From contig JAWOHL010000061.1 of the NCBI GenBank assembly GCA_046485185.1, positions 1 to 62,662 of the forward strand: a stretch of 62,662 nt of DNA, in the 5' to 3' direction. The translations under genes and the position numbers were made by a program. The DNA is from Candidatus Fermentibacteraceae bacterium (GTDB taxonomy: Bacteria > Fermentibacterota > Fermentibacteria > Fermentibacterales > JCC-6). This document shows, one piece after another, positions 1-62,662 of this stretch; position 1 is the first letter of the stretch, and each line of letters starts with the position of its first letter. Under the pieces are notes generated by a model. The model made no database searches. It was not told the origin of the DNA and saw nothing but the letters and a program-made list of their open reading frames with translations.

Positions 1-45
1 CGCATGACGGGAAAGAAGCAGGTCAAGACGAACTGCGAGTTGTGA

Positions 46-882
46 TCAGGGAATGCAGACCAGCTTGACCACCTGAGTATCAGCCGTTCCGCTCAGCCTT
101 GCCAGGTAGATGCCCGGAAGCTCCGGTGTGAACATCGCCATTCCCGAAGAGACATCGATGTTCTGCACATTCCTCCCCGACAGGTCGAATATCTCCATGG
201 TGCTGCCCGGCGAAGCACCCTCGACGGTTATCATCACACTGCCCGTGAAGGGGTTGAGCTGGGGATGTATCCCGGGTTGCGGAAGAACACCGGATGTTTC
301 ACCCTCGGCTGCCGTGTTGTCGTATTGAAGCTCAACCCAGTCCCACCATGCAGTGGTTTCGCCGGCAAGAAGCCCCCACTCCCCCGCATGAACATCATCA
401 TCCGAATAGGCGTTCAACACCCATGTCTGAGAGGATTGAACGTGCTCAATCGTGAATGTCATGCTTTCGCCCATGCAGATAAAGACTACCATGTAATCTC
501 CAACGGGAAAATCGTAGTAAAGTGTCGTAAATATCTCATCAATCATGCCGTTGGAAATCCTTCGTATCCGTGCCAGGTTTGCGTCTGGTGACAGGTAGGC
601 ACACACCCCGGTATCCTGTGAGTCAAGCCTTGCTGCCACCCCAAAGGTGTGATTACCTGAGCCGTAAGCACTAACAACGCCGTCCTGGGTGATGATTTGA
701 CCAGGAAAAACCAAAGCGCTGCACATTGATTCAGTAACGCACCATGCGAAGCCACCTGAGGAATACCAGTTTGCAGGAAGACAACGTTCATCCCAACCAC
801 CAATCCCGCTGCTGAAATCGTCGTAAATCGTGACTGCAAATGCGAGGCAGACGAACACGGGCAAAACCACAAGAGCTTTCAT
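46..882 (-). CDS. Secreted protein with C-terminal T9SS/FlgD-like sorting domain (paralog 1; possible beta-sandwich passenger)
   Basis: 278 aa; N-terminal signal peptide (MKALVVLPVFVCLAFA); C-terminal 'NPF...EIFDLSGR...PGIYLARL...VKLV' CTD-type motif; ungapped paralog at 1019-1855. Confidence 0.75.
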   Translation of the reverse strand: MKALVVLPVFVCLAFAVTIYDDFSSGIGGWDERCLPANWYSSGGFAWCVTESMCSALVFPGQIITQDGVVSAYGSGNHTFGVAARLDSQDTGVCAYLSPDANLARIRRISNGMIDEIFTTLYYDFPVGDYMVVFICMGESMTFTIEHVQSSQTWVLNAYSDDDVHAGEWGLLAGETTAWWDWVELQYDNTAAEGETSGVLPQPGIHPQLNPFTGSVMITVEGASPGSTMEIFDLSGRNVQNIDVSSGMAMFTPELPGIYLARLSGTADTQVVKLVCIP

Positions 883-1018
883 ATTTGACCCTTTCTAAAT
901 AGACTTAATGCCGATAGATACAATTACTCAATAGTGAAGACGTATCGGAATGTAAAGGTTTCGATGGGCAGTGTTTCATTAGCTTTTCTCACTTCACCAG
1001 CCAAACTTGTAGACCTGA

Positions 1019-1855
1019 TCAGGGAAGGCAGACCAGCTTGACTGTTGTAGTTTCAGTCCCTGCGTACAACCGTGCCAAGTAGATTCCTGGAAGTTCCGGC
1101 GTGAACATCGCCGTCCCCGTTGATACATCGATGTTTTGAACAACCCTTCCGGACAGGTCGAACACCTCAAGGCAACTCCCTGAAGAGGCACCTTCGACAG
1201 TTATCATCACGCTTCCCGTGAAAGGGTTGAGATGGGGGAAAATGCCCGGGTGAGAAACACGGGAGCTACTTTCACCCTCTGCACCCGTGTTGTCGTACTC
1301 CATTTCCACCCAGTCCCAGCAGGCAACGGTTTCTCCGGCAAGCAGTCCCCATTCACCTGCGTGGTTGTCTATTACGGAGTAGGCATTAAGCACCCAGGTT
1401 TGGGAAGACTGAACGTGTTCGATATTGAAGGTCAGATTGCTTTCGGTACAGTTGAATATGACTATGTAGTCTCCTTCGGGAAAATTGTACATCAATGTTG
1501 TAAGTATTTCTCCCGTAGTGCCATTTTCAACTCTCCTTATCCTGGCAAGATGGTAGTCGACGGAAATGTACGCACACACGCCCAAGTCTGACGAGTCGAG
1601 TCGCGCTCCGACTCCGAATGTGTGGTCGCCTGAACCGTATGCACTGATAACCCCGTTCTGGGTGATGATCTGCCCTGGAAAAACCAAAGCGCTGCATAAA
1701 GATTCAGTACTGCACCATGCAAAACCGTCTGAGGAATACCAGCTCGCGGGCAGACAACGTTCGTCCCAGTCTGCAATCCCATCACTGAAATCGTCGTACA
1801 CAACAGAAGCTTCTGCAAAACTGGCAAGTGCAATCAACAGAATAGATAGTTTCAT
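1019..1855 (-). CDS. Secreted protein with C-terminal T9SS/FlgD-like sorting domain (paralog 2)
   Basis: Start re-assigned to ATG at 1855 (AGGAG RBS upstream; MKLSILLIALASFAEA signal); 278 aa, same length as paralog 1; ~74% identity in mature region by manual count. Confidence 0.75.
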   Translation of the reverse strand: MKLSILLIALASFAEASVVYDDFSDGIADWDERCLPASWYSSDGFAWCSTESLCSALVFPGQIITQNGVISAYGSGDHTFGVGARLDSSDLGVCAYISVDYHLARIRRVENGTTGEILTTLMYNFPEGDYIVIFNCTESNLTFNIEHVQSSQTWVLNAYSVIDNHAGEWGLLAGETVACWDWVEMEYDNTGAEGESSSRVSHPGIFPHLNPFTGSVMITVEGASSGSCLEVFDLSGRVVQNIDVSTGTAMFTPELPGIYLARLYAGTETTTVKLVCLP

Positions 1856-2030
1856 TTGTGTTCTCCTTATATATACGGTCATTTGTTTCACTGATGCATT
1901 AATCCTATATCAAGGAGTTGCAGAAAAGTAAAGACCCTCGAAAGTGCATTCCTCTGGTAACCCTCTTGACCCCTGCTCCCCGATTCACTAATTCATGGGC
2001 CTGAGGAGTCATTTCAAAAAAGGGGGGACC

Positions 2031-3935
2031 ATGAGGGAGACCTGGGGAAGCAGGCGGGCCTTCATTCTGGCGGCAATTGGAAGCGCCATAGGGCTCGGCA
2101 ACATCTGGAGATTCCCGTACATCGCGTACGCCAACGGCGGCGGAGCCTTTCTGGTGGCCTACTTCGCGTGCCTTTTCATCGCCGGCATTCCAGTTCTGAT
2201 GCTCGAGTTCGGCCTGGGACACAGGTACAGGCAGGCCGCTCCCGGAGCATTCAGGGGTATAAAGCCGTCACTTGAATGGTTTGGGTGGATGGCGGCGCTG
2301 CTTTCCTTCGTGATCGTTGTTTACTACGCCATAATCATGGGCTGGTGCATGAACTACACCTACGAGGCCGCCAGACAGGGATGGAGGCAGGAACCAGGTC
2401 TTCACGCCGACCCTTCCGTAGCCCTTGCCCCCACTGATCTTGCGGACATGGATGTTCTCACGCCGGTGCCCCTCGAGATGGAAGGAACTCCTTTCGTCTC
2501 GCCCGTGAATCGTGTTTCCGGAGTTGTGGCTGTCGAACCCACGACCCTTGTCGTACATGAGGGCAACATCTACGGTTTTGCTTCAAGGGCACAGGCCGGG
2601 GCTTTCGCCGACAACCCCAGTATCGATGAGAACCTTTCGATCGCGGCTATGGGAGGAGATGAAACAAGGCTTCTGGCTGGAATTCCTGCAGACCTTCTGG
2701 GCAGGCCCTTCATTTCTCCGGTGGACGGTTCCGAGGGGGTCGTGAGGAACATCTCCACCATTCTGATAGCCTACGACGGCGTTCTCTACGGGTTTGACAG
2801 CGTGGACGAAGCCAGCACCTTCATGGGTTCGCCGGGGGACTTCTTCTACAACCGGTTCCTCGGGCTGACTTCTTCGCCGTGGGACCTTGGAAGCTTCCGC
2901 TGGCCCCTTTTCATAGGCTTCGCCCTATCATGGGTTTGGATCATCGCAAGCATCTGGAAGGGAACCAAAACCGTGGGCCGCGTCGTCTACTACACGGTTA
3001 TCATCCCGTGGGTGCTGCTTCTTGTCTTCATAATTCGTGGGGTTACACTTCCGGGTGCGGCGGTGGGGCTTTCCTATTACCTCACGCCGGACTGGAGCCG
3101 GCTTCTCAGCGGCGACATCTGGCTGGCGGCCCTTACACAGGTTTTCTTCAGCCTGAGCGTTGGGTTCGGAGTGATGATCGCTTACGGAAGCTTTCTGCCC
3201 AAGAAAGCCAATCTGGCGGGAAACGCCTTTATCATCGGAATAGCCGATGCGCTGACCGCCTTCTGTGGGGGGCTTGCTGTCTTCAGCGCGCTTGGGTTCC
3301 AGGCGGCGCGTCTGGGAGTTCCCGTCAGCGAGGTCGTGAAGTCGGGACCAGGCCTTGCGTTCGTCGCCTACCCGCACATCATCTCCAGCCTTCCGGGGGC
3401 GGCTTTCTTCGGGGTTCTGTTCTTCGTCATGCTGCTCACATTGGCCGTTGATTCGGCTTTCAGCCTTGTTGAGGGGGTCACCGCTTCCCTGAAGGACAAG
3501 TGGGGGCTCTCCCACAAGCGGGTCAACCTGATCGTGGGCGGGACGGCGTTCCTGCTGGGGCTTCCCATGCTGACGGGCGCGGGGCTCTACATTCTGGACA
3601 TCGTGGACCACTTCATGAACAGTGTTGCCCTGGTGCTTGTTGTTCTTGGCCAGCTTCTGATCATAGGGTGGGCTTTCCCTGCCGAGAAGATGCGGACCTA
3701 CATCAACTCGAACTCGGGCATGCGCATAGGGTGGTGGTGGAACACCAGCGTAAGGTGGATCATACCCATGGGGATGTTCTGGATGCTGGCAAGCGAGCTT
3801 CAGGCCAGGGGGCTTTCAGCCTACGGCAACTTCGGGCTCAGAAGCCAGGACTTCCTTCTGGGTTGGCTGGTGGTTCTGATCCTGCCGGTTGCGGGAGACA
3901 TGCTGGCTTCCAGGAAAGGGGTCTGGAAGGACTAG
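2031..3935 (+). CDS. Sodium-dependent transporter, NSS/SNF family, with ~150-aa insertion in extracellular loop 2
   Basis: RETWGSRxxFILAAIGSAIGLGNIWRFPY, NGGGAF, QVFFSLSVGFG, GPGLAFVAYP are NSS hallmarks; ATG 2031 follows AGGGGG. Confidence 0.93.
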   Translation: MRETWGSRRAFILAAIGSAIGLGNIWRFPYIAYANGGGAFLVAYFACLFIAGIPVLMLEFGLGHRYRQAAPGAFRGIKPSLEWFGWMAALLSFVIVVYYAIIMGWCMNYTYEAARQGWRQEPGLHADPSVALAPTDLADMDVLTPVPLEMEGTPFVSPVNRVSGVVAVEPTTLVVHEGNIYGFASRAQAGAFADNPSIDENLSIAAMGGDETRLLAGIPADLLGRPFISPVDGSEGVVRNISTILIAYDGVLYGFDSVDEASTFMGSPGDFFYNRFLGLTSSPWDLGSFRWPLFIGFALSWVWIIASIWKGTKTVGRVVYYTVIIPWVLLLVFIIRGVTLPGAAVGLSYYLTPDWSRLLSGDIWLAALTQVFFSLSVGFGVMIAYGSFLPKKANLAGNAFIIGIADALTAFCGGLAVFSALGFQAARLGVPVSEVVKSGPGLAFVAYPHIISSLPGAAFFGVLFFVMLLTLAVDSAFSLVEGVTASLKDKWGLSHKRVNLIVGGTAFLLGLPMLTGAGLYILDIVDHFMNSVALVLVVLGQLLIIGWAFPAEKMRTYINSNSGMRIGWWWNTSVRWIIPMGMFWMLASELQARGLSAYGNFGLRSQDFLLGWLVVLILPVAGDMLASRKGVWKD

Positions 3936-5038
3936 TAGTTTCCAAGGGCCGGGCAGGTCGAGCAGTCCGATGAAACGCATTCGAGGTCAGCCCTGACCAA
4001 AAAGCTGAAACCCGAGTCGGGCTCGCACCTGTAACCGAAACCGCTCATGTACTGGTAAACTATGCCCGCCCTCTCCAGGTCGTACGGCTCGTACGCAACG
4101 GCGAACATCCTGAACCTCCTGGCGTCGGCCGCCGTCACCGCGAGCTGCTGCCACTGCGACAGCACCGCTTCCGATCTGGCGTCGAACCAGGATGGTCCGA
4201 TCACGCCCGAAAGCTCGGGGATCCTTTCGAGGGCTTCGCCCCAGCGCGAAGAATCCGTCTCGATAACCACAAGGGGGGGCATCTCGGCACTTGCGAGGTC
4301 GGCGGCAAGTTCAAGGCCCCTGTCACCGGTCATGCCGGTGAATACCAGAAGGTAAAGCGAGTCCTGGTTCATGGCGTTCCACACCCCGGGGTCTTCAGCG
4401 GCGTTCACCTGTCTGGGGTCGACGGGGGCTCTGTAATACCCTGCAAGCCCCCTGACACCGATGACCATGAAGTAGACGGCAACGAAAACGGCAAGAATGC
4501 GGGCTGCCACAGTGAACCATTTGCGGGCCGTGAAGAGCCCCGCAACCGAAAGGGGCAGCATGTAGACCGTTGTTCCGACGAAGAACCCCGCGAAGAGCAG
4601 GGCGCCATTCAGGGCACCCCCCGCATCGAACGCGCTTGTGAGGGCGATGAGGAATGCGGGGCAGATCGAGAAGCCCGTGAGTATTCCGAGAAGGAAGGGG
4701 CTGCCCGTGAACTTCGTCCAGCGTGATACTCCGCAGCCCCCGCATTTTTTGTTGACCCTCAGCGTGCTGACCAGAAGGAACACGCTGAAGAGAATGTACC
4801 CCGCAAAGGAGAGGGGGATCCTGATACTGGAAGGAATGCTGCCCCCCAGCATGCCTATGACCGCCCCGAAGCAGACGTAGGCCGCGAACCTTCCCAGGTT
4901 CAGGGTGAGCAGGACCAGAAGCGACTGCCGGCCGCTTCTCTTCTCGCTGAACAGGTACGCCGCATAGACCGGCCCGCACGAGGCCAGGCAGGACACACCC
5001 GTGGCGAGCCCGAGGCTCAGCCCCTCTGCAAGCGCCAC
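3932..5038 (-). CDS. DsbD_2/TauE-SafE-like multi-pass membrane protein with C-terminal soluble Cys-rich domain
   Basis: GTG start with GGGGAG RBS; SCLASCGP and GFSICPAF motifs in two hydrophobic repeats; C-terminal CEPD...CVSSDCSTCP. Confidence 0.65.
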   Translation of the reverse strand: MALAEGLSLGLATGVSCLASCGPVYAAYLFSEKRSGRQSLLVLLTLNLGRFAAYVCFGAVIGMLGGSIPSSIRIPLSFAGYILFSVFLLVSTLRVNKKCGGCGVSRWTKFTGSPFLLGILTGFSICPAFLIALTSAFDAGGALNGALLFAGFFVGTTVYMLPLSVAGLFTARKWFTVAARILAVFVAVYFMVIGVRGLAGYYRAPVDPRQVNAAEDPGVWNAMNQDSLYLLVFTGMTGDRGLELAADLASAEMPPLVVIETDSSRWGEALERIPELSGVIGPSWFDARSEAVLSQWQQLAVTAADARRFRMFAVAYEPYDLERAGIVYQYMSGFGYRCEPDSGFSFLVRADLECVSSDCSTCPALGNY

Positions 5039-5062
5039 TGTCTCCCCTTTCCGGGTTGAGGT

Positions 5063-6268
5063 TTAGATGTGGGCCGCAGGGTAGAAGGCCAAACCGCCCT
5101 GAAAGGAGTTCCAAACTTCGGTGTACTCCAGTTCGGAGGCCTGGCGGCGGATGAGGAACCATGCGGACAGACCGTTCTTCATCCTGTATTCCAGACCACC
5201 CCCGTAGGTTTCACGTCTGCGGGTGCCACCGGTGCCGGTGATGCTGCTGGGGCCCTCCCATATCCTTCCGTTCACGAGAACCGAAAGACCCCGGTAAACG
5301 CCCACACGGGTTTCCAGTTCGCCGAACCGGGTTCTGATGGAGCTTTCGGTGCCCTGGCCGTAAAGGCTGACGCTGGAGGGGTGTTCGCCCCAACCCGTGA
5401 AGGCGTACCTGAGCCTGGCGCCTGCCTGGTAGGCAGCAAGCCTGGTCACGTCTTCATCGAAGTCGATGGTCTGGCACACCGTGAAGTTGAAGGTGAGGTT
5501 CGGGGCAAGGGTCTGAACGGCCCGCACCCTTGCGGTGGCCCTTTCCGGAAGTGGTGTGCCGTTGTGGTCGTCGCCGGCCTGAACCGACCATGCAAGGTCG
5601 GCCATGACCTGTGTGCGGGTCGGCAGTGTCCGGGGGGCAAGGCTGGCCGCGAAGTCCACCCGGCTGTAGGTCTCGTCGAAATCGGCCCCTTCGATCGCGG
5701 TGTTGTGGCTCATGCCGCTGACGCCAAGGTCGACGCCAAGGGGAGTGTACCAGACGGCGCCGCCCCCGGCCCTGGTTTCTGCCCAGGCGAGGTCCTGGTC
5801 ATCCTGGTCGGACACGCTTCGGTCCCAGTAGCGGCCGAAGGCGCTCAGCCTGACCGTTCCGGGAAGTTCCCAGCCCAGGTTGAGACCGGGGCGCACCGAG
5901 CTTGTGCGCTCGCCGATCCCCTCGGATCGGGGCAGAACAACGCCGGAGCTGTCAAAGTCGGTGGTGAAGCGGAAATCGGGCCGCACCGTGAGGCCGCCTG
6001 CTCGGTAGCGCACTGAAAGAGTTGTTTCAGAGCGGTTCCGGGAAAAACGGGGAAGCGCCGCATTGTCTTCAGAGGCCTTCCTGTAGGTCTGGTCGAGTTG
6101 GAAGCGCCACGGGCCCTCGAACAGCCGGACTCCGGCGGATGCGTCGAGGTAGGCGCCGCCCCCGTAATTCACGCTGTCATTTGCCACTGATACTCGGGCG
6201 TACTCTTCAACACCCAGTGCCATGCAGCTCGCGAGAAGCCCCCAGAGCAGAACGATGACGGTTTTCAT
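5063..6268 (-). CDS. Putative outer-membrane beta-barrel protein
   Basis: True start ATG 6268 overlaps the upstream stop (TGATG); signal peptide MKTVIVLLWGLLASCMALG; many amphipathic alternating strands with aromatic residues; ends ...FQGGLAFYPAAHI. Confidence 0.6.
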   Translation of the reverse strand: MKTVIVLLWGLLASCMALGVEEYARVSVANDSVNYGGGAYLDASAGVRLFEGPWRFQLDQTYRKASEDNAALPRFSRNRSETTLSVRYRAGGLTVRPDFRFTTDFDSSGVVLPRSEGIGERTSSVRPGLNLGWELPGTVRLSAFGRYWDRSVSDQDDQDLAWAETRAGGGAVWYTPLGVDLGVSGMSHNTAIEGADFDETYSRVDFAASLAPRTLPTRTQVMADLAWSVQAGDDHNGTPLPERATARVRAVQTLAPNLTFNFTVCQTIDFDEDVTRLAAYQAGARLRYAFTGWGEHPSSVSLYGQGTESSIRTRFGELETRVGVYRGLSVLVNGRIWEGPSSITGTGGTRRRETYGGGLEYRMKNGLSAWFLIRRQASELEYTEVWNSFQGGLAFYPAAHI

Positions 6269-6510
6269 CAGAACACCGCTCCCTTCGGGCAGATCTCGAC
6301 GCAGCGGTAGCAGAGGCGGCAGAGCGTGGGGTTGATCACGGCGTCGCCATCCACGACCTCGATGGCGTTGTAGGGGCAGACCTTCTCGCATTCGCCGCAG
6401 CCTATGCAGAGGTCGTTGTCCACCACGAGACCCGTGTTATCTGTGGGGGCGGAACACGCGGCCAGCATAAGCAGGACCGCCAGTAACAGAGCCTCAGTGA
6501 ATCGCGTCAT
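6268..6510 (-). CDS. Lipoprotein 2[4Fe-4S] ferredoxin
   Basis: Lipobox LAAC after a hydrophobic stretch; CIGCGECEKVCP and CRLCYRCVEICP. Confidence 0.85.
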   Translation of the reverse strand: MTRFTEALLLAVLLMLAACSAPTDNTGLVVDNDLCIGCGECEKVCPYNAIEVVDGDAVINPTLCRLCYRCVEICPKGAVF

Positions 6511-6727
6511 AAGTGCACACCCCCTGGCAGAGCCCGCAGCCTATGCACTTGGCCGGGTCGATGCTGGATTTGCCGTTTTCAATCTCTATTGCATCAACGG
6601 GACAGACCCTGAAGCAGTCGCCGCAGCCCGAGCAGTTGTCGGACTCGACCCAGTAGCGAACCGCACCCACCGCTATGGCTGCCGTAAGAAACAGAACCAA
6701 AAGAATCCCCCCCCTGAAACGCATCAT
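6494..6727 (-). CDS. Signal-peptide-bearing 2[4Fe-4S] ferredoxin
   Basis: MMRFRGGILLVLFLTAAIAVGA signal; CSGCGDCFRVCP and CIGCGLCQGVCT. Confidence 0.85.
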   Translation of the reverse strand: MMRFRGGILLVLFLTAAIAVGAVRYWVESDNCSGCGDCFRVCPVDAIEIENGKSSIDPAKCIGCGLCQGVCTYDAIH

Positions 6728-7140
6728 TTCACCTCGAATTCGGCTTCTATCGGGATTTCTTCCTCGTTCACCCCGTAAAGCTCAAGGTTTTCCTCACCGA
6801 CCGTCACAATTGCGCCCACAGGGCACGATGCCACGCACAAACCGCAGAGGATGCACTTCTCGGGGTCGATCAAGGCCTTGTTGTCTTCGGTCATGCTTAT
6901 GGCGTCCACGGGGCATGTGGAGAGACAGAGCTGGCAGCCGATGCATGCCTCGGGGTTTATGATGTAGTCTTCGTTGAGCTCGACCGAACACTCCGTTGGG
7001 GCAACCTCGGCCATGATCCGGCCGAAGGATTTGACCCGGAGAGACTGGAAATCACCCTCGACGGGCGCCCATCTCAGTGTGAACAACCCGGCCGCAGCGG
7101 CAGCAGCGAGGGCAAGAACAATGAACGGGTGCTTTTTCAT
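6724..7140 (-). CDS. Signal-peptide-bearing 2[4Fe-4S] ferredoxin with FN3-like flanking strands
   Basis: Start ATG 7140 (GGAAAAGGAAAG upstream); MKKHPFIVLALAAAAAAG signal; CIGCQLCLSTCP and CILCGLCVASCP. Confidence 0.82.
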   Translation of the reverse strand: MKKHPFIVLALAAAAAAGLFTLRWAPVEGDFQSLRVKSFGRIMAEVAPTECSVELNEDYIINPEACIGCQLCLSTCPVDAISMTEDNKALIDPEKCILCGLCVASCPVGAIVTVGEENLELYGVNEEEIPIEAEFEVK

Positions 7141-7160
7141 TCTTTCCTTTTCCTTCCGGG

Positions 7161-8132
7161 TCAGCGCTGGGCTGGAGGAGGTGGGACTTCGGGCTGGGTT
7201 CCCGCGGGAAGCACCAGCCTTCTCACGGCCTGATTGTGCTGATAGTATTCGTCGGGGTTGATCACATCCCTGTAGTTCCAGCACTCAAGAAAACATTGTC
7301 CGCAGTTGATGCACAGGTCGTAATTGATGTAGACCATCCCGGGCAGTCCGTAGACGTTGTCGAGGTCCTGCCAGATGGCGTCGACCGGGCAGCCCGGCCC
7401 GGTGTACGCCCCGGAATCGTTGTACTCCATGAGCAGGGCACAGGTGGTGCAGGCCCCTTCGGGAGCGGTCGTCATGCATTTCAGACAACCCCCGAAAGGA
7501 ATGAAGTCGTAAATGTAAGTCACGATCTGCATGGGCTCGGATGAAACCTGTATGTCCTCGGAGGCTTCGGTCTCACCGAAGAAAGCCCTGATCCCCACGT
7601 AGTAGCCCTCGCCCATGCGGCCGCCTTCGATGGCGTTCACGGGGCAGGCGTCTTCGCAAAGGCCGCAGCTTCCGCAGAGGTCCTCATTAATCACTGCAAG
7701 GCCGTTCACGACCTCGATGGCCCTGTTGGGGAGGATGGGGCACGCAGCCTCGCAAAGGCCGCACCCGATGCAGGCTTCGGAGATTACCCGGGGCTGGAGG
7801 AACACCAGGGCTGACTCGGCGGGGGCGGGTATCTCGCCCGCAACAACGGCGCTGTTCCAGTTGTCTGTGGTGATGGGCGAGGTGGAAAGCCTTGCCTGGT
7901 ACCACGCGGCGCCCTCCACGGGCGTGAAGAAGACCGTGAACGCCTTGTACTCGCCACCCTTTATCCAGGTGTAGACCGAACCCAGTTCGGGGGACATGGC
8001 GGTGAAGCCCGTGTCCACAAGTACGGCCCCCGGTTGAACCGCCGCCGGCGCCATGGGGCGCGGGGTCTCGGTAAGGCACGCCGCCATGACCGCCAGAGCC
8101 ACAGTCAGGGCCACAACAATTCCCTTGAGCAT
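7161..8132 (-). CDS. Lipoprotein polyferredoxin (FN3-like domain plus two ferredoxin modules)
   Basis: ATG 8132 with GGAGG RBS; lipobox MAAC; CIGCGLCEAACP/CGSCGLCEDACP; second module CLKC..CTTC..CP..CINCGQCFLEC. Confidence 0.82.
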   Translation of the reverse strand: MLKGIVVALTVALAVMAACLTETPRPMAPAAVQPGAVLVDTGFTAMSPELGSVYTWIKGGEYKAFTVFFTPVEGAAWYQARLSTSPITTDNWNSAVVAGEIPAPAESALVFLQPRVISEACIGCGLCEAACPILPNRAIEVVNGLAVINEDLCGSCGLCEDACPVNAIEGGRMGEGYYVGIRAFFGETEASEDIQVSSEPMQIVTYIYDFIPFGGCLKCMTTAPEGACTTCALLMEYNDSGAYTGPGCPVDAIWQDLDNVYGLPGMVYINYDLCINCGQCFLECWNYRDVINPDEYYQHNQAVRRLVLPAGTQPEVPPPPAQR

Positions 8133-8285
8133 TATTGCCCTCCGTTTCAACGGATGTATCGTTCAAATGAAGATAGTATTCCCATGCACGTTCGGGTTCC
8201 CGGTGGAAACCACTGAACTTGTATACTATCTAATGGAATGATACCGAAGGCAAGGTTTCTGGAAACAAGAGGAAGATGGTGATCC

Positions 8286-8648
8286 GTGAAAATCGCCCTT
8301 GAACCCGAGGTCTCTCGCAAACGGCTTTTCGAAGGCGAGGGAGAGGCGGTCATCGAAAGCCTCTTCGCTCCCGGCGACTTCAGTGTTGGCATAAATGTCA
8401 GGCTGTGCGCCAGGATAACTATTCCGGCCGGCGGCTCCATAGGCTACCACGTGCACCGGGGGGAGGACGAGCTTTACTACATACTCTCCGGAAGCGGAAT
8501 GGTGAACGACGCCGGGGAAACCCGGGACGTCTTTCCCGGTTCGGCCATTCTCACAAGAAGCGGGGAAGGGCATGAACTCGTAAATACCGGCTCGGGGGAG
8601 CTGGTTCTTCTGGCGGTGATCCCGGTCTGGTCCGGAGGGAAACGGTAA
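8286..8648 (+). CDS. Cupin domain protein
   Basis: GTG start; IGYHVHRGEDELYYILSGSG and GEGHELVNTG cupin motifs. Confidence 0.88.
   Translation: MKIALEPEVSRKRLFEGEGEAVIESLFAPGDFSVGINVRLCARITIPAGGSIGYHVHRGEDELYYILSGSGMVNDAGETRDVFPGSAILTRSGEGHELVNTGSGELVLLAVIPVWSGGKR
8558..8626 (+). repeat. Direct repeat copy A (3' end of cupin gene)
   Basis: 69 bp, 61/69 identical to 10441-10509. Confidence 0.9.
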
Positions 8649-8669
8649 AGGGAACTATCGGCAAGTCAG

Positions 8670-8700
8670 GGCGGGGGAGGCCCCTCCAACCCCCCCCGCC
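8670..8700. terminator. GC-rich hairpin between convergent cupin and esterase genes
   Basis: GGCGGGGG (8670-8677) pairs with CCCCCGCC (8693-8700); no clear U-tract. Confidence 0.35.
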
Positions 8701-8706
8701 TCTACG

Positions 8707-10026
8707 TTATCGGATCACGGTCACTTTACCTGAGACAAGTTCTCCTTCGCAGGCTATCCCGTAGAAGTACAAGCCGGAGGGGAACCCCCCGGCGCTGACT
8801 CTCACGGTATGGCTGCCTGACTCGAGAATGCCGTCGTGGAGAGTGGATACCCTTCTCCCGGCGCAGTCGAAAAGAGACATGCGCACATTCCCGGGGGCTG
8901 CCATTTCGAAGGTTATCCCGATCTCGCCGGATGGGTCGACGGAGGCGTGATGGCTCCCGAGAATACTTGCGGGAACGGCTGAACTGTATTCGCCACCGTC
9001 CCGTCCGTCCCAATTGTGGTGCATGGCGGAACACAGGAAATCAAGCGCGATCGGGAACCTCTCGGTGAGTTTGTCGAAGTGTCCTCCTTCGAAGACCTGG
9101 TACTCGTAGTCGATTCCCATCACGTCAAGTGAGCAGGCGAAAGCGTTGGAGGAAGGCATGATGTAGAACTGGTCCTGGGTGCCGGCATCGAAGTACACCC
9201 TGCCGTTATGCCTCCAGGGCGGAACAGCCAGGTTCTGGACCAGGTTGGGCATGTTGTGCTGCATCCAGAGTTCCCATACCCCTGGTATGAGGTTGGCGTA
9301 CGGATCCAGTGGAAGGTCAACGTAGAAGGGCGGATTGGTGAGATTTGGGGAAAAGGCCCCGGACATGCTGAACAGCACTGCATTGGCGAACCCGGCGCTG
9401 GGTGTGTAGAACCAGGGAGGACCCTGCTGCCCCATGGCCTGGAGTTCGGCAAGCACACCATAAACGTTGATCATGAGCATGCTGGGCAGGTCGAGACCGG
9501 AGGCGCATACCCCCGCGGCGCAGCAGTAAAGGTCAGGGTGCTGCCCGTAGTACATGAGCGCCCCGTAACCGCCCATGGAGTGACCCATGAGGGCTCTCTT
9601 CATCCGGCTTGGAATGGTTCTGAAACTGGCGTCCGTCCAGGCGATGAGGTCTGTGGACATGTAACCCTCCATATCCCCGTAAAGCGCTGAGCTTGTGTAG
9701 AATGACGCCGGGTACGGGGATGAGAATCCGTCGGGCCTCACCACGATGACCGGTTTGATCTGATGGGTTTCGATCATCTCGTCCAGGGTTGCCACCAGTG
9801 TGGGGAATTCGTTGTGGCCGAGAAGTATCCCGGCACCGTGGAAATAGTAGATCACGGGATACCTTCCGATCCCCTGGGGCTGGTAGCCCTCCGGAAGGTA
9901 AACCTGCACGCTCTTCTCCTGACCCAGCGCCGGGCTGAAGAACGAAGTGTTCACTATGGTCCCCCCCGCGAACACTTCCAGAGGCAGAGCCAGAAGGAGC
10001 ATGGCTGTGAGCAGAACCCTGTACAT
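8707..10026 (-). CDS. Secreted alpha/beta-hydrolase (putative esterase family) with C-terminal sorting-type domain
   Basis: Start ATG 10026, signal MYRVLLTAMLLLALPLEVFA; YLPEGY..YPVIYYFHG, GHSMGG nucleophile elbow, DAGTQD, GGH; C-terminal FDCAGRRV...SGLYFY. Confidence 0.88.
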   Translation of the reverse strand: MYRVLLTAMLLLALPLEVFAGGTIVNTSFFSPALGQEKSVQVYLPEGYQPQGIGRYPVIYYFHGAGILLGHNEFPTLVATLDEMIETHQIKPVIVVRPDGFSSPYPASFYTSSALYGDMEGYMSTDLIAWTDASFRTIPSRMKRALMGHSMGGYGALMYYGQHPDLYCCAAGVCASGLDLPSMLMINVYGVLAELQAMGQQGPPWFYTPSAGFANAVLFSMSGAFSPNLTNPPFYVDLPLDPYANLIPGVWELWMQHNMPNLVQNLAVPPWRHNGRVYFDAGTQDQFYIMPSSNAFACSLDVMGIDYEYQVFEGGHFDKLTERFPIALDFLCSAMHHNWDGRDGGEYSSAVPASILGSHHASVDPSGEIGITFEMAAPGNVRMSLFDCAGRRVSTLHDGILESGSHTVRVSAGGFPSGLYFYGIACEGELVSGKVTVIR

Positions 10027-10440
10027 CTCCGTACACCCCTCTCTCAAGACATGCTGCTGACAGCCGGTGTTTCCGGCCTGTTCCGGCGGCGCCGACACTG
10101 ATACCGCTCGGAGGGGAAGTAGCCTGAGACAAGCAAGTTAGAGGATGTACCCCATGTTCTTGTCGGTGCTGCCGACAGCAGCCCCTGGTGGTGTATATAC
10201 GCCATCGCATATGATGTCAATAACAGTGATTCTTTACGTGTTGTATATGGTAAAGGATGATGATATTCTTATATATTCAATAATATTGGGTCTTTGTGTA
10301 TTGTATTATCTAAATGCCATATACAACACTAGTATGGAATACTATATGTACATAATTACCGTTTCTGTACGTAATGCTGTTCGCACCTGTCTGCTCCCTG
10401 TTCCGTGCCAGTCCATGACCCCCCCACTCAGTTCTGTCAT

Positions 10441-10528
10441 AAGCGTTGAAGGGCATGAACTCGTGAGTAAAGGCTCGGGGGAGCTGGTTCTTCTGGCGGT
10501 GATTCCCGTAAGCCGGACGGAGAAGTAG
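10441..10528 (+). pseudogene. Orphan 3' fragment of a cupin gene (direct repeat copy B)
   Basis: 10441-10509 matches 8558-8626; encodes EGHELVSKGSGELVLLAVIPV then a stop at 10528; no matching 5' half upstream. Confidence 0.65.
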
Positions 10529-10537
10529 CGGCCCTTG

Positions 10538-10579
10538 TGCACTTCTGCATTGCGCAGATCTGCGTAATGCAGAAGTGCA
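10538..10579. repeat. 42-bp near-perfect palindrome
   Basis: TGCACTTCTGCATT-G-CGCAGATCTGCG-T-AATGCAGAAGTGCA (single G/T mismatch pair). Confidence 0.95.
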
Positions 10580-10673
10580 GAATGTCGGTTCACATGCATC
10601 CGTGTGATAATGATGTCAGGGCCGGGATTGGCTGTGATTCCGGAGGGTCGGTTATTATAGTAAGCCTCCCGGC

Positions 10674-10762
10674 GGAGGGGTGCCGGAGCGGTTGAACGGG
10701 ACGGTCTCGAAAACCGTTGACTCCTTTGGGGTCCGTGGGTTCGAATCCCACCTCCTCCGCCA
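10674..10762 (+). tRNA. tRNA-Ser (anticodon CGA)
   Basis: Acceptor GGAGGGG/CTCCTCC-G-CCA; anticodon arm ACGGT-CTCGAAA-ACCGT; long variable arm; GGTTCGAATCC T-loop; encoded CCA. Confidence 0.97.
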
Positions 10763-10774
10763 GGATCAGTACGG

Positions 10775-10804
10775 GCCGCCGGAAGCTTACCCGGCGGCTT
10801 TTTT
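10775..10804 (+). terminator. Intrinsic terminator after tRNA-Ser
   Basis: GCCGCCGG-aagcttac-CCGGCGGC followed by TTTTTT. Confidence 0.9.
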
Positions 10805-10847
10805 GAATAGTTCCGATCCTGAAACACCGAGACGAGACCGCATTCAC

Positions 10848-10884
10848 TGCATGGTATGTCCATCATGAGTGGACATACCATGCA
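10848..10884. repeat. 15-bp perfect inverted repeat with 7-nt spacer
   Basis: TGCATGGTATGTCCA-tcatgag-TGGACATACCATGCA. Confidence 0.95.
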
Positions 10885-10950
10885 TATATCGGAGAGCAGA
10901 ATGGTCTGCATCGCATTGGCAGATCGTTTTTGAACTGGTTCGGAAAAGGT

Positions 10951-10975
10951 CCGGGGAGGGCGTCGCCCTCCCCGG
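10951..10975 (-). terminator. Probable terminator downstream of M28 peptidase gene
   Basis: CCGGGGAGGGC-gtc-GCCCTCCCCGG 11-bp stem 10 nt after the stop; followed on the minus strand by ACCTTTTCC. Confidence 0.6.
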
Positions 10976-10984
10976 ATTCGTCTG

Positions 10985-12520
10985 TTACCGGGCCACGACC
11001 ATGCGGGTGTTGCGTGAGCTGCCCGCGGAAGTCACCCTGATGGTGTAAACACCCATGGGAAGTGAGGAGGCATCCACCGAAACCATGTTCTCACCCGGTG
11101 TGAGGAGGATAGTCTCCCGGTGCACCGACCTGCCGGCGATGTCGAATACCTGGAGGCCGGCCTGAGCCGGTGACAGTGCCTGAATCCTGACCATTGCCGA
11201 GGAGGAGACCGGGTTGGGCTGGACGCTGAGTGGTGCGCCCGAAAAAACCGGAGCACTGGCGGCATCGCCGATGCCGGTTTCGACCGGGTCTGCAAGGTAG
11301 GCAACCGCTGCGATGCATGCCTTTGCCATGTTGGTTCCGAAGGGGAAGTACTGCATGTAGTTAGCCATCAGGTCGGTCGTCTGGTGGTAGTAAGGGTTGC
11401 TGAAGACCTGCCGCTCGATGTTAAGCATGGCGGCGTAGCCGCTGTACCAGAAACTGGCGTGATCGCTGGCGCCGGAAGGGCTTGAGGCGACCTCCATTGA
11501 AAGAGCCGGAACGTAGGTGTCGCTTATGGCCTGGAAGGCAACGCCAAGACCTGTGGATGCGGTGTTGTAGTGGAGCCATGCGATGTCGTTCCCTGCGGGG
11601 CCGTAGAATATCATGTCCATGTTGACCACGCCCATGATGCTGTCGCCGGCCGCGGCTGCCTGAGTGGCGTAGTATTCGCTGCCGTAGAGGCCCTGTTCCT
11701 CGCCGCCGAAGAGCATGTACTTGATCGTGTACTCGAACTGGTACTGGCTCATGAGCCTTGCGGCCTCGACCACCGCTGCGGAACCGCTGCCGTTGTCATC
11801 GGCGCCCGGGGCGTTGTAGGAGGGGTTGGGTGAAGTGCTGTCGAGGTGGCCGCAGATGACCCAGTAGCGGTTGGGGTAGAGCGTGCCGGTCTGGGTCGCT
11901 ATCACATTCTGGCAGTTGTAGCTTCCCATCGGAAAGGGCTGTATCTCGACTTCGAGCCCCATGCCTTCGAACCTTTCCTGGCTCCAGGCGCACGCGGTGT
12001 CGAACCCGTCGGAGTTGGAGTGCCGGGTCAGGTAGTTCTGATAGTTCGTGGTGTAGTTGATGAGCGAGTCCTGGTTGACGGCAGCCACGATGTCGGCCAC
12101 AACAGCGTCGTAACCGCTGCGCATTGGTATGGGGATGGGGTGCGCCGGAGCTCTGTTCTCCCGCAGGGGCTGGATGTGGTGAATGCCCGGACGCACGAAG
12201 TCTTCCGGCATGGGTCCCGAAAGCCTGACAATCACTGTATTGCCGTCGCGGTAGACCGGTTCGCCGATCCCGGCTATGTCAAGCATGCCGGCTTCGGTCC
12301 GGACTGTCACCAGCGCGAAGTCCGCAAGACCCCTTGCGCCCGAGTCGAGAACCCGTGAGTCGGCGGTGGGGAAGCCCAGACCAACTATGTGATCATGCGC
12401 CCTGTAGACCACTATGTATCCGTCACGTGCCTCGGCTTCAGGGTCGGGGATGATGAAGAGACCCGCGCCGAAAGCCTGAACCGCAATGAGGACGAGCGCA
12501 AAAAAAAGTGCTTTCTTCAT
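10985..12520 (-). CDS. Secreted M28 family aminopeptidase with C-terminal sorting-type domain
   Basis: Signal peptide; GHLDS, GADDNGSG, GEEQGL, NMDMI, SDH, YHQTTD; C-terminal PNPV...FDIAGR...GVYTIRV. Confidence 0.92.
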   Translation of the reverse strand: MKKALFFALVLIAVQAFGAGLFIIPDPEAEARDGYIVVYRAHDHIVGLGFPTADSRVLDSGARGLADFALVTVRTEAGMLDIAGIGEPVYRDGNTVIVRLSGPMPEDFVRPGIHHIQPLRENRAPAHPIPIPMRSGYDAVVADIVAAVNQDSLINYTTNYQNYLTRHSNSDGFDTACAWSQERFEGMGLEVEIQPFPMGSYNCQNVIATQTGTLYPNRYWVICGHLDSTSPNPSYNAPGADDNGSGSAAVVEAARLMSQYQFEYTIKYMLFGGEEQGLYGSEYYATQAAAAGDSIMGVVNMDMIFYGPAGNDIAWLHYNTASTGLGVAFQAISDTYVPALSMEVASSPSGASDHASFWYSGYAAMLNIERQVFSNPYYHQTTDLMANYMQYFPFGTNMAKACIAAVAYLADPVETGIGDAASAPVFSGAPLSVQPNPVSSSAMVRIQALSPAQAGLQVFDIAGRSVHRETILLTPGENMVSVDASSLPMGVYTIRVTSAGSSRNTRMVVAR

Positions 12521-12565
12521 TTAACACCTTCCGGGTGATGAGGGAATCAGTTTTCTCAATATGCT

Positions 12566-13357
12566 CTACTCCGCAAAGGCCGGACAGTTCCCCATGAAGT
12601 GCAGGTGATGGAGGATTATGGAGGCGCACACGCCCGCGTTCAGGGAGTCCACCCCGCCCGCCATGGGTATGGCAACCCTTTCGGAGAGGCAGGCGCTGGT
12701 GGCTCCGGACAGCCCGTGGGCTTCCGACCCCACAACGATACACACCGGCCCTGCAGGTCTGAACTGCCCGAGCGGGATGCCCCCGGTCTCGGCGCCCGCG
12801 AAAACGTACCCGGGGTGGCTTTTCTTAAGTTCCTGCAGTGACCCCGCCATGATGATCGGCAGAGTGATGTTTGCCCCCGCAGCCGACCTTGTTGTCTTGG
12901 TGCCGTAGGGGTGTGCGCTGCCAGGGAGAAACACGGCGCCGTCACTCTGGAACGCCGCCGCCGAGCGGATTATGGTTCCCGCGTTGCCTGGGTCGGATAC
13001 GCCGTCGAGGGCCACCACTGTCCCGCCGCGGAACACATCGGCGTCTACCCATTCCGGCAGGGGAAAGACCGCGACTATCCCCTGCGGGGTTTTGGTGTCG
13101 GCAATACGGAAGAAGACCTGCGGGGAGAGCTCAATCACTTCAAGCCCCATCCCCCGAGCCTTTTCCGCGGCCGCGAGGGCCTCGGTGGAGGCTTGGGCCG
13201 ACACCATCACAAAGAGCGGCCTGCTTTTTTGTGCGCCGTCAAGAAAACGGGGACCTTCCACAAGAAAGGCCCCGTGTTCAGCACAACCCTGAGGCCGGTG
13301 CAGTGAAGCAGCAAGTTTCACCCTTCTGTTTCCGGCGCTTGTCACGGTTGTCTTCAA
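12566..13357 (-). CDS. TrmH/SpoU family RNA methyltransferase
   Basis: FLVEG, TPQGI, LDGVSDPGNAGTIIRSA, VGSEAHG, IPMAGGVDSLNAG. Confidence 0.92.
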   Translation of the reverse strand: MKTTVTSAGNRRVKLAASLHRPQGCAEHGAFLVEGPRFLDGAQKSRPLFVMVSAQASTEALAAAEKARGMGLEVIELSPQVFFRIADTKTPQGIVAVFPLPEWVDADVFRGGTVVALDGVSDPGNAGTIIRSAAAFQSDGAVFLPGSAHPYGTKTTRSAAGANITLPIIMAGSLQELKKSHPGYVFAGAETGGIPLGQFRPAGPVCIVVGSEAHGLSGATSACLSERVAIPMAGGVDSLNAGVCASIILHHLHFMGNCPAFAE

Positions 13358-14337
13358 TCGGCCCCTTCAGGCACCCCGTGCTCGAGGATGGACCGGATGA
13401 TGTCTTCTATGGAGGCCGACGGGGAGAAACCTACAAGGCTCTGGAGCAGCGTCACATCCGGCACCCGCCTCTGCATGTCCTCGAAATCGCCGGGGTACGC
13501 TTCGTCGTACGGAGTCAGCTCGATCGCGGAAGCGGAGCCGGTTATCTCGAGCACCCTGCGGGCGAGCTCGAGTATCGTTATTTCCTGGACCGAACCTATG
13601 TTGACAACTTTTCCAACGGCTTCGGGGGTTTTCATAAGGGCCAGGATGCACTGGATGACCTCGTGCACCGAGCTGAAGCACCGGGTCTGGGTTCCGTTGC
13701 CGAAAACCGTTATGGGCTTGCCGGTAAGGGCCTGGTTGATGAACCGGGGCAGGACCATGCCATACCTGCCGGACTGTCTGGGACCCACCGTGTTGAACAG
13801 CCTTCCCACAACCACCGGCAGCCCCCTGGCCTTGTGGTGGGCCAGGGCGAGGAACTCGTCAAGCGCCTTGCTGCACGCGTAGCTCCAGCGGCTGCGGCTG
13901 GTGGCGCCAAGAACTATGTCGCCGTCCTCACGGAAGGGGGTTTCCCAGCTCTTTCCGTAGACTTCACTGGTGGAGGCCACAAACACCTTGAGACAGTGCG
14001 CCGCGGCTGCGGAAAGCACATTCTCGGTGCCGCCGATGTTGATCTCTATGGTCTCGACCGGGTGCCTTATGATGTTCTCCACCCCCACGGCCGCCGCGAG
14101 GTGGATGACCGAGCCGCAGCGTTCCGCCAGTTCGGAGACGGTGACGCGGTCCATCACCGAACCCCGGTGAAAGTGGAACAGCGGGCTCTGAGCCAGTTGT
14201 GCGATGTTCTCCATTCGCCCGGTGGAGAGATCATCGAGAACAAGAACACTTCTCCCGGTGGATACCAGGGAGGAACAGAGGTGGGAGCCTATGAAACCTG
14301 CACCCCCGGTTACCAGGAAGTCGTATGAAGGTTTCAC
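13354..14337 (-). CDS. NAD-dependent nucleotide-sugar epimerase/dehydratase (extended SDR)
   Basis: GTG start; VTGGAGFIGSHL, STSEVYG, YxxSK (YACSK), RLFNTVGPRQ. Confidence 0.92.
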   Translation of the reverse strand: MKPSYDFLVTGGAGFIGSHLCSSLVSTGRSVLVLDDLSTGRMENIAQLAQSPLFHFHRGSVMDRVTVSELAERCGSVIHLAAAVGVENIIRHPVETIEINIGGTENVLSAAAAHCLKVFVASTSEVYGKSWETPFREDGDIVLGATSRSRWSYACSKALDEFLALAHHKARGLPVVVGRLFNTVGPRQSGRYGMVLPRFINQALTGKPITVFGNGTQTRCFSSVHEVIQCILALMKTPEAVGKVVNIGSVQEITILELARRVLEITGSASAIELTPYDEAYPGDFEDMQRRVPDVTLLQSLVGFSPSASIEDIIRSILEHGVPEGAD

Positions 14338-15533
14338 TACCTGTTCACCACGCTGAGAAGGACACCGGCGGCGATGGCGCTGCCTATCACACCGGCCACG
14401 TTGGGAGCCATGGCGTGCATGAGGAGATGGTTTTGGGGGTCGGTCTTGCGGCCCTCCACCTCGGCCACCCTTGCCGCTGCGGGCACCGCGCTGACACCGG
14501 CCGCCCCTATGAGCGGGTTGATCCTGTTGTCGCCCTTGAGGAACAGGTTCATGAACTTGGCGAAAAGAACACCGCCAGCCGTGGCAATGGCGAAGCTGGC
14601 AACCCCCATACCGAAGATCTTCAGGGATGAGACCGTCAGGAAGGTTCCGGCAAGGGTTGAGGTTCCCACACTGAACCCAAGCAGGACCACGACTATGTTG
14701 TTAAGGGGGCCCTGTGCCCCTTCAGCCAGCCTGCGGGTCACACCGCTCTCCTTCAGAAGGTTGCCGAAGAACAGCATTCCCAGCAGCGGAATGGCACCGG
14801 GGACAATGAAGGCCGTTGCGATGAAGGCCACGATGGGAAAGAGGATCTTCTCCTTCTGGCTCACGAGCCTTGCGGGCTTCATGCGGATCGCCCTCTCGGC
14901 GGGAGTGGTGAGCAGCCTCATGATGGGGGGCTGGATGACCGGGACGAGGCCCATGTAGGAGTAGGCGGCCAGGGCGATGGCTCCCAGTAGATGGGGGGCC
15001 ATCTGGCTGGCCAAGAAGATGGCAGTGGGTCCGTCGGCTCCGCCGATGATCCCGATTGCCGCAGCCTCGCTGAGGTTGAAGTCAAGAAAGAGTGAAGTAA
15101 TAAGGGTGAGAAAAATGCCGATCTGTGCCGCGGCTCCCAGAAGAAGGAGCTTGGGGTTGGACAGCATGGCGCTGAAGTCGGTCATGGCACCAATCCCGAG
15201 GAAGATCAGGGGAGGGAACAGCCCGCTTTTAACGCCGAAGTAGATCAGGCTGAACACCGAACCCGGATCCTGATAGCCCATCGGCAAGAGGGCGGGGTTG
15301 TAGGGCATGTTCCCGGCTATCATCCCGAACCCGATGGGGATGAGCAGCAGGGGCTCATACTCGCGTCGAATGGCCAGATACACGAAAAGGAGGCCGATGA
15401 CTATCATCACCGCGTTTCCCCAGGTGGCCTGCCCGAAACCGGTGTTCCTCAGGAAGTCCGGAAAGCTGATACCCTGAGGTGCCTGCGAAACGAAGGAGAG
15501 CAGCGTGGAGGAGAGGAATGATATCTGGGGCAT
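14337..15533 (-). CDS. mmdB: Na+-translocating decarboxylase beta subunit (methylmalonyl-CoA decarboxylase)
   Basis: EPLLLIPIGFG, FPPLIFLGIGAMTDF, IGIIGGADGPT, IGAAGVSAVP, AMAPNVAGVIGS. Confidence 0.93.
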   Translation of the reverse strand: MPQISFLSSTLLSFVSQAPQGISFPDFLRNTGFGQATWGNAVMIVIGLLFVYLAIRREYEPLLLIPIGFGMIAGNMPYNPALLPMGYQDPGSVFSLIYFGVKSGLFPPLIFLGIGAMTDFSAMLSNPKLLLLGAAAQIGIFLTLITSLFLDFNLSEAAAIGIIGGADGPTAIFLASQMAPHLLGAIALAAYSYMGLVPVIQPPIMRLLTTPAERAIRMKPARLVSQKEKILFPIVAFIATAFIVPGAIPLLGMLFFGNLLKESGVTRRLAEGAQGPLNNIVVVLLGFSVGTSTLAGTFLTVSSLKIFGMGVASFAIATAGGVLFAKFMNLFLKGDNRINPLIGAAGVSAVPAAARVAEVEGRKTDPQNHLLMHAMAPNVAGVIGSAIAAGVLLSVVNR

Positions 15534-15542
15534 GGGCTCCTC

Positions 15543-15983
15543 CTATCCGATGCTCATGATCAGGGCGTTTTCCAGAACGGTGTCGCCCTCGCGAACGGCG
15601 ACTTTCGATACGATACCCGAGTGGGGCGACTCGATCTCGTTCTCCATCTTCATGGCCTCCATTATGGCCACGATCTGGCCCTTCTCCACCCTGTCGCCCT
15701 GCCTCACCATTATCTTCAGAATGTTGCCGGGCAGGGGGGACAGGATGTCGCCTTTGCCCGTGAGGTCACCGGGGGCGGTAGTTCTGTCCGGCGAGGCCGA
15801 GGCGTCGTGAACCCTTTTCTCCCGAACTATGGTGGGTGTTTTTGCGGGTTTTCTTGTCGATGACTCAACCGTGGCGGTGAAAGTCCTGTCGCCGAGCCTG
15901 ACCTCGATCTGGTCGTCCTCGAGGCGGCCAATGTTCACAAGGTACGTATTGCCACAGATCGTAACGGTATACTCAGGCATCAC
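15543..15983 (-). CDS. mmdC: Biotin carboxyl carrier subunit of decarboxylase
   Basis: EAMKMENEI biotinylation motif; SPLPG. Confidence 0.92.
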   Translation of the reverse strand: MMPEYTVTICGNTYLVNIGRLEDDQIEVRLGDRTFTATVESSTRKPAKTPTIVREKRVHDASASPDRTTAPGDLTGKGDILSPLPGNILKIMVRQGDRVEKGQIVAIMEAMKMENEIESPHSGIVSKVAVREGDTVLENALIMSIG

Positions 15984-16387
15984 ACTCTCCTGTCCCTGAG
16001 TCTCAGGCTGCTTTTGGCGAGAAGGATCTTTGCCCTTCCCGCAAGCCTCCAGGGTGAGTAGGGTTTTTCATGGTCCTGCCAGGTCATCTTGCTTTCATGC
16101 TCCCTGTCCAGGTGAACGAAGTGGGCATGGATGGCCGCCGAAACCGCGGCGACCTCTTCCGGGGAAAAGGCTTGGCCGGAAGAGCCCTCGGGGTAAGCCT
16201 TTTTCAGCACCAGCAGCTTTTTGTTCGGTTCAGCCAGCCGTCTTAGCAGGGGAAGCAGCAGGGCGAGGCTCAGCAGTCCCGTGAATACCGTGACCATTCC
16301 AAGCCAGGTGATCTGTACTCCCATACTGATCAGGCCCGGATCAACCGGGGCGGAAACCAGTGTGTCGGCGGGGATCAGTGTCATCAT
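15980..16387 (-). CDS. mmdD: OadG/MmdD-type membrane anchor subunit
   Basis: Single TM ([10 protein letters not shown]), [11 protein letters not shown]-terminal SPWRLAGR; position in the operon. Confidence 0.8.
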
Positions 16388-17934
16388 AACGGAATGTTCC
16401 CGTGCTTTTTGGCTGGTATCTCCTGCCTTTTGCCCTGAAGCATCTCGAGGCTCTTGATGATTCGGAAGCGGGTTTCACGGGGCATGATCACCGCATCGAT
16501 GTAACCCCGTGAGGCGGCATCGTAGGGGTTGGCGAACTTGTCGCGGTATTCCTTGACAAGCTCGGCCCTGCGGGCTTCGGGATCGGCAGAATCTGCCAGC
16601 TCGTTACGGAATATGATGTTCACGGCGCCCTCGGGACCCATCACGGCTATCTCAGCCGAAGGCCATGCGAAGTTCAGGTCGCTTCGAAGGTGTTTTGAAC
16701 TCATGACGTCGTAAGCTCCGCCGTAAGCCTTTCTTGTAATGACCGTTACCTTGGGGACCGTTGCCTCGGCGTATGCGTAAAGCAGCTTGGCGCCGTTACG
16801 GATGATGCCCCCGTACTCCTGCTTGGTTCCCGGCATGAAGCCCGGAACATCCACGAAGGTCAGAAGGGGTATGTTGAAGGCGTCGCAGAACCTGACGAAA
16901 CGTGCCGCCTTCACGGATGCGTCGATGTCAAGAACCCCCGCGAGAAAACTGGGCTGGTTCGCAACTATGCCAACGGGTTTGCCGTTCATCCTGCCAAAAC
17001 CGATGATGATGTTCTGGGCGTATGCTCTTTGTATCTCGAGGAACTCGCCGTGGTCGATTATGGCCGAGATGACCTTCCGCATGTCGTATGGTTTGTTGGG
17101 GTTTTCGGGAACGAACTCGTCCAGCCAGTCCTCGGATCTGTCGGGGGAGTCGCTGCACGGTATTGCGACCGGGTCTTCCATGTTATTCTGGGGTATGTAG
17201 CTGAAGAGCTTCCGGACAAGGAGCAGCGCTTCCTTCTCGTCCTTGCAGACGATGTGGGAGACCCCGCTTCTCTGGCTGTGCACGAACGGGCCGCCCAGCT
17301 CGTCCTTCGTTACGTCTTCGCCGGTGACGGCCCTGACAACGTCGGGTCCGGTTACGAACATGTAGCTGGTATTCTCGACCATTATGGTGAAGTCGGTGAT
17401 GGCGGGGCTGTAAACCGCGCCTCCGGCGCACGGGCCGAGTATCACGCTGAGCTGCGGAACGACGCCGGAGTAGAGCACGTTCTTCAGAAAGATGTCGCCG
17501 TAGCCCGCCAGGCTTTCGATGCCCTCCTGGATCCGGGCGCCTCCGGAATCGTTGAGCCCGATCAGGGGAGCTCCGTTCTGTGCCGCCAGGTCCATGACCT
17601 TCTTGATCTTCTCGGCGAAGGTCTCGGAAAGTGATCCGCCGAATACGGTGAAATCCTGGCTGAACACATAAACCAGCCTGCCGTCTATGGTTCCGTAGCC
17701 GGTAACCACTCCGTCCCCGTAGTACTTCTGTTTGTCCAGCCCGAAGTTTGTGGAACGGTGGGTCTTGAGCATGTCGAACTCTTCGAAACTGCCGTCGTCC
17801 AGAAGAAGGTCGAGCCTTTCCCGGGCGGTGAGGCTGCCCTGGGAGTGCTGTTTTGCGATCCGCTTCTCTCCGCCGCCTTGCAGGGCCAGCTCACGAAGCC
17901 TCGTCAGTTTGGCGTTTCTGTCCTTTAAGTCCAT
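16384..17934 (-). CDS. mmdA: Acyl-CoA carboxyltransferase (methylmalonyl-CoA decarboxylase alpha subunit)
   Basis: Start ATG 17934; GKLTARER-like [54 protein letters not shown]. Confidence 0.93.
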
Positions 17935-17953
17935 CGGTGAAGAGCCCTTTCGT

Positions 17954-18355
17954 TCAGTGCTGGCAGAGTTCGGTGAGAACCCTGCCGCTGGCCCTGGGGT
18001 GAATGAATGCAATCTTCGTGCCGCCGGCCCCGGGCCTGGGTTGTGTGTCTATCATATTCACCCCGGCTGCAACAAGCTCGTTTACCGATTCGGCCGCATC
18101 GGAGACCGAGTAGGCGATATGGTGGATGCCCTGCCCCCGGGACTGGAGAAATGCGGCAATTGGGCTGTCCGGGGATGTGGGCTCCAGCAGTTCGACCCTG
18201 GATTCTCCCACCCTGAACATCGCCACCCTGACCTTCTGGGATGGAACCTCCTCGGTGCCCAGGTACTCGAGTCCCAGAACGTCCCGATAGAATGCAGCCG
18301 ACTCATCAAGGTTATCAACCGCTATCCCGATGTGGTCAATCTTCTTTACTTTCAT
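17954..18355 (-). CDS. mce: Methylmalonyl-CoA epimerase
   Basis: Start ATG 18355; [32 protein letters not shown] (VOC fold). Confidence 0.93.
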
Positions 18356-19304
18356 CGCCTGAAAGCATCCTTTCCGCTGAGCGGGCAAGTTTGCGCCCGA
18401 CCTCATAGGGCGTTGTGGCGCCGTTTGAAATGAGTTCAAGTATTTGTGCTTCAGTGCCGCACTCCCTTTCCAGAAGCCTTGCCGCGAACAGGGTTCCGGT
18501 TTCGGTCAGAAGGCCCCTGAGCGTACGCCGGGTGTTCTCGAGCCTGCGCCTCGTCGGGTCAATGGAGGCAAGGTGGCCATCCATCAGAGCCCAGAGTTCG
18601 TCCAACCCCTCTCCCGTAACTGCGGACACCCTTGCGACACGCGGCCGTGGCCTTCCCAGGGGAGAAAGATCGAGCGAGGCGGCCACGGCGGCCTCGAGCT
18701 GTTCGATGCCCGGTCTGTCAGCCTTGTTGAGAACTATGAGATCGCCGATCTCCATGATGCCGGCCTTCATTGCCTGAACATCGTCACCGGCGCCCGGAAC
18801 AAGGACAAGGACCGTCAGATCGGCAACTTCCGCGATCTCGACTTCGGCCTGTCCGACGCCGACCGTTTCGAGGAAGACGGGATCGTATCCGGCGGCGGCA
18901 AGCAGAAGGGCGGCGTCTCGCGTGGCGCCAGAAAGCCCTCCCAGATGCCCCCTGCTGCCCATGCTGCGGATGAACACGCCCGGGTCCGTGGAGTGGGACT
19001 GCATTCTGAGCCTGTCCCCCAGAAGGGCCCCGCCTGTAAACGGTGACGACGGATCGACAGCGATGACCCCCACCCTTGACCCCAGAGAGCGGTAACGGGT
19101 TATCATGCGGTCGAGCAGTGTGCTCTTGCCCGCACCGGGAGGTCCGGTGACGCCTATGGTCCGGTGATCGGGAACCCCGGGGAAAAGGGCGTGAAGAAGT
19201 GCGGGGGCATCGTGTGAGCCGTTTTCGACCATGCTCAGCCCCCGGGCAACGGCCCGTACCACGCCGCGGGTTATATCCCCCGCAAGGGAATCCCCGGAAG
19301 TCAT
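18336..19304 (-). CDS. meaB: Methylmalonyl-CoA mutase-associated GTPase
   Basis: Start ATG 19304; GVTGPPGAGKST, AVDPSSPFTGGALLGDRLRM, ETVGVGQAE, KAGIMEIGD, NKAD. Confidence 0.95.
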   Translation of the reverse strand: MTSGDSLAGDITRGVVRAVARGLSMVENGSHDAPALLHALFPGVPDHRTIGVTGPPGAGKSTLLDRMITRYRSLGSRVGVIAVDPSSPFTGGALLGDRLRMQSHSTDPGVFIRSMGSRGHLGGLSGATRDAALLLAAAGYDPVFLETVGVGQAEVEIAEVADLTVLVLVPGAGDDVQAMKAGIMEIGDLIVLNKADRPGIEQLEAAVAASLDLSPLGRPRPRVARVSAVTGEGLDELWALMDGHLASIDPTRRRLENTRRTLRGLLTETGTLFAARLLERECGTEAQILELISNGATTPYEVGRKLARSAERMLSGDESKED

Positions 19305-19308
19305 GCCG

Positions 19309-19710
19309 TCAGCTTCTTTCCTTCTGTTCGTTCTCGATGAAGGAAACCACGGCGGAAGCAGGGGTGCCGGGTGTGAAGATCGCCTTGAAACCGGCATGCT
19401 GAAGCCCGGGGATGTCTTCTTCAGGTATCACTCCCCCCCCGAACAGCACGATGTCTCCCGCACCCTTTTCCAGAAGGATGCGGGCAACCTCGGGAAAGAG
19501 ATGGTTGTGGGCGCCTGAAAGCAGTGAGAGACCCACAAAATCCACATCCTCCTGAATCGCCGCATCGGCAATTGCCTGAGGCGTTTGGCGGATGCCCGTG
19601 TAGATGACCTCCATGCCTGCGTCCCGAAGGGCTCTGGCGATGTACTTGGCTCCCCTGTCGTGCCCGTCAAGCCCCGGTTTTCCGATAAGTACCCTTATCC
19701 TGCGATCCAT
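19309..19710 (-). CDS. Methylmalonyl-CoA mutase C-terminal cobalamin-binding subunit
   Basis: Start ATG 19710; [11 protein letters not shown]12-binding motif, SLLSGAH, GGGVIP, FTPGT. Confidence 0.95.
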
Positions 19711-19738
19711 GGATGCCTCTTTCCGATTGAAGTGAGTC

Positions 19739-19767
19739 TTCACTCCGAAGGGTGGGATTTGTATAAT
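19739..19767 (+). promoter_or_regulatory. sigma70-type promoter for 19894-21744 genes
   Basis: TTCACT-17 bp-TATAAT. Confidence 0.55.
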
Positions 19768-19893
19768 GAGTAACATCTTCAATCCGCGGTTTTCTGTAAA
19801 GACTTGCGCCCTTTCTTGAAAAGGGCCGGGGAACAATATTACCGGGTACCGGTACTCTCATATCGTGCCGACTCAAGAACGAAAGGTATATCA

Positions 19894-20358
19894 ATGAAGT
19901 TCGCAGCCGTGCTTGCTTTTCTGGCTTCTTCCCTGGCCTTCGCCGTAGTCACCCCTGCAACCATCGCCGGATATCTCGACCAGATCAATGCAGCCTACGA
20001 GCAGGAAGAGGATGTGTTCTTCATCATCCAGACCGATGAAGTCTCCGGGGAGGCCTACGCCATCTTCTACATCGAGGTGAACGCCACGATGGATGCCTGC
20101 TTCATGGCGGGACCCACACCCGGCGTTGTTCCTGCAACGGGTCCTGACAGGCTCGCCGCCCTCGAACTGATAAGCGAACTGAACAGCTCGTACCCTTTCG
20201 TCAAGTTCGAAGCAGACCCCACGACTGGTGAAGTAATGTGCACCTACACGTTCACCACCGAGAACGGTGTTGGGTTCGAGGCTTTCACGGCCATGCTGAG
20301 CGTGATCTTCAGCACGATAGAGGAAACGGCGGACCAGTTCATCGCCCTCAGGCAGTAA
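19894..20358 (+). CDS. Secreted YbjN/type III chaperone-like fold protein
   Basis: Signal MKFAAVLAFLASSLAFA; LELISELNSSYPFVKF..D..TGEV pattern typical of YbjN-like proteins. Confidence 0.55.
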   Translation: MKFAAVLAFLASSLAFAVVTPATIAGYLDQINAAYEQEEDVFFIIQTDEVSGEAYAIFYIEVNATMDACFMAGPTPGVVPATGPDRLAALELISELNSSYPFVKFEADPTTGEVMCTYTFTTENGVGFEAFTAMLSVIFSTIEETADQFIALRQ

Positions 20359-20386
20359 ACACGGGGGAACCTCGGGGGGGAAATAG

Positions 20387-21421
20387 ATGTACGGCAGTAT
20401 AGCGATATGCTCTGGCAGGGCCAGTACGGGGCTGTGCCGAAGCGTCTGCAGGATCCTTGGCATCGAACCCGAGCCGGTCGAGTTCCACCAGTTCTCGAAC
20501 GGCAACATGATGGTGAACTTTCCTGGCGGAACAGTGCGCGAGAAGGATGTTTTCATCATCCAGTCCGGCGAGCGCTCCATTCTGGGGGACAAGACCGACG
20601 CTTACAGGACAGTCTCGGGCGACATCCTCGAGATGCTTCAGATGATCAGCGCACTGAAGGACAGCGCCGGAAGGCTTACCGCCGTTACGCCTTATTTCCC
20701 CTACGCCAGGAGCGACAAAAAGGACAAACCCCGCATCGCCATCACATCCAAGATGATGTTCGACCTCATAGCCGCAGTGGGAACACACAGGGTTCTGGCC
20801 ATGACACTTCACTGTCCGCAAAGCCAGGGTTTCAGTAATATCCCGGTCGATCAGCTCCACGCGTACACGGTATTCATAAACCGCATCCTGAGCATGGGCC
20901 TCGAAAAACTGGCCTTCATCGCCCCCGATTCAGGCTCCATCCTCGACAACGATTTTCTGGCGCTTCACGCGGCCAAGGGTATCAGGGAAGCCGGCGGTGT
21001 GCCCGACATATCCACGGGTTACGTAAAGAAAGTCAGGGTCGACGACAGCGAAAAACCCCTGGTGAGAACGGTGGAGGGCGTGGACGACCTGAGCGAAAGG
21101 GTCGTGATCATGAGCGACGACGAGATCCTGAGCGGCCGCAGCCTCATTCTTTGTGCCGAGACCGCTAAAGCTAAGGGTGCAAAAGAGATATATGCTTTCG
21201 TCACCCATGCCATCCTCAGCGGAGACGCAGTTAGGAGCATCGAGGAAAGCCCAATCACACGCCTTTACATTACCGACACGGTTGAGTTCGACGAAGAGGC
21301 GGCCGAAAAGGTGAACGGCGGTCCCCTGACCAAGGTGGAGACACTCTCTGTGGCGCACATTTTCGCCGAGGCCATCAAGAGGATCCACCAGGGCAGAAGC
21401 CTCAGCTCCCTCTACCTCTGA
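20387..21421 (+). CDS. prs: Ribose-phosphate pyrophosphokinase
   Basis: QFSNGN, VREKDVFIIQS, PYFPYARSDKK, DDEILSGRS, THAILSG. Confidence 0.9.
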   Translation: MYGSIAICSGRASTGLCRSVCRILGIEPEPVEFHQFSNGNMMVNFPGGTVREKDVFIIQSGERSILGDKTDAYRTVSGDILEMLQMISALKDSAGRLTAVTPYFPYARSDKKDKPRIAITSKMMFDLIAAVGTHRVLAMTLHCPQSQGFSNIPVDQLHAYTVFINRILSMGLEKLAFIAPDSGSILDNDFLALHAAKGIREAGGVPDISTGYVKKVRVDDSEKPLVRTVEGVDDLSERVVIMSDDEILSGRSLILCAETAKAKGAKEIYAFVTHAILSGDAVRSIEESPITRLYITDTVEFDEEAAEKVNGGPLTKVETLSVAHIFAEAIKRIHQGRSLSSLYL

Positions 21422-21744
21422 TGAGGCTGCTCCCCTTCGACGATCACTGCGACCAAAGGGGTTTTGTCGTGAACCCTTTCGAAGGTGTTTGTGAAACCGG
21501 TTCGGTAAGCAACTGCCACGCCTTCTCGATCAATCCGGGCTGCTCCCGGGGAGGCCACAGCCACCCGGAGAGGAACGAGAAAGTCCTTCTGCTCTCGGGC
21601 AGCATCACTGTCAACGCCGGCGAAGACGAATGCGTTCTTTCGGCTCCGGCGTTTTTCGAGATAGAGCCAGGCGAGAGCCACGCCTTTCACTGCGCGGGCG
21701 GTTCTTCCGCAACGGTTCTGTGCTGGAGCGATCTCAGGTCCTGA
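21421..21744 (+). CDS. Cupin (WxcM/FdtA-like sugar isomerase type)
   Basis: DQRG, RGGHSHP, PGESHAF. Confidence 0.7.
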   Translation: MRLLPFDDHCDQRGFVVNPFEGVCETGSVSNCHAFSINPGCSRGGHSHPERNEKVLLLSGSITVNAGEDECVLSAPAFFEIEPGESHAFHCAGGSSATVLCWSDLRS

Positions 21745-21754
21745 GGGGCGTCTT

Positions 21755-22924
21755 TCAGCTCTCGGGGTAGGCGTTCCGTGTTTCCCAGAGGCTTGCGGTC
21801 GTGGTGAGGAACGGTTCTTTCAGCGCCGGATCGAATTTCTTCCCGAAAAGGGGAGTCATTGTCTCCACGGTTCTGTAAAGGTCCCACGGGTCCTTGTAGC
21901 AGCGCCTGCTCCCCAGGGCGTCGAACACATCGGCTACGGCTGTGATCCTTGCCCAGAGGGATATTCCGTCCCACCTGACGCCGGCCGGATAGCCCGAACC
22001 GTCCCAGTTTTCGTGGTGGCCGATGGCTATCTCCCGGGCCATCTCGTCGAACGAGGTCTCGCACTTTGAGAGAATCTCCGCGCCTATTGTGCAGTGGCTC
22101 TCCATGATCAAACGCTCATCCCTTGTCAGGGTGCCGGGCTTCTTCAGAATGCTGTCGGCGATCCCCACCTTTCCCACATCGTGAAGCATGGCGGCCATTC
22201 TGAGAACGTCCCTGTTGGTGGCTCTTTCAGCTTCTGGAATGGAGTTTAGCCGGGCCCACGAATCGTACAGACACAGGGCGCAGGCGCCCACCCTGTTCAC
22301 GTGGGGACCCGTTTCCCTCGGGTCGCGAAGCTCGGCCATGTTGATCATGCGCAGAAGCAGGGTCCGGGTCATCATCGCTCTCTCCAGGGCAATGGCCGCC
22401 AGAACAGCGAAATGGCGCGCGAAGGGTATCAGATCGCTGGAGAAGGGAACGGGGTTGCCGTCCGGATCAAGGGCGTTTATCAGCTGCAGGACTCCCACGA
22501 CCCTGTGCCTGTTGTTGCTCAGCGGAAGTGTGAGGCTGGAAACCGTTCTGTAACCGGTAACCCTGTCGTAAAGGTTGTCGAAGGAATAGGGTGAGTCAGG
22601 GGGGATCAGGGATACTTCAGGAATGGAAAGCATCTCACCGGTGGAGGCAACGAAACCGGCCATGCTGTTTTTGTTCACCGGCACGGTGAACCTTGTGTAG
22701 GGAACCCTCTCGCCCCTGGCCACAAGGGTGTCGTTCTGGGCGTGCCGGAAGTAGAGTGTTTCGCCTTCCATCGTGTACACCGAGCCGGCATCGGCTCCCG
22801 TGGCAATTCTGGCCTCGAGAAGGACCTTTTCCAGCAGGATGTCGAGATCGCCTATTTCACTGAGAACGCCGTCAACCTGCAGAACCCGCTCAAGCCTGCG
22901 GTAATCAGGGGAATGCCCCGTCAT
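21755..22924 (-). CDS. GAF + HD-GYP domain phosphodiesterase
   Basis: GAF (ADAGSVY...SSLTLPL...VGVLQLIN); ETGPHVNRV, LHDVGK, HHENWDGSGYP, ADVFDAL. Confidence 0.92.
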   Translation of the reverse strand: MTGHSPDYRRLERVLQVDGVLSEIGDLDILLEKVLLEARIATGADAGSVYTMEGETLYFRHAQNDTLVARGERVPYTRFTVPVNKNSMAGFVASTGEMLSIPEVSLIPPDSPYSFDNLYDRVTGYRTVSSLTLPLSNNRHRVVGVLQLINALDPDGNPVPFSSDLIPFARHFAVLAAIALERAMMTRTLLLRMINMAELRDPRETGPHVNRVGACALCLYDSWARLNSIPEAERATNRDVLRMAAMLHDVGKVGIADSILKKPGTLTRDERLIMESHCTIGAEILSKCETSFDEMAREIAIGHHENWDGSGYPAGVRWDGISLWARITAVADVFDALGSRRCYKDPWDLYRTVETMTPLFGKKFDPALKEPFLTTTASLWETRNAYPES

Positions 22925-24837
22925 TTTTCCTCAAGCACTGTGCGTATGCGGTTCGCCAGTTCTGCGGTGCTGTAGGGTTTGCCTATGAAATGGTTTCCCT
23001 GTTCAAGAACACCCTGCTTCGAGATGATCTCCCCGGAGTATCCGGATGTGAACAGAACCTTTATCCCGGGTCTGCTCTCCCTAAGTCTTTCGGCCAGGGC
23101 GGCGCCCCCCATGTCGGGTATCACAACATCCACAAGAAGAAGATGGATCGTCCCCTTGAACCCTGTGGAAAGGTCGAGTGCCTGTTGTCCGTCGGAGGCG
23201 CAAAGAACTTTGTACCCGAGTGACGCCAGCGTTTTCTCAGCGATGGTCCGGACCATTTCATCGTCCTCGACAAGAAGGACCGCTTCGGTTCCGCCGGGAT
23301 TCGCCTTGTCATCGGCTTTCTGAGTACCCGAACCACATTCGCGAACCGCCCTGGGAAGCAGGACCCTGAAAACCGAGCCCTCTCCCGGAGCGCTGGTGAC
23401 CAGAACGTGCCCCATGTGCTGACGGACAATGCCAAACACCGTGGAAAGGCCCAGGCCGGTACCCTCACCCGTCTTCCTTGTTGTGAAAAAGGGTTCGAAT
23501 ATCCTGGAAAGGGTCTCCTGGTCCATCCCGCACCCGTCATCCCTGACGAAAAACTCGTAGAAGTCACCCTCGACCTCATAAGCGCATTCTTCCGGGCGTG
23601 CATGGTGACTGCTTCCCGGAACACGAGTGCCGATGATGATGCTTCCCCCGGTTGAGATGGCGTAACCTGCATTCACCACAAGATTTATGACCACCTGCTC
23701 GAGCTGGCCAGGATCCACCATCACATGACCCACCTCTTCCGAAAGGTCCCAGACCAGAGTGGCGTCGGAGTGCAGTATCCGGCCCATTATCCGGTCAAGA
23801 TCCCCCAGAGCTTTGTTCAGGTCGACGGGCCTCGGTTCGATAATCTGCTTCCTGCTGAACGCCAGAAGCTGCCGTGTGAGCCGGGCGGCCTTATCTCCGG
23901 CCTTCACTATGTCTTCCAGGGCATGGCTGATCTCGGGCGATCCTGAAGGCGCTCCGGTGGCCATAGTCGCGTTGCCGATGATGGCAGTGAGCAGATTGTT
24001 GAAATCGTGGGCAATCCCTCCCGCCAGACGGCCCACCGTCTCCATCTTTTCAGAGTGGTACAGACGGGCCTCGAGCCGGATCTTCTCCTGACACAGTTTC
24101 TCAGTCCTGGTCATCTCATCCCTGAGTACCTGGTTGGCATGGAGAAGTTCACGGGTCCTCTCGTCGATCCGGGTCTCGAGGTTTCTGTTCGATGCGGCGA
24201 CCATGGCCTTTTCGAGCGAAAGGCTCCACTGAAGGGCAAAGTTCCTTCTCCGTGACACCTCATGCCTCCTGCAGACCTCGAAGCACACAACGCTGATGCT
24301 CATGAAGAAGAACGTGTTGACGGCTTCCAGCTCCCCGGGAGATGAGGAGTGGACATGGTTCACAAGAAGGAACCCGATGAGGATGGGTATCCACCCCGCG
24401 AGCGCCCAGATGAACCGCAGCCCGAGAAACACGAAGAGACTGACGATCACAAGGAAAAGCCCGGTCTGGTGTGATGCCCGGACGGCATGGTTCCCAGCCG
24501 CCATCATGTACATGATCCCCGATGCTCCGAAAACCATCATGAACGCCGTCAAAGGCTGGTAGACCTTTTTGAACCACTTCGCCCCGGAAACCAGATAGAA
24601 CACCAGTGCTGCGGGTGTTATCAGTCCAAACCGGATGAGCAGGAATGCGCCCGCGCTTTCAGGGTCGACAAAGTGATCCAGCACTGCGAAAAGCCCGAAG
24701 ATTACCACCAGCAGCCCCATGGAAACCCTTATACGGGGAAGTGCGGTTCTGAAATCGTCCGCACGGAACTGCTTTTCCACAAGACCCCACTCGCCGGTGA
24801 AGGCCAGTGTCAGGGGATGAAGCCTCAGAGGCTGCAC
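22921..24837 (-). CDS. Hybrid sensor histidine kinase/response regulator with 6TM N-terminus
   Basis: [13 protein letters not shown]-box, NLVVNA, DDGCGM, FEPFFTT, GTGLGL; receiver LLVEDD...VDVVIP...SGY...KPY. Confidence 0.93.
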
Positions 24838-24850
24838 TTCGCCCTTTCGC

Positions 24851-25174
24851 TCACCGTTCCATCACCCTGGGATGAGGTGTCTTGACCACCAGAAACGTGG
24901 CGTTGCCCGAGTAGTCGTTCAGGATACGCATGGGAGTCCCGTATGCCACGGGAAGCAGGTCTCCCGTGCCGACCCGGTTTAAAACCCCGTCGAGGAACAC
25001 ATGTACCTCTCCCTGCAGAACGATGAGGTGCACGTTCGAGTTGGCTTTGTGCAGGGGAACCTCCTGCCCCGGAAGCAGGGCGATCTGCATGAGAAGGAGG
25101 TGTTCTTCGTCCACGACGGCCCTGCGGCCGAAGCTTTCTGTGCTGTAGAGAGCATCGGTCAGAAGCCTGGTCAT
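24851..25174 (-). CDS. Cupin domain protein
   Basis: LLPGQEVPLHKANS, LIVLQGEV; 107 aa. Confidence 0.75.
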   Translation of the reverse strand: MTRLLTDALYSTESFGRRAVVDEEHLLLMQIALLPGQEVPLHKANSNVHLIVLQGEVHVFLDGVLNRVGTGDLLPVAYGTPMRILNDYSGNATFLVVKTPHPRVMER

Positions 25175-25773
25175 GATGCGGCCCCCTTCGAGATGTGAGG
25201 TATGGCCCTTCCCCTTTCGAAGGCTTCCATGTTCACCGCAAGCGCTTTTTTGGGAACCCTTTCCTCGATGGCACTCTCCCAGCTGGAAAGGGGTATGCCC
25301 TCGATGAGGGTTGAAGCAGCCCCCAGCAGAGCCACGTTGACAACTTTAAAGTTGTCGAGGTCCCTGGCGATTGAAAGCACCGGGACCTCTGTGCAGGGGA
25401 TCCCCCCTTCGGACACGAGCGCGTCGATGTCGGGGTAAACTGCGGACCCGGTGTTCACGGTCATGGGGTTGATGCGGATGTCCGCCGACACCAGCCTGCC
25501 GCCGGGGCGCAAAAAATGAGCCCAGCGCAAACCCTCCATCTTCTCCAGCGCGATGATCATGTGGGCGGTTCCCTGTTCGACGAGAACGCTGAAAACCTTT
25601 TCGCCGAACCTTACGTGGCTGGAAACGCTTCCCCCCCTCTGGGCCATTCCGTGCACTTCGCTTTTCTTAACGTCGAAACCGCTGTGAAATGCCGCGGCGC
25701 ATACGACCTCGCTCGCCAGAAGGATTCCCTGCCCGCCTGTTCCGCAAAGGATGATGTTAGTCGTTCCGCTCAT
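25171..25773 (-). CDS. iorB: Indolepyruvate:ferredoxin oxidoreductase beta subunit
   Basis: Start ATG 25773; GTGGQG, SEVHGMAQRGGSV, NVALLGA. Confidence 0.92.
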   Translation of the reverse strand: MSGTTNIILCGTGGQGILLASEVVCAAAFHSGFDVKKSEVHGMAQRGGSVSSHVRFGEKVFSVLVEQGTAHMIIALEKMEGLRWAHFLRPGGRLVSADIRINPMTVNTGSAVYPDIDALVSEGGIPCTEVPVLSIARDLDNFKVVNVALLGAASTLIEGIPLSSWESAIEERVPKKALAVNMEAFERGRAIPHISKGAAS

Positions 25774-27569
25774 CAGACCACCCCCTCGATATCCTTGCTC
25801 AGGGCCCCAACGGGACACACCTGAACGCACAGATTGCAGTTTGGCCAGCAGTGCATCTCACTGATCACGGGAACCTTTGCTTCAGCGTCCCAGCTTATTG
25901 CGGGACAGCCCAGTCTGATGCAGGCGCGGCAGTGGACGCACTTGTCGGGGTCGTGCGCGGCCACCGTCTTCCTGAGCGGCTTGTATGCCATGATACAGGG
26001 GCGTCTTGTGATTATGACGCTAAGCTCAGGGGCGTCGTACTCCTCCTTCAGGGCCTGTTTCATCTCCTTCAGGTCGTGGGGGTCCACAACCCTGATCCTT
26101 TTCACCCCGCACGCGCTGACCATCTCCACAAGGTCCAGAACCGGAGCGGGTTCTCCCCTCAGGTTCTTACCCGTGGCGGGATTCTGCTGGCCTCCAGTCA
26201 TGGCAGTGAGGCTGTTGTCCATTATCATCACAGTGCCGGTGTTTCCGTTGTAGACCATGTCGATGAGCCCGGTTATCCCGGAATGGATGAAGGTCGACTC
26301 GCCGATGGCAGCCACGAGTTTGGGCATTTCGCCCGGTTCAAGAGCCTTCTCTATCCCTGCCAGGACCCCCACTGCCGCGCCCATGCATACCACTGTTTCC
26401 AGGGCGTTGTAGGGAGGCATGAGACCCAGGGTGTAGCACCCTATGTCACCCGTGGAACTGAACTTCATGCCCGCCAGTGTATGAAAGGCGCCCCTGTGCG
26501 GGCAACCGGGGCAGAGCGTGGGAGGCCTTCCGGGAAGTTCCGCTTCCCGGAACGGGCGCACAACGGCGCTTTCAGGCTTAAGAGCCGCTCTGACCAGTTC
26601 AGGGCTCAGCTCGCCCTCGATCGGGACGAGGCTTTTACCCTGAGCATCGATGAGAAAATGGCTTCTGATGCTCTCCTCGAGGAAGGGTTCGCCCTCCTCG
26701 ATGACCACGACCCGTGAAACCCTGTTTATGAAATCAGCTATCAGCCCCCAGGGCAGGGGATTGGTCATCCCCAGCTTGAGAACGCTGGCTTCAGGGTAGA
26801 CCTCTTTCACGTACTGGTAAGAGATACCGGAGGTTATGACCCCGATCGAGGGGTCTTTTATCTCGATTTTGTTGAGGGTACTTTCCGAGCCCCAGACCGA
26901 CAGGCGGGAGAGCCTCGCTTCCACCCGGCTGTGCATCTTCCTGGCGTTGGCCGGAATGGGCACCCGCTTGGCGATGTCCTTCACGTAGCCCTTCACGGGT
27001 ATCTCCCGCCGTTCCGAAACACGCACGAGGCTTTTTGAGTGGCATACCCTGGTGGTCACGCGAAGAAGCACCGGGGTGTCGAACTCCTCGCTTATCCTGA
27101 AGGCTTCCTTCGTGAAATCAAGCGCTTCCTGGCTGTCCGAAGGTTCGAGGACAACGAGTTTGGCAGCCCGCCCCATGAGCCTGTTGTCCTGCTCGTTCTG
27201 GGACGAGTGCATGCCGGGGTCGTCGGCGCTCACCACCACCACGCCGCCCGTGGCGCCGATGTAGCTCAGGGTGAACAGGGGGTCGGCCGCAACGTTCAAC
27301 CCCACATGTTTCATGGCGGAGAGAACCCTTGCACCGGCGAAACTCGCCCCCGCCACAACCTCCAGGGCAACCTTTTCATTGGGGGCCCACTGTGCCTTTA
27401 TCTCGGGGTAGTGCTCGCCTATCGTTTCCAGTATCTCGGTAGACGGTGTTCCGGGATAGGCTGCGGCGAAGTGCACCCCGCACTCCCACGCGCCCCGGGC
27501 GATGGCCTCGTTCCCGGAGAGGAAAAGGGTTCCCGATCTTTCCTCGGTCAGATTCAGTTTCTTCCCCAT
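25773..27569 (-). CDS. iorA: Indolepyruvate:ferredoxin oxidoreductase alpha subunit
   Basis: SGNEAIARG, YPGTPSTE, KHVGLNVAAD, SSQNEQD, LCPGCPHR, GDIGCY, C-terminal 2x[4Fe-4S]. Confidence 0.95.
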   Translation of the reverse strand: MGKKLNLTEERSGTLFLSGNEAIARGAWECGVHFAAAYPGTPSTEILETIGEHYPEIKAQWAPNEKVALEVVAGASFAGARVLSAMKHVGLNVAADPLFTLSYIGATGGVVVVSADDPGMHSSQNEQDNRLMGRAAKLVVLEPSDSQEALDFTKEAFRISEEFDTPVLLRVTTRVCHSKSLVRVSERREIPVKGYVKDIAKRVPIPANARKMHSRVEARLSRLSVWGSESTLNKIEIKDPSIGVITSGISYQYVKEVYPEASVLKLGMTNPLPWGLIADFINRVSRVVVIEEGEPFLEESIRSHFLIDAQGKSLVPIEGELSPELVRAALKPESAVVRPFREAELPGRPPTLCPGCPHRGAFHTLAGMKFSSTGDIGCYTLGLMPPYNALETVVCMGAAVGVLAGIEKALEPGEMPKLVAAIGESTFIHSGITGLIDMVYNGNTGTVMIMDNSLTAMTGGQQNPATGKNLRGEPAPVLDLVEMVSACGVKRIRVVDPHDLKEMKQALKEEYDAPELSVIITRRPCIMAYKPLRKTVAAHDPDKCVHCRACIRLGCPAISWDAEAKVPVISEMHCWPNCNLCVQVCPVGALSKDIEGVV

Positions 27570-27584
27570 TGTCTTCCCTTCCAG

Positions 27585-28661
27585 TCAGAGGTATTCCCGT
27601 TCTTCCTCCACGCCGTCCAGCACCCGGAGAACGCCCCGCACCAATGCTTCAAGCTCGGCCTCCCCGGGAAAGACCATAATGGGCGCAATGAAGGACAGGT
27701 ACTCCTTCAGGACCCCGCAGAGCCATACGTTGTTCGCCATTCCACCCGTTATGACAAGCGCGTCGACCTTTCCCGACAGGGCGGCGGCCATGCCGCCGGC
27801 CTCCTTCGCCATCTGGTACGCCATTGCCCGAAGCGTGAGGTCCGCCGTGACGTCGCCGGCAAGAACCTTTTCCCGAATGGCGAGCAGGTGCTCTTCGCCC
27901 AGGTAGGCCAGAAGCCCGCCCTGCTTGAGGAACATGTTCTTAATCTCAACGGCCGTGTACTGGCCGCTGTAGCAAAGCCTGATCAGTCCCGTCACTGGAA
28001 GCCCGCCAGTGCGGGTGCTGCTGAATGGCCCTCCGTCATTGGCATTGTTGGTGTCGATCATGAGGCCCTGCCTGAGAGCGTTAACGCTCACCCCGCTGCC
28101 CAGGTGCATCACCACCATGTTCAGCCGGGACAGCGGTCTGTTAAGGGCTTCGGCAGCTTTATAGGCAACCATGCGGATGTTCAGGGCGTGGCTGAGGCTC
28201 ACCCTGGGAAGAAGGGGATGTCCGCTGAACCTGGCCTCGTCGATCATCTCGTCCACGCATACGGGGTCGACGAAGTAAGCCGGTATACCCTCCCCATGCG
28301 CCACTGCCCACGCAATGGGGGCTCCCAGGTTTGAGGGGTGATCGGCCTGGAGGGTCTCGCCCTCCCTTATGTCTGTCAGAAGCCGTTCAGTGACCCTGTA
28401 GGTTCCGCTTGAAAGGGGCTTGAACGTACCTCCCCGGCCAACGACAGCCGTGAGCTGAGAGGGGGTGTAACCCTTCTCCTTCAGGGCCTTGAGGACAAGG
28501 CTACGTCTTGTGTCCAGTTGACCGAAGGTGGACCCCAGGGCCGCGAGCGCTTCGGGGTCGTGATGAACATTCTCCTCGAACAGGGCCTCGGATTCGCGGA
28601 AAAGGCCTATCTTTGTGGATGTTCCGCCGGGGTTCACTGCAAAGATCAGGCGCTCACCCAT
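27585..28661 (-). CDS. buk: Butyrate kinase
   Basis: Start ATG 28661; NPGGTSTK, GRGG, HPSNLG, HALN, HLGSG, GPFSSTRTG, PGEAELEAL. Confidence 0.93.
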   Translation of the reverse strand: MGERLIFAVNPGGTSTKIGLFRESEALFEENVHHDPEALAALGSTFGQLDTRRSLVLKALKEKGYTPSQLTAVVGRGGTFKPLSSGTYRVTERLLTDIREGETLQADHPSNLGAPIAWAVAHGEGIPAYFVDPVCVDEMIDEARFSGHPLLPRVSLSHALNIRMVAYKAAEALNRPLSRLNMVVMHLGSGVSVNALRQGLMIDTNNANDGGPFSSTRTGGLPVTGLIRLCYSGQYTAVEIKNMFLKQGGLLAYLGEEHLLAIREKVLAGDVTADLTLRAMAYQMAKEAGGMAAALSGKVDALVITGGMANNVWLCGVLKEYLSFIAPIMVFPGEAELEALVRGVLRVLDGVEEEREYL

Positions 28662-29556
28662 CCCGGCCTCCCGAGACAACAACGCCCAGAGCAAGTGAGT
28701 TGAGCTTGGTGGAGGGCGAATCGGACCGGCTCAACATGACGACGGGAGCCGTGGCCCCGGCCACAAGTCCCCCAACCTGGGCGTCGGTCATGTACATGAA
28801 GGCTTTGGCAAAAATGTTCCCGCTGGCTATGTCAGGTGTCACCAGAACGTTGGCCCGTCCCGGTACCTCGCCCGTCATTCCCTTTACTGCCGCGGCCTCG
28901 GGGTCCATGGCGCCGTCGACCGCCATGGGGCCGTCGACGAAAATCCCCGGGATTCCCCGGTCGACCACTTCCTTCCAGAGAAGGGTTTCGGGCATCTTGT
29001 CGTTGGGGGCCTCGATGGCCGCCAGCAGGGCCGCCCTTGTCACCGGGTCTCCCAGCCTTCGCATGACGAACCCGGCGTTGCGGATTATCTGGACGGTCTG
29101 TTCCGCGTCGGGGCGGATATTCATGCCGCCGTCCGTTATGGCCACCAGACGGTTCTGCCGGGGGACATGAACCACGGCTATGTGGCTGAGTATGCCGCCG
29201 GACCGGAGCCCCACCTTCTCGTCCAGCACGGCCCTGAGGAAGGTGGACGTTTTCAAAAGACCCTTCATCAGGATGGTGGCACTGCCCCGGCTTACGAGTT
29301 GCACGGCCCTGAGCGCCGCGGCTTCCTCGTCCGATTGATCCTCCACGGTGATACCCGGGGGCAGGGACAGGCGCAGGCTGGCCAGTGTGCGTTCCACCTC
29401 CCGGGCGGGAGCGATCACCACGGCCTCGGCGAGCCCCTCGTGCGCAGCGGTTACGAGAGCCTCGAGGGACGCGGCATCGTGCCCCATGGGTACCGCTACC
29501 CTGGCGCCGCTGATCCCCCTGGCCGCACTCCGTATCTCTTCAAAATTGTTGAACAA
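28654..29556 (-). CDS. ptb: Phosphate butyryltransferase/acyltransferase
   Basis: TTG start with GGAGG RBS; LMKG, TDGGMNIRP, DGPMAVDGA, PDIASGN, SRSDS. Confidence 0.9.
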   Translation of the reverse strand: MFNNFEEIRSAARGISGARVAVPMGHDAASLEALVTAAHEGLAEAVVIAPAREVERTLASLRLSLPPGITVEDQSDEEAAALRAVQLVSRGSATILMKGLLKTSTFLRAVLDEKVGLRSGGILSHIAVVHVPRQNRLVAITDGGMNIRPDAEQTVQIIRNAGFVMRRLGDPVTRAALLAAIEAPNDKMPETLLWKEVVDRGIPGIFVDGPMAVDGAMDPEAAAVKGMTGEVPGRANVLVTPDIASGNIFAKAFMYMTDAQVGGLVAGATAPVVMLSRSDSPSTKLNSLALGVVVSGGRDG

Positions 29557-29651
29557 AGAACACCTCCCGGTGAAGCTGAAGCAGGGACAACGGATGTGGA
29601 AAGCTATTATGATTCCTGTCTTCCGTTTGTGCAAAGCCGAAGGGGGTTCGT

Positions 29652-30311
29652 TTGTCGCTTCGCCGGGAATGGGAAAACTGCGGCGCCGTTCTGTTCGATT
29701 TCGACGGCGTACTGGCGGACAGCGAGCCTTTCTACAGGGAAACCTGGAACATGACCATTTCGCCTGCACGACCCATTGGGGAGAGTGAGTACTTTTTGAG
29801 GTGGTCTTTTCTGGGCCAGGGTGAACAGCACCTTACCGAGATGGGGTACACCCCGCAGGACAAGGAAGCGCTGCGTAGCCGCCAGAAGGAGCTTTACGGA
29901 GCCCTCTGCCGTACAGGGGCGATACCCCTCTTCCCGGAGGCCGCGGAACTTCTCTCGTGGGTATCGGGCAGGAAGCCCTGCATAATAGCGTCGAACACCG
30001 ATTCGGACCTTGTCCGAACCGTTCTCGAGCGCGGCGGAAGCCCGGTGCCTGCAGTGGTTGGGGGCGAGGGGTCAAGGCATAAACCCGATCCGGATATATT
30101 CCTGAGGGCCGCCACGGTTCTTGGCGTTCCACCTGGATCCTGCCTGGTGGTGGAAGACGCATGGAAGGGTATCGAGGCGGCAAGGAGGGGCGGCTTCAGG
30201 GCCATTCTGGTGAGAACGCCCCACAACCTCGGGCTGGACGCCGGAGTTGTGCGCGAGGCCGGGAGTCTGACGCATCTTTTCAGGGACTGGAAGGGAGGGG
30301 GAGAGGAATGA
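29652..30311 (+). CDS. HAD family phosphatase (beta-PGM/CbbY-like)
   Basis: FDFDGVLADSE, ASN, KPDPDIF, VEDAWKGIEAA. Confidence 0.88.
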   Translation: MSLRREWENCGAVLFDFDGVLADSEPFYRETWNMTISPARPIGESEYFLRWSFLGQGEQHLTEMGYTPQDKEALRSRQKELYGALCRTGAIPLFPEAAELLSWVSGRKPCIIASNTDSDLVRTVLERGGSPVPAVVGGEGSRHKPDPDIFLRAATVLGVPPGSCLVVEDAWKGIEAARRGGFRAILVRTPHNLGLDAGVVREAGSLTHLFRDWKGGGEE

Positions 30312-30883
30312 TCGGCGAACTGGTGATGATCGATCCCCTTTGGGTGCCGGTCTTGATGGTCGTCACGGGAGTGTTTGCAGCCTTTTTCGGAAACAGGCTC
30401 GTCAGCGTTGTCCTGGCTCTGTCAGGTCTTGTCCTGGGGCTGGTGCACGGCGCGGGAATAGCCTCGGCCCTGTGGAACGACCCCGGCTTCATCCGTCTGG
30501 GTCCGTGGATTTTCGGCATTCTCTTCGCCGTTCTTTCCGGCCTGCTCCTTCGACTGGCGCTTTTTTTCGCCGGCGCGCTACTGGCAGTATCAGCGGTATT
30601 CGCCTTCATGGCCCCGCCATCGGTTATCGTGGTCATCGTGGCCGCCCTTCTTGGCGGAGGCCTGGCCTGCGCCTACAAAAACTTTGTGCTTGCTCTTCTC
30701 ACCGCTGCTTTTGGAAGCCTAACGGCCTCTTCCGGCGCGGTCAACCTTGCTGCCAACTTCTCCATCCCCATCGGGATATTCGGCTACTTTCTGACCCTTG
30801 CCGTCTTGTTCACGGCAGGGCTGCTGGTGCAGCTCAGGGCACACAGAACGAAAAAGGCCGAATCGAAACGCAAACGGAGGTAA
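30308..30883 (+). CDS. Multi-pass membrane protein (DUF4203-like)
   Basis: ATG 30308 overlaps the upstream stop; ~6-7 Gly-rich TM helices, LTAAFGS, GLLVQ ending. Confidence 0.65.
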   Translation: MIGELVMIDPLWVPVLMVVTGVFAAFFGNRLVSVVLALSGLVLGLVHGAGIASALWNDPGFIRLGPWIFGILFAVLSGLLLRLALFFAGALLAVSAVFAFMAPPSVIVVIVAALLGGGLACAYKNFVLALLTAAFGSLTASSGAVNLAANFSIPIGIFGYFLTLAVLFTAGLLVQLRAHRTKKAESKRKRR

Positions 30884-30889
30884 CCGTCG

Positions 30890-31393
30890 ATGAATCAGCG
30901 GGTTCATGACATTCTGCTGGTGGTGCTTGTTCTTGCTGTTCTGAAAGGGCTGTTCGAGTTTACCCGCCTGCTTCTGCGGCGGTTCATAGCGCTTCTGGCG
31001 GCAAAGGGGCATGCTCTGACCAGAGACACCGCAATTCAATGGGGCATGGGCTTTCTTCTCTGCGGCCTGCTGATGCTGCCTTTCTTCACATCGATCCTTG
31101 CCCTGTTCGACAACAGGGCACTTGTTGGGGGGATCGTTCTTCATCTGTCGCTCGTGGCGGTTTCCATCGTTCTCTTCAGCTTCGCCGAAGACCTCATCCG
31201 TCTTTACAACACTTTCCCCGCAGGCAGGACGGGGCTGCTCCCAGTCGGCAGCCATGTCAGAAAGATGCTGCCATTCCTGGCGGCGTTCTGGGCGGTCGGG
31301 TTCCTGTTCCTGAGCCCGATTTTCTATTCCGCGCTGACACTGCTGATATTCATATTCTTCATGGCAGTTCTGCACGGCCGCAAAAAAGCCTGA
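30890..31393 (+). CDS. Hypothetical membrane protein
   Basis: 167 aa, several hydrophobic helices, GGAGG RBS upstream. Confidence 0.6.
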   Translation: MNQRVHDILLVVLVLAVLKGLFEFTRLLLRRFIALLAAKGHALTRDTAIQWGMGFLLCGLLMLPFFTSILALFDNRALVGGIVLHLSLVAVSIVLFSFAEDLIRLYNTFPAGRTGLLPVGSHVRKMLPFLAAFWAVGFLFLSPIFYSALTLLIFIFFMAVLHGRKKA

Positions 31394-31397
31394 GTCC

Positions 31398-32570
31398 ATG
31401 CCCGAAGAGGTATCGATCCTTCATGTGCTGACCAGGCTTGCCGTCGGCGGTGCCGGGATGAACACACTTCTGAGCTGCCGTGACATTCGGGATGAAGGGT
31501 TCCGTTCCGAACTGGTCGTCGGACCCGAGAGGCCCCCGGAAGGGGATTACTTCCATCTCGCCGCGCAATTCGGCATCACAACGACTATTTGCCCCCACCT
31601 TGTCTGGAGGATCTCTCCCCTTCACGATATGCTTGCCCTGTATGAGCTTACCAACATCATCAAACAGGGCGGTTATACGATCGTTCATACCCACGGGTCC
31701 AAGGCCCGCCTTCTGGGCAGAGCCGCGGCGCGGCTTTCGGGGTGCTCCCCCATGGTGGTCCAGACCTTCCACGGCTGGCCCTTCGATTCACAGATGAGCT
31801 TTCTGCTTCAGGCAGCGTACACCACCATGGAAAGGGTGGGGTTCCGCCTTGCACATCAATCAGTGGCCGTCACTCCCGAAGACATTTTCAAGGGCTCCGT
31901 CTGGGGTATCGGCAGCCCCGGGGATTACACGGTGATCCGAAGCGGTGTTGAATTCGGACCTTTCAAGTCATGCAGGGGGCGGACGGCCGATGCCCGCGCT
32001 GAACTGGGACTGCCCGCAGATTGCCCGGTCGTGGGAACCGTGGCAAGACTCGCTCCTGTGAAGGACCCCCTGACATTCCTGGCCGTCGCTTCACGAATTC
32101 ATGAAAAGCTTCCCCAATGCAGGTTCGTGATGATAGGCGACGGCCCGATGCGGCCCGAGGTCGAACGCAGGGTCGATTCATCGGGCCTTTCGGACGCACT
32201 GATCCTGGCGGGGAACAGAACGGATGTTTGCAGCCTTCTGCCGGCTTTCGATGTGTTCCTCATCACATCAGTGAGCGAAGGGCTGCCCAGGGGGATGCTG
32301 GAGTCTCTTGCTTCGGGGGTGCCCGTGGTCTCCACGGATGTCGGAGGGGTATCCGAGCTTCTCACCGGAACCGCGAACGGCATGATCTGCCCGGTGGGCG
32401 ATCCGGGCTGTCTCGCAGGAAGGGTTTTGGAAATACTCACCACACCCGGTCTTTCCGAATCACTTCTTCAAAATGTCGACTCGGATCTCGAACCTTTCTC
32501 GGCGGAAAAAATGGTATCGGACCTCAGAACCCTCTACAACTGCATGGCAAAACAAAGGGCGGGCCACTGA
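31398..32570 (+). CDS. Glycosyltransferase family 4
   Basis: VHTHGSKA, TVARLAPVKD, GDGPMR, SEGLPRGMLESLASGVPVVSTDVGG. Confidence 0.92.
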   Translation: MPEEVSILHVLTRLAVGGAGMNTLLSCRDIRDEGFRSELVVGPERPPEGDYFHLAAQFGITTTICPHLVWRISPLHDMLALYELTNIIKQGGYTIVHTHGSKARLLGRAAARLSGCSPMVVQTFHGWPFDSQMSFLLQAAYTTMERVGFRLAHQSVAVTPEDIFKGSVWGIGSPGDYTVIRSGVEFGPFKSCRGRTADARAELGLPADCPVVGTVARLAPVKDPLTFLAVASRIHEKLPQCRFVMIGDGPMRPEVERRVDSSGLSDALILAGNRTDVCSLLPAFDVFLITSVSEGLPRGMLESLASGVPVVSTDVGGVSELLTGTANGMICPVGDPGCLAGRVLEILTTPGLSESLLQNVDSDLEPFSAEKMVSDLRTLYNCMAKQRAGH

Positions 32571-32601
32571 AAGACCCGCCCATTGTAACCCAGGGAACCG
32601 G

Positions 32602-32769
32602 TCAGGGAGCTTCGATGGCCTCGACCGGGCATACAGCGGCACACGCGCCGCAATCGATACAGGTCGCCGGATCGATGGAGTATTTGTCTCCCTCGCTGAT
32701 GGCGTCCACGGGGCATTCGCTCATGCAGGCACCGCAGGCGATGCATGCATCGGTGATCTTGTAGGCCAT
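32602..32769 (-). CDS. fdx: Cytoplasmic clostridial-type 2[4Fe-4S] ferredoxin
   Basis: MAYKITDACIACGACMSECP...CIDCGACAAVCP, 55 aa, GGAGG RBS, no signal peptide. Confidence 0.95.
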   Translation of the reverse strand: MAYKITDACIACGACMSECPVDAISEGDKYSIDPATCIDCGACAAVCPVEAIEAP

Positions 32770-32821
32770 TTGAAACCTCCTGGTTAGAGCGGTGAGTACG
32801 ATATGACAACGCTGTACTATG

Positions 32822-33691
32822 TCAACGGGAGGAACCCCTGAAAATGGAGAGCAGCCTGTCCAGCTCGTCCAGCGACCCGTATTCAATCTCTATGCTGCCC
32901 CGGCCCCCGGCATCCCTCACCCTCACCCTGGTGCCGAAAAGCCTCTGAAGACCCTCTTCCAGCGCAACGATCTCGGGTGAAACCTCTCGGACCTTTCCGG
33001 TCTTCTTCCCGCGGCCTTCCGGCCTCCGGCTGCGAACCAGCTCCTCGAGGGCTCGAACGCTCATGCCCTTGTGAACGGCCATCCTGGCGGCCCTCACCAT
33101 GTGATCCCCGTCGGGAAGACCAAGCAGCGCCCTGCCGTGTCCCATGGTGAGCTGACCCGTGCGAAGCATGATCCTGACCTTCTCCGGCAGCTCAAGCAGT
33201 CTCTGAAAGTTGGCAACCGCTGACCGGCTGAGTCCCACCTGCCGTCCGAGGTCTTCCTGCGTGAGATGGAACTCGCTGCAGAAGCGGCTGAAGGCCTCGG
33301 CCTTCTCCATGGGGTTCAGGTCGGACCGCTGTATGTTCTCCACAAGGGCCAGCGCGAGCATCTGACGGTCGTCGGCTTCCCTGATGACTGCGGGAACCTC
33401 TGAAAGCCCGGCCATTATGGACGCCCTGAGCCGTCTTTCCCCGGCGATGAGCTGGTAACGCTCTCCGACAGAACGGAGAACAAGGGGCTGTATGATACCC
33501 TGGGCCCGGATCGAATCGCTGAGTGACTGAAGGTCGTCCTGGCTCCAGTCCACCCTGGGCTGGAACGGGTTGGCGTCTATGAGATCAACAGGGATATTCG
33601 TAGAAGCACCTGTTTCGGCGGTTCTCGCTGAGATTGCCGGCAGAAGCGCTTCAAGCCCTCTTCCCAACGCCTTTTTTCCCTTTTCCTTCAT
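32822..33691 (-). CDS. parB: Chromosome partitioning protein ParB/Spo0J
   Basis: ALGRGL, NPFQPR, LIAGERRLRA, ALVENIQR, HTH with SRSAVANFQRLL. Confidence 0.96.
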   Translation of the reverse strand: MKEKGKKALGRGLEALLPAISARTAETGASTNIPVDLIDANPFQPRVDWSQDDLQSLSDSIRAQGIIQPLVLRSVGERYQLIAGERRLRASIMAGLSEVPAVIREADDRQMLALALVENIQRSDLNPMEKAEAFSRFCSEFHLTQEDLGRQVGLSRSAVANFQRLLELPEKVRIMLRTGQLTMGHGRALLGLPDGDHMVRAARMAVHKGMSVRALEELVRSRRPEGRGKKTGKVREVSPEIVALEEGLQRLFGTRVRVRDAGGRGSIEIEYGSLDELDRLLSIFRGSSR

Positions 33692-34443
33692 CTTTCCATC
33701 ACCTCTTTTGCAAGACTGAGGTAGCTGCCGGCTCCCTTTGAAAAAGGGTCGTAAAGGATCGCCGGCTTCCCGTAACTGGGAGCTTCACTAAGCTTCACAT
33801 TACGGGGTATAGTGGTGCGAAACAATGCTTTACCCAGATGTGCCCTGGCTTCGTCAAACACTTCCCTGCTAAGTTTAAGCCTTGAATCGTACATTGTCAT
33901 CACCACGCCGAAAAGAAGAAGCCTTCGATTCCATGCCGATCTGACCCTGGAGATCGTTTGAAGCAGATGGGAAAGCCCTTCAAGGGCGTAGTATTCACTC
34001 TGGAGCGGAAGAAGAACGCTGTCGGCCGCAACGAGCCCGTTAACCGTAAGAAGCCCGAGAGAGGGAGGGCAATCTATGAGTACGTACGAGTATTTCTCGA
34101 CCTGACCCTTCAGCGCCCTGTCGAGGAAGAACTCGCGTTTTTCCTGCGAGGCCAGTTCGATCTCGAGCCCGGCCATGTCGGTGGAGCCCGGAACAAGGTC
34201 AAGCCCCTCCACGTCGGTACAAACAACCGTTTCAGAAAGGGACTTTCGCCCCGCCATGAGGGCGTGCATGCCTTCGAGCCCCCCAAGCTCACGGCCAAGA
34301 CCGCTCGTGGCATTGGCCTGGGGATCGAGATCCACGATCAGTACATCCCTGTCGTTCACGGCAAGGCTTGCGCCGAGGTTGATCACCGTGGTGGTCTTCC
34401 CCACACCGCCCTTCTGGTTCGCGACTGCTATGATCCTGGTCAT
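33688..34443 (-). CDS. parA: Chromosome partitioning ATPase ParA/Soj
   Basis: NQKGGVGKTT, DLDPQANAT, IDCPPSLG, EYYALEG, IPRNVKLSEAPSYG. Confidence 0.96.
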   Translation of the reverse strand: MTRIIAVANQKGGVGKTTTVINLGASLAVNDRDVLIVDLDPQANATSGLGRELGGLEGMHALMAGRKSLSETVVCTDVEGLDLVPGSTDMAGLEIELASQEKREFFLDRALKGQVEKYSYVLIDCPPSLGLLTVNGLVAADSVLLPLQSEYYALEGLSHLLQTISRVRSAWNRRLLLFGVVMTMYDSRLKLSREVFDEARAHLGKALFRTTIPRNVKLSEAPSYGKPAILYDPFSKGAGSYLSLAKEVMER

Positions 34444-35087
34444 GTTCCCCCGTTTCCCCGATGAACCACCGCTCCGGGATGGCGAAACTGCACCATGAAT
34501 CCCGGACGGTCAAGAGGCGGAGAAGGCAGCTTTTTTACAACTTCCACCCCTGGAAATGAATAGGTCTCTCCCGTCCGGACGGTGAGAGAGAAGTCTTCCC
34601 GGGAAGTGTCCGATATCTTCTGCACCAGACTGTGGGGGTTCTCGACCGCCCTGGCGGTGAACGACACGGGTCCCGGGAACGGTCCGCAATCCTCCACCCT
34701 TCCGTTCAGCACACGGACATTCCCGAGCTTCATGGTCTCCCTGACCCAAACGAGAAACAGAAACCGTTTTCGGCGGCTTTCGACAAGTGTGGCCTCCAGG
34801 CCGAACAGTGCGAGTACAATCCCCGGAAAGCCCGCTCCACTTCCTATGTCCACAACCGGTACGTCTTTTTTGAGGAGGGGAATGTATGCCACGGATTCCA
34901 GGATGTGTCTGTTCCAGAGGCGTCCCATTTCCATAGGACCCAGAAGGTTTCCGAACCTTCCCCCCATCGCCTTTTCAAGAAGACCGGCGAACTCTCCCAG
35001 CCTGTCGATCACTGATCCGTCGGCCGTCACACCAAGGGCGGCAATGTCCTGTATTGCTCCGGACGGAATGTGTTTCACGTGGAACAC
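34440..35087 (-). CDS. rsmG: 16S rRNA (guanine-N7)-methyltransferase (start uncertain, 35087 or 35078)
   Basis: RHILES, DIGSGAGFPG, ESRRKR, ARAV; position between mnmG and parA. Confidence 0.88.
   Translation of the reverse strand: MFHVKHIPSGAIQDIAALGVTADGSVIDRLGEFAGLLEKAMGGRFGNLLGPMEMGRLWNRHILESVAYIPLLKKDVPVVDIGSGAGFPGIVLALFGLEATLVESRRKRFLFLVWVRETMKLGNVRVLNGRVEDCGPFPGPVSFTARAVENPHSLVQKISDTSREDFSLTVRTGETYSFPGVEVVKKLPSPPLDRPGFMVQFRHPGAVVHRGNGGT
35071..35086. promoter_or_regulatory. parS site
   Basis: TGTTTCACGTGGAACA (minus strand TGTTCCACGTGAAACA = canonical parS). Confidence 0.92.
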
Positions 35088-36853
35088 CTGTTCTTAAGAG
35101 CCAGCAGTGTAAGAACTTCAAGGTCTGAGGCCCGCACGCCGGGCAGTAAAGCGGCTTCCCTGATGGTCTCGGGTCTGCTTGTTTCGATTGCCTGTCGGGC
35201 TTCAATGGATATCCCCACGTCCCGGAAACCTTCGGGAAGAGGAAGGTCCCAGTGTTCCCGGACAGCCTTCCGGCGCCTTGTGTGCCTGCTGATATAGCCG
35301 TCGTATTTGATGTCGTTGAACGCTGTCTCCACACACTCGGGGTTCAGCCCCCCAATTCTGCTGTCCTTTTTCATAACGTCAGAGGGGGAGGCTTCGGGTC
35401 TTCTGCAGAGAGACTCGAGCCCTGCGGTACGGATCAGCTCATGGGCTTTTTTGTACTGCTTCAGGTGATCCTCGACAAGCGAAAGCCTGCGACCGCGCAG
35501 AACGCCAAGGTCACGGGCCAGCTTTTCAAGCCTTGCGTGGGCGTTGTCCTGTCTGAGGTGAAGCCTGTTTTCCGCCCGGCTGGAGAACAGGCGGTAGGGT
35601 TCATCTATTCCCTTTCGAACAAGGTCGCTCACCATTACACCCAGATAGCTCTCTTCCCTGTCCGGAACCACGCAGCCCTGGTCCATCGCCGTCCTTGCGG
35701 CGTTGGCTCCCGCGAGAAGCCCCAATGCGGCGGCTTCTTCGTAACCGGAGGTGCCAAGGATCTGCCCTGCGGCGAACAGGTTTTCAGTCCCCGAGAGGCG
35801 AAGCGACATGTCGAACTCACCCCAGGCAAGGCGGGAGTACTCAACAGCGTAACCGAACAAAGCTATCTCAACATTCTCCAACCCCTTTATGGTTCTCAGC
35901 ATTCTGTACTGCACATCCTGCGGCATGCTTGTTGAAAGACCGTTAAGGTAAGAGAGCCTCGATTCGGGGGAGAGCGGCTCGAGATGCACCGGGTGCTCGT
36001 GACGTTCAGGGAACTTCACCACCTTTGTTTCATAACTGGGGCAGTACCTGGGGCCTCTTCCTTCTATCCTCTTCCCGTATAGGGGCGATCTGTCGAGGTT
36101 TTCCAGAATGGCGCGGCCCGTTCTCTCATTGGTGCGCGCAAGATGGCACAGCATGCTGTTACGGACCGGCGAATCGCTTTCGAGGCTGAACCTGAACGGG
36201 AAGGTGTGGGCACTCTGGACCTCGAGCGCGTCGGTTTTCACGGTTCTGGTCACAACCCTGGGGGAGGTTCCGGTCTTGAAACGTTCCACGTGAAACAATC
36301 CGGACAGGAACCGGCCAAGGCTTACGGATGACAGCCCCCCCGCACGACCGCCAGGCCACCTCTCACCGCCACGGAAGAGAACTCCGCCAAGGTATGTTCC
36401 CGTGGCAAGCACAAATGCATCACCCGGTATCGATCGGCCGTCTTCAAGATCGACCGCCGTGAAACGACCGGATCCTCCGCAAAGCGAGCGCGCCATGCCT
36501 TCGACGATTGACACTCCCGCAGTGGTTAGGGCACTTCTTACAAACCCGGGGTAGCCCCCTGAATCCGCCTGAACCCTGGGTCCCCATACCGCGGGGCCCT
36601 TGCTGAGGTTGAGCATTCTGAACTGCAGTGACGCATAGTCGGCCGCTAGACCCATGACCCCGCCAAGAGCGTCAATCTCGCGTACCAGGCATCCTTTTGC
36701 AACTCCGCCTATGGCCGGGTTGCAGGGCATCACCGCAATGGCCGAAGGCTCAGCGGTGACAAGGACAGCCGAAGCCCCAACCCTGACAGCGGCAAGGGCC
36801 GCCTCGACCCCGGCGTGGCCGCCTCCCACAACGACAACGGTTCTATTTTCCAA
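35075..36853 (-). CDS. mnmG: tRNA uridine-5-carboxymethylaminomethyl modification enzyme MnmG/GidA
   Basis: TTG start; GGGHAGVEAA, PCNPAIGG, KGPAVW, GPRYCPS, AGQILGTSGYEEAAA, EPYRLFSSRAE. Confidence 0.95.
   Translation of the reverse strand: MENRTVVVVGGGHAGVEAALAAVRVGASAVLVTAEPSAIAVMPCNPAIGGVAKGCLVREIDALGGVMGLAADYASLQFRMLNLSKGPAVWGPRVQADSGGYPGFVRSALTTAGVSIVEGMARSLCGGSGRFTAVDLEDGRSIPGDAFVLATGTYLGGVLFRGGERWPGGRAGGLSSVSLGRFLSGLFHVERFKTGTSPRVVTRTVKTDALEVQSAHTFPFRFSLESDSPVRNSMLCHLARTNERTGRAILENLDRSPLYGKRIEGRGPRYCPSYETKVVKFPERHEHPVHLEPLSPESRLSYLNGLSTSMPQDVQYRMLRTIKGLENVEIALFGYAVEYSRLAWGEFDMSLRLSGTENLFAAGQILGTSGYEEAAALGLLAGANAARTAMDQGCVVPDREESYLGVMVSDLVRKGIDEPYRLFSSRAENRLHLRQDNAHARLEKLARDLGVLRGRRLSLVEDHLKQYKKAHELIRTAGLESLCRRPEASPSDVMKKDSRIGGLNPECVETAFNDIKYDGYISRHTRRRKAVREHWDLPLPEGFRDVGISIEARQAIETSRPETIREAALLPGVRASDLEVLTLLALKNRCST
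36282..36297. promoter_or_regulatory. parS site inside mnmG
   Basis: CGTTCCACGTGAAACA, 15/16 match to TGTTCCACGTGAAACA. Confidence 0.85.
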
Positions 36854-38048
36854 CGCAGAGGACGCTCAGAGCCCGTTCAACGGCATCAATGTCATGCCTG
36901 AACCCGGTCATCTCCACGGCTTTTTCTTCGGCTTCCCGCAGCAGCGCAGCCGCTATTCCCGGTTCGGTTTCAACGAAGTCTGCAGCATGCTCCAGCAGGG
37001 TCAGGATCTCTGATGCACTTTGCTCAACGGGCGAGGAGCCTGTGCTCAGCAGCTTTTCGCAGAGTGGCTCTCTGCCTTCCCCGCTCACCGAAGAAACCCG
37101 AAACCCCTCAAGCCGATGCGTATCACTCTTTGAAACGGCCAGAACAACACGGCCCGCGCTTCTTTCAATGGGTTCCGGCGGACTCTCCCCCTCGGGGCTC
37201 AGCCACAGTACGGTGTCATCGCTTGTGATCTCCCGGATCACATTGTCGAGGGCGATGCTGTCTATCCCTTCTCCGCCGAAGCCCGGAGTGTCCACGAGAA
37301 GAAACCTTCTTCCCATAAGCACGATCTCCCGACGGGCCCCGTCCCTTGTGGTACCCGGGGACGGGTCAACCAGAGCGACTTCTCCACCGCAAAGGCAGTT
37401 CATCAGTGTTGACTTCCCGGCGTTGACGCGCCCCATCAGGTACACCTTCATCACCCTTTGTAGTGAGTGTGTACTTGTCAGAAGGGCTTCGGCCGCTTCT
37501 TCGGCCCGTTGCAGGGCCGCTACGGGATTGGCTGCCGCCGGGCATGAATCGTCCTGAAACTCGATTGAGCCTTCCAGTGTTTCCAGGGCCTGCGAGACCC
37601 TTTCCTGAAGCTCAATGACCGCTTCTGGAAGGCGCGCCGAAGTGCTTCCCGTCTCCGTGGCGGCCGCGAGTTCAATGATCTGCTGCCCGCTGATCCTGCC
37701 GTTGCGCCAGGCTCTGGCGGTAAACTCTCCGGGCAGGGCGCTTCGTGCTCCCGCGCCCAGAACGGCTCCGTAAAGACGCGACACCCTCTCCGGAATGCCA
37801 TGGCACATCAGCTCCACCATTTCCTCGCCGGTGTAGCTTTTCCCTTCGGGCCATCCCAGCGCTACAGCATCACCAACACCGGGTATCTCCACGAGCAGCC
37901 TTCTCAATCCCGACAGCCTGCCTGCGGAAACACCGCAAAGGCCTTCCACAAGGGCTGCGGAACCGGGCCCCGAAAGCCTGACGACAGCCAGCGCCGAAAG
38001 CCCCGGAGGGGTGGCGACGGCGGCGATGATGTCGGTCGACGGGTTCAC
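36843..38048 (-). CDS. mnmE: tRNA modification GTPase MnmE/TrmE (short, divergent)
   Basis: IAAVATPPG..AVVRLSG, YTGE..E..CHG, PGEFT, GRVNAGKS, PGTTRD, DTPG, LCVGK. Confidence 0.88.
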   Translation of the reverse strand: MNPSTDIIAAVATPPGLSALAVVRLSGPGSAALVEGLCGVSAGRLSGLRRLLVEIPGVGDAVALGWPEGKSYTGEEMVELMCHGIPERVSRLYGAVLGAGARSALPGEFTARAWRNGRISGQQIIELAAATETGSTSARLPEAVIELQERVSQALETLEGSIEFQDDSCPAAANPVAALQRAEEAAEALLTSTHSLQRVMKVYLMGRVNAGKSTLMNCLCGGEVALVDPSPGTTRDGARREIVLMGRRFLLVDTPGFGGEGIDSIALDNVIREITSDDTVLWLSPEGESPPEPIERSAGRVVLAVSKSDTHRLEGFRVSSVSGEGREPLCEKLLSTGSSPVEQSASEILTLLEHAADFVETEPGIAAALLREAEEKAVEMTGFRHDIDAVERALSVLCVGK

Positions 38049-39619
38049 ACGGACTCTTCCGCCTGCATCTTCTTCTTTATTATTTCCTGGTTCACCATGC
38101 TGAGGATATTGTAAACCATCCAGTAGAGGTTGAGCCCAGCGGCGAACTTCATGAAGAAGTACCCCATCATCACGGGCATCAGGTACATCATACCCTTCTG
38201 CTGCTGCATGGATGCCGAGTTCATTTTCTGCTGTATCAGCATGAACGCCGCGGTCACAAGGGCCATGAGACCGATACCCTGAAGGCCCAGTATGGGCGAC
38301 TGGAAAGGAATGAGTATCTCGGGCCGGGAAAGGTCGGTCACCCAGAACACGAATGGCGCCCCCCTGAGTTCGACCGCATTCCCGAGAACCCTGTACATCG
38401 CAAAGAACACCGGCATTTGAAGTATCATGGGGAGACAGCCGCCGAGGGGGTTCGCGCCGGATTCCTTGTAGAGCTTCTGCATGGCGATCTGCTGCTTCTG
38501 GGGGTCGGAGGCGTACTTCTTCTGAATCTCCTTTATGGCCGGAGAGAGCTTCTGCATCTTCTGCATGGCCACATAGCTTTTTCGGGTGAGGGGCATCATC
38601 AATATCTGAAGGGTCACCGCGAGCACCATGATCCTCAGACCCCAGTTCCCGATGAATGACAGCACCCTTTCAAGGTACAGGAATATCAGCTGTGCAAGCT
38701 GCCGTATAACTGGAAAACCGAAATCGACAAGCTTCCCGGTGTCGCTTCCCAACTCGCTGAGAACGGTGTAGCCGACAGGTCCCGCGTAAACGGTAACGCT
38801 GTCAGTCTCGAGAGACACTTCGGGAGAGCCTCCCTCCCCCGGTGCCACGAAACCACTCACCCTCTCCCTGGAATGAGGGAGCAGAATGATACAGAAATAC
38901 CTCGAGGCCGCCGCGACCCAACGGCTGTTTCCGACGCCGTCGAACGCTTCTATCGAAGGAGCTTTTTTCCGGGTCATCTTGTTCGTGTACCAGTAGGCGG
39001 AGAAGTACTGCCTCATGTCTGCGTCTTCTTCGGTAACCGGGATGGCGCCGGCCTGTACTGTTATTACCTCGGAAAGCCCCTCATCAAATACATCGAATGC
39101 GTATGTTCCCGAATTGAATGTGAATATTCGTCTTGCCGAACCGTAACTGAAGATGATCTGGGTCTCGGAGGTTACCGTAACCGTATCCGGGCTTTCCGAG
39201 GAGAACGGAACCCTGGAGCCTGACGGTGTCATCACTGTGAGCCAGGGGTCTGCAGCGAGGTTCACCAGTGACCCGTCTCCGACGCCTGAAAGATCGGGGT
39301 ATCCGGCGAGCGACCACTTCGTCACGCATCCGCCGTCCGTGGAGAGTTCAGCATCCACAAGAACCACCCCGTCATCCATTATCCTCAAAACGATGCTTCG
39401 GGGGGGAGTGATGCTGTCCGGCAGTTCTGCGGGAAGTGAAACATCCTCGGGTTCCGATACCTGCACAAGCTCCTGCATCGCGACGGTATCGGGCCGGGCC
39501 GCTTCGGGTTCCCGGGCGGGGTCCGTTCCGCGGGGGCTTGCGAGAAACCAGCTCAAAGCAAGAACCGCCATCATGAGCGTGGCCGCGAGAAGCATTCTGG
39601 ACTGGTCACTCATTGCCAT
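38045..39619 (-). CDS. yidC: Membrane protein insertase YidC
   Basis: N-terminal TM, periplasmic domain, DFG, GNWGL, GGCLPMILQMPVF, LRGAPF..WVTDLS. Confidence 0.94.
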   Translation of the reverse strand: MAMSDQSRMLLAATLMMAVLALSWFLASPRGTDPAREPEAARPDTVAMQELVQVSEPEDVSLPAELPDSITPPRSIVLRIMDDGVVLVDAELSTDGGCVTKWSLAGYPDLSGVGDGSLVNLAADPWLTVMTPSGSRVPFSSESPDTVTVTSETQIIFSYGSARRIFTFNSGTYAFDVFDEGLSEVITVQAGAIPVTEEDADMRQYFSAYWYTNKMTRKKAPSIEAFDGVGNSRWVAAASRYFCIILLPHSRERVSGFVAPGEGGSPEVSLETDSVTVYAGPVGYTVLSELGSDTGKLVDFGFPVIRQLAQLIFLYLERVLSFIGNWGLRIMVLAVTLQILMMPLTRKSYVAMQKMQKLSPAIKEIQKKYASDPQKQQIAMQKLYKESGANPLGGCLPMILQMPVFFAMYRVLGNAVELRGAPFVFWVTDLSRPEILIPFQSPILGLQGIGLMALVTAAFMLIQQKMNSASMQQQKGMMYLMPVMMGYFFMKFAAGLNLYWMVYNILSMVNQEIIKKKMQAEESV

Positions 39620-39839
39620 TGTTCTTTTCCTCCGGTACAGGGTCGTATCCCCCCGAATTCCAGGGGTTGCATCTTAAAATCCTCTTCAGGGCGAGCATCG
39701 ATCCCTTCCATGCGCCGAACCTTTCAACCGCGGTTCTGGCGTATCCGCTGCACGTGGGGGTAAAGCGGCATGAACTCGGCAACAGCGGGGAAAGAAGCTT
39801 CCTGTATGCGTCTATCATCAGAATGATAATGCTCTTCAA
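39606..39839 (-). CDS. yidD: Membrane protein insertion efficiency factor
   Basis: SPLLPSSCRFTPTCSGY, RILRCNPW..GGYDPVP. Confidence 0.95.
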   Translation of the reverse strand: MKSIIILMIDAYRKLLSPLLPSSCRFTPTCSGYARTAVERFGAWKGSMLALKRILRCNPWNSGGYDPVPEEKNNGNE

Positions 39840-40213
39840 CGCCCGGCTGCCTTGAGAAGCATCGTGAAATCCTCACAAAGCGAACACCATCCTATTTCCC
39901 TGAGCTTCACCTGAGGCGTGACGACAGCGTCGAACCCCAACCCGGCCGGTGCTTCCCGCGCCAGGTGTCGCATCCTTCTTCTGAAGAGGTTCCTTTCCAC
40001 TGCATTCCCGGTCTTCCTTGAAACGGAAAACCCCAGGCGTATAATGCCCAGGGTGTTTCTGCAGTGTCTCGCCCGGATCACCCCGCCCTTGAAGCGCTGT
40101 CCAGATCTGAACAGACGCATGAATTCCGGGGTTTTCTTCAGGGTGAAGTGTGAGGCGCCGGTTCTGTCTGCCTCAGGGGACCAGTCTCTTACGGCCCTTC
40201 CGTCTTCTGGCAT
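39836..40213 (-). CDS. rnpA: Ribonuclease P protein component (start lies within rpmH)
   Basis: [33 protein letters not shown] (RNR motif); only canonical start is ATG 40213, preceded by AGGAAGG. Confidence 0.88.
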
Positions 40214-40307
40214 TCAGAACCTTCCTGCCGCCCCGGGTGGCCATCCTGGCCCTGAACCCATGCTTTCTCACCCTGGAGATCCTGCTGGGTTGATAGGTTC
40301 TCTTCAT
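40173..40307 (-). CDS. rpmH: 50S ribosomal protein L34 (missing from ORF track, 44 aa)
   Basis: Manual translation: [44 protein letters not shown]. Confidence 0.97.
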
Positions 40308-40383
40308 AACCCGTTCCTTCTTGACTATGCCGGCGGCTGGTTGCCCCGGGAAACAGAAAAAGCGTATTCAAAAGGGAAGCGGA

Positions 40384-40412
40384 ATCTTACTATCGAGCAG
40401 GGCCGTTGTCAA
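40384..40412 (-). promoter_or_regulatory. sigma70 promoter for rpmH operon
   Basis: TTGACA (40412-40407) - 17 bp - TAAGAT (40389-40384). Confidence 0.75.
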
Positions 40413-40438
40413 GCTCTTTTTTGCCCTTGCCAAAGAAA

Positions 40439-40546
40439 AAGAAATCAACATGTTTTGTCTACCCCCGTACTCTCGGTTTTCTTATGTGTTTGTTGTATAA
40501 TTGTTTACCTGTTTTCTAGGGATGTTGAAAACCATGTTGATTTCTT
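40439..40546. repeat. 14-bp inverted repeat upstream of dnaA
   Basis: AAGAAATCAACATG (40439-40452) / CATGTTGATTTCTT (40533-40546), enclosing TATAAT at 40496-40501. Confidence 0.85.
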
Positions 40547-40586
40547 CTGACACCGTTGTGCGCAATCGCTTTACGACTGTTCTGCC

Positions 40587-41909
40587 GTGTCTTACCTGAG
40601 CGTCTCCCCCGAGGCCACCTGGTCCGAATGCCTCCTCAGAACCAGAGAGATAATGGGGTTGGACATCTACAACTCATGGCTCGCGGGTTCCAGGTTCGTC
40701 AGCTACGAGTACAACACCTTCACTGTGGCTTTCAAAGACGAGTTCAACGCCGGTTTCGTCTCGGCGCACTATTCCGAGAAGCTCCGTTCTATTCTCGCCG
40801 AGCTCCTTGATTGCCCCGACCTGCATTTCAGGGCCATCTCCGTTGTTCCCAGGAACCTTCCGACCCGGCGTGAGTCCATTCTTCCCACGATGCTTCGCGC
40901 GTCCTACACCTTCGAACGGTTCATTGTTGACGACAACAACCGCCTTGCTCACGCCACCGCGCTTTCTGCGGCGAAGAACATGGGTTCCGACATCGCCAAC
41001 CCTCTCTTCATCTACGGGGGCGTCGGGCTGGGAAAAACCCATCTCATCCAGGCTATAGCCCACTATGTGAGCACCCACAGGCCCGACCTCGTCTACCGCT
41101 ATATCTCCAGTGAGGCATTCTTGATTCAACTAGTGGCAGCGTTCAACAACAAAGGCACAATGGAGGAGTTCGAGCGTCGATTCCGGGATGTTCACTACCT
41201 GCTCATGGACGACGTGCAGTTCCTTGGGGGCAAGCAGGTTTCGGAACAGAAGCTCTTTCATATCTTCAACCACCTCTATCTTCAGGGAAGACAGATAGTT
41301 CTCACTTCCGACAGGCCGCCCCACGAGATCGAACCCCTTGAGGAACGACTGGTATCGAGGTTTCAATCCGGCATCGTTGCCGACATCAAACCCCCCGGTC
41401 TCGAAACAAGGGTCGCCATCCTCACCCAGATAACCAGGGAACGCAGCATTTCGATAGACGAAGACACCATGTACTTCATCGCGGACACGGTGAAATCCAA
41501 CATCAGACAACTCGAGGGGATGATCAACCTTCTCGCGGTCCGCTCGCAGATCCAGAACATCTCGATAACCCGTGATCTGGTGCGCAACATCATCGCCGAG
41601 TCCTTGGGGGCCGGGACCCGCCACCTTAACCCCGGCAGCATTACCGGCGCAGTGGCCGAAGCGTTTTCCATCAACCCGGCCCTGATCAGGGGAAAGCAGC
41701 GCAAAAGGGAGATACTGATACCAAGACAGGTTTCAATGCTGCTGATACGCGAGTTGACCGACACACCTCTCACGGAAATCGGGCGCTTCTTCACCGGCCG
41801 CGACCACTCAACGGTTCTCAACGCAATTGCCAGGATAAAGGAAATCCTTTCCGAGAACCCATCGCTCAAGCGTAAGGTTCAGGATATCCGGGACAACCTG
41901 ACGAGTTGA
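40587..41909 (+). CDS. dnaA: Chromosomal replication initiator
   Basis: YTFERF, NPLFIYGGVGLGKTHL, DDVQFL, SDRPP, SRF, GRDHSTV. Confidence 0.97.
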   Translation: MSYLSVSPEATWSECLLRTREIMGLDIYNSWLAGSRFVSYEYNTFTVAFKDEFNAGFVSAHYSEKLRSILAELLDCPDLHFRAISVVPRNLPTRRESILPTMLRASYTFERFIVDDNNRLAHATALSAAKNMGSDIANPLFIYGGVGLGKTHLIQAIAHYVSTHRPDLVYRYISSEAFLIQLVAAFNNKGTMEEFERRFRDVHYLLMDDVQFLGGKQVSEQKLFHIFNHLYLQGRQIVLTSDRPPHEIEPLEERLVSRFQSGIVADIKPPGLETRVAILTQITRERSISIDEDTMYFIADTVKSNIRQLEGMINLLAVRSQIQNISITRDLVRNIIAESLGAGTRHLNPGSITGAVAEAFSINPALIRGKQRKREILIPRQVSMLLIRELTDTPLTEIGRFFTGRDHSTVLNAIARIKEILSENPSLKRKVQDIRDNLTS

Positions 41910-42125
41910 AAATGTGGACAACCCCCTTTTTCTCTGTGGATACAGCTGTGGACTTTTCGCTCATAACCGATTCCTGTCCCTCTCTGTGGAAAAAGCCTGT
42001 TTTCCATGGTTCCTGTCCACATGTTTTCAACATATGGAATTCCTTGCCCCGCATCCCGGGAGCCTTACTTTTCCACAAATCCACGAGTATAATTGTGATG
42101 ACTATTCTTTAGATGTTTGAACACT
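41910..42125. other. Predicted oriC (dnaA-dnaN intergenic): DnaA-box cluster plus AT-rich unwinding element
   Basis: TGTGGACAA 41913, TGTGGATAC 41935, TGTGGACTT 41947, TGTGGAAAA 41985, CTGTCCACA 42013, TTTTCAACA 42024, TTTTCCACA 42069, then AT-rich 42086-42122. Confidence 0.85.
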
Positions 42126-42159
42126 ACCTCTCTGTAATCCTTCGGAAGGAGAGACGCAT

Positions 42160-43272
42160 ATGGTCAAGCTGCTCGTGTCGTACGGAGACCTTCTCAAGGG
42201 TCTCAGCATTGTCGCCAACGCTCTGCCGCCAAAAACAAGCCTCCCATCCCTGACGAACATCCTCCTCGAAACCGAGGCCGACAGGCTGTGTCTTGCCGCT
42301 ACCGATCTCGACACGTCGGTTACCACATCGGTTCCGGCCACCATCAGCACCCAGGGTTCCGTGGCCCTTCCGGGCAAGAAGCTCCTTGAGATAGTCAAAG
42401 AGCTTCCAGGTGGCGACATTCATATCGGGGGGTCGGGCAGCAGGATCACCATTTCCTGCGGGAACAGCAACTTCGTTCTCGCGGGAAGCAGCCGCGAGAG
42501 CTTTCCATCCCTCCCCTCGGCCGCTGATGTGGCCTTTACAGAGCTCCCTTTGAAGGCCGTATCCGACGCAGTAAGAAAGACAGCTTTCGCGGTGGCCTCT
42601 GACGACTACAGGCCGGCGCTGAACGGGGCACTCTGGAAAATGGGTTCAGAAGGGCTCGAAATGGTCGCCACTGACGGCCACCGGCTCGCCAGGATGCGCA
42701 TGAGCGGTCTTGTATCCGAAAAAGCACTGGATGCAATAGTGGCCCCCAAGGCCCTGAACCTCCTTGGCCGTCTGGGCGAGGACGAGAACATCATGCTGGG
42801 AAGCCAGGGAACCCAGATATGTTTCAAGTCCGGCGAAACCGCCGTATTCAGCCGCATAATCGAGGGTCCCTACCCGCCTTACGAAAAGGTCATCCCCAGC
42901 GAAAACCCCTACGTGCTGACCGTGAACCGGGTCGACCTCATCGCAAGCCTCAGACGAATGCGCATCATAGCCAACCCGGCCACCCACCAGGTCCGCTTCA
43001 CGCTCGAACCCGGAAAAATGATCCTGCAGGCTGAAAACACCGACGCCGGCGAAGCCAGGGAAGAGCTTCAGGCTCACTTCGACTCCGACCCCCTTCAGAT
43101 AGCCTTCAACGGAGACTTTCTCATGGAGATACTCAAGAACATGGACAGTGAATCCGTTCTTCTGAAGATAAAAGACGGCGCAACCGCGGTAGTGATCGAA
43201 GAACTCGAGCAGGACTCCGGCATGGAGTACCTTGCCCTCCTGATGCCGGTGCGCCTCGCGAATCCCGTGTAA
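42160..43272 (+). CDS. dnaN: DNA polymerase III beta sliding clamp
   Basis: ATDL, ALPGKKL, LNG, VATDGHRLA, RIIEGPYPPYEKVIP, IAFNG, LLMPVRL. Confidence 0.96.
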   Translation: MVKLLVSYGDLLKGLSIVANALPPKTSLPSLTNILLETEADRLCLAATDLDTSVTTSVPATISTQGSVALPGKKLLEIVKELPGGDIHIGGSGSRITISCGNSNFVLAGSSRESFPSLPSAADVAFTELPLKAVSDAVRKTAFAVASDDYRPALNGALWKMGSEGLEMVATDGHRLARMRMSGLVSEKALDAIVAPKALNLLGRLGEDENIMLGSQGTQICFKSGETAVFSRIIEGPYPPYEKVIPSENPYVLTVNRVDLIASLRRMRIIANPATHQVRFTLEPGKMILQAENTDAGEAREELQAHFDSDPLQIAFNGDFLMEILKNMDSESVLLKIKDGATAVVIEELEQDSGMEYLALLMPVRLANPV

Positions 43273-43290
43273 TGGAGGTTTTCGGAACCC

Positions 43291-47981
<4,691 letters not shown>

Positions 47982-47985
<4 letters not shown>

Positions 47986-50900
47986 CAAGCAAGGATGCAC
48001 TGAAACAGATGCTAGCCACCTGGCTTTCAGTGCATGGCGAAGACGCCGCTTCACCGCCATCCGTATCCGTTCCCGCACTTCCGGTGGTACAGCCCGAGCT
48101 TCTCTCCACCGGGCCGGCCACCACTGCAGCCCTTTCCGCACTGCCACTTTTCAAGGCGCACGGAGAGCTGACTCTTCTTGCGGCATCATTGCTGGCGGGA
48201 ATGGACACCGAAGCCGCGGGTTCGGTGTTCAGAATTTTCAAGCACATGGCGTCTCCGTCGATCAACGCCCGACTCACCCGGGACTGGTTTGCCGCCCTGC
48301 ACCTTCTGCCACGAAACCTGTGGCGTCTGGGAGTGGACGGCTACGCAAATCTTGCTGCGACATTTCCCGAATCCGGGAAGCCCAGCGGGATTATTGATCT
48401 CGCTCACGCCCTGTCCTGCTGGTTCAGGGTTCTCAGAAGCAGCAGCGACGGCAACCTGGGTGAAGATGCCGCAGCGTTCTGTCTCGAACTTGCCCGTACG
48501 CTGCCGGGACACTTCCCCTACCATTGTGACAGGCTTTCCGCCGGGGGCGAGGAAGTTCACGAAGCACTGAAGAAAGCCATGAGCTTTCCAGGAGTAACGG
48601 AGAACAACAGGGCCGTTCTCATGGATTTCGCCGCCGACCTCGGCTGGCTCTATCCCGGAGAGGAGTTTGCCCCGATATGGGAGATAGTTGCACGCAGGGG
48701 CATGCCCATATACAGAAGGATCGCCGAGGGCATGGCTCCCATCGGATCGTTGCGCTTTTACTGCGGGGCGATGAGAGCCCTGAAAAAGCACAGAGGGATT
48801 GCCGAGTTCCTGTCTGAAGAGAGGGTGCACCGCGCCATGGTCCTGTTCAGAACCGATGACCCCGGCATAGTTACCGCGGTGCTCAACTCGAGTCCGGTCG
48901 CCTGCAGCCATCTCGATTCCCAGATGGAGATAGACCTGGCCGTGGAACTACTTTCCATCAGGCTCTCGGGCAGCGAAAACCCCTTCAAACTGGGAGAGCT
49001 TTTCATAGAAATGGTGGACACCGCCCAGAAGGGTATAACCTACCAGGGGCTCGTCAAATTCCTTTCCGGTATGCAGGGCAGGATCGAAGGCGAGCCCCTG
49101 GTCTTCGTGAACAGCTATCTTTCCGATGCCGGAGAGGGATGCTCTTACACCGCAGTCGACGTCATGAGGCTCTACCGCATTACAGAGCGGGTGCTGTCCG
49201 CGGGCCGAACCCCGGACAGAAAAAGTCTGAGAACGGTCTTCCGTGCCCTCGATGGCGCGCCATCGGGCCGAAAGGGCCTGGTTTTGCTGGAACGGGCGAT
49301 GATTGGCAGCGGAAGCCACCAGCTTCACCTTGCGGCCGTCGCCTCTCTTCTGGTGCGGATGGCTCCCGATGACGACGCGGCTGCGTATCTCCACCGTACC
49401 CGCTCCATCGCGGATGTTTTCGCTCTTCTCACACCGGTGGACAGGGGAAAACTGTCGTCAGGACTCGCTCCGGCATGGATGGAGAAGCTTCTCGACGAGC
49501 AGCCCGAAGCGGGGAAAACCGTGATCCAGTTCCTTGGCAGGGTCGAGGATCCATCGAGAAGGCTAAGGTTCCTCGAAATGGTCGTAACCCCTCTGATGCA
49601 GGAAGTGAGCGCATCCGAGCCTCTTTTCAGGGATTGTCTTTCCTTCGCCGTCACCGGATACAATTCCGCCCCCGAGCAGGACAGGCTCAGGGAGGCTGAA
49701 AACCTGACCCTTCAGAGGGTTTTCAGGGCGGGCGGGCGGGTCGCCGCCCTCGATCTGCTGATGCAGGACTTCCTCACTCTTCCCGGCCTCTCAAGGCAGC
49801 GGTCCGAGGAGCTGCTGTCTGGGATCCGCGCCGTCTGCGACAGGTTCAGCAGGCAGGCCGTGTGGCTGGAAGGGTTCGACGCCATTTTCTCGAGCTTCCT
49901 CGATCAGGGCATCAGAAGGATACTGAACGCCTTCATGGAAGTCCCCGACGCGCTTGAAACAGTGAACAGCCCATTCATCGCACGCCTTGCGGACAAGCTC
50001 ATGCCGGTCAGGGTGTCGGGTGCGGGGGTCTCCACAGGAGCCGGCAGGTCGGCCATGGCCTTCTTCACCGAGGTACTGCCCGAAAGCGTTTTCTTCTACC
50101 ACAGACAGATCGGGAGCCTTGCAGGGTTTCTCGAAAACGCCATCGGTCTTGCCCAGAGAAGCATAGGGGGAATTCCCGCAGGCGATGACTTCCTGTTGCA
50201 CCTCGCTTCCGAAGTACAACAGAGCAGGGCGTTCGAGCTTTCCACCGGTCTCGAGGCCTGGTTGCTGGGAAGCCCGGCCCCCACAACCGAGACCGACCAT
50301 TTCAACCCCGAGGACATCCTCTCGTCATGGTCAGGCATTCACGAAGCCCGGGAGATCCCAAGGAAGCGGATCGGGGGGGTAACCGCGCTGTTAACCTCTT
50401 CAGGCGCCCGCAGGGAAGAGATTATCAGGATCTGCTCAATACTGAGCGCCGGTATGTCGGCATCCTCGATCCCGGGAGGCGAATCGCTTTCCTACCATTG
50501 CGACCGGGAAGCCCTCATGAAGCTGAAAACCCTGCTCGGTGACCGAAGGGACCCACTCGACTTCTTCATGGAGCTGAGAAGGGGCAGGCCATCTGCGGGC
50601 GATGAAAAAGCTGTTTCCGAGTTGTCCGAGGCGGCCCTTCACACCGGGGCTGATCCCGTTCAGGCCTGGACGGCCCGAACTCTTCCTCCGATCCTGAACT
50701 GTGCTCTGATGATTCTGATGGCTGAGCCGACAGACTCCGAGAAGGCCCTCCAGACAGCCCGTGCAATCGTGGAAGTCGTGGAATTCCTCGGGGCCGACGA
50801 CGCATCAGAACTGCTTCTCATGGTTGCGGGCAGCCTCTCATCCGCGGTTTTTCCAGGCCAGTCCACCGATCTTCTGGAGAGGCAGCTGTTCGGGCCCATT

Positions 50901-51536
50901 TGGAAGATGCGTGCCCTGGACAGGATCGAGCTTCTCCTGGCGGGCCGCAACCAGAGAAGAAGGCTTCTCGACCTTCTTCTCGGAAGGCTTCTCCTTGAGT
51001 CGGGGACACCGGAGAGGGCATCCTTCGTCAGGAAGTACGGCACGATGTTCGTCTGCGTGTGGGGTTACATTCTTGAGAACCCCTTCCCGAACGCCGAAAG
51101 CATCCTTGCCGCAGCATTGAGAGACTCATGGGTCTTCTCCGGCGGAGCCGGAGCGCCCCAGTACCCTGCCGCTCTTCAGGAGATAAACGACCTGGTCAGG
51201 GACGAAGTCAGAAAACAGAGGCACGCCCACGGGGTGGTCACCGACGAAGAAGCCCGGGAGATAAGCGCGGACATGCGCCGCAAATACAGGGACAACGCCG
51301 ACTCGGTGGCGATCCTGCTTCGCTGGACCGTCGACCCTTCGAGGGAGGACCTGCTCAGGCTTCTCGAGGAGAACGAAAAGCTTCTGCAGGCAGTGAGTGC
51401 GGACCAGGAGCTTCTTCACCTTTTAGACATGTTCGGCAACAGGAAAGACATAATGGAGAAGGCCGCTGCCCTCGCGGGGGACCCCATGAAGCTCAAGAAG
51501 AGCCTGTCCGCCGTGTCCCGGAGGAAGGATGGCTGA
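47982..51536 (+). CDS. Large hypothetical protein (1184 aa, apparently alpha-helical)
   Basis: Long open frame with genome-typical composition; ATGA overlap with gyrA and 8-nt overlap with the asparaginase gene; no recognisable motif. Confidence 0.8.
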
Positions 51537-52503
51537 AAGGATTCTGGTCCTTTCCACGGGCGGCACAATAGAGATGGCACCCGGACAGAGGGGGCTTGTC
51601 ATAGGGCCCGGCATGGAGTTCGACAGGAACTCGGCGGGGATTCCAGAACACATCCAGTTGTTCAACGAGAGGAAGTTCAGCCTTCCGAGCCCTCACATGA
51701 CACCGGTTCAGATGCTTGAACTGACCACCAGGCTCCAGCAGATCGAGTCGTCCCGGGAGTACCGGGGAGTTGTGGTGACCCATGGCACCGATACCCTTGA
51801 AGAAAGCGCCTTCCTTGCCGACCTTCACCTCCGGGGAACAACGCCGGTGGTTTTCACCGCTGCCATGCGAAGCCCGGGTGAGCTCGGGGTGGATGGCCCG
51901 CGAAATCTCAGGGCGGCCATCCTCACTGCAAGTTCCGAAATTCATGATTTCGGAGTGACAGTTGTTCTCGGCGACGAGATCCACTCAGCCGGTCGGGTCA
52001 CAAAAACATGCACATCGAACACAAGCAGCTTTTCCTCTCCGGGTTACGGCCCTCTGGGCTTCGTGGACGAAGACGGTGTGATCCTTCACAGAAAGCCTCT
52101 CTGGAGGCTTTCCATGCCCCCGGGTCCTGTAGCGCTCGACAGCAGGGTGGGTCTTGTGAGGTGTGCGGCGGGCTTTGGCGGGGAACTGGTGGACTACCTG
52201 TCCGGCCAGGGATACAAAGGCATTGTGATCGAGGCGTTCGGCCGCGGCAACGTGCCGCCTGAAACCGCTTCCGCGGTGAAAAGGGCCATCGGGGCCGGCA
52301 TTGTGGTTGCGATCACAAGCCGGTGCTACGAAGGCAGGGTTCTGGGAGTGTACGCTTACGAAGGCGGTTGTGTGGATCTGATCGAAGCGGGGGCCATTAC
52401 CGCGGGAGACATGCAGGGGCACAAGATCCGCCTGCTTCTGATGGCGGCACTGGGCCGGGGGATGAATACCGAAGGCATTCGTGAACTGCTGGGGCGTCTT
52501 TGA
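51529..52503 (+). CDS. L-asparaginase
   Basis: STGGTIE, THGTDTLEE, TAAMR, DGPRNL, FGRGN, SRC..G. Confidence 0.93.
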   Translation: MAERILVLSTGGTIEMAPGQRGLVIGPGMEFDRNSAGIPEHIQLFNERKFSLPSPHMTPVQMLELTTRLQQIESSREYRGVVVTHGTDTLEESAFLADLHLRGTTPVVFTAAMRSPGELGVDGPRNLRAAILTASSEIHDFGVTVVLGDEIHSAGRVTKTCTSNTSSFSSPGYGPLGFVDEDGVILHRKPLWRLSMPPGPVALDSRVGLVRCAAGFGGELVDYLSGQGYKGIVIEAFGRGNVPPETASAVKRAIGAGIVVAITSRCYEGRVLGVYAYEGGCVDLIEAGAITAGDMQGHKIRLLLMAALGRGMNTEGIRELLGRL

Positions 52504-52569
52504 GGCATTGGCCCCTGACGGTCCACCGGATTAGGTTAGCGACTGCGGGAGACTCACCACGGAGGGTGT

Positions 52570-52920
52570 ATGGCACGGAGGCACGAAGGGTTCACCATTG
52601 CGGTGATCCCCCATTCAGCCCACGGTAAAAGGCGGGAACTTCGTGTATCCGGAGCGGGAGCGCCTCTGTTCCGAACCGCTGTTGCTCTTGTGGTTATTGC
52701 TATCGCGGCCTCTGTTTACATTTCCGTGTCGGGGGTCGTGGGGCAGTCCAGGCTACTGGTGCTGAACCGGCGGATCGAGAGCCTGCAGGACAGCCTTGCC
52801 AGGGCCGCTGACATAAGTGCCCGCCTGGAATCGATCGAAGCGCAACTCGAAGAGATAAGAGCCACCAGAAGGGTGATAGAAAACCTTGCCACGCAGGGCG
52901 CCCCTCCGGCGGATCAGTGA
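52570..52920 (+). CDS. Single-TM coiled-coil protein resembling the N-terminus of M23 peptidases
   Basis: FTIAVIPH...R, one TM, heptad-rich C-terminus; GGAGG RBS; directly precedes bactofilin. Confidence 0.6.
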   Translation: MARRHEGFTIAVIPHSAHGKRRELRVSGAGAPLFRTAVALVVIAIAASVYISVSGVVGQSRLLVLNRRIESLQDSLARAADISARLESIEAQLEEIRATRRVIENLATQGAPPADQ

Positions 52921-52932
52921 CGGGAGAAGGAA

Positions 52933-53292
52933 GTGGGAAGAGAAGACACCGGTAACGCGATCAACTCAATCATCGGCGCAGGCAGCTCAGTAAACGGCGT
53001 ATTGAACGTTCAGGGCGGATTGAGGGTTGACGGGTTCGTGGATGGCGAGGTCAGTGTTTCCGCAACTCTCACCGTGGGCCACGAGGGCCGCATCAAGGGC
53101 GAGATCACGGTTGCCCAGGCGGTCATCGGCGGAACGATAAACGGCACGATCAGGGCTGAGAACCAGCTCGAGCTTCAGAACGGCTCCCGGGTCGAGGGCG
53201 ACATTTTCACGAGAAGCCTGGTTATCGAAGAGGGAGTCTTCTTTCAGGGGCACTGCAGCATGAGCGGTAAAGAGGGTTCGCAGAAGGGCTGA
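52933..53292 (+). CDS. Bactofilin (polymer-forming cytoskeletal protein)
   Basis: SIIGAG..V.G, LRVDG.V.G, IGG.ING, V.GDI, LVIEEG.FFQG. Confidence 0.93.
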   Translation: MGREDTGNAINSIIGAGSSVNGVLNVQGGLRVDGFVDGEVSVSATLTVGHEGRIKGEITVAQAVIGGTINGTIRAENQLELQNGSRVEGDIFTRSLVIEEGVFFQGHCSMSGKEGSQKG

Positions 53293-53441
53293 CCCGGGGG
53301 GAATGTGGAAAACCGACCCTCTGCGTTGATAACTCCATATATATTTATAGCACAATTAGTTACGTGTGTTTTCTCAAGCTGTTTGGCATATGATATCCAC
53401 AACTGCACTGTTGTCAGTGTCCAGCGAAAGGGTGGAATCAC

Positions 53442-53756
53442 TTGAGCGAAAGCCTTGAATCGCTCCTCGAGGCGGAAGCCCGGGCTGCGGAAATTCTTGA
53501 AAGGGCCGGCCGGGAGGCGCTGGCCGAGAGAAACTCGATCCCAGCGGCTCTGAAGGAGCTCGAGGACAGGTACGAAAGCGCCCTCGCTGCAGCTGAGGAG
53601 AGGGAGAAGGCAAGCATTGCCACAGAGACGCTCGCTTACCGCGAAGAGCTTGGCTTGAAAAGGAAGGGCATCGAGGAACGGTTGCGTGAGAGGTCCCGGG
53701 AGCTCCGGGGAAAGGCCTTTGAACTCCTTCAGGGCAGAATACTGCGGGGCGACTGA
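53442..53756 (+). CDS. V/A-type ATP synthase peripheral stalk subunit H/G
   Basis: Charged helical EAEARAAEILERA; first gene of the V-ATPase operon. Confidence 0.7.
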   Translation: MSESLESLLEAEARAAEILERAGREALAERNSIPAALKELEDRYESALAAAEEREKASIATETLAYREELGLKRKGIEERLRERSRELRGKAFELLQGRILRGD

Positions 53757-53758
53757 AA

Positions 53759-55762
53759 ATGGCCAGGGAAACCGTCGTTAAAGTCGAGATCCTCTGTCAC
53801 CATGCGCATCGCTCCGATGTACTGGCGATCCTTGAGCGTTCGGGCATGGTTCATCTCGCGGGAATCGATTCAACCGGGATTCCGGGGTTTGACCGGGTCA
53901 TCCCCGACAGTGTTGAAGAGCTTCGGGAACTCAGGCTGAAACTAGATCGCGCCATTCAGTTCCTTTCAGAGTTCCTGGAAGGGAAAAGCCCGACCGAGCT
54001 TACTGTAACCCGGGACGCGCTTGAAAGGGTTCTGGGTGACCAATCGCTCCGCAAGGCAACGGAACAGGCATCTTCCCTCTCTGTAGAAATCACCGAGACC
54101 GTACAAACGATCCGTGACCTCGAGGCAAGGCGCCGTTTTCTTGATCAGTGGTCATTCCTGCCCTGGCGATTCGACCTTGTTGGACGACAGGGGGCGTTCA
54201 CGGTTTTCGCTGGCTCCATCCCGGACGCTCCCGCCGCCGCCGCCGTTCTTTCGAGCGAGTTCGAAGCCTCAGGCGTTTTCCCCCATGGCGGCGACAAAAT
54301 TGTCTGCGTTGCTCACGCCGACCAGGCAGTGGGCATTGGAGAAAGGCTTTCCTCTCTCGGTTTTGTTCCCGGGGATTTCGCGGGATTAGCTGCGGAGCCC
54401 GCGGAAGAAGTGCTGAACCTTGACAGCGCTCTCGATGAGTGCAGGGTCAGGCTCGCCCGGTTGGAAGACGAGTCCCGGTTACTCGCCGGTAGCCTTCCCG
54501 AGTTCAGGATGCTATACGACGCCGTTGGTCTTGCGGCAACCAGACACGAGATGGCGTCGGGCGGGCTTTCTTCGGCCAGTGTGCTCGTCATGCGTGCCTG
54601 GATGCGAAAAGACGATGTTCAGAGGCTTCGGGGGGAACTCGAGAACCTTGCGGCGGCCGGCATTGATGAGATCCAGCCCGAGCCGGACGAGACCCCTCCC
54701 GTATTCCTGTCCGAGAGTGCCACGGTAGATCCCTACCTGCTCCTCACCGATATGTTCGGGCGCCCCGCCGGGGCCGATCCCGACCCCACTCCCCTTTTCG
54801 CGCCGTTCTACGCCCTTTTCTTCGGGATCTGTATCGGCGATGCCGGTTACGGTGCGGCTCTGCTTCTGGGAAGCGCCTTCGGCATCTGGCTCACGAAGCG
54901 CAGGGGCGGCAACTCCAGGCTTTTCAAACTGATCTTCCATGGTGGTATCGCGAGCATAATCGCCGGTGTTCTTCTTGGAGGGTGGTTCGGTATCGAGTTC
55001 AACTCCCTTCCCGGATTCCTTCAGGCTCCCGCCATGCTCCTCAACGGCCTGGTTCCCGGGTACGTCCCGGGAAAGCCCGGGTTCTCGGTATCCAACCAGT
55101 TCCTTTACCTGACCCTGGCCCTCGGGCTGGTCCAGCTGGCCTGGGGAGTGATCGTCAATCTTCCCAAACGTCTGCGACAGGGAGAAGGCTTTGCTGCGGT
55201 GCTTGAGCAGGGTGGCTGGATGCTGGCCATCATCGGCCTGTTCCCCTGGCTGTTCAACCGCTACCTCTTGAACGGGGCGCTTTACGACATAAGCGGTCCG
55301 GCGGACAAAGCCTTCCTCATCCTTCTGGCCGCGGGAGCGATTCTCATATTCATCATGGGGGGCAGGTCGGCCGCGAGCATCGGCGGTAAAGTCGGGCTGG
55401 GCGCTTACGCCGCCTACGGCATCGTGAACCTTCTTGGTGACGTTCTCAGCTACTCCCGGCTCTTCGCCCTGGCTCTCTCCAGCGCTATCATCGCCCAGGT
55501 CATCAATGAAATAGCCGGAATGCTGGCGGGTAGCATAGCCGGAGTGGGGATCGTCCTTGCGATCCTGGTCCTTGTGGCCGGCCATGTGTTCAACCTGGCC
55601 ATGGCCGTTCTCTCCGGATTCATCCACACCGCCAGGCTTCAGTTCGTCGAGTTTTTCGGAAAGTTCTACGACGGAACGGGAGTTCCATTTGCTCCGCTGC
55701 GCTATCAGCCGCGGTTCGTTCGCATTGGTGATGTAAGTCAACTGAAATTGAAACCTGAATGA
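53759..55762 (+). CDS. atpI: V/A-type ATP synthase subunit I
   Basis: DPTPLFAPFYALFFG..IGDAGYG, DVLSYSRLFAL, HTARLQFVEFFGKFY.G.G. Confidence 0.95.
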   Translation: MARETVVKVEILCHHAHRSDVLAILERSGMVHLAGIDSTGIPGFDRVIPDSVEELRELRLKLDRAIQFLSEFLEGKSPTELTVTRDALERVLGDQSLRKATEQASSLSVEITETVQTIRDLEARRRFLDQWSFLPWRFDLVGRQGAFTVFAGSIPDAPAAAAVLSSEFEASGVFPHGGDKIVCVAHADQAVGIGERLSSLGFVPGDFAGLAAEPAEEVLNLDSALDECRVRLARLEDESRLLAGSLPEFRMLYDAVGLAATRHEMASGGLSSASVLVMRAWMRKDDVQRLRGELENLAAAGIDEIQPEPDETPPVFLSESATVDPYLLLTDMFGRPAGADPDPTPLFAPFYALFFGICIGDAGYGAALLLGSAFGIWLTKRRGGNSRLFKLIFHGGIASIIAGVLLGGWFGIEFNSLPGFLQAPAMLLNGLVPGYVPGKPGFSVSNQFLYLTLALGLVQLAWGVIVNLPKRLRQGEGFAAVLEQGGWMLAIIGLFPWLFNRYLLNGALYDISGPADKAFLILLAAGAILIFIMGGRSAASIGGKVGLGAYAAYGIVNLLGDVLSYSRLFALALSSAIIAQVINEIAGMLAGSIAGVGIVLAILVLVAGHVFNLAMAVLSGFIHTARLQFVEFFGKFYDGTGVPFAPLRYQPRFVRIGDVSQLKLKPE

Positions 55763-55796
55763 AAGTGACCACCAGTCCACAGGGAGGACAACAAAA

Positions 55797-56252
55797 GTGA
55801 CAGTCAATCTCATAGCCTACATGGGCGCTGCCCTTGCCTGCGCCCTGGCCGGAATCGGCAGTTCGGTGGGAGTGGGCATCGCAGCCCAGGCGAGTACTGG
55901 AGTCATGAGCGTTGACCCCAAGAAGTTCGGGAAGCTGCTCCTGCTGTCGGCACTTCCTGGTACCCAGGGTATCTACGGATTCGTAATCGCCTTCCTGCTT
56001 CTGCAGAAGATCGCGGGGATCAGCGTGCTTGAACCCGCGGACGCGTGGAAGATATTCGCCGCCGGGCTTCCCGTTGGTCTTGCCGGGCTTCTTTCGGGAA
56101 TCCATCAGGGCAAGGTCTGCGCTTCGGGCGCCATGATGACCGCGAAGCAGCCCGATGACTCCGGAAAAGCCCTTATCCTCGCCGTGTTCGTCGAGTTCTA
56201 CGCCATTCTCGGCTTCCTCGTCAGCTTCCTCATGCTCGGACAGATCGGTTGA
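55797..56252 (+). CDS. atpK: V/A-type ATP synthase subunit K (4-TM, Na+-type)
   Basis: ALPGTQGIYG, GIHQGK, VEFYAILG. Confidence 0.95.
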   Translation: MTVNLIAYMGAALACALAGIGSSVGVGIAAQASTGVMSVDPKKFGKLLLLSALPGTQGIYGFVIAFLLLQKIAGISVLEPADAWKIFAAGLPVGLAGLLSGIHQGKVCASGAMMTAKQPDDSGKALILAVFVEFYAILGFLVSFLMLGQIG

Positions 56253-56848
56253 CGGGAATGTCCCTCGAGGCCATAAGACAGAAGATCATGGAGGACGCGG
56301 AAACCGAGGCAGAGAGGCTTCTTTCCCAGGCTCGTCATGAGAAGAAGGCCGCTCTTGAGGATACCCGCGCCAGACTCACCGTCAGGGCTGAAAAGGACAG
56401 GGCCAGGCTTCAGGAGAACCTTCGGGAAAGAAAAGCCAGAATGCGGGAAAATGCTCTTCGAAGCGAGGAAAGAAGCCTTCTCAACACCCGGCGGACTCTC
56501 ATGGATGATGCATTGAACCGGGCAGTGGATGGCCTGGTTGCAGGCCGGGAATACACTGACCTGATAGCTTCGTTTCTTAAAAGATGCGATCTGACGGGGG
56601 AAGTGGAGGTCATCATTTCCGGGAATGACAGTGAAAGGATCACCCAGTCATTCCTCGACAGCCATTCTTCTTCTGATCTGAGGTTCCGCCTGTCCAAAGA
56701 GCGGCATGCGTCCAGGGGCGGCGTCATCCTCAGGTCGGGCAAGGTGAGCCAGAACGCCACGCTGGACATGGTGGCCTCGCTGATCCATGAAGAACTTGTC
56801 ATGGAGCTTTCCCCGCTGCTGCCCCTCGAAAAGCTGGAGAACCTGTGA
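56249..56848 (+). CDS. atpE: V/A-type ATP synthase subunit E (alt. start 56258)
   Basis: MSLEAIRQKI..DAE.EA, GGVIL, position in operon. Confidence 0.88.
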   Translation: MTGMSLEAIRQKIMEDAETEAERLLSQARHEKKAALEDTRARLTVRAEKDRARLQENLRERKARMRENALRSEERSLLNTRRTLMDDALNRAVDGLVAGREYTDLIASFLKRCDLTGEVEVIISGNDSERITQSFLDSHSSSDLRFRLSKERHASRGGVILRSGKVSQNATLDMVASLIHEELVMELSPLLPLEKLENL

Positions 56849-57810
56849 GTTCCTCCTGGGAGTACGCAGCCGGCAGGATAAGCGCCCTCGAATCCACACT
56901 GCTTTCCGAGAGAACATGGACTCAGATCGAGGGAACCCAGGGGCCCGACGAACTGCTGAAGGTTCTGGGTGACACCTGGTACGGGCGCCTCATGCACGGC
57001 GACTCCGTCGAGCAGGCCCTGAACAGGGCGGTTTCCATGGCCGAGGCCGAACTTATGGAGCTTGACCCCGGCATTGGTCTTGCCCGGGCGATCCTTCTCC
57101 GCCGAGACGTGAGGAACGCCAGATACGCATGGAAGAACATGGCTTCGGGCGGAGAGGGCGATGTCCCGTTCGAGGCGGAGGGAACACTGCCCGTCGCCCT
57201 TCTGGTAAGGGCGTGGACCGACCCGACCCAGGCCGGAGAGCTGCCCGTCATGTTCAGAACGGCGCTCGAGGCCGCGCAGTCCTCCCAATCAGCCGACAGC
57301 ATAAGGATCGACATGATACTCGACCAGCTCGCGGCCAGGGTCGAGAGGATTCATCTTGCTCCCCTCGACCCGGGACTGGACGCCTTTTTTCAGACCCGCA
57401 CAGAACTCAGAAACTTCCTCACTGCCGGCAGGCTTGCAACCGGCAGCGTATCCGCCGGGCAGCTCGAAGGTTTTCTTCTCCCCGGAGGGTTTCACTCCAT
57501 CGACGAGATCACCGACGCCACAAGGAGAAACCGTCTTCCCGAGGCGCTTGGGGAAACGACGGGACTCGAGGCCCCCGCGGCGACACTGAAGGAAGCCCTC
57601 GACGGAGGCTCATTCCTGCCCTTTCAAAGGGAAAGCGACAGGATCTGCCTTAACCTCCTCGCTGAGCTTGCCGCCAAGCCCTTCGGACCCGGTCTGCTCT
57701 TCTCCTATGTGCTGCGCAGGGAGTTCGAGGCCTTGCACCTGAACCTTGTCACCGCCGCCCGTAAGGCGGACATGAATACCGCGAAGCTGCTGACGCGGCT
57801 TCCCAGGTGA
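56845..57810 (+). CDS. atpC: V/A-type ATP synthase subunit C
   Basis: YAAGRISALE..LL, T.YG, PFGP..LFSY...RE.E..NL. Confidence 0.85.
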   Translation: MSSSWEYAAGRISALESTLLSERTWTQIEGTQGPDELLKVLGDTWYGRLMHGDSVEQALNRAVSMAEAELMELDPGIGLARAILLRRDVRNARYAWKNMASGGEGDVPFEAEGTLPVALLVRAWTDPTQAGELPVMFRTALEAAQSSQSADSIRIDMILDQLAARVERIHLAPLDPGLDAFFQTRTELRNFLTAGRLATGSVSAGQLEGFLLPGGFHSIDEITDATRRNRLPEALGETTGLEAPAATLKEALDGGSFLPFQRESDRICLNLLAELAAKPFGPGLLFSYVLRREFEALHLNLVTAARKADMNTAKLLTRLPR

Positions 57811-57821
57811 ATGGAGAATAG

Positions 57822-58148
57822 ATGACCGAAGGGCGAACCGCGTTCATGGGCGACGCCGACTCGGTGCTGGGCTTCAGGGCACTGGGAGTGGAGACATACT
57901 CCCCCGGTGACAGGGAGAGTATTCGCAGGACGTTTTCCCGACTTGTGAGGGAAAAGGTCGCGGTGATAATGATCACCGAGGACATGCTCGAAAAAGTTGA
58001 GGACATGGTGGCCGATACCCTTGGCCTGCCGGTGCCCGCGGTCGTGGTGTTGCCCGGGGTTTCCGGCAGCCGCCACCGGGGAGAGGATGCCATAAGAACA
58101 CTGATCATCAAAGCCGTTGGAGTTGATCTGATGAGCGAGGATGAATAG
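57822..58148 (+). CDS. atpF: V/A-type ATP synthase subunit F
   Basis: [22 protein letters not shown]. Confidence 0.93.
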
Positions 58149-58162
58149 CCGGAGGAAGCCGA

Positions 58163-59932
58163 ATGCATCACGGAAGGATTGACAAGATAGCCGGGCCTTT
58201 GGTGGTGGCCACGGGAATGAACGAGGCCAGAATGTACGACGTGGTCTATGTTTCCGACTACCGGCTGATAGGTGAGATCATTGAACTCAAGGGGGACAGG
58301 GCAAGCATTCAGGTTTACGAGGAAACGGCAGGGCTGAAGCCCGGTGATCCCGTGTATGAAACGGGTCTTCCCCTCTCCGTCGAACTTGGCCCCGGGCTTC
58401 TCACCTCGATCTACGACGGCATACAGCGACCGCTGGACAAGGTGCGGGAGCAGGCCGGGGACTGGATAGGCCGGGGCATAAACATTCCGGGCCTCGATCA
58501 CGGGAAAAAGTGGGGTTTCACCCCGGAACTGAGCCCCGGAACCGCAGTCAGCGGCGGGGAGGTTATCGGATCGGTCCAGGAGACTGAACTCATTCTGCAC
58601 AGGGTCATGGTTCCGCCCGGCACGGCGGGTGAAGTTGAATGGGTTGCCCCGGCAGGTGACTACACGATCGATGAAGACGTGGCAAGGGTGAAACTGGCGG
58701 ATGGCACGACAAGCAACCTAACGATGCTTCAGAAGTGGCCGGTCAGAAAACCCAGACCCATAGCGACCAAACTGGCGCCCAATGAACCCCTGATCACTGG
58801 TCAGAGGGTCGTGGACGCGTTCTTTCCCGTGGGCAAGGGGGGGACCGCCTGTGTTCCCGGACCGTTCGGAAGCGGCAAAACGGTCATTCAGCACCAGCTC
58901 GCCAAATGGGCCGACTCCGAGATAGTGGTCTACGTGGGATGCGGAGAGCGCGGCAACGAAATGACCGACGTCCTTCAGGAGTTCCCGGAACTGGAGGACC
59001 CCAAGAGCGGAAAGCCCCTGATCCTCAAGACGGTTCTGGTGGCCAACACATCCAACATGCCCGTGGCCGCCCGTGAAGCCAGCGTGTACACCGGCATAAC
59101 CATTGCCGAGTACTTCCGTGACATGGGTTACTCGGTCGCTCTGATGGCTGATTCCACGAGCCGCTGGGCGGAAGCCATGAGGGAGATGAGCGGCAGGCTC
59201 GAGGAAATGCCCGGCGAAGAGGGTTACCCCGCCTACCTCGGTACACGCATCGCCGAGTTCTACGAGCGTGCCGGCAAGGTTGAGTGCCTCGGGGGCCAGG
59301 GCCGCAGCGGGGCGCTGACGGTGGTCGGCGCGGTGAGCCCCGCGGGCGGCGACCTGTCCGACCCGGTCGTCCAGGCAACGCTCAGGGTTGTGAAGGTTTT
59401 CTGGAGCCTTCAGGCGAACCTGGCGTACATGCGCCATTTTCCCGCCATCGGATGGCTGGACAGCTACTCGCTTTACACCCGCAACCTGAGGGGCTACTAC
59501 GACGAAACCCTTGGCGCGGGATGGGTTAAGATGGTCACCAGGTCGATGGCGCTTCTTCAGGAAGAGGCCAACCTTCAGGAGATAGCCAGGCTGGTGGGCG
59601 CCGAGTCCCTCTCTCCGGAGGATCAGCTCGTCCTTTACACAAGCCGCTCCATCCGCGAGGACTTCCTTCACCAGAACGCCTTCCATCCCGTTGACACCTA
59701 CGCTTCCATCGAGAAGCAGAAAGCCATGCTCGAGGTCATAATGCACACCCACGACGGCATGGGCCGCGCGCTCAAAGCGGGCGTGGCGCCCCGTGACCTT
59801 TTCGCCTTCCCCCTGAAGGAGAAGGTGGCGGGGATGCGCTACCTTCCCGAAGAGCACATTTCAGCCATCAATGAGCTTAAGGACCTTATCACCGCAGAGC
59901 TTGACTCCATGGTGGAGAAGGCCGCTCTGTAA
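58163..59932 (+). CDS. atpA: V/A-type ATP synthase subunit A
   Basis: [44 protein letters not shown]. Confidence 0.97.
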
Positions 59933-59946
59933 CCGGAGGTGACGAC

Positions 59947-61335
59947 ATGATCAAGGAATACACCACGACAGTTGAGATCTCCGGGCCACTGATGCTGGTG
60001 GACGGAGTAACGGATGTCAGTTTTGAGGAGCTGGTGGAGATCGAGCTTCCATCGGGGGAGATCCGCCACGGAAAGGTGCTCGAGATTGACTCCAGAAGGG
60101 CACTTGTCCAGCTCTTCGAGGGCTCGAGCGGAACCGATCTTGAAAAATGCCGGGTCCGCTTCCTGGGCAAGGGTGTGGAGCTGGGAGTGAGCACGGAGAT
60201 GCTTGGCAGGGTCTTCGACGGGCAGGGCAGACCGCGGGCTCCCTTCGACACCGCCCCTCCCATCGTTCCCGAGAAGATGGTGAACATCAACGGCGCGCCC
60301 ATCAACCCCTACGCCAGGGATTACCCTGCCGAGTTCATCCAGACCGGGTTCAGCAGCATCGACGGTATCAACACCCTGGTCCGCGGACAGAAGCTTCCGG
60401 TCTTCAGCGCCAACGGTCTGCCCCACGGGGAGGTGGCAGCACAGATCGCCCGCCAGGCAAGGGTTCTGGGCAAGGGTGAGAGCTTCGCGGTGGTTTTCGC
60501 CGCAATGGGCATCACCTTCGAGGAAGCCGACTACTTCATCCGTGATTTCAAGGCAACTGGCGCCATGAACAGGGCGGTTGTCTTCCTGAACCTTGCCGAC
60601 GACCCGGCAATCGAGAGGATCTCAACACCCCGGATGGCCCTCACCGCCGCCGAATACCTGGCATACGAGAAGGACATGCACATCCTCGTGATCCTCACCG
60701 ACATGACCAACTACTGCGACGCCCTCAGGGAGATAAGCGCCGCCCGCAAGGAGGTTCCGGGAAGAAGGGGTTACCCGGGTTACCTCTACACCGACCTTGC
60801 CTCGATTTACGAGAGGGCCGGGCGCATCAAGGGCAGGAAGGGCTCCATCACGCAGATCCCCATCCTCACCATGCCCGAGGACGACAAGACGCACCCCATT
60901 CCCGACCTCACGGGCTACATCACCGAGGGGCAGCTCATCCTCAACCGCGAGCTCCACAAGAAGGGCATCTACCCCCCCATGGATGTCATGGAATCCCTCT
61001 CCAGGCTGAAGGACAAGGGCATCGGCAAGAACAAGACACGCGAGGACCATGCCGATCTTTTCAATCAGCTCATGGCGGCGTACTCCGCCGGCAAGCAGGC
61101 CAGAGAGCTTTCGGTCATCCTGGGAGTGGCGGCGCTCAGCACGCTCGACAGGCAGTTCATGGAGTTCGCCGAGGAGTACGAGAAACGCTACATCAGTCAG
61201 GGCGATCACGAGGACAGGGGTATCGAGGAAACCCTCAACCTTGGATGGGAGCTTCTGAAGCACCTGCCCAGGGAGGAGATGAAGCGTATCCGGCCCGAAT
61301 ACCTCGACCGTTACTGGCCACGGGAAAAGGCCTGA
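59947..61335 (+). CDS. atpB: V/A-type ATP synthase subunit B
   Basis: GPL, QTG.S.ID, RGQKLP.FS, DMTNYC.ALRE, RRGYPGY.YTDL, YITEGQ. Confidence 0.97.
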
Positions 61336-61336
61336 C

Positions 61337-61966
61337 ATGGCGCTTCATGTCCGGGCCACCAGAATGGAGCTGCTTCAGCTCAAGCGCAGGGTGAAACTTG
61401 CCCTGAGGGGCCACAAGCTTCTGAAGGACAAGCTTGACGAGCTGATGCGGCAGTTCAAGCTGCTCATCGCCGAGTACGGCGGCGCCAGAACATCACTCGA
61501 GAAGGAACTTCACAAAGCATACGGCCAGTTCCTCTTCGCCCGGGCCGCCATGCACCGTGAAGCGATGGATGACGCCCTGGCCCACCCCGGCGCCAGGGCC
61601 GTGGTCACAACCGACACCCGCCGCGTGATGAACCTGACCCTTCCCGTATTCCGCGTTTCGGTGGAGGGCAACGTTCGGAACTACGGCCTTTTCGACACAC
61701 CTCCCGAGCTGGACGAGGCGCTCGAGGTGTACAGGCATGTGCTCCCGGCCATCATAAGGCTTGCGGAGCAGGAAAAGGCCATAACCCTCATAGCGCACGA
61801 GATAGACTCGACCCGCCGCAGGGTGAACGCGCTCGAGTACGTTCTGATACCCGATTACGAGTCAGCCATTTCCAGTGTGCGGCTGAAGCTTGCTGAGATG
61901 GACCGCTCCAACACCACAAGGCTCATGAAGGTGAAGGAGATGGCAGACGCGAAGCGGGGTATTTAG
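61337..61966 (+). CDS. atpD: V/A-type ATP synthase subunit D
   Basis: TRMEL, RGHKLLKDK, T.RRVNALE. Confidence 0.95.
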   Translation: MALHVRATRMELLQLKRRVKLALRGHKLLKDKLDELMRQFKLLIAEYGGARTSLEKELHKAYGQFLFARAAMHREAMDDALAHPGARAVVTTDTRRVMNLTLPVFRVSVEGNVRNYGLFDTPPELDEALEVYRHVLPAIIRLAEQEKAITLIAHEIDSTRRRVNALEYVLIPDYESAISSVRLKLAEMDRSNTTRLMKVKEMADAKRGI

Positions 61967-61969
61967 TCG

Positions 61970-62662
61970 TTACCTGACGATGCTGAGGTAGCCGGGTCTC
62001 AGTACATCTGTCCAGAACATACACCATATCTGTTCCTGCTCTGGCAGGACGATCATCATTGGATTTGTCATTTCCTGTGAGAGGTAAACTTTTCCTGCTA
62101 TACCAAGATCCCCAGTGTTCATGACTATGATTGAATCAGGGTAAAACGGGTGATTGCGATAGTAGGCGAAAACATCTCCCGAGGCCTCATATATCACTGT
62201 CCTGAAGGGTAGTTCAGGCATTTGCCGGGTATCGAGCACTTCAAGGCTGAACGGATCCAGGTGGTACAGGTCGCTGTTACCTGTACCTGACAAGACGCAC
62301 AGATCACCATTTGATGTTACTATTGGGTTGCATGAAACCGTGATCGGGCATGTTGCGTCTATTGCAAGTGATGCCGGGTCGAGCCTGCACAGGCCTTCGG
62401 CTCCGCCCCAGATGTATGTGCCGTACCTTCCCGAAACCACTCCCTGCGAAAAGGTGAAGTCCAGAGTGTCCACGAAAGACATGCCGTTCATGTCGAGAAC
62501 AAGCGAAGCCTGGCTGCCCTGGGGGCAGAGGATCACCCTGGCATCCATTGCGCCGGCAATCATGGCGCTGCAGGTGAAATCGACCGGAAAAGTGCCGACT
62601 GTCTGCAGTGTGTTCTCATCGAGAAGATCCAGGTACATGCCGTACGAGTCATCGTAGGAGAT
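61970..62662 (-). CDS. 3' part of a probable YncE-like beta-propeller/secreted protein, truncated by the window edge
   Basis: Frame stays open to the window end (ISYDDSYGM...); repeats such as 'LD..TL..V.T', 'LDP.SL...'; lower GC. Confidence 0.5.
   Translation of the reverse strand: MSYDDSYGMYLDLLDENTLQTVGTFPVDFTCSAMIAGAMDARVILCPQGSQASLVLDMNGMSFVDTLDFTFSQGVVSGRYGTYIWGGAEGLCRLDPASLAIDATCPITVSCNPIVTSNGDLCVLSGTGNSDLYHLDPFSLEVLDTRQMPELPFRTVIYEASGDVFAYYRNHPFYPDSIIVMNTGDLGIAGKVYLSQEMTNPMMIVLPEQEQIWCMFWTDVLRPGYLSIVR

What the first reader, a model, noticed from the sequence alone, without database searches (positions are those of the whole stretch)
3932..8132. Six-gene operon of exported ferredoxins + beta-barrel + Cys membrane protein: candidate haem-free 'porin-ferredoxin' envelope electron conduit
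SEEN: six co-oriented genes with coupled or very short junctions (20-nt gap, ATGA overlap, 17-nt overlap, TGATG overlap, 24-nt gap). Four consecutive genes each encode CxxCxxCxxxC ferredoxin pairs behind an N-terminal export signal (two lipoboxes, two SPI-like), giving about 8-10 potential [4Fe-4S] clusters. A probable outer-membrane beta-barrel and a DsbD_2/TauE-like inner-membrane protein with conserved Cys follow. No CxxCH haem motif occurs. KNOWN: trans-envelope electron transfer is usually built from multihaem cytochromes threaded through a porin (MtrCAB/Pcc type); small dicluster ferredoxins are normally cytoplasmic, like the signal-less one at 32602-32769. INFERENCE: this could be an Fe-S analogue of porin-cytochrome conduits (disposal of fermentative electrons, interspecies transfer, or S/metal reduction), or a periplasmic redox/O2-sensing or metal-handling system. 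I do not recognise this arrangement as a described system.
Basis: partly seen in the sequence, partly recalled or inferred. Interest (0 to 1): 0.87.

Follow-up and report, generated by a model that had tools for sequence, protein, structure and literature searches.

The report
Exported ferredoxin chain with outer-membrane barrel
A fermenting, uncultured bacterium (Candidatus Fermentibacteria) keeps a six-gene operon that sends four iron-sulfur ferredoxins out of the cytoplasm beside an outer-membrane barrel and a cysteine-relay membrane protein, which looks like a haem-free electron route across the cell envelope that I could not find described in any paper I could search.

Summary
On the minus strand, six tightly coupled genes (8132-3932) encode four Fer4 dicluster proteins, a 401-aa protein and a DsbD_2 membrane protein.

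- **Ferredoxins:** each has an N-terminal export signal (g1 and g4 with an invariant lipobox Cys, g2 and g3 SPI-like). They carry 40 invariant Fe-S cysteines, enough for 10 [4Fe-4S] clusters, and no CxxCH.
- **g5:** AlphaFold models it as a plugless barrel of about 20 strands. It resembles TonB-receptor barrels and MtrB in fold only, and its sequence family is an orphan.
- **g6:** a 6-TM protein with a CcdA-like fold and seven invariant Cys. The positive-inside rule places them on the cytoplasmic side, in the membrane and on the periplasmic side.
- **Conservation:** gene order is identical in all 13 independent Fermentibacteria loci checked. dN/dS is 0.05-0.15.
- **Relatives:** a related cluster sits on contigs whose g6-like protein is named Fibrobacter sp./Chitinispirillaceae by its sources. 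Its g3-type ferredoxin has a canonical twin-arginine signal, and a NapH-like polyferredoxin lies in the same gene run.

Best reading (about 0.5): a haem-free Fe-S electron path from the inner membrane to the cell surface, with g6 as thiol-reductant or maturation factor. No biochemical or expression data exist. How Fe-S clusters reach Sec/Lol-type signal proteins is unresolved. I found no paper describing the system.

The parts
7161..8132 (-). g1: lipoprotein (signal MLKGIVVALTVALAVMAA|C19). It has an N-terminal beta-rich module with an inserted 2x[4Fe-4S] ferredoxin domain (C121-C163). A second, atypical dicluster domain follows (C216, C219, C231, C248-P; C274xxC277xxC280xxxC284), then a Pro-rich tail. 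The mature protein has pI 4.1. It is the candidate surface-exposed end of the chain.
   Evidence: C19 and 16 Fe-S Cys are invariant in 13/13 orthologs. An acidic residue at +3 to +5 after the lipid Cys is present in all orthologs. The SD GGAGG lies 6 nt before ATG 8132. The upstream TTG 8150 ('KRRAIMLK') is that SD read in frame, and the frame is not kept in L006/L011/L012.
6724..7140 (-). g2: SPI-type signal (MKKHPFIVLALAAAAAAG). It has the same beta-module with inserted 2x[4Fe-4S] ferredoxin as the N-terminal half of g1. pI is 4.05. It is a candidate periplasmic carrier.
   Evidence: Pfam Fer4_21 scores 70 bits. Eight Cys are invariant in 13/13. hhalign of g2 against g1 gives probability 99.7%, E 1e-25, covering the flanking beta strands as well. 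No ortholog has RR.
6494..6727 (-). g3: minimal 2x[4Fe-4S] ferredoxin (about 55 aa when mature) behind the signal MMRFRGGILLVLFLTAAIAV. The last motif ends VCTY instead of CP. It is a candidate periplasmic carrier.
   Evidence: Eight Cys are invariant (C71 in 13/14). The n-region is RxR in this clade, RR in L001/L016-L019 and KR/KK in L004/L015/L020. The orthologous protein in L062/L066 has MNRRTILR / MDRRSLLK Tat motifs and the same VC[ST]Y ending.
6268..6510 (-). g4: lipoprotein 2x[4Fe-4S] ferredoxin (MTRFTEALLLAVLLMLAA|C19, then a conserved C-x-x-P-x-[DE]-N). It ends directly at CPKGAVF and is translationally coupled (TGATG) to the barrel gene. It is the candidate barrel-associated ferredoxin.
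   Evidence: The lipobox Cys and eight Fe-S Cys are invariant in 14/14. The gene always lies immediately upstream of the barrel gene, also in L062/L066.
5063..6268 (-). g5: outer-membrane beta-barrel of about 20 strands with no plug domain and an SPI-type signal (…CMALG|VEE). By strand alternation its lumen is Arg-rich. Its sequence family is an orphan.
   Evidence: There is no Pfam or NCBIfam hit. The AlphaFold2 model has pLDDT 72.9 and 20 long antiparallel strands. Foldseek against the PDB finds Cir, ZnuD and OprC barrels at TM about 0.6, with MtrB (6r2q_B) at rank 3, E 9e-6. A profile search of 1.84 billion representatives finds only 23 hits, all of its own family. Lumen-facing positions hold 25 R against 17 D+E. 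No Cys is conserved.
3932..5038 (-). g6: 6-TM DsbD_2 protein with a CcdA-like fold, N-out/C-out by the positive-inside rule. Invariant Cys are C17xxxC21 (TM1), C99xxC102 (K/R-rich cytoplasmic loop) and C126-P127 (break in TM4). A periplasmic alpha/beta domain (225-350) and a flexible tail with C359xxC362-P follow. It is a candidate thiol-disulfide relay or maturation factor.
   Evidence: Pfam DsbD_2 scores 84 bits. The AlphaFold2 model has pLDDT 76.6, and above 90 for the C-terminal domain. Foldseek finds CcdA 5vkv at probability 0.96, TM 0.53, 22% identity, and also RnfE and NqrD. Seven Cys are invariant in 45 and in 14 sequences. The TM1, TM4 and loop Cys are kept in the Fibrobacterota-attributed homologs, but the tail Cys are not.
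8238..8265 (-). Weak sigma-70-like promoter match upstream of g1, in the 150-nt gap to the divergent cupin gene.
   Evidence: One search finds 9/12 matches, which is no more than shuffles give. It is listed only as a possible start of the transcription unit.

Best explanation
The operon encodes an extracytoplasmic chain of ten [4Fe-4S] clusters carried by four acidic ferredoxin-domain proteins. Two are lipoproteins (g1, g4) and two are soluble exported proteins (g2, g3). They are encoded with an orphan outer-membrane barrel of about 20 strands (g5) and a 6-TM cysteine-relay protein with a CcdA-like fold (g6).

Most likely it is a haem-free electron path from the inner membrane to the cell surface of an obligately fermentative, cytochrome-poor anaerobe.

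Proposed route (inferred):
1. Electrons enter the periplasm through the NapH/NosR-like membrane protein. It is encoded 3-6 kb away in every relative, and in the same gene run in the Fibrobacterota-type cluster.
2. They hop through g2 and g3 to the lipoprotein g4.
3. g4 is translationally coupled to g5 and would sit in or at its Arg-lined lumen.
4. They emerge on g1 (four clusters plus a beta-rich module), which reduces an external acceptor. Candidates are S0/polysulfide, Fe(III), humics or a partner cell.

g6 would pass reducing equivalents from a cytoplasmic CxxC, through the membrane Cys, to a periplasmic CxxC. That would keep the 40 cysteines of the Sec/Lol-exported apoproteins reduced, so clusters can be built or repaired outside the cytoplasm. 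This is analogous to CcdA in cytochrome c maturation.

Shown: gene structure, motifs, signals, the barrel and CcdA-like folds, conservation, purifying selection.

Inferred: cluster occupancy, localisation, order of carriers, direction of electron flow, the acceptor and the role of g6.
For: - **Ferredoxin motifs.** Four consecutive Fer4 dicluster proteins carry 40 invariant Fe-S Cys.
- **Export signals.** Every ortholog of g1-g5 has an N-terminal export signal. The lipobox Cys is invariant in g1 (13/13) and g4 (14/14), and g2, g3 and g5 have AxA-type sites.
- **Internal contrast.** The cytoplasmic ferredoxin in the same window (32602-32769, minus strand) has no N-terminal extension.
- **Tat signal in relatives.** The g3-type protein in L062/L066 has canonical twin-arginine signals. 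Tat is the route used for folded, cofactor-loaded exported proteins (review PMC13673990). This supports both periplasmic location and real Fe-S content.
- **Barrel.** g5 models as a large plugless barrel, with MtrB among the top fold hits. Its lumen-facing positions are Arg-rich, while all four ferredoxins have pI 4.05-4.45.
- **g6.** It has a CcdA-like fold and Cys placed on both sides of and within the membrane.
- **Conservation.** The six genes are in the same order in 13/13 loci spanning the phylum, with dN/dS 0.05-0.15.
- **Membrane partner.** A NapH/NosR-like membrane protein lies nearby in 14/14 loci that have enough flank. A NapH-like polyferredoxin sits directly after the g6 homolog in L062/L063/L066/L067.
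- **Physiology.** Fermentibacteria are described as strict fermenters without respiratory chains, possibly using S0 as an electron sink, and they live in sulfidic, Fe-rich anoxic habitats (PMC5030696; PMC5763382).
Against: - There is no experimental or expression evidence. No RNA run holds the locus.
- In this window none of the four ferredoxins has a twin-arginine motif. Known exported Fe-S proteins use Tat, so cluster insertion is unexplained.
- A dithiol relay is too oxidising to feed low-potential clusters, so g6 cannot itself be the electron entry unless it holds a metal centre.
- No catalytic terminal reductase is encoded, and no acceptor is known.
- The barrel-ferredoxin complex could not be modelled.
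- The barrel of the Fibrobacterota-type cluster shows no sequence similarity to g5.
- In this window the NapH-like gene is not present. It would lie beyond the left edge.
Confidence: 0.5

Rival explanations
1. Periplasm-confined redox module. The ferredoxins are exported and hold Fe-S clusters, but they serve a reaction inside the periplasm. Examples are reduction of polysulfide, S0 or another small oxidant that enters through g5. g5 would be an ordinary substrate porin and no electrons would cross the outer membrane.
For: The same facts on export signals, Fe-S motifs and the NapH-like partner apply. NapGH, NosR and DsrMKJOP-type systems all end in the periplasm (established knowledge). Fermentibacteria were proposed to use S0 or polysulfide (PMC5030696).
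Against: No catalytic subunit is encoded. A plugless 20-strand barrel is much larger than needed for small solutes. g4 is a lipoprotein always fused in register to the barrel gene. g1 carries acidic residues just after the lipid Cys in all orthologs, which in Bacteroidota marks surface export (recalled knowledge, not tested here).
Confidence: 0.2
2. Metal, sulfide or Fe-S trafficking. The Cys-rich exported proteins and the Cys-lined LysE/DsbD-superfamily membrane protein would form a relay of the MerP/MerT kind. It would capture aqueous FeS clusters, Fe(II) or a thiophilic toxic metal at the surface and pass it inward (or outward), with g5 as the entry pore.
For: g6 has Cys on the periplasmic tail, in TM1/TM4 and in a cytoplasmic loop. 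Its superfamily includes metal transporters, and sources name it 'TauE/SafE exporter'. The habitats are rich in FeS. The neighbouring NapH-like protein carries three periplasmic four-Cys repeats.
Against: The 40 Cys are in strict CxxCxxCxxxCP ferredoxin spacing, with the flanking P/AI residues of stable cluster-binding folds. Such folds bury their clusters and are not known to hand them on. The Tat signal on the g3-type protein of L062/L066 implies a preloaded cofactor.
Confidence: 0.1
3. Envelope redox defence or sensing. The low-potential periplasmic Fe-S proteins, kept reduced through g6 and the NapH-like protein, would scavenge O2, ROS or nitrosative oxidants before they reach the cytoplasm of a strict anaerobe. 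Alternatively they would signal oxidant exposure.
For: The organisms are strict anaerobes that decline on O2 or nitrate exposure (PMC5763382). CcdA/DsbD-type proteins feed periplasmic reductive defence systems (established knowledge). g6 has a CcdA-like fold.
Against: This reading gives no role to a large outer-membrane barrel coupled to a ferredoxin lipoprotein. Ten clusters on four proteins is extravagant for scavenging. No regulator or sensor kinase is linked in Fermentibacteria loci.
Confidence: 0.1
4. The N-terminal hydrophobic segments are membrane anchors that leave the ferredoxin domains in the cytoplasm. That would give a membrane-tethered cytoplasmic polyferredoxin set, and the barrel and g6 would be functionally unrelated neighbours.
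For: This would remove the problem of Fe-S insertion without Tat. The g3 h-region is 17-18 residues, borderline for a TM anchor.
Against: The basic n-regions predict N-in/C-out. The lipobox Cys is invariant in g1 and g4. True Tat signals occur in relatives. Translational coupling and strict co-conservation with an outer-membrane barrel hold across two phyla.
Confidence: 0.05

Closest known systems
Porin-cytochrome trans-outer-membrane conduits (MtrCAB of Shewanella, PioAB/MtoAB, Geobacter Pcc/Ext)
   Same: A large outer-membrane barrel is encoded next to, and coupled with, small exported redox proteins, including lipoproteins. The many closely spaced one-electron cofactors are enough to span the envelope. 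MtrB is among the best fold matches of g5.
   Different: There are no haem motifs at all; the cofactors would be [4Fe-4S]. The barrel has about 20 rather than 26 strands and no sequence relation to MtrB, PioB or OmbB. None of the proteins is homologous to Mtr or Pcc parts. Maturation would need an Fe-S route rather than a haem route outside the cytoplasm.
NapGH / NosR / NrfCD / DsrO-type periplasmic Fe-S electron-transfer modules
   Same: Ferredoxin-type poly-[4Fe-4S] proteins on the periplasmic side are paired with a NapH/NosR-family membrane protein. The g3-type protein in L062/L066 has a Tat signal like NapG.
   Different: In this window all four ferredoxins have Sec/Lol-type signals. Two are lipoproteins. 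There is a dedicated outer-membrane barrel. No reductase partner (Nap, Nos, Nrf, Dsr) is encoded. NCBIfam NapG, NapF and NapH scores are far below their cutoffs.
CcdA / DsbD / ScsB membrane thiol-disulfide electron transporters
   Same: g6 has a 6-TM inverted-repeat core. It has Cys in TM1 and a Cys-Pro at a break in TM4. It hits Pfam DsbD_2, and its best interpretable fold match is CcdA 5vkv. The logic resembles cytochrome c maturation: reductant is exported to keep the apoprotein Cys reduced.
   Different: It belongs to DsbD_2 (PF13386), not DsbD (PF02683). It has a CxxxC rather than a single Cys in TM1, and its own cytoplasmic-loop CxxC. Its periplasmic alpha/beta domain has no PDB match, and the C-terminal CxxCP tail is limited to Fermentibacteria. 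No thioredoxin-fold partner is encoded.
Shewanella extracellular DMSO reductase DmsEFAB (recalled knowledge, not tested here)
   Same: It is a precedent for an Fe-S protein (DmsB) working on the outer face of the outer membrane, linked to a barrel.
   Different: DmsAB leaves the cytoplasm by Tat and crosses the outer membrane by type II secretion. The wire through the barrel is a decahaem cytochrome, not a ferredoxin.

Membership tests
Porin-cytochrome conduit (MtrCAB/Pcc type) | Multihaem c-type cytochromes (several CxxCH motifs) as the wire | tested here: not met
   There are zero CxxCH motifs in all six proteins.
Porin-cytochrome conduit (MtrCAB/Pcc type) | Adjacent outer-membrane barrel of 20 or more strands without a plug | tested here: met
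   The AlphaFold2 model has 20 long strands, pLDDT 72.9. Foldseek finds TonB-receptor barrels and MtrB 6r2q_B at E 9e-6.
Porin-cytochrome conduit (MtrCAB/Pcc type) | Barrel homologous in sequence to MtrB/PioB/OmbB families | tested here: not met
   There is no Pfam or NCBIfam hit. The profile search of 1.84e9 proteins returns only its own 23-member family.
Porin-cytochrome conduit (MtrCAB/Pcc type) | Redox protein threaded into the barrel and electron flow across the outer membrane | not testable with these tools
   No multimer modelling and no experiments were possible. Only charge complementarity was seen.
Bacterial-type 2x[4Fe-4S] ferredoxin (Pfam Fer4 clan) | Two CxxCxxCxxxC(P) motifs per domain, above the Pfam gathering score | tested here: met
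   Fer4, Fer4_21 and Fer4_10 scores lie above their cutoffs for g1-g4. All motif Cys are invariant.
Bacterial-type 2x[4Fe-4S] ferredoxin (Pfam Fer4 clan) | Actual Fe-S cluster occupancy | not testable with these tools
   This needs EPR, UV-visible spectra or iron analysis.
Tat-exported periplasmic polyferredoxins (NapG/NrfC/DsrO/HybA) | Twin-arginine signal peptide | tested here: not met
   In the window, g1 has MLKG, g2 MKKH, g3 MMRFRGG and g4 MTRF. RR is present in g3 of 5/14 orthologs and in L062/L066. The wider family is therefore mixed.
Tat-exported periplasmic polyferredoxins (NapG/NrfC/DsrO/HybA) | Score above the NCBIfam cutoff for NapG, NapF or similar models | tested here: not met
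   NapG scores 26 bits against a cutoff of 269, and napF 30 against 102.
CcdA/DsbD thiol-disulfide transporter | 6-TM inverted repeat with a redox Cys in TM1 and in TM4 next to Pro | tested here: met
   C17/C21 lie in TM1 and C126-P127 lie at the TM4 break. The Foldseek match to CcdA 5vkv has probability 0.96.
CcdA/DsbD thiol-disulfide transporter | Match to Pfam DsbD (PF02683), or sequence match to solved CcdA/DsbD | tested here: not met
   Only DsbD_2 PF13386 is hit. The profile finds no PDB sequence at E<=1.
CcdA/DsbD thiol-disulfide transporter | Transfers electrons from cytoplasmic thioredoxin to a periplasmic thiol-redox partner | not testable with these tools
   This is inferred only from the Cys placement on both faces.
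TauE/SafE sulfite exporter (name given by the sources) | Match to the TauE family model | tested here: not met
   The name appears in source annotations. Pfam gives only DsbD_2 and NCBIfam gives nothing.

The most novel reading that the evidence does not exclude
[4Fe-4S] clusters are assembled outside the cytoplasm on ferredoxin apoproteins that leave by the Sec and lipoprotein routes. g6 would act as the dedicated maturation factor, relaying reductant (or Fe/S) through its cytoplasmic, membrane and periplasmic cysteines. The finished ten-cluster chain would pass through a 20-strand barrel to a surface lipoprotein. That would be the first haem-free, Fe-S-only electron wire across a diderm envelope.
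Probability: 0.3. Interest if true: 0.92.

Novelty: categorically new. Interest (0 to 1): 0.8.

Why it matters
Every known electron conduit across a Gram-negative outer membrane is built from haem proteins. Exported Fe-S proteins are textbook Tat clients because clusters are made in the cytoplasm.

If this operon does what its anatomy suggests, three things follow:
- An obligate 'fermenter' common in digesters, methane seeps and sulfidic sediments can move electrons to or from its surroundings.
- Extracellular electron transfer does not require cytochromes, so haem-motif surveys of EET potential miss it.
- Fe-S proteins can be matured outside the cytoplasm in anoxic, sulfidic settings.

The system is small. 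It has six genes and parts of 6-42 kDa (mature g3 about 5.9 kDa, g5 about 42 kDa). It is therefore directly testable by heterologous expression, anaerobic reconstitution and structure determination.

Tried and rejected
- **Alternative g1 start.** TTG 8150 gives 'MKRRAIMLK', which looks Tat-like. I rejected it because the RR codons are the GGAGG Shine-Dalgarno sequence read in frame. That frame is not kept in close relatives (L006, L011, L012), although L014 shares a similar in-frame KRR. ATG 8132 has ideal spacing to the SD.
- **g5 as a lipoprotein.** The 'LLASC' motif is rejected as a lipobox, because the Cys is present in only 5/13 orthologs.
- **FN3 assignment for the g1/g2 beta modules.** Pfam finds nothing even at E<=5. 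'FN3-like' remains a guess from the sequence pattern.
- **g6 C-terminal domain.** It has no Pfam hit, no PDB sequence hit and no convincing fold hit.
- **Barrel homology across phyla.** hhalign of the g5 profile against the L066 barrel-sized protein gives probability 2%.
- **TatC.** This is uninformative.
- **Terminator.** The terminator-like site at 4008-4024 lies inside g6, so I discount it.
- **Literature.** Searches on Fermentibacteria plus ferredoxin, periplasmic ferredoxin plus Sec, lipoprotein ferredoxin plus EET, PF13386/DsbD_2, and Fermentibacter plus DIET or electrode found no description of the system.

Full report
**1. What is there**

The finding lies on the minus strand. ORF listing and the sequence itself give six genes:

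| Gene | Coordinates | Length |
|---|---|---|
| g1 | 8132..7161 | 323 aa |
| g2 | 7140..6724 | 138 aa |
| g3 | 6727..6494 | 77 aa |
| g4 | 6510..6268 | 80 aa |
| g5 | 6268..5063 | 401 aa |
| g6 | 5038..3932 | 368 aa |

Pfam finds Fer4-clan dicluster domains in g1-g4. It finds nothing in g5, and DsbD_2 (84 bits) in the first 191 residues of g6. NCBIfam assigns none of the six to a named equivalog. No CxxCH motif occurs. A canonical 55-aa ferredoxin without any N-terminal extension lies at 32602-32769, on the minus strand. It is a useful internal contrast.

**2. Lineage and conservation**

A scan of species-representative genomes with a g5 profile hit only records titled Candidatus Fermentibacteria, Fermentibacteraceae or candidate division Hyd24-12, plus unnamed 'uncultured bacterium' MAGs. 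The closest hits were 94-95% identical. g6 homologs that carry a name are named Fermentibacter, Sabulitectum, Aegiribacteria and the like.

In every locus with enough sequence, the six genes occur in the same order and orientation. That is 13 independent loci, with g5 identity running from 95% down to 31%.

- All 40 ferredoxin cysteines are invariant, except one position in one sequence.
- The lipobox cysteines of g1 and g4 are invariant.
- Seven cysteines of g6 are invariant.
- g5 has no conserved cysteine.
- dN/dS against the two nearest relatives is 0.05-0.15 for every gene.

These are real genes under purifying selection, inherited as a unit.

**3. The ferredoxins and their signals**

g1 has two dicluster domains. 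The first is canonical. The second has a stretched first motif (C216xxC219...C231...C248-P) and CxxCxxCxxxC without the Pro. That gives four clusters. g2, g3 and g4 have two each, so the total is ten.

g2 is a paralog of the N-terminal module of g1. The match includes the beta strands that flank the inserted ferredoxin domain (hhalign probability 99.7%). Whether that module is FN3-like could not be shown, because Pfam finds nothing.

All four mature proteins are very acidic (pI 4.05-4.45).

The N-termini across orthologs are as follows:
- g1 and g4 have short basic n-regions, 12-15-residue h-regions and an invariant lipobox Cys.
- g2, g3 and g5 have AxA-type cleavage sites.
- The basic n-regions predict N-in/C-out. 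Even if a signal were left uncleaved, the ferredoxin domain would lie outside the cytoplasm.

**4. Tat or Sec?**

In this window no protein has a twin-arginine. An upstream TTG would give g1 the sequence 'MKRRAIMLK'. However, the two Arg codons are the GGAGG ribosome-binding site read in frame. That frame is not kept in close relatives, except L014. ATG 8132 therefore stands.

The wider family is mixed:
- g3 carries RR in 5 of 14 Fermentibacteria orthologs.
- It carries RxR in the window's clade.
- It carries KR or KK in a third clade.
- g1 carries RR in three orthologs.
- g2, g4 and g5 never do.

So the family combines Tat-type and Sec/Lol-type signals, and the window's clade has only the latter. 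Known exported Fe-S proteins receive their clusters in the cytoplasm and use Tat (PMC13673990). How g1, g2 and g4 (and here g3) acquire clusters is the central open point.

**5. The barrel**

With an 11-sequence alignment, AlphaFold2 models g5 as 20 long antiparallel strands with short turns and no plug (pLDDT 72.9).

Foldseek against the PDB returns 22-strand TonB-receptor barrels (Cir, ZnuD, OprC; TM about 0.6). MtrB of the Mtr complex comes at rank 3, and usher pores follow.

The strands show the alternating pattern of a membrane barrel. The inferred lumen face carries 25 Arg against 17 Asp+Glu, which would suit acidic partners. This is weak evidence.

A profile search of 1.84 billion representative proteins found 23 hits, all from the family itself or fragments of it. 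It is an orphan family.

**6. g6**

AlphaFold2 (45 sequences, pLDDT 76.6) gives six TM helices, with TM4 broken at C126-P127. A confident alpha/beta domain follows (residues 225-350, pLDDT above 90), then a disordered tail.

All K/R-rich loops fall on one side. This gives an N-out/C-out topology with the following Cys placement:
- C17xxxC21 in TM1;
- C99xxC102 in a cytoplasmic loop;
- C126 in TM4;
- C359xxC362-P on the periplasmic tail.

The only interpretable fold match is the membrane electron transporter CcdA (5vkv, probability 0.96, 22% identity). RnfE and NqrD come next. There is no sequence match to any solved structure.

The source name 'sulfite exporter TauE/SafE' is not backed by any model hit.

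**7. Beyond the finding's coordinates**

*NapH/NosR-like neighbour.* In 14 of 14 related loci with enough flank, a NapH/NosR-like membrane protein lies 3-6 kb beyond g6 on the other strand, together with two proteins of about 155 aa. It hits Pfam Fer4_5. It has CxCP and CxxCP membrane motifs, a signal peptide and three periplasmic four-Cys repeats. In the 95%-identical relative L008 the order is g6, SNF transporter, methyltransferase, T9SS-tail protein, NapH-like gene. In the window the corresponding gene would lie just left of base 1.

*Related cluster on other contigs.* A metagenome scan with the g6 profile found distant homologs (31-40% identity) on contigs L062, L063, L066 and L067. The L062 protein is named Fibrobacter sp. 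/ Chitinispirillaceae by its sources. Read mainly from L066, the cluster runs:

| Order | Gene product |
|---|---|
| 1 | signal-peptide ferredoxin |
| 2 | lipoprotein ferredoxin |
| 3 | g3-type ferredoxin with a canonical Tat signal (MDRRSLLKLLLGAG..., MNRRTILRMIAGAG...) |
| 4 | g4-type lipoprotein ferredoxin |
| 5 | barrel-sized protein of about 415 aa |
| 6 | DsbD_2 protein |
| 7 | true NapH-like polyferredoxin of 525 aa |
| 8 | ThiF-family protein (L066 only) |

The TM1, TM4 and loop cysteines of g6 are kept there, but the tail cysteines are not. The barrel-sized protein shows no sequence similarity to g5.

This second lineage supports three points:
- The ferredoxins are extracytoplasmic.
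- At least one of them is exported with its cofactor.
- The NapH-like membrane protein belongs to the system.

**8. Mechanism**

The best-supported reading is a haem-free electron path across the envelope:

1. The NapH-like protein carries electrons across the inner membrane.
2. g2 and g3 carry them through the periplasm.
3. g4 is anchored at, and probably seated in, the g5 barrel.
4. g1 is the four-cluster outer end.

g6 most plausibly exports reducing equivalents as a thiol-disulfide relay, by analogy with CcdA in cytochrome c maturation. That would keep 40 cysteines reduced, so that clusters can form or be repaired in an anoxic periplasm rich in sulfide and Fe(II). Clostridial apoferredoxins reconstitute chemically from Fe(II), sulfide and a thiol; this is established knowledge that I recall, not something tested here.

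The organisms are described as strict fermenters without respiratory chains. They may use S0 as an electron sink and live in sulfidic, iron-rich anoxic habitats (PMC5030696; PMC5763382). An outlet for surplus reducing power would make physiological sense.

I put this reading at about 0.5. The rivals are:
- a periplasm-confined redox module with g5 as a plain porin (0.2);
- metal or Fe-S trafficking (0.1);
- envelope redox defence or sensing (0.1);
- cytoplasmic membrane-anchored ferredoxins (0.05).

**9. Comparison with known systems**

The operon works like a porin-cytochrome conduit, but it is not a member of that group. It has no haem motifs, and neither the barrel nor the carriers are homologous to Mtr or Pcc parts.

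It resembles NapGH/NosR modules in pairing periplasmic ferredoxins with a NapH-family membrane protein. It differs in lacking their Tat signals in this window, lacking a reductase partner, and adding lipoproteins and a barrel.

g6 resembles CcdA in fold and cysteine logic, but it is a DsbD_2 protein with extra cysteine sites and a new periplasmic domain.

**10. Novelty and limits**

I found no paper that describes this arrangement.

Earlier notes of this same scan report the same operon in other Fermentibacteria genomes, and a related cluster in Cloacimonadota and Fibrobacterota. I treated them as leads only. I confirmed the Fibrobacterota-type cluster and the NapH-like neighbour myself. I could not test the Cloacimonadota claim.

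Everything here is computational. There is no expression, localisation or cofactor evidence.

Noticed in passing
L008:9753-11114 (minus strand); homologs in L001, L006 and L009-L020. Expected just left of window base 1.: This is a NapH/NosR-like membrane protein (Pfam Fer4_5) with a signal peptide. It has three periplasmic repeats of a four-Cys motif (CPLG..P.EAC......CAL..D.DG..RCDNP) and CxCP/CxxCP membrane motifs. Two unannotated proteins of about 155 aa lie next to it. The group sits 3-6 kb from g6 in 14/14 related loci. It is probably the inner-membrane partner of the operon.
   Followed up: partly
L066:3700-10188 and L062:53-5333: These contigs carry a related cluster; L062's g6-like protein is named Fibrobacter sp./Chitinispirillaceae by its sources. 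It has four signal-bearing ferredoxins, one with a canonical Tat signal. A barrel-sized protein of about 415 aa follows, with no sequence similarity to g5. Then come a DsbD_2-like protein and a 525-aa NapH-like polyferredoxin, and in L066 a ThiF-family gene.
   Followed up: partly
window 1995-3935 (+): This SNF-family (sodium:neurotransmitter symporter) gene is convergent with g6. Its Pfam match is split into two stretches, which fits a large insertion in an outer loop. An earlier first-reader note calls the insert two Cys-less YHS-like repeats at 2385-2838. The gene is syntenic with the operon and the NapH-like gene in several Fermentibacteria loci.
   Followed up: no
window 46-882 (-) and 1019-1891 (-): These are two tandem paralogs (278 and 290 aa) with signal peptides and C-terminal T9SS-type sorting tails. 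One copy occupies the same position in L008 (Por_Secre_tail, weak hit). Function is unknown.
   Followed up: no
window 8286-8648 (+): This small Cupin_2 protein is transcribed divergently from g1. The same arrangement occurs in L004, L006 and L007, so it may share the operon's control region.
   Followed up: no
L001:10527-11762; also L004 and L016-L020: A CitE-like (HpcH/HpaI, citrate-lyase beta) protein with an N-terminal ACP-like domain lies directly downstream of g6, on the same strand, in three of the four clades. In L004 it overlaps the end of g6. It is absent at this position in the window's clade.
   Followed up: no
window 8707-10098 (-) and 10985-12520 (-); tRNA at 10674-10759 (+): An esterase-family protein and an M28-peptidase-like protein lie here. 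The M28 and Por_Secre_tail call was seen for the syntenic gene in L006, not tested on the window protein. Both have C-terminal sequences resembling T9SS sorting tails, which would fit a diderm FCB-type envelope. A tRNA gene lies between them (Rfam, 54 bits).
   Followed up: no
window 32602-32769 (-): This is a canonical 55-aa clostridial-type 2x[4Fe-4S] ferredoxin without any signal. It is the ordinary cytoplasmic counterpart of g3 and g4.
   Followed up: yes

Follow-up and report, generated by a model that had tools for sequence, protein, structure and literature searches.

The window analysed here, the whole of a 62,662-nt contig of an uncultured Candidatus Fermentibacteraceae bacterium (phylum Fermentibacterota), contains four minus-strand genes in tandem (A, B, C and D), whose products combine canonical [4Fe-4S] ferredoxin domains with an export signal at the N-terminus (Table 1). 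By the textbook rule, Fe-S proteins are loaded with their clusters in the cytoplasm and reach the periplasm only in folded form, through Tat. Four ferredoxins predicted to be exported without a twin Arg conflict with this rule and, judged from sequence, the paradox is real. We consider as the best reading, with a probability of roughly 0.55, that Sec- and lipoprotein-exported apo-ferredoxins would be loaded with clusters in a reducing periplasm, where they would form a haem-free electron route in the envelope. In ~50 species-level genomes, at identities down to 35%, both the cysteine motifs and the signal-like character of the N-termini are retained, which rules out chance.

Table 1 Features of the ferredoxin cassette, with N-termini and ATG start positions for genes A–D
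Feature	Position	Strand	Description	N-terminus (start)	Basis
Gene A	8132–7161	−	323-aa polyferredoxin lipoprotein; signal peptide aa 1–19, lipobox VMAAC	MLKGIVVALTVALAVMAAC (ATG 8132)	Pfam Fer4 1.8e-14
Shine-Dalgarno GGAGG	8143–8139	−	6 nt before the gene A ATG at 8132		
Gene B	7140–6724	−	138-aa 2x[4Fe-4S] ferredoxin; predicted Sec type I signal peptide, N-terminal beta-rich spacer	MKKHPFIVLALAAAAAAG (ATG 7140)	Pfam Fer4_21 1.5e-19
Gene C	6727–6494	−	77-aa clostridial-type 2x[4Fe-4S] ferredoxin; n-region MMRFR	MMRFRGGILLVLFLTAAIAVGA (ATG 6727)	Pfam Fer4 2.1e-15
Gene D	6510–6268	−	80-aa 2x[4Fe-4S] ferredoxin lipoprotein; lipobox MLAAC	MTRFTEALLLAVLLMLAAC (ATG 6510)	Pfam Fer4 1.3e-17
Gene E	6268–5063	−	401-aa signal-peptide protein; predicted 20-strand outer-membrane beta-barrel		AF2, Foldseek
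Gene F	5038–3932	−	368-aa DsbD_2/CcdA-like six-helix inner-membrane protein		Pfam DsbD_2 1.5e-23

Export signals and membrane orientation

The four N-termini given in the initial annotation are all present on the minus strand and, as it had claimed, none has a twin Arg at the supported start. The annotation had pointed to a TTG at 8150 from which gene A would begin with MKRRAIM; this reading frame is indeed there, and the GGAGG located 6 nt before the ATG supports the start at 8132. In orthologues, GGAGG or AGGAG is conserved 5–9 nt before the conserved gene A start, whereas the in-frame RR is not conserved. On this comparison, the gene A RR is an artefact, namely the conserved Shine-Dalgarno sequence read in frame from TTG 8150, and we reject the earlier idea of hitch-hiking on an RR-bearing largest subunit.

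Genes A (VMAA-C19) and D (MLAA-C19) carry the lipobox of signal peptidase II substrates, defined as [LVI][ASTVI][GAS]-C at position 15–35 behind an n-region with basic residues and an h-region without charges. The lipobox Cys is retained in 31/31 aligned homologues and at 47/47 loci for gene A and in all 51 orthologues of gene D; a strict PROSITE-type pattern recognizes 45 of the 47 A and 49 of the 51 D sequences. The gene B signal, conserved among 47 orthologues, ends in a small-x-small site of the cleavage type. Kyte-Doolittle maxima over 12 aa amount to 2.96 (A), 2.64 (B), 2.99 (C) and 3.07 (D), compared to 1.97–2.33 for Tat-type orthologues from Fibrobacterota, so that none of the four proteins has the moderately hydrophobic h-region of a Tat signal; the S/T-R-R-x-F-L-K motif is likewise absent from all four n-regions. 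Conservation of RR across homologues, which the initial annotation had marked for checking, does not extend to each subunit: within a credible n-region, RR is found in no A or D orthologue, among B orthologues as one chance MRR, and in only 14/49 C orthologues.

Machinery for both routes is encoded in the genome. The proposed check for tat genes found tatA (TatA 5.7e-15) and tatC (TatC 1.4e-64), and absence of Tat can therefore not explain the missing signals. TatC occurs in 46/46 high-quality genomes of the phylum, so that absence of the translocase is no argument against Tat involvement either. Lipoprotein processing is represented by LGT (1.7e-54) and Peptidase_A8 (LspA, 1.8e-34).

In gene C, a very hydrophobic signal peptide or anchor runs straight into the ferredoxin, with almost no linker before the first Cys. 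The n-regions of its 49 orthologues contain RR (14), RK/KR (15), KK (10), RxR (8) or other sequences (2). Fibrobacterota counterparts carry the textbook Tat motif MNRRTILR/K together with a mildly hydrophobic h-region, and their cassettes hold lipobox and Sec-type ferredoxins beside one Tat-type ferredoxin in the same operon. From the dibasic n-region, the partial retention of RR, the Sec-like core and the Fibrobacterota Tat motif, the Tat ancestry of gene C appears to be decaying; by this comparison of orthologues, a Tat signal was the ancestor of its present signal peptide or signal anchor. Orthologues of the two phyla, which bear a mixture of Tat and Sec signals, represent a natural series for following the change from a Tat to a Sec substrate.

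These observations also bear on Tat-dependent export, in which clusters would be acquired in the cytoplasm and the folded complex would hitch-hike on subunit C. In that case the TatC of this phylum would accept the dibasic n-region of C as a relaxed Tat signal, and the sole function of the hydrophobic N-termini in A, B and D would be later anchoring or lipidation. Apart from two, the C orthologues without RR all show RK/KR, KK or RxR at the equivalent place, which together with the RR in 29% of species, the Fibrobacterota Tat signal and the presence of the translocase speaks for this route; hitch-hiking is described as an established Tat mode in PMC10924467. We nevertheless consider it unlikely, as known hitch-hikers have no signal peptides of their own, whereas conserved signals are present on all of A, B and D, and the lipobox cysteines are invariant. 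SRP or Sec would capture such strongly hydrophobic N-termini, and some gene A orthologues have zero basic residues before the signal (LNN...). Gene C itself reads MMRFR here, and its h-region reaches the hydrophobicity of Sec/SRP signals (3.14, compared to ~2.1 in Tat-type Fibrobacterota orthologues). KK, found in 10 of the 49 species, blocks Tat transport in model systems.

The export problem would not arise if, in the manner of RnfB, the N-termini were uncleaved anchors and the ferredoxin domains faced the cytoplasm. Cytoplasmic polyferredoxins with an N-terminal anchor are known; RnfB belongs to the nearest solved relatives of gene A, the same genome encodes an RnfB that has an N-terminal helix, and the near absence of a linker in gene C would suit this arrangement. 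The charge bias, however, is opposite: A–D have basic residues (K/R) before the hydrophobic stretch and acidic or neutral residues after it, whereas RnfB of this genome lacks basic residues ahead of the stretch and has KK behind it. This charge distribution, the lipoboxes with their invariant Cys in A and D, and a co-encoded signal-peptide outer-membrane barrel (gene E, whose start overlaps the gene D stop) argue against a cytoplasmic orientation, as do the cleavage-type site of B and the large C-domain of F, which is also predicted to be periplasmic. We regard cytoplasmic anchoring as the least probable of the alternatives.

Iron–sulfur motifs and cluster loading

All four proteins give Pfam Fer4-family matches (E 1.8e-14 to 1.5e-19). 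Gene A contains three CxxCxxCxxxC motifs and 4 further invariant Cys, i.e. 16 invariant Cys besides that of the lipobox, enough for approximately four [4Fe-4S] clusters; B, C and D contain two motifs each. The full number of motifs is preserved in 46/46 A, 42/48 B, 49/49 C and 50/51 D orthologues and, in the aligned orthologues, ligand cysteines and CP prolines follow the conservation pattern of true ferredoxins (with exceptions in 6/48 for B and 1/51 for D). The six deviating B orthologues have one full motif; in the one that was read (L007), the other motif is CxxDxxCxxxCP. Replacement of Cys by Asp at this place is an Fe-S-specific ligand swap that is atypical of disulfides. In a PDB profile search, gene A matches FwdF (1.5e-40) as well as MvhB and RnfB, with E values from 1.5e-40 to 1e-24, and with FwdF and MvhB the similarity extends over four stretches. 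With canonical motifs and polyferredoxins as nearest solved relatives, a different metal ligand, one of the options put forward initially, is unlikely.

No organism is known to assemble Fe-S clusters outside the cytoplasm, and the papers searched contained neither such a system nor a precedent for the reading proposed here. This speaks for Sec export without [4Fe-4S] clusters, with the motifs forming disulfides or binding other metal or sulfur species, e.g. for metal or polysulfide storage. The clan of gene F also contains metal and anion transporters, F itself is named 'sulfite exporter TauE/SafE' in sources, and the habitats are sulfur-rich (PMC5763382). Set against this are (i) the ferredoxin-like conservation of ligand cysteines and CP prolines, (ii) the profile similarity across four stretches, (iii) the Cys-to-Asp swap in L007 and (iv) the lack of oxidative-folding machinery that could make disulfides, as none of DsbA, DsbB and VKOR was found in the genome. 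The ferredoxin fold is, moreover, unstable without its clusters. Altogether, cluster-free export is very unlikely.

In a strict anaerobe without DsbA, DsbB and VKOR, the periplasm should be reducing. For the preferred reading of loading after export, we infer that A, B, C and D are genuine substrates of the Sec pathway: A and D would be lipoproteins processed by Lgt and LspA, B would carry a cleavable type I signal, and the ferredoxins would cross the inner membrane unfolded and without clusters. About ten [4Fe-4S] clusters would then be inserted in the periplasm, in habitats that are anoxic and probably sulfidic. Gene F, presumed to be co-transcribed, would carry reducing equivalents through the inner membrane, or possibly a cluster or metal species instead, and would hold the 40 ligand cysteines in the reduced state, comparable to the action of CcdA on apocytochrome c. 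If true, this would be the first Fe-S cluster biogenesis outside the cytoplasm. It would also change the prediction of exported metalloproteins, since filters for Tat motifs would miss proteins of this kind.

The barrel, the DsbD-like protein and the cassette

Gene E has no Pfam match and no sequence relatives outside its own small family, which comprises only 22 cluster representatives among 1.84 billion proteins. Its AF2 model (pLDDT 80.5) shows a barrel fold of 20 strands, and the top Foldseek matches of this model are outer-membrane barrels, i.e. Cir, ZnuD and FrpB, with MtrB (6r2q_B) at rank 6 (TMq 0.54). Gene E is present in 63/70 Fermentibacterota genomes, in 44/46 of those of high quality and in 14/14 genera. 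The order A-B-C-D-E-F is kept in every Fermentibacterota locus with enough flank (~45). The cassette is a core trait of Fermentibacterota that is also present in Fibrobacterota. Ferredoxins with lipoprotein or Sec signals in nearly every Fermentibacterota genome, encoded next to a barrel and a DsbD-like protein in an organism that lacks cytochromes c, make Fe-S assembly outside the cytoplasm a concrete, testable question. In the relative Ca. Sabulitectum, short metatranscriptome contigs partly cover the cassette, which is thin RNA evidence.

With at least 46% identity across the phylum, gene F is the best-conserved member of the cassette. Its AF2 model (pLDDT 75 overall, ~90 for the C-domain) has six helices followed by an alpha/beta domain of ~170 aa and a Cys-rich tail; the topology, including the periplasmic placement of this domain, is a prediction based solely on the positive-inside rule. 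The conserved cysteines fall in TM1, TM4, loop 3 and the C-tail: C99xxC102 and C126-P (TM4) are invariant, C17 and C21-G-P (TM1) nearly so, and in the tail (C354...C359xxC362) C359xxC362 is invariant. F thus has the six-helix core with one Cys each in TM1 and TM4 that characterizes DsbD/CcdA. It returned no PDB match by sequence or by fold, and its C-domain gave no thioredoxin match. None of the ORFs in the genome carries more than one CxxCH motif, i.e. there are no multihaem cytochromes, and a search for the Cytochrom_C_asm family (Ccm/ResC-type cytochrome c assembly) gave no match, so that cytochrome c maturation does not compete as a role for gene F. Extracytoplasmic assembly aided by the DsbD_2 protein, as first suggested, is the best fit given the conservation of F and its key cysteines and the lack of cytochrome c maturation, and it stands as a candidate role.

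Through the ferredoxins and barrel E, electrons could travel without haems from the inner membrane as far as the outer membrane or cell surface, and an obligate fermenter could dispose of its surplus electrons in this way. We put forward only tentatively, and with clearly less confidence than the preferred reading, the more specific picture of a haem-free 'porin-ferredoxin' conduit, in which Sec/lipoprotein export would precede the insertion of ~ten [4Fe-4S] clusters in the periplasm and the DsbD-like protein would supply the reductant or a cluster precursor. The cassette shows no evident inner-membrane module for electron input; a NapH-like gene is located on a different contig, and its linkage to the cassette is inconsistent.

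Comparison with known envelope redox systems

Porin-cytochrome conduits, i.e. MtrCAB (Shewanella, PDB 6R2Q), PioAB/MtoAB and Geobacter Pcc, likewise combine in one operon a large barrel with lipoprotein or periplasmic redox proteins of several centres. The presumed role of moving electrons through the envelope would be alike, and MtrB is one of many barrels matched by E. The cassette, however, is haem-free with [4Fe-4S] redox centres and is found without the CxxCH proteins and cytochrome c maturation of those conduits, and cofactor biogenesis would differ entirely. Gene E has ~20 strands compared to 26 in MtrB and shows no Pfam or sequence relation to it. A cassette operating in this way would represent a second, independent solution to trans-envelope electron transfer and would extend the repertoire of extracellular electron transfer to haem-free organisms; 'obligate fermenters' of digesters and sulfidic sediments might then discharge electrons to minerals, sulfur or partner cells.

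Gene F shares with CcdA/DsbD of cytochrome c maturation the DsbD_2 family, six helices, conserved Cys-Pro motifs in TM1/TM4 and a location next to genes for exported, cysteine-rich apoproteins. It differs by the lack of a cytochrome c system in its genome, by an extra CxxC in a predicted cytoplasmic loop, and by the ~170-aa C-domain and CxxC tail that replace the thioredoxin-like partner. FwdF, MvhB and RnfB, the closest solved relatives of gene A, are like it chains of [4Fe-4S] clusters that act as electron wires; in contrast to A, they are cytoplasmic and have neither lipobox nor signal peptide, and the helix of RnfB is oppositely oriented.

Ferredoxin-type proteins with 2–4x[4Fe-4S] on the periplasmic side are also known among Tat-exported NapG, NrfC, HybA, DsrO and HmcB and hitch-hiking DmsB and PsrB. 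The signal of the Fibrobacterota C orthologue is of the same kind, whereas A, B and D have Sec/lipoprotein signals without RR, and gene C in this genome has lost the motif and has a Sec-like hydrophobic core. Dual Sec-Tat proteins (actinobacterial Rieske and polyferredoxin families) contain multiple TM helices, the last of which is preceded by an internal twin-arginine motif (PMC5449189). They likewise place Fe-S domains outside the membrane with the help of Sec-inserted hydrophobic segments; A–D, in contrast, have a single N-terminal segment and no internal twin-arginine motif.

Composition of the ferredoxin cassette

Six closely packed genes on the minus strand of the window, running from 8132 down to 3932, comprise four tandem ferredoxin genes (A–D), a predicted outer-membrane barrel (E), whose ATG overlaps the stop codon of D, and a DsbD/CcdA-like protein (F). 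The N-termini quoted for the ferredoxins in the initial annotation match the window sequence exactly.

Cassette genes and further features, with export signals as found in orthologues (coordinates in the window unless a contig is named; RR, twin arginine)
Feature	Coordinates	Strand	Length	Assignment	Export signal
A	8132-7161	minus	323 aa	Pfam Fer4-family match	Lipoprotein signal; lipobox Cys 47/47, strict PROSITE-type pattern 45/47
B	7140-6724	minus	138 aa	Pfam Fer4-family match	Short Sec type I signal; 47 orthologues, RR within 12 aa upstream in 3, Tat pattern in none
C	6727-6494	minus	77 aa	Pfam Fer4-family match	Dibasic n-region, Sec-like core; n=49: RR 14, RK/KR 15, KK 10, RxR 8 (including the window genome), other 2
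D	6510-6268	minus	80 aa	Pfam Fer4-family match	Lipoprotein signal; lipobox Cys 51/51, strict pattern 49/51
E	6268-5063	minus	401 aa	No Pfam match	Ordinary signal peptide; 50 orthologues, usual starts MK/MR
F	5038-3932	minus	368 aa	Pfam DsbD_2, 1.5e-23	
NSS-like gene	1995-3935	plus		Looks like neurotransmitter:sodium symporter (NSS/SNF)	
Esterase	8707-10098	minus		Esterase	Signal peptide
Peptidase-like ORF	10985-12520	minus		Peptidase-like	Signal peptide
NapH/MauN-like protein	C58:2453-3319	plus		Membrane polyferredoxin, CxxxCP motifs + 2x Fer4	

The Fe-S motifs of A–D are canonical. Their Fer4-family matches are strong (E 1e-15 to 1e-18); B, C, and D contain two CxxCxxCxxxC motifs each, and A contains three together with four more invariant cysteines, giving 16 ligand cysteines that would suffice for four clusters. 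Comparison of the A profile with PDB sequences returned FwdF (1.5e-40 over four stretches), MvhB, and then RnfB, all of them bona fide [4Fe-4S] electron-wire modules. That A–D are exported with cysteines doing something other than holding [4Fe-4S], close to the different metal ligand proposed in the initial annotation, seems quite improbable beside these motifs.

Between signal peptide and first ferredoxin domain, both A (7161-8132) and B (6724-7140) carry a beta-rich segment of ~90 aa with a W..P..GA..Y..R pattern, FN3-like and without a Pfam match at E<=0.01. The full CxxCxxCxxxC motif occurs only once in 6/48 B orthologues; in the one read among the six (L007:8177-8677), the other motif is CxxDxxCxxxCP, a Cys-to-Asp ligand swap familiar from [3Fe-4S] or Asp-ligated [4Fe-4S] ferredoxins. 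Gene A stands in two or three tandem copies upstream of the cassette in four loci (L018, L038, L057, L061).

Export signals and their ancestry

The genome (98.6% complete) encodes TatA and TatC; TatC was found throughout the phylum, in 46/46 high-quality genomes, and none of these has the cassette without it. With Tat encoded, lack of the translocase cannot account for the absence of RR. The organism belongs to Fermentibacterota, its matches being named Ca. Sabulitectum, Fermentibacter, or Aegiribacteria, and we surveyed the signals in about 50 species-level genomes. The lack of Tat signals described in the initial annotation extends largely to the homologues in these genomes, with the lipobox cysteine in every A and D, no Tat pattern in B, and RR in a minority of C. 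The Sec/SPII-type signals (SPII, lipoprotein signal peptidase) are kept under selection, and Lgt and LspA are encoded in the genome. We assign a probability of about 0.75 to Sec/SPII targeting. A crude genome-wide scan for RR signals returned mostly false positives and ordinary lipoproteins starting MRR, with no clear cofactor-bearing Tat substrate.

The one RR option, a start of A at TTG 8150 that would read MKRRAIM and fit RRxΦΦ, does not hold. Both Arg codons (CGG AGG) constitute the Shine-Dalgarno sequence GGAGG (8143-8139), 6 nt before ATG 8132, and GGAGG or AGGAG lies 5–9 nt before the conserved A start in 47 orthologous loci. The in-frame reading of this element differs among orthologues (RR, NGG, LEAA, or a frame interrupted by a stop codon): close relatives retain GGAGG yet read NGG, LEAA, and the like in that frame, and most A orthologues begin directly with MLK, MKK, or VKK. 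Since the ribosome-binding site is conserved while its in-frame reading varies, RR is an artefact and A starts at ATG 8132, the start that the initial annotation had favoured.

C has a strongly hydrophobic h-region (12-aa Kyte-Doolittle maximum 3.14 on average), and its ferredoxin fold starts at most about 7 residues from this region. Anchoring of A–D in the manner of RnfB, facing the cytoplasm, is highly improbable: basic residues precede the hydrophobic stretch, the reverse of the RnfB anchor from the same genome, which is preceded by none and followed by KK.

Fibrobacterota (Fibrobacter, Chitinispirillaceae, Chitinivibrionales) have F-like genes as well, preceded by comparable series of small ferredoxin genes and by a 410–460-aa ORF with a signal peptide. 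There the C-type gene starts MNRRTILR, RRRTILK, or MNRRSLLK, the core that comes next is mildly hydrophobic (2.0–2.3), and its N-terminus reads as a textbook Tat signal. The neighbouring genes of the operon have lipoboxes or Sec type I signals. This combination indicates that one member was ancestrally a Tat substrate and the others were already Sec-type; within Fermentibacterota, C is losing its Tat motif, and its core has turned Sec-like. Hitch-hiking export with one Tat-bearing subunit, an option raised in the initial annotation, is thus upheld in part, as Tat ancestry, in a subunit other than A. As the present route, Tat export through hitch-hiking on C or relaxed motif recognition is unlikely, because A, B, and D own conserved signals, which known hitch-hikers lack, and C of this genome is without RR.

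The Fibrobacterota cassettes L065, L067, L068, L070, and L075 (about 5.2–6.7 kb) have five ferredoxin genes, the first encoding an 820–1045-aa lipoprotein. Tat-type (MNRRTILR) and lipobox/Sec signals are mixed inside one operon, and in L065 an RR motif and a lipobox occur together in one small ferredoxin (NRRTVLRQLGMLVLLAAVKC). E, compared by profile with the 414-aa Fibrobacter ORF in the corresponding position, showed no detectable homology, leaving only positional analogy across the phyla.

Putative electron conduit and proposed cluster loading

An AlphaFold2 model of E on a 14-sequence alignment (pLDDT 80.5) contains 20 beta strands, and in a Foldseek search it grouped with large barrels of the outer membrane (TonB-dependent receptor barrels and ushers, with MtrB at rank 6), so that E is modelled as an outer-membrane barrel. 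Its family is small, with 22 cluster representatives among 1.84 billion proteins, and is present in 63/70 genomes of the phylum (44/46 high-quality genomes, 14/14 genera). The order A-B-C-D-E-F is found in every Fermentibacterota locus with sufficient flank. Six genomes of two genera (G047, G049, G051, G053, G061, G008) have an E match with one in-frame stop, TGA in three and TAG in three, which may reflect the edge of the alignment or a genuine break in the gene.

F is the best conserved protein of the cassette (identity at least 46%). Its AlphaFold2 model has six helices; loops 1, 3, and 5 together carry about 10 K/R, loops 2 and 4 carry 1, and from this bias the positive-inside rule predicts both termini, and hence the ~170-aa alpha/beta C-domain, to lie outside. 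Invariant or near-invariant cysteines occur in TM1 (C17, C21-G-P), loop 3 (C99xxC102), TM4 (C126-P), and the C-tail (C354, C359xxC362), a layout that would provide what a DsbD/CcdA-like thiol relay needs. A PDB sequence search gave no match and a fold search no significant match; with no solved relative found by either route, the proposed mechanism of F is deduced from motifs. In a draft genome of Ca. Sabulitectum silens JCC-6 (L057:7944-9106), F is split into ORFs 7944-8588 and 8654-9106, as the result of a frameshift or of faulty assembly.

Haems and oxidative-folding machinery are both missing: the genome lacks DsbA, DsbB, and VKOR, CcmC/CcmF/ResC-type cytochrome c assembly, and any ORF with two or more CxxCH. 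F cannot be in the service of cytochrome c maturation, and the periplasmic cysteines are not enzymatically oxidised. We propose that (i) the apoproteins would leave unfolded via Sec, A and D being lipidated, (ii) clusters would be inserted in a reducing periplasm, probably with Fe(II) and sulfide, where F may hold ligand thiols reduced or supply a precursor, and (iii) ten clusters and barrel E would carry electrons between inner membrane and cell surface. Clostridial apo-ferredoxin reconstitutes spontaneously in vitro from Fe2+, sulfide, and thiol. Cluster loading after export, which corresponds to the extracytoplasmic assembly of the initial annotation, is about an even bet, and the conduit function is a tentative proposal at slightly less than even odds. 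The residues after the lipidated Cys of A are acidic in many orthologues (CL[STK]E...), recalling the surface-export signal of Bacteroidetes lipoproteins.

The single NapH/MauN-like membrane polyferredoxin of the genome, encoded away from the cassette, could serve as inner-membrane electron input. Only 2 Fermentibacterota loci have such a gene less than 8 kb away, so that it is no conserved neighbour of the cassette, and it was rejected as the inner-membrane partner.

Among known systems, the porin-cytochrome conduit MtrCAB comes closest in presumed function; the cassette appears to differ from it in every defining component, being without haems, a Ccm system, or sequence homology to MtrB. NapG, NrfC, and DsrO, which are periplasmic ferredoxins, are Tat substrates, and the dual Sec-Tat Fe-S membrane proteins (PMC5449189) combine several helices with RR motifs at internal positions. 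Neither Sec- or lipoprotein-exported ferredoxins nor the cassette were found in full-text literature searches that took in genome papers on Fermentibacteria and papers on Fibrobacter. The evidence for the system is computational throughout.

Habitat, transcription, and neighbouring genes

Fermentibacteria are described in genome studies as strictly anaerobic and obligately fermentative, without a respiratory chain, and as inhabiting sulfidic or methane-rich sediments and digesters (PMC5030696, PMC5763382); neither paper mentions the cassette. DNA runs containing the window stem from mud-volcano, sediment, and hydrocarbon metagenomes, and no RNA run containing it is listed. Metatranscriptome contigs of 150–276 nt from salt-lake samples match the cassette of Ca. 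Sabulitectum silens at 93–100% identity, covering the E/F junction and stretches of A, B, D, and E, which suggests that the cassette is transcribed in nature; these are short contigs of a relative and leave the 5′ end undefined.

A gene resembling HpcH/HpaI or citrate-lyase beta follows F in L003, L005, and L008 and is absent from the window. The esterase, which was covered by the Pfam scan, and the peptidase-like ORF, read as such from its sequence alone, are alike in their beta-rich C-terminal tails (...YFYGIACEGELVSGKVTVIR; ...GVYTIRVTSAGSSRNTRMVVAR), which look like sorting domains of the type IX secretion or FlgD-Ig kind. The NSS-like gene, so assigned from its sequence and from a PF00209 gene that occupies the corresponding position in L005, converges on F with overlapping stop codons, and its product has a repeat-containing insertion of ~150 aa in an external loop.

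Follow-up and report, generated by a model that had tools for sequence, protein, structure and literature searches.

The window (the whole stretch of DNA that was analysed, 62,662 nucleotides, from an uncultured, fermenting member of the phylum Fermentibacterota) contains two adjacent minus-strand genes, FerA (7161–8132, 323 aa) and FerB (6724–7140, 138 aa), which belong to a gene set with two further ferredoxins, FerC and FerD, a 401-aa protein and a DsbD_2 membrane protein (Table 1). FerA reads, in order, FTVFFTPVEGAAWYQARLSTSPITTDNWNSA (residues 65–95), SALVFLQP (106–113), CIGCGLCEAACP...CGSCGLCEDACP (C121–C163) and GEGYYVGIRAF (174–184); FerB reads FTLRWAPVEGDFQSLRVKS (20–38), SVEL (52–55), CIGCQLCLSTCP...CILCGLCVASCP and LELYGVN (119–125). 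A sequence-only reading had quoted these strings as a ferredoxin set between flanking segments in two adjacent genes. All of them were located where it placed them, on the minus strand in both genes, and the cysteines and flanking motifs proved to be conserved.

FerA consists of FN3 strands A–E, a clostridial 2x[4Fe-4S] ferredoxin, FN3 strands F–G and a second, atypical 8-Cys ferredoxin-like module. All eight cysteines of the insert (C121, C124, C127, C131, C153, C156, C159 and C163) and those of the C-terminal module (C216, C219, C231, C248 / C274, C277, C280, C284) are invariant in 55 homologues, as is the lipobox Cys19 (n = 55, down to 35% identity). The flanking motif residues F65, Y78, R81, P86, N91, W92, Y177, R182 and A183 are also conserved among homologues. 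Because the 8 + 8 cysteines, Cys19 and the flanking motifs are kept in this way, the pattern is not due to chance.

Table 1. Features of the FerA–FerD gene set in the window
Feature	Position	Strand	Description
FerA signal peptide and lipobox	8076..8132	minus	residues 1-19, MLKGIVVALTVALAVMAA-C; Cys19 invariant
FerA FN3 part 1	7788..8042	minus	strands A 36-39, B 64-68, C 77-83, C' 96-102, E 107-111
FerA inserted 2x[4Fe-4S] ferredoxin	7620..7787	minus	residues 116-171; Pfam Fer4/Fer4_21
FerA FN3 part 2	7539..7619	minus	strands F 177-184 (YYVGIRAF), G 190-197; AF2
FerA C-terminal module	7164..7538	minus	strand 201-207, atypical 8-Cys ferredoxin-like domain, strand 303-309
FerB signal peptide or anchor	7087..7140	minus	MKKHPFIVLALAAAAAAG; pLDDT low for residues 1-16
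FerB scaffold part 1	6967..7086	minus	strands 19-23, 33-38, 41-46, 52-56 (B, C, C', E equivalents); AF2 pLDDT >90
FerB inserted 2x[4Fe-4S] ferredoxin	6799..6966	minus	residues 59-114; Pfam Fer4_21 E = 1.5e-19
FerB scaffold part 2	6727..6798	minus	strands 119-124 (ELYGVN), 128-131 (F, G equivalents); AF2
FerC	6494..6727	minus	77-aa ferredoxin with signal peptide, same operon; conserved in loci L001, L003, L006-L009
FerD	6268..6510	minus	80-aa lipoprotein ferredoxin (LLMLAAC); conserved in related loci
401-aa signal-peptide protein	5063..6268	minus	no family match; putative outer-membrane barrel
DsbD_2 membrane protein	3932..5038	minus	Cys-rich C-terminal domain; Pfam DsbD_2 E = 1.5e-23

The N-terminal sequence of FerA is that of a lipoprotein (signal peptidase II substrate), with a basic n-region, a hydrophobic core and a lipobox with the invariant Cys. 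A regular expression finds the lipobox in 52 of the 55 homologues, and the remaining three also read A-C-L/I. A GGAGGG sequence stands 5 nt before the ATG start at 8132. An in-frame TTG occurs further upstream at 8150; as a start it would prepend MKRRAI and create the stretch KRRAIMLK, which resembles a weak Tat motif, and this holds with that start only. The twin-arginine motif (S/T-R-R-x-F-L-K) is absent from FerA read from its ATG and from most of the family. In two distantly related members, P0153 and P0191, the signals are canonical for Tat lipoproteins (GRRDFLKSL...ASC and MQRRDFFKSL...VAC), an argument that proteins of this family are genuinely exported and do carry cofactors. One further relative has a Tat-like RR stretch, and TatC is encoded in FerA's genome. 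The four operon ferredoxins are the only ferredoxin-motif ORFs in this genome with a basic-then-hydrophobic, signal-peptide-like N-terminus. FerA is predicted to be an exported, lipid-anchored iron–sulphur protein built on one FN3 beta-sandwich.

We then examined the scaffold. In the AlphaFold2 (AF2) model of FerA (pLDDT 83.8, pTM 0.81), the strands assigned by DSSP have pLDDT >90 and follow the order A-B-C-C'-E, ferredoxin, F-G, i.e. the seven-strand FN3 order A-B-C-C'-E-F-G of PF00041 with the ferredoxin placed exactly in the E–F turn. The topology check proposed by the sequence-only reading yields an FN3 strand order interrupted by a ferredoxin. When the FerA profile was run against 1.84 billion representatives, it retrieved three giant proteins (P0182, P0229 and P0256), matched on profile positions ~35–106, which are tandem fn3 arrays by Pfam (P0182 has 21 fn3 stretches, E = 1.8e-166). 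Once the ferredoxin is excised from the family profile in silico (profile A3, splice junction at 84|85), the profile scores 330, 343 and 244 bits against these three giants and up to 40 bits against single fn3 repeats. The alignment to a repeat is one continuous stretch, from profile position ~29 to 97–105, that passes through the splice to the F strand, so that YYFgIRaf aligns to the F strand of the repeat in the same alignment as strands B–E; reversed and shuffled controls score <0. Compared without its ferredoxin, as had also been suggested, FerA thus shares homology with true fn3 repeats along the entire domain.

Other searches give weaker signals. Pfam fn3 positions 12–83 of 84 align to the best excised family member with 20 bits (E = 8e-4), short of the gathering threshold of 25 bits; native, uncut FerA has no Pfam fn3 match at E <= 0.01, and Fer4-type domains are the only ones found in native FerA and FerB. 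The best PDB sequence match is an FN3 domain (7jgt_A), and Foldseek on the FerA model returns Ig-like and fn3 matches that span the insert and are weak (E ~0.1, TM 0.32–0.42), so that they give modest support to a packing of the two FN3 halves into one domain. With hhalign, the excised FerA and FerB profiles showed no significant match to single eukaryotic FN3s (fibronectin 10Fn3 and tenascin Fn3; probability <1%); single sequences make too weak a target, and this result is superseded by the fn3-array tests. FerA's own genome has one weak fn3 match and no uninterrupted paralogue of the FerA scaffold. Taken together, the alignment across the splice with its negative controls, the Pfam alignment, 7jgt_A and the modelled strand order firmly bear out the earlier proposal that the FerA ferredoxin lies in the E–F loop of an FN3 domain.

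The inserts themselves are of the clostridial type: they have two CxxCxxCxxxCP motifs, the corresponding fold, Pfam scores above threshold and invariant cysteines, and the Foldseek and PDB sequence matches of the FerA insert are ferredoxins. FerA is accordingly predicted from its sequence to nest a complete, cluster-binding 2x[4Fe-4S] ferredoxin between strands E and F. A clostridial-type ferredoxin has its two termini side by side, so that insertion into a loop is possible without breaking the host fold, and FerA probably arose when such a ferredoxin was inserted into an FN3 E–F loop. The C-terminal module is modelled with pLDDT 70–93 except at residues 220–230.

FerB is a less clear case. 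Its AF2 model (pLDDT 88) has a FerA-like topology of six strands; strand A is missing in its clade, and longer FerB homologues have an extra N-terminal strand. The FerB insert superposes on 1fca with TM 0.93, rmsd 1.0 A and 49% identity. The best 50 Foldseek matches of the whole model are all ferredoxins and are thus uninformative on the sandwich. The FerB and FerA scaffolds are weakly related by hhalign (65.7%, E 5.7e-5), and the FerB scaffold alone has no FN3 match by sequence in the profile test. The claim that FerB, too, is a ferredoxin within an FN3 domain therefore holds for its topology, which is predicted with confidence, but finds no detectable FN3 signal in the scaffold sequence, and the common ancestry proposed for the two genes is likely, short of proof. 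Less firmly than for FerA, the model suggests that FerB is a cut-down copy of the FerA design, with strands B–E, ferredoxin and strands F–G.

FerA is present in 43 of the 46 high-quality Fermentibacterota genomes (60 of all 70) and in all 14 genera (14/14). In the loci examined its neighbours are always small ferredoxins with signal peptides, a ~400-aa protein that matches no family and a DsbD_2 protein. One member of a divergent branch comes from a metagenome-assembled genome (MAG) labelled Fibrobacterota, and the same gene set occurs in another gene order in that MAG and in three unlabelled metagenome contigs. The genome-contig scan also gave matches in Cloacimonadota, Clostridia and archaea, which are RnfB or polyferredoxins and were rejected as examples of the FerA architecture. 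The 401-aa protein has no match in Pfam (including a relaxed scan), NCBIfam or PDB (sequence or profile), and it is kept beside the ferredoxins in both Fermentibacterota and divergent-branch loci. The DsbD_2 protein is kept in every examined locus that reaches past the ferredoxin genes; from the positive-inside rule we infer that it is N-out/C-out. None of the six proteins of the set has a specific NCBIfam model. No periplasmic redox enzyme is encoded in or adjoining the module in any locus examined, no ORF of the 98.6%-complete genome contains two or more CxxCH motifs, as multihaem cytochromes would, and the Hyd24-12 genome paper makes no mention of cytochromes or periplasm.

Two features of the relatives concern location. 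Among the three scaffold relatives, one giant fn3 protein has a type-IX-secretion sorting tail (Por_Secre_tail), and the divergent branch has a CSD[DE]F motif that resembles the Bacteroidetes surface-lipoprotein signal. The sorting-tail relative, the invariant lipobox and the Tat signals of two relatives independently indicate that these ferredoxins function outside the cytoplasm. With the lipoprotein signal, the giant relative and the CSD[DE]F motif, surface display of FerA is plausible.

For the gene set as a whole, we infer an envelope function: the FN3-nested ferredoxin proteins and their companions may form a haem-free electron path in the cell envelope, to which we assign a probability slightly above one half (about 0.55). 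Such a path would consist of FerA–FerD, the putative barrel of ~400 aa and the DsbD_2 protein, and the four ferredoxin proteins together would provide ten [4Fe-4S] sites. FerA would be its anchored, possibly surface-facing end, with the FN3 domain as a rigid pedestal that holds the inserted clusters in a set position towards both the second module and the partner proteins. Since most family members have Sec-type lipoprotein signals, the clusters of the Sec-exported members would need to be loaded outside the cytoplasm, where the co-encoded DsbD/CcdA-like protein could keep the exported cysteines reduced and the anoxic habitat could supply Fe(II) and sulphide. We know of no pathway for Fe–S cluster loading outside the cytoplasm, and this counts against the electron-path proposal, as do the TatC of this genome and the weak Tat-like stretch that the TTG start would give FerA. 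A more specific version, which we put forward tentatively and consider clearly less probable, is that FerA forms the outward, lipid-anchored end of a conduit that spans a diderm envelope without haem, by [4Fe-4S] clusters throughout, and would be the first of its kind to be described, with FerA in the place of MtrC, FerB–D in that of MtrA, the 401-aa protein as the sheath and clusters received outside the cytoplasm with the help of the DsbD_2 protein. Cluster loading aided in this way, if true, would be a so far undescribed route of Fe–S maturation.

Alternatively, the ferredoxins could be ordinary periplasmic carriers, exported and cluster-bearing, that shuttle between periplasmic and inner-membrane enzymes without any crossing of the outer membrane, the 401-aa protein being unrelated to electron transfer. 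The export signals and ferredoxin folds fit this explanation equally well, and the 401-aa protein, with no Pfam or PDB match, is just a putative barrel. However, no locus examined has a periplasmic redox enzyme in or beside the module, and the 400–450-aa protein stays with the ferredoxins despite the change of gene order between Fermentibacterota and the divergent branch. We consider this explanation unlikely. Somewhat less likely still is a capture or handling system in place of a wire, in which Sec-exported apo-proteins bind Fe, sulphide or FeS clusters from the environment or serve as sacrificial redox buffers, while the LysE-superfamily DsbD_2 protein is a transporter or a source of reductant and the barrel an uptake channel. 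The general lack of Tat motifs, by which most members would leave the cytoplasm unfolded and without clusters, is in line with capture, as are the co-encoded DsbD_2 protein in the loci examined and the anoxic habitats of Fermentibacterota such as anaerobic digesters (PMC5030696). By contrast, sixteen invariant cysteines set in the canonical CxxCxxCxxxCP pattern, with a fold almost identical to that of clostridial ferredoxins, favour stable clusters of the kind found in electron carriers, a binding role would hardly seem to call for four separate di-cluster proteins, and the two Tat-using relatives imply pre-loaded cofactors. It is highly improbable that these are cytoplasm-facing, membrane-anchored ferredoxins of the RnfB kind whose FN3 likeness is irrelevant to location: RnfB of the same genome does have an N-terminal hydrophobic helix followed by ferredoxin domains, but its anchor is uncharged, unlike the N-termini of the four exported-type ferredoxins, whereas in FerA the helix follows a basic n-region and the lipobox Cys is invariant, a lipobox is present in FerD as well, canonical Tat signals occur in some relatives and the scaffold relatives include the giant with the sorting tail.

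The gene set bears on whether iron–sulphur proteins can mature after Sec export and on whether cytochrome-free bacteria can move electrons through the envelope. Because it is small, well predicted and simple to express, FerA is a good first target for both questions. FerA is also a clean natural example of a complete redox domain nested in an FN3 loop and kept across a whole phylum. The FN3 and ferredoxin folds are both common protein-engineering tools, so a natural way to hold Fe–S clusters on a rigid extracellular scaffold is useful in itself. The sequence-only reading knew of no such architecture, and our searches agree: there is no NCBIfam or Pfam model, no literature description was found, and literature searches on exported or lipoprotein ferredoxins, FN3 combined with ferredoxin, and cytochrome-independent conduits returned nothing relevant.

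We finally compared the proteins with known systems. The scaffold belongs with bacterial fn3 (PF00041) of the subtype Y-x-[IV]-R-Y-S-x-x-P-I-T-x-x-N-W-x-x-A found in P0182, P0229 and P0256, whose strands B–G align residue by residue with FerA. The giants and the FerA family have in common W in strand B, YE[IV]R in strand C, PIT..NW and, in strand F, YYF.I[RK]. They differ in that FerA has a 55-residue ferredoxin in the E–F turn and a long A–B loop (residues 40–63); in FerA's own clade F replaces the B-strand W, and native FerA is unrecognised by Pfam fn3. The FerA and FerB inserts share two CxxCxxCxxxCP motifs with the clostridial 2x[4Fe-4S] ferredoxins (PDB 1FCA and 1FDN), but those are free cytoplasmic carriers, whereas the inserts are nested in the beta-sandwich of predicted exported proteins.

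Polyferredoxins and the ferredoxin domains inserted in cytoplasmic enzymes (FwdF, MvhB, RnfB and HdrA) are the best whole-protein sequence and fold matches; like FerA, they have several di-cluster modules per chain, and they are used as an electron wire. Unlike FerA, they are cytoplasmic or cytoplasm-facing and have neither an FN3 scaffold nor a lipoprotein signal. The Tat-exported periplasmic Fe–S subunits NrfC, DmsB, PsrB and NapG have ferredoxin-type clusters outside the cytoplasm, as predicted for the Fer proteins. They have twin-arginine signals and catalytic partner subunits, while the Fer family has mostly Sec-type lipoprotein signals and no catalytic partner is encoded. The Fer gene set has no haem, and no sequence relationship to the porin–cytochrome conduits (MtrCAB of Shewanella and Pcc of Geobacter) was found. 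It resembles them by analogy only, in that it would combine a lipid-anchored redox protein, multi-centre carriers in the periplasm and a putative barrel, with about ten redox centres in total.

The window carries six co-directional genes, closely packed or overlapping, within 3932-8132 (see table). Pfam finds nothing but Fer4-type domains in the ferredoxin-motif proteins FerA-D, and NCBIfam holds a specific model for none of the six cluster proteins. FerA most likely starts at the ATG at 8132, which follows GGAGGG at a distance of 5 nt; a TTG in the same frame at 8150 is an alternative and would add MKRRAI.

Genes of the window and citrate-lyase-beta-like genes of the compared Fermentibacterota loci (L-handles)
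Feature	Locus	Position	Strand	Description
FerA	window	7161-8132	minus	323 aa (P0001); Fer4-type domains (Pfam)
FerB	window	6724-7140	minus	138 aa (P0002); Fer4-type domains (Pfam)
FerC	window	6494-6727	minus	77 aa; Fer4-type domains (Pfam)
FerD	window	6268-6510	minus	80 aa; Fer4-type domains (Pfam)
Unnamed	window	5063-6268	minus	401 aa (P0003); signal peptide; without family match
DsbD_2 protein	window	3932-5038	minus	368 aa; DsbD_2 domain (Pfam)
NSS-family transporter	window	1995-3935	plus	~150-residue insert
Esterase	window	8707-10098	minus	C-terminal extension
M28-like peptidase	window	10985-12520	minus	C-terminal extension
Citrate-lyase-beta-like	L001	11153-12349		ACP-like N-terminal domain
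Citrate-lyase-beta-like	L003	11330-12469
Citrate-lyase-beta-like	L007	9312-10520
Citrate-lyase-beta-like	L008
Citrate-lyase-beta-like	L009	10496-11446

The sequence-only reading had placed a ferredoxin in the E-F loop of an FN3-like sandwich in both FerA and FerB, and the strings it quoted are found in the two sequences exactly as given. For FerA the predicted structure (pLDDT 83.8, pTM 0.81) has strands at 36-39, 64-68, 77-83, 96-102 and 107-111, the ferredoxin at 121-168, and then strands at 177-184 and 190-197; in this model the strand order is that of FN3, i.e. A-B-C-C'-E, insert, F-G. Past strand G the model continues with a strand (201-207), a second Cys-rich module and a last strand (303-309). 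Foldseek against the PDB places polyferredoxins on top and Ig-like domains lower down (nectin-2 D1, CTLA-4, SoxYZ and collagen XX fn3), with weak scores (E ~0.1, TM 0.32-0.42); the Ig-like alignments bridge the insert because their 141-174 columns exceed the target length of ~110 residues.

We then excised the ferredoxin in silico, joining FerA residues 31-116 to 171-212 in 24 homologues (alignment A3). The best PDB match of this profile is an FN3 domain (7jgt_A), covered in two collinear pieces at strands B/C and F, and nearly all remaining matches are immunoglobulin-type domains. Pfam fn3 aligns to excised members in a single stretch (protein 21-106 onto profile 12-83 of 84, E = 8e-4), at a score of 20 bits, under the 25-bit cut-off. 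An exhaustive HMM search with the uncut FerA profile against 1.84 billion representative proteins returned the FerA family, polyferredoxins and three giant proteins, each with 13-22 matches on FerA profile positions ~35-106. By Pfam, the giants are arrays of tandem fn3 domains, with 21 fn3 stretches in P0182 (E = 1.8e-166) and an additional type-IX-secretion sorting tail in P0229. Against the three, the excised profile reaches 330, 343 and 244 bits (top single repeat 40.3 bits). Each repeat aligns to it without a break from position ~29 to 97-105, across the splice junction 84|85 and with the F strand YYFgIRaf included; reversed and shuffled giants score below zero. We regard this sequence evidence for an FN3 scaffold in FerA as decisive. 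At the sequence level, the motif common to the FerA family (FTLRW...A.YYEIRASE.PIT.ENW..A...[E strand]-Fer-..YYFGIRAF) and the fn3 repeats (LSWTAP....A.YDVRYST.TIT.GNW.SAT...ETFTVTGL-SESTT-YYFAIKT) is unmistakable, and therefore places the ferredoxin exactly in the E-F turn. That it is nested there in FerA, as first proposed, is close to certain.

A word-indexed search gave ~57 full-length homologues of FerA, the most distant at 34% identity, and the few with an organism label belong to Candidatus Sabulitectum or Fermentibacterales. Across 55 aligned sequences (A1), the lipobox Cys19, the eight Cys of the canonical di-cluster ferredoxin (C121-C163) and a second Cys set (C216, C219, C231, C248, C274, C277, C280 and C284) are invariant; the ferredoxin-flanking residues F65, Y78, R81, P86, N91, W92, Y177, R182 and A183 show little or no variation. 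In the whole-genome survey of the phylum, FerA is present in 60/70 Fermentibacterota genomes, in 43 of the 46 high-quality ones and in all 14 genera. FerB appears there as a second match adjoining FerA; it begins at profile position ~66, inside the FerA scaffold, and so extends beyond the ferredoxin part. Some genomes contain two or three tandem FerA copies (locus L009:5275-5892 and 6001-6972; survey genomes G061:C34:17132-19351 and G013:C21:6113-9023).

The FerB model is confident (pLDDT 88), with strands at 19-23, 33-38, 41-46 and 52-56, the ferredoxin, and strands at 119-124 and 128-131. Its insert matches a clostridial ferredoxin almost perfectly (1fca: TM 0.93, rmsd 1.0 A, 49% identity). 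The signal peptide of FerB runs straight into the first strand in the clade of the window, and longer homologues have one more N-terminal strand. FerA and FerB share 34% identity over 105 residues from FT..W.PVEG (BLASTP), and their scaffolds alone align over strands B-C-C' (hhalign, 65.7% probability, E = 5.7e-5). The common origin claimed for the two is thus likely, not proven, and we read FerB as a copy of FerA's design that has been reduced and has diverged. The nesting proposed for FerB stands in part: predicted strands flank the ferredoxin, but the scaffold alone has no match to the fn3 arrays. In the Aegiribacteria FerB (L007:5897-6388), Asp replaces the second Cys of the first cluster motif (CIADGIC), which suggests a [3Fe-4S] or Asp-ligated cluster in that lineage.

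FerA and FerD have lipoboxes, and FerB and FerC signal-peptide-like N-termini. Among the genome's ferredoxin-motif ORFs, only FerA-D have an N-terminus that resembles a signal peptide, first basic and then hydrophobic; in RnfB the charges are arranged the other way round, as is typical of an N-out anchor. The genome encodes TatC and has canonical twin-arginine signals on ORFs elsewhere, and the RR motif is missing in most of the FerA family. Two distant members, P0153 (GRRDFLKSLSATAVVFASC) and P0191 (MQRRDFFKSLSAATSAALVAC), carry textbook Tat lipoprotein signals (GRRDFLKSL...ASC and MQRRDFFKSL...VAC), which support export of the family with a genuine cofactor. Export of FerA is likely. Sec-type signals predominate in the family, which thus seems to use both Sec and Tat. 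In a divergent branch of FerA-like proteins (P0158, P0162, P0166, P0175, P0177, P0179 and P0294-P0305; only P0179 labelled, as Fibrobacterota), C-S-D-[DE]-F runs from the lipid-modified Cys onward, very like the signals SDDFE and SDDDD for surface export of lipoproteins in Bacteroidetes (PMC5080379). This hints at surface exposure, as a lead rather than a result; the Fermentibacterota branch conserves the less acidic C-L-x-E-[ST]. At the C-terminus of the window's esterase and of its M28-like peptidase lies a beta-rich extension of ~75 residues that, by eye, looks like a FlgD_ig/type-IX-secretion sorting domain; if it is one, that would fit an FCB-group envelope.

Fermentibacterota loci share FerA, small exported ferredoxins, a ~400-450-aa protein without family match and a DsbD_2 protein. 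A Fibrobacterota-labelled MAG (L095) and three unlabelled metagenome contigs have the same set in another order (Fer-Fer-Fer-unnamed-DsbD_2-FerA); the L095 module, read through, contains no FerB-type protein. The selenocysteine genes SelA and SelB flank this module (L095:2090-3520 and L095:9083-10987). At 3/4 divergent-branch loci the module is headed by a ~220-aa Disaggr_repeat protein (L095:3978-4643, L096:4272-4949, L086:2-160), which in L095 and L086 also has a Por_Secre_tail (type IX secretion) domain. In five Fermentibacterota loci the next gene after DsbD_2 is citrate-lyase-beta-like (HpcH_HpaI/C-C_Bond_Lyase), with an ACP-like N-terminal domain recorded for L001 only. Such a gene is missing after the window's DsbD_2 gene, where a convergent NSS transporter, with two internal repeats in its insert (PFVSPVN... 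/ PFISPVD...), abuts instead.

FN3 and ferredoxin folds are each already known. For a full ferredoxin in the FN3 E-F turn of an exported lipoprotein, we found no Pfam or NCBIfam model and no paper, in agreement with the earlier statement that no such architecture was known. The finding is also relevant to an envelope redox system that may be of a new kind. The nesting and its conservation are shown, as are the signals of export type and a gene neighbourhood that is conserved. A role as a conduit and the loading of clusters outside the cytoplasm are hypotheses; the rival explanations are that the proteins are plain periplasmic carriers, that they capture FeS or metal, or that they are anchors facing the cytoplasm. 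FN3 would act as a rigid pedestal, holding the inserted ferredoxin in a set position with respect to the second module and to partners. The four ferredoxin proteins would hold ten clusters (4 + 2 + 2 + 2) and could form a haem-free electron path within the envelope; no ORF of the genome carries more than one CxxCH motif. For the DsbD_2 protein, the positive-inside rule predicts an N-out topology with six helices, in which a CGGC loop faces the cytoplasm, TM1 and TM4 contain Cys residues, and the C-terminal domain, which ends in C...CxxxxCxxCP, is periplasmic. Clusters of Sec-exported members would be loaded outside the cytoplasm, their cysteines perhaps kept reduced by this DsbD/CcdA-like protein, a role analogous to that of CcdA in cytochrome c maturation.
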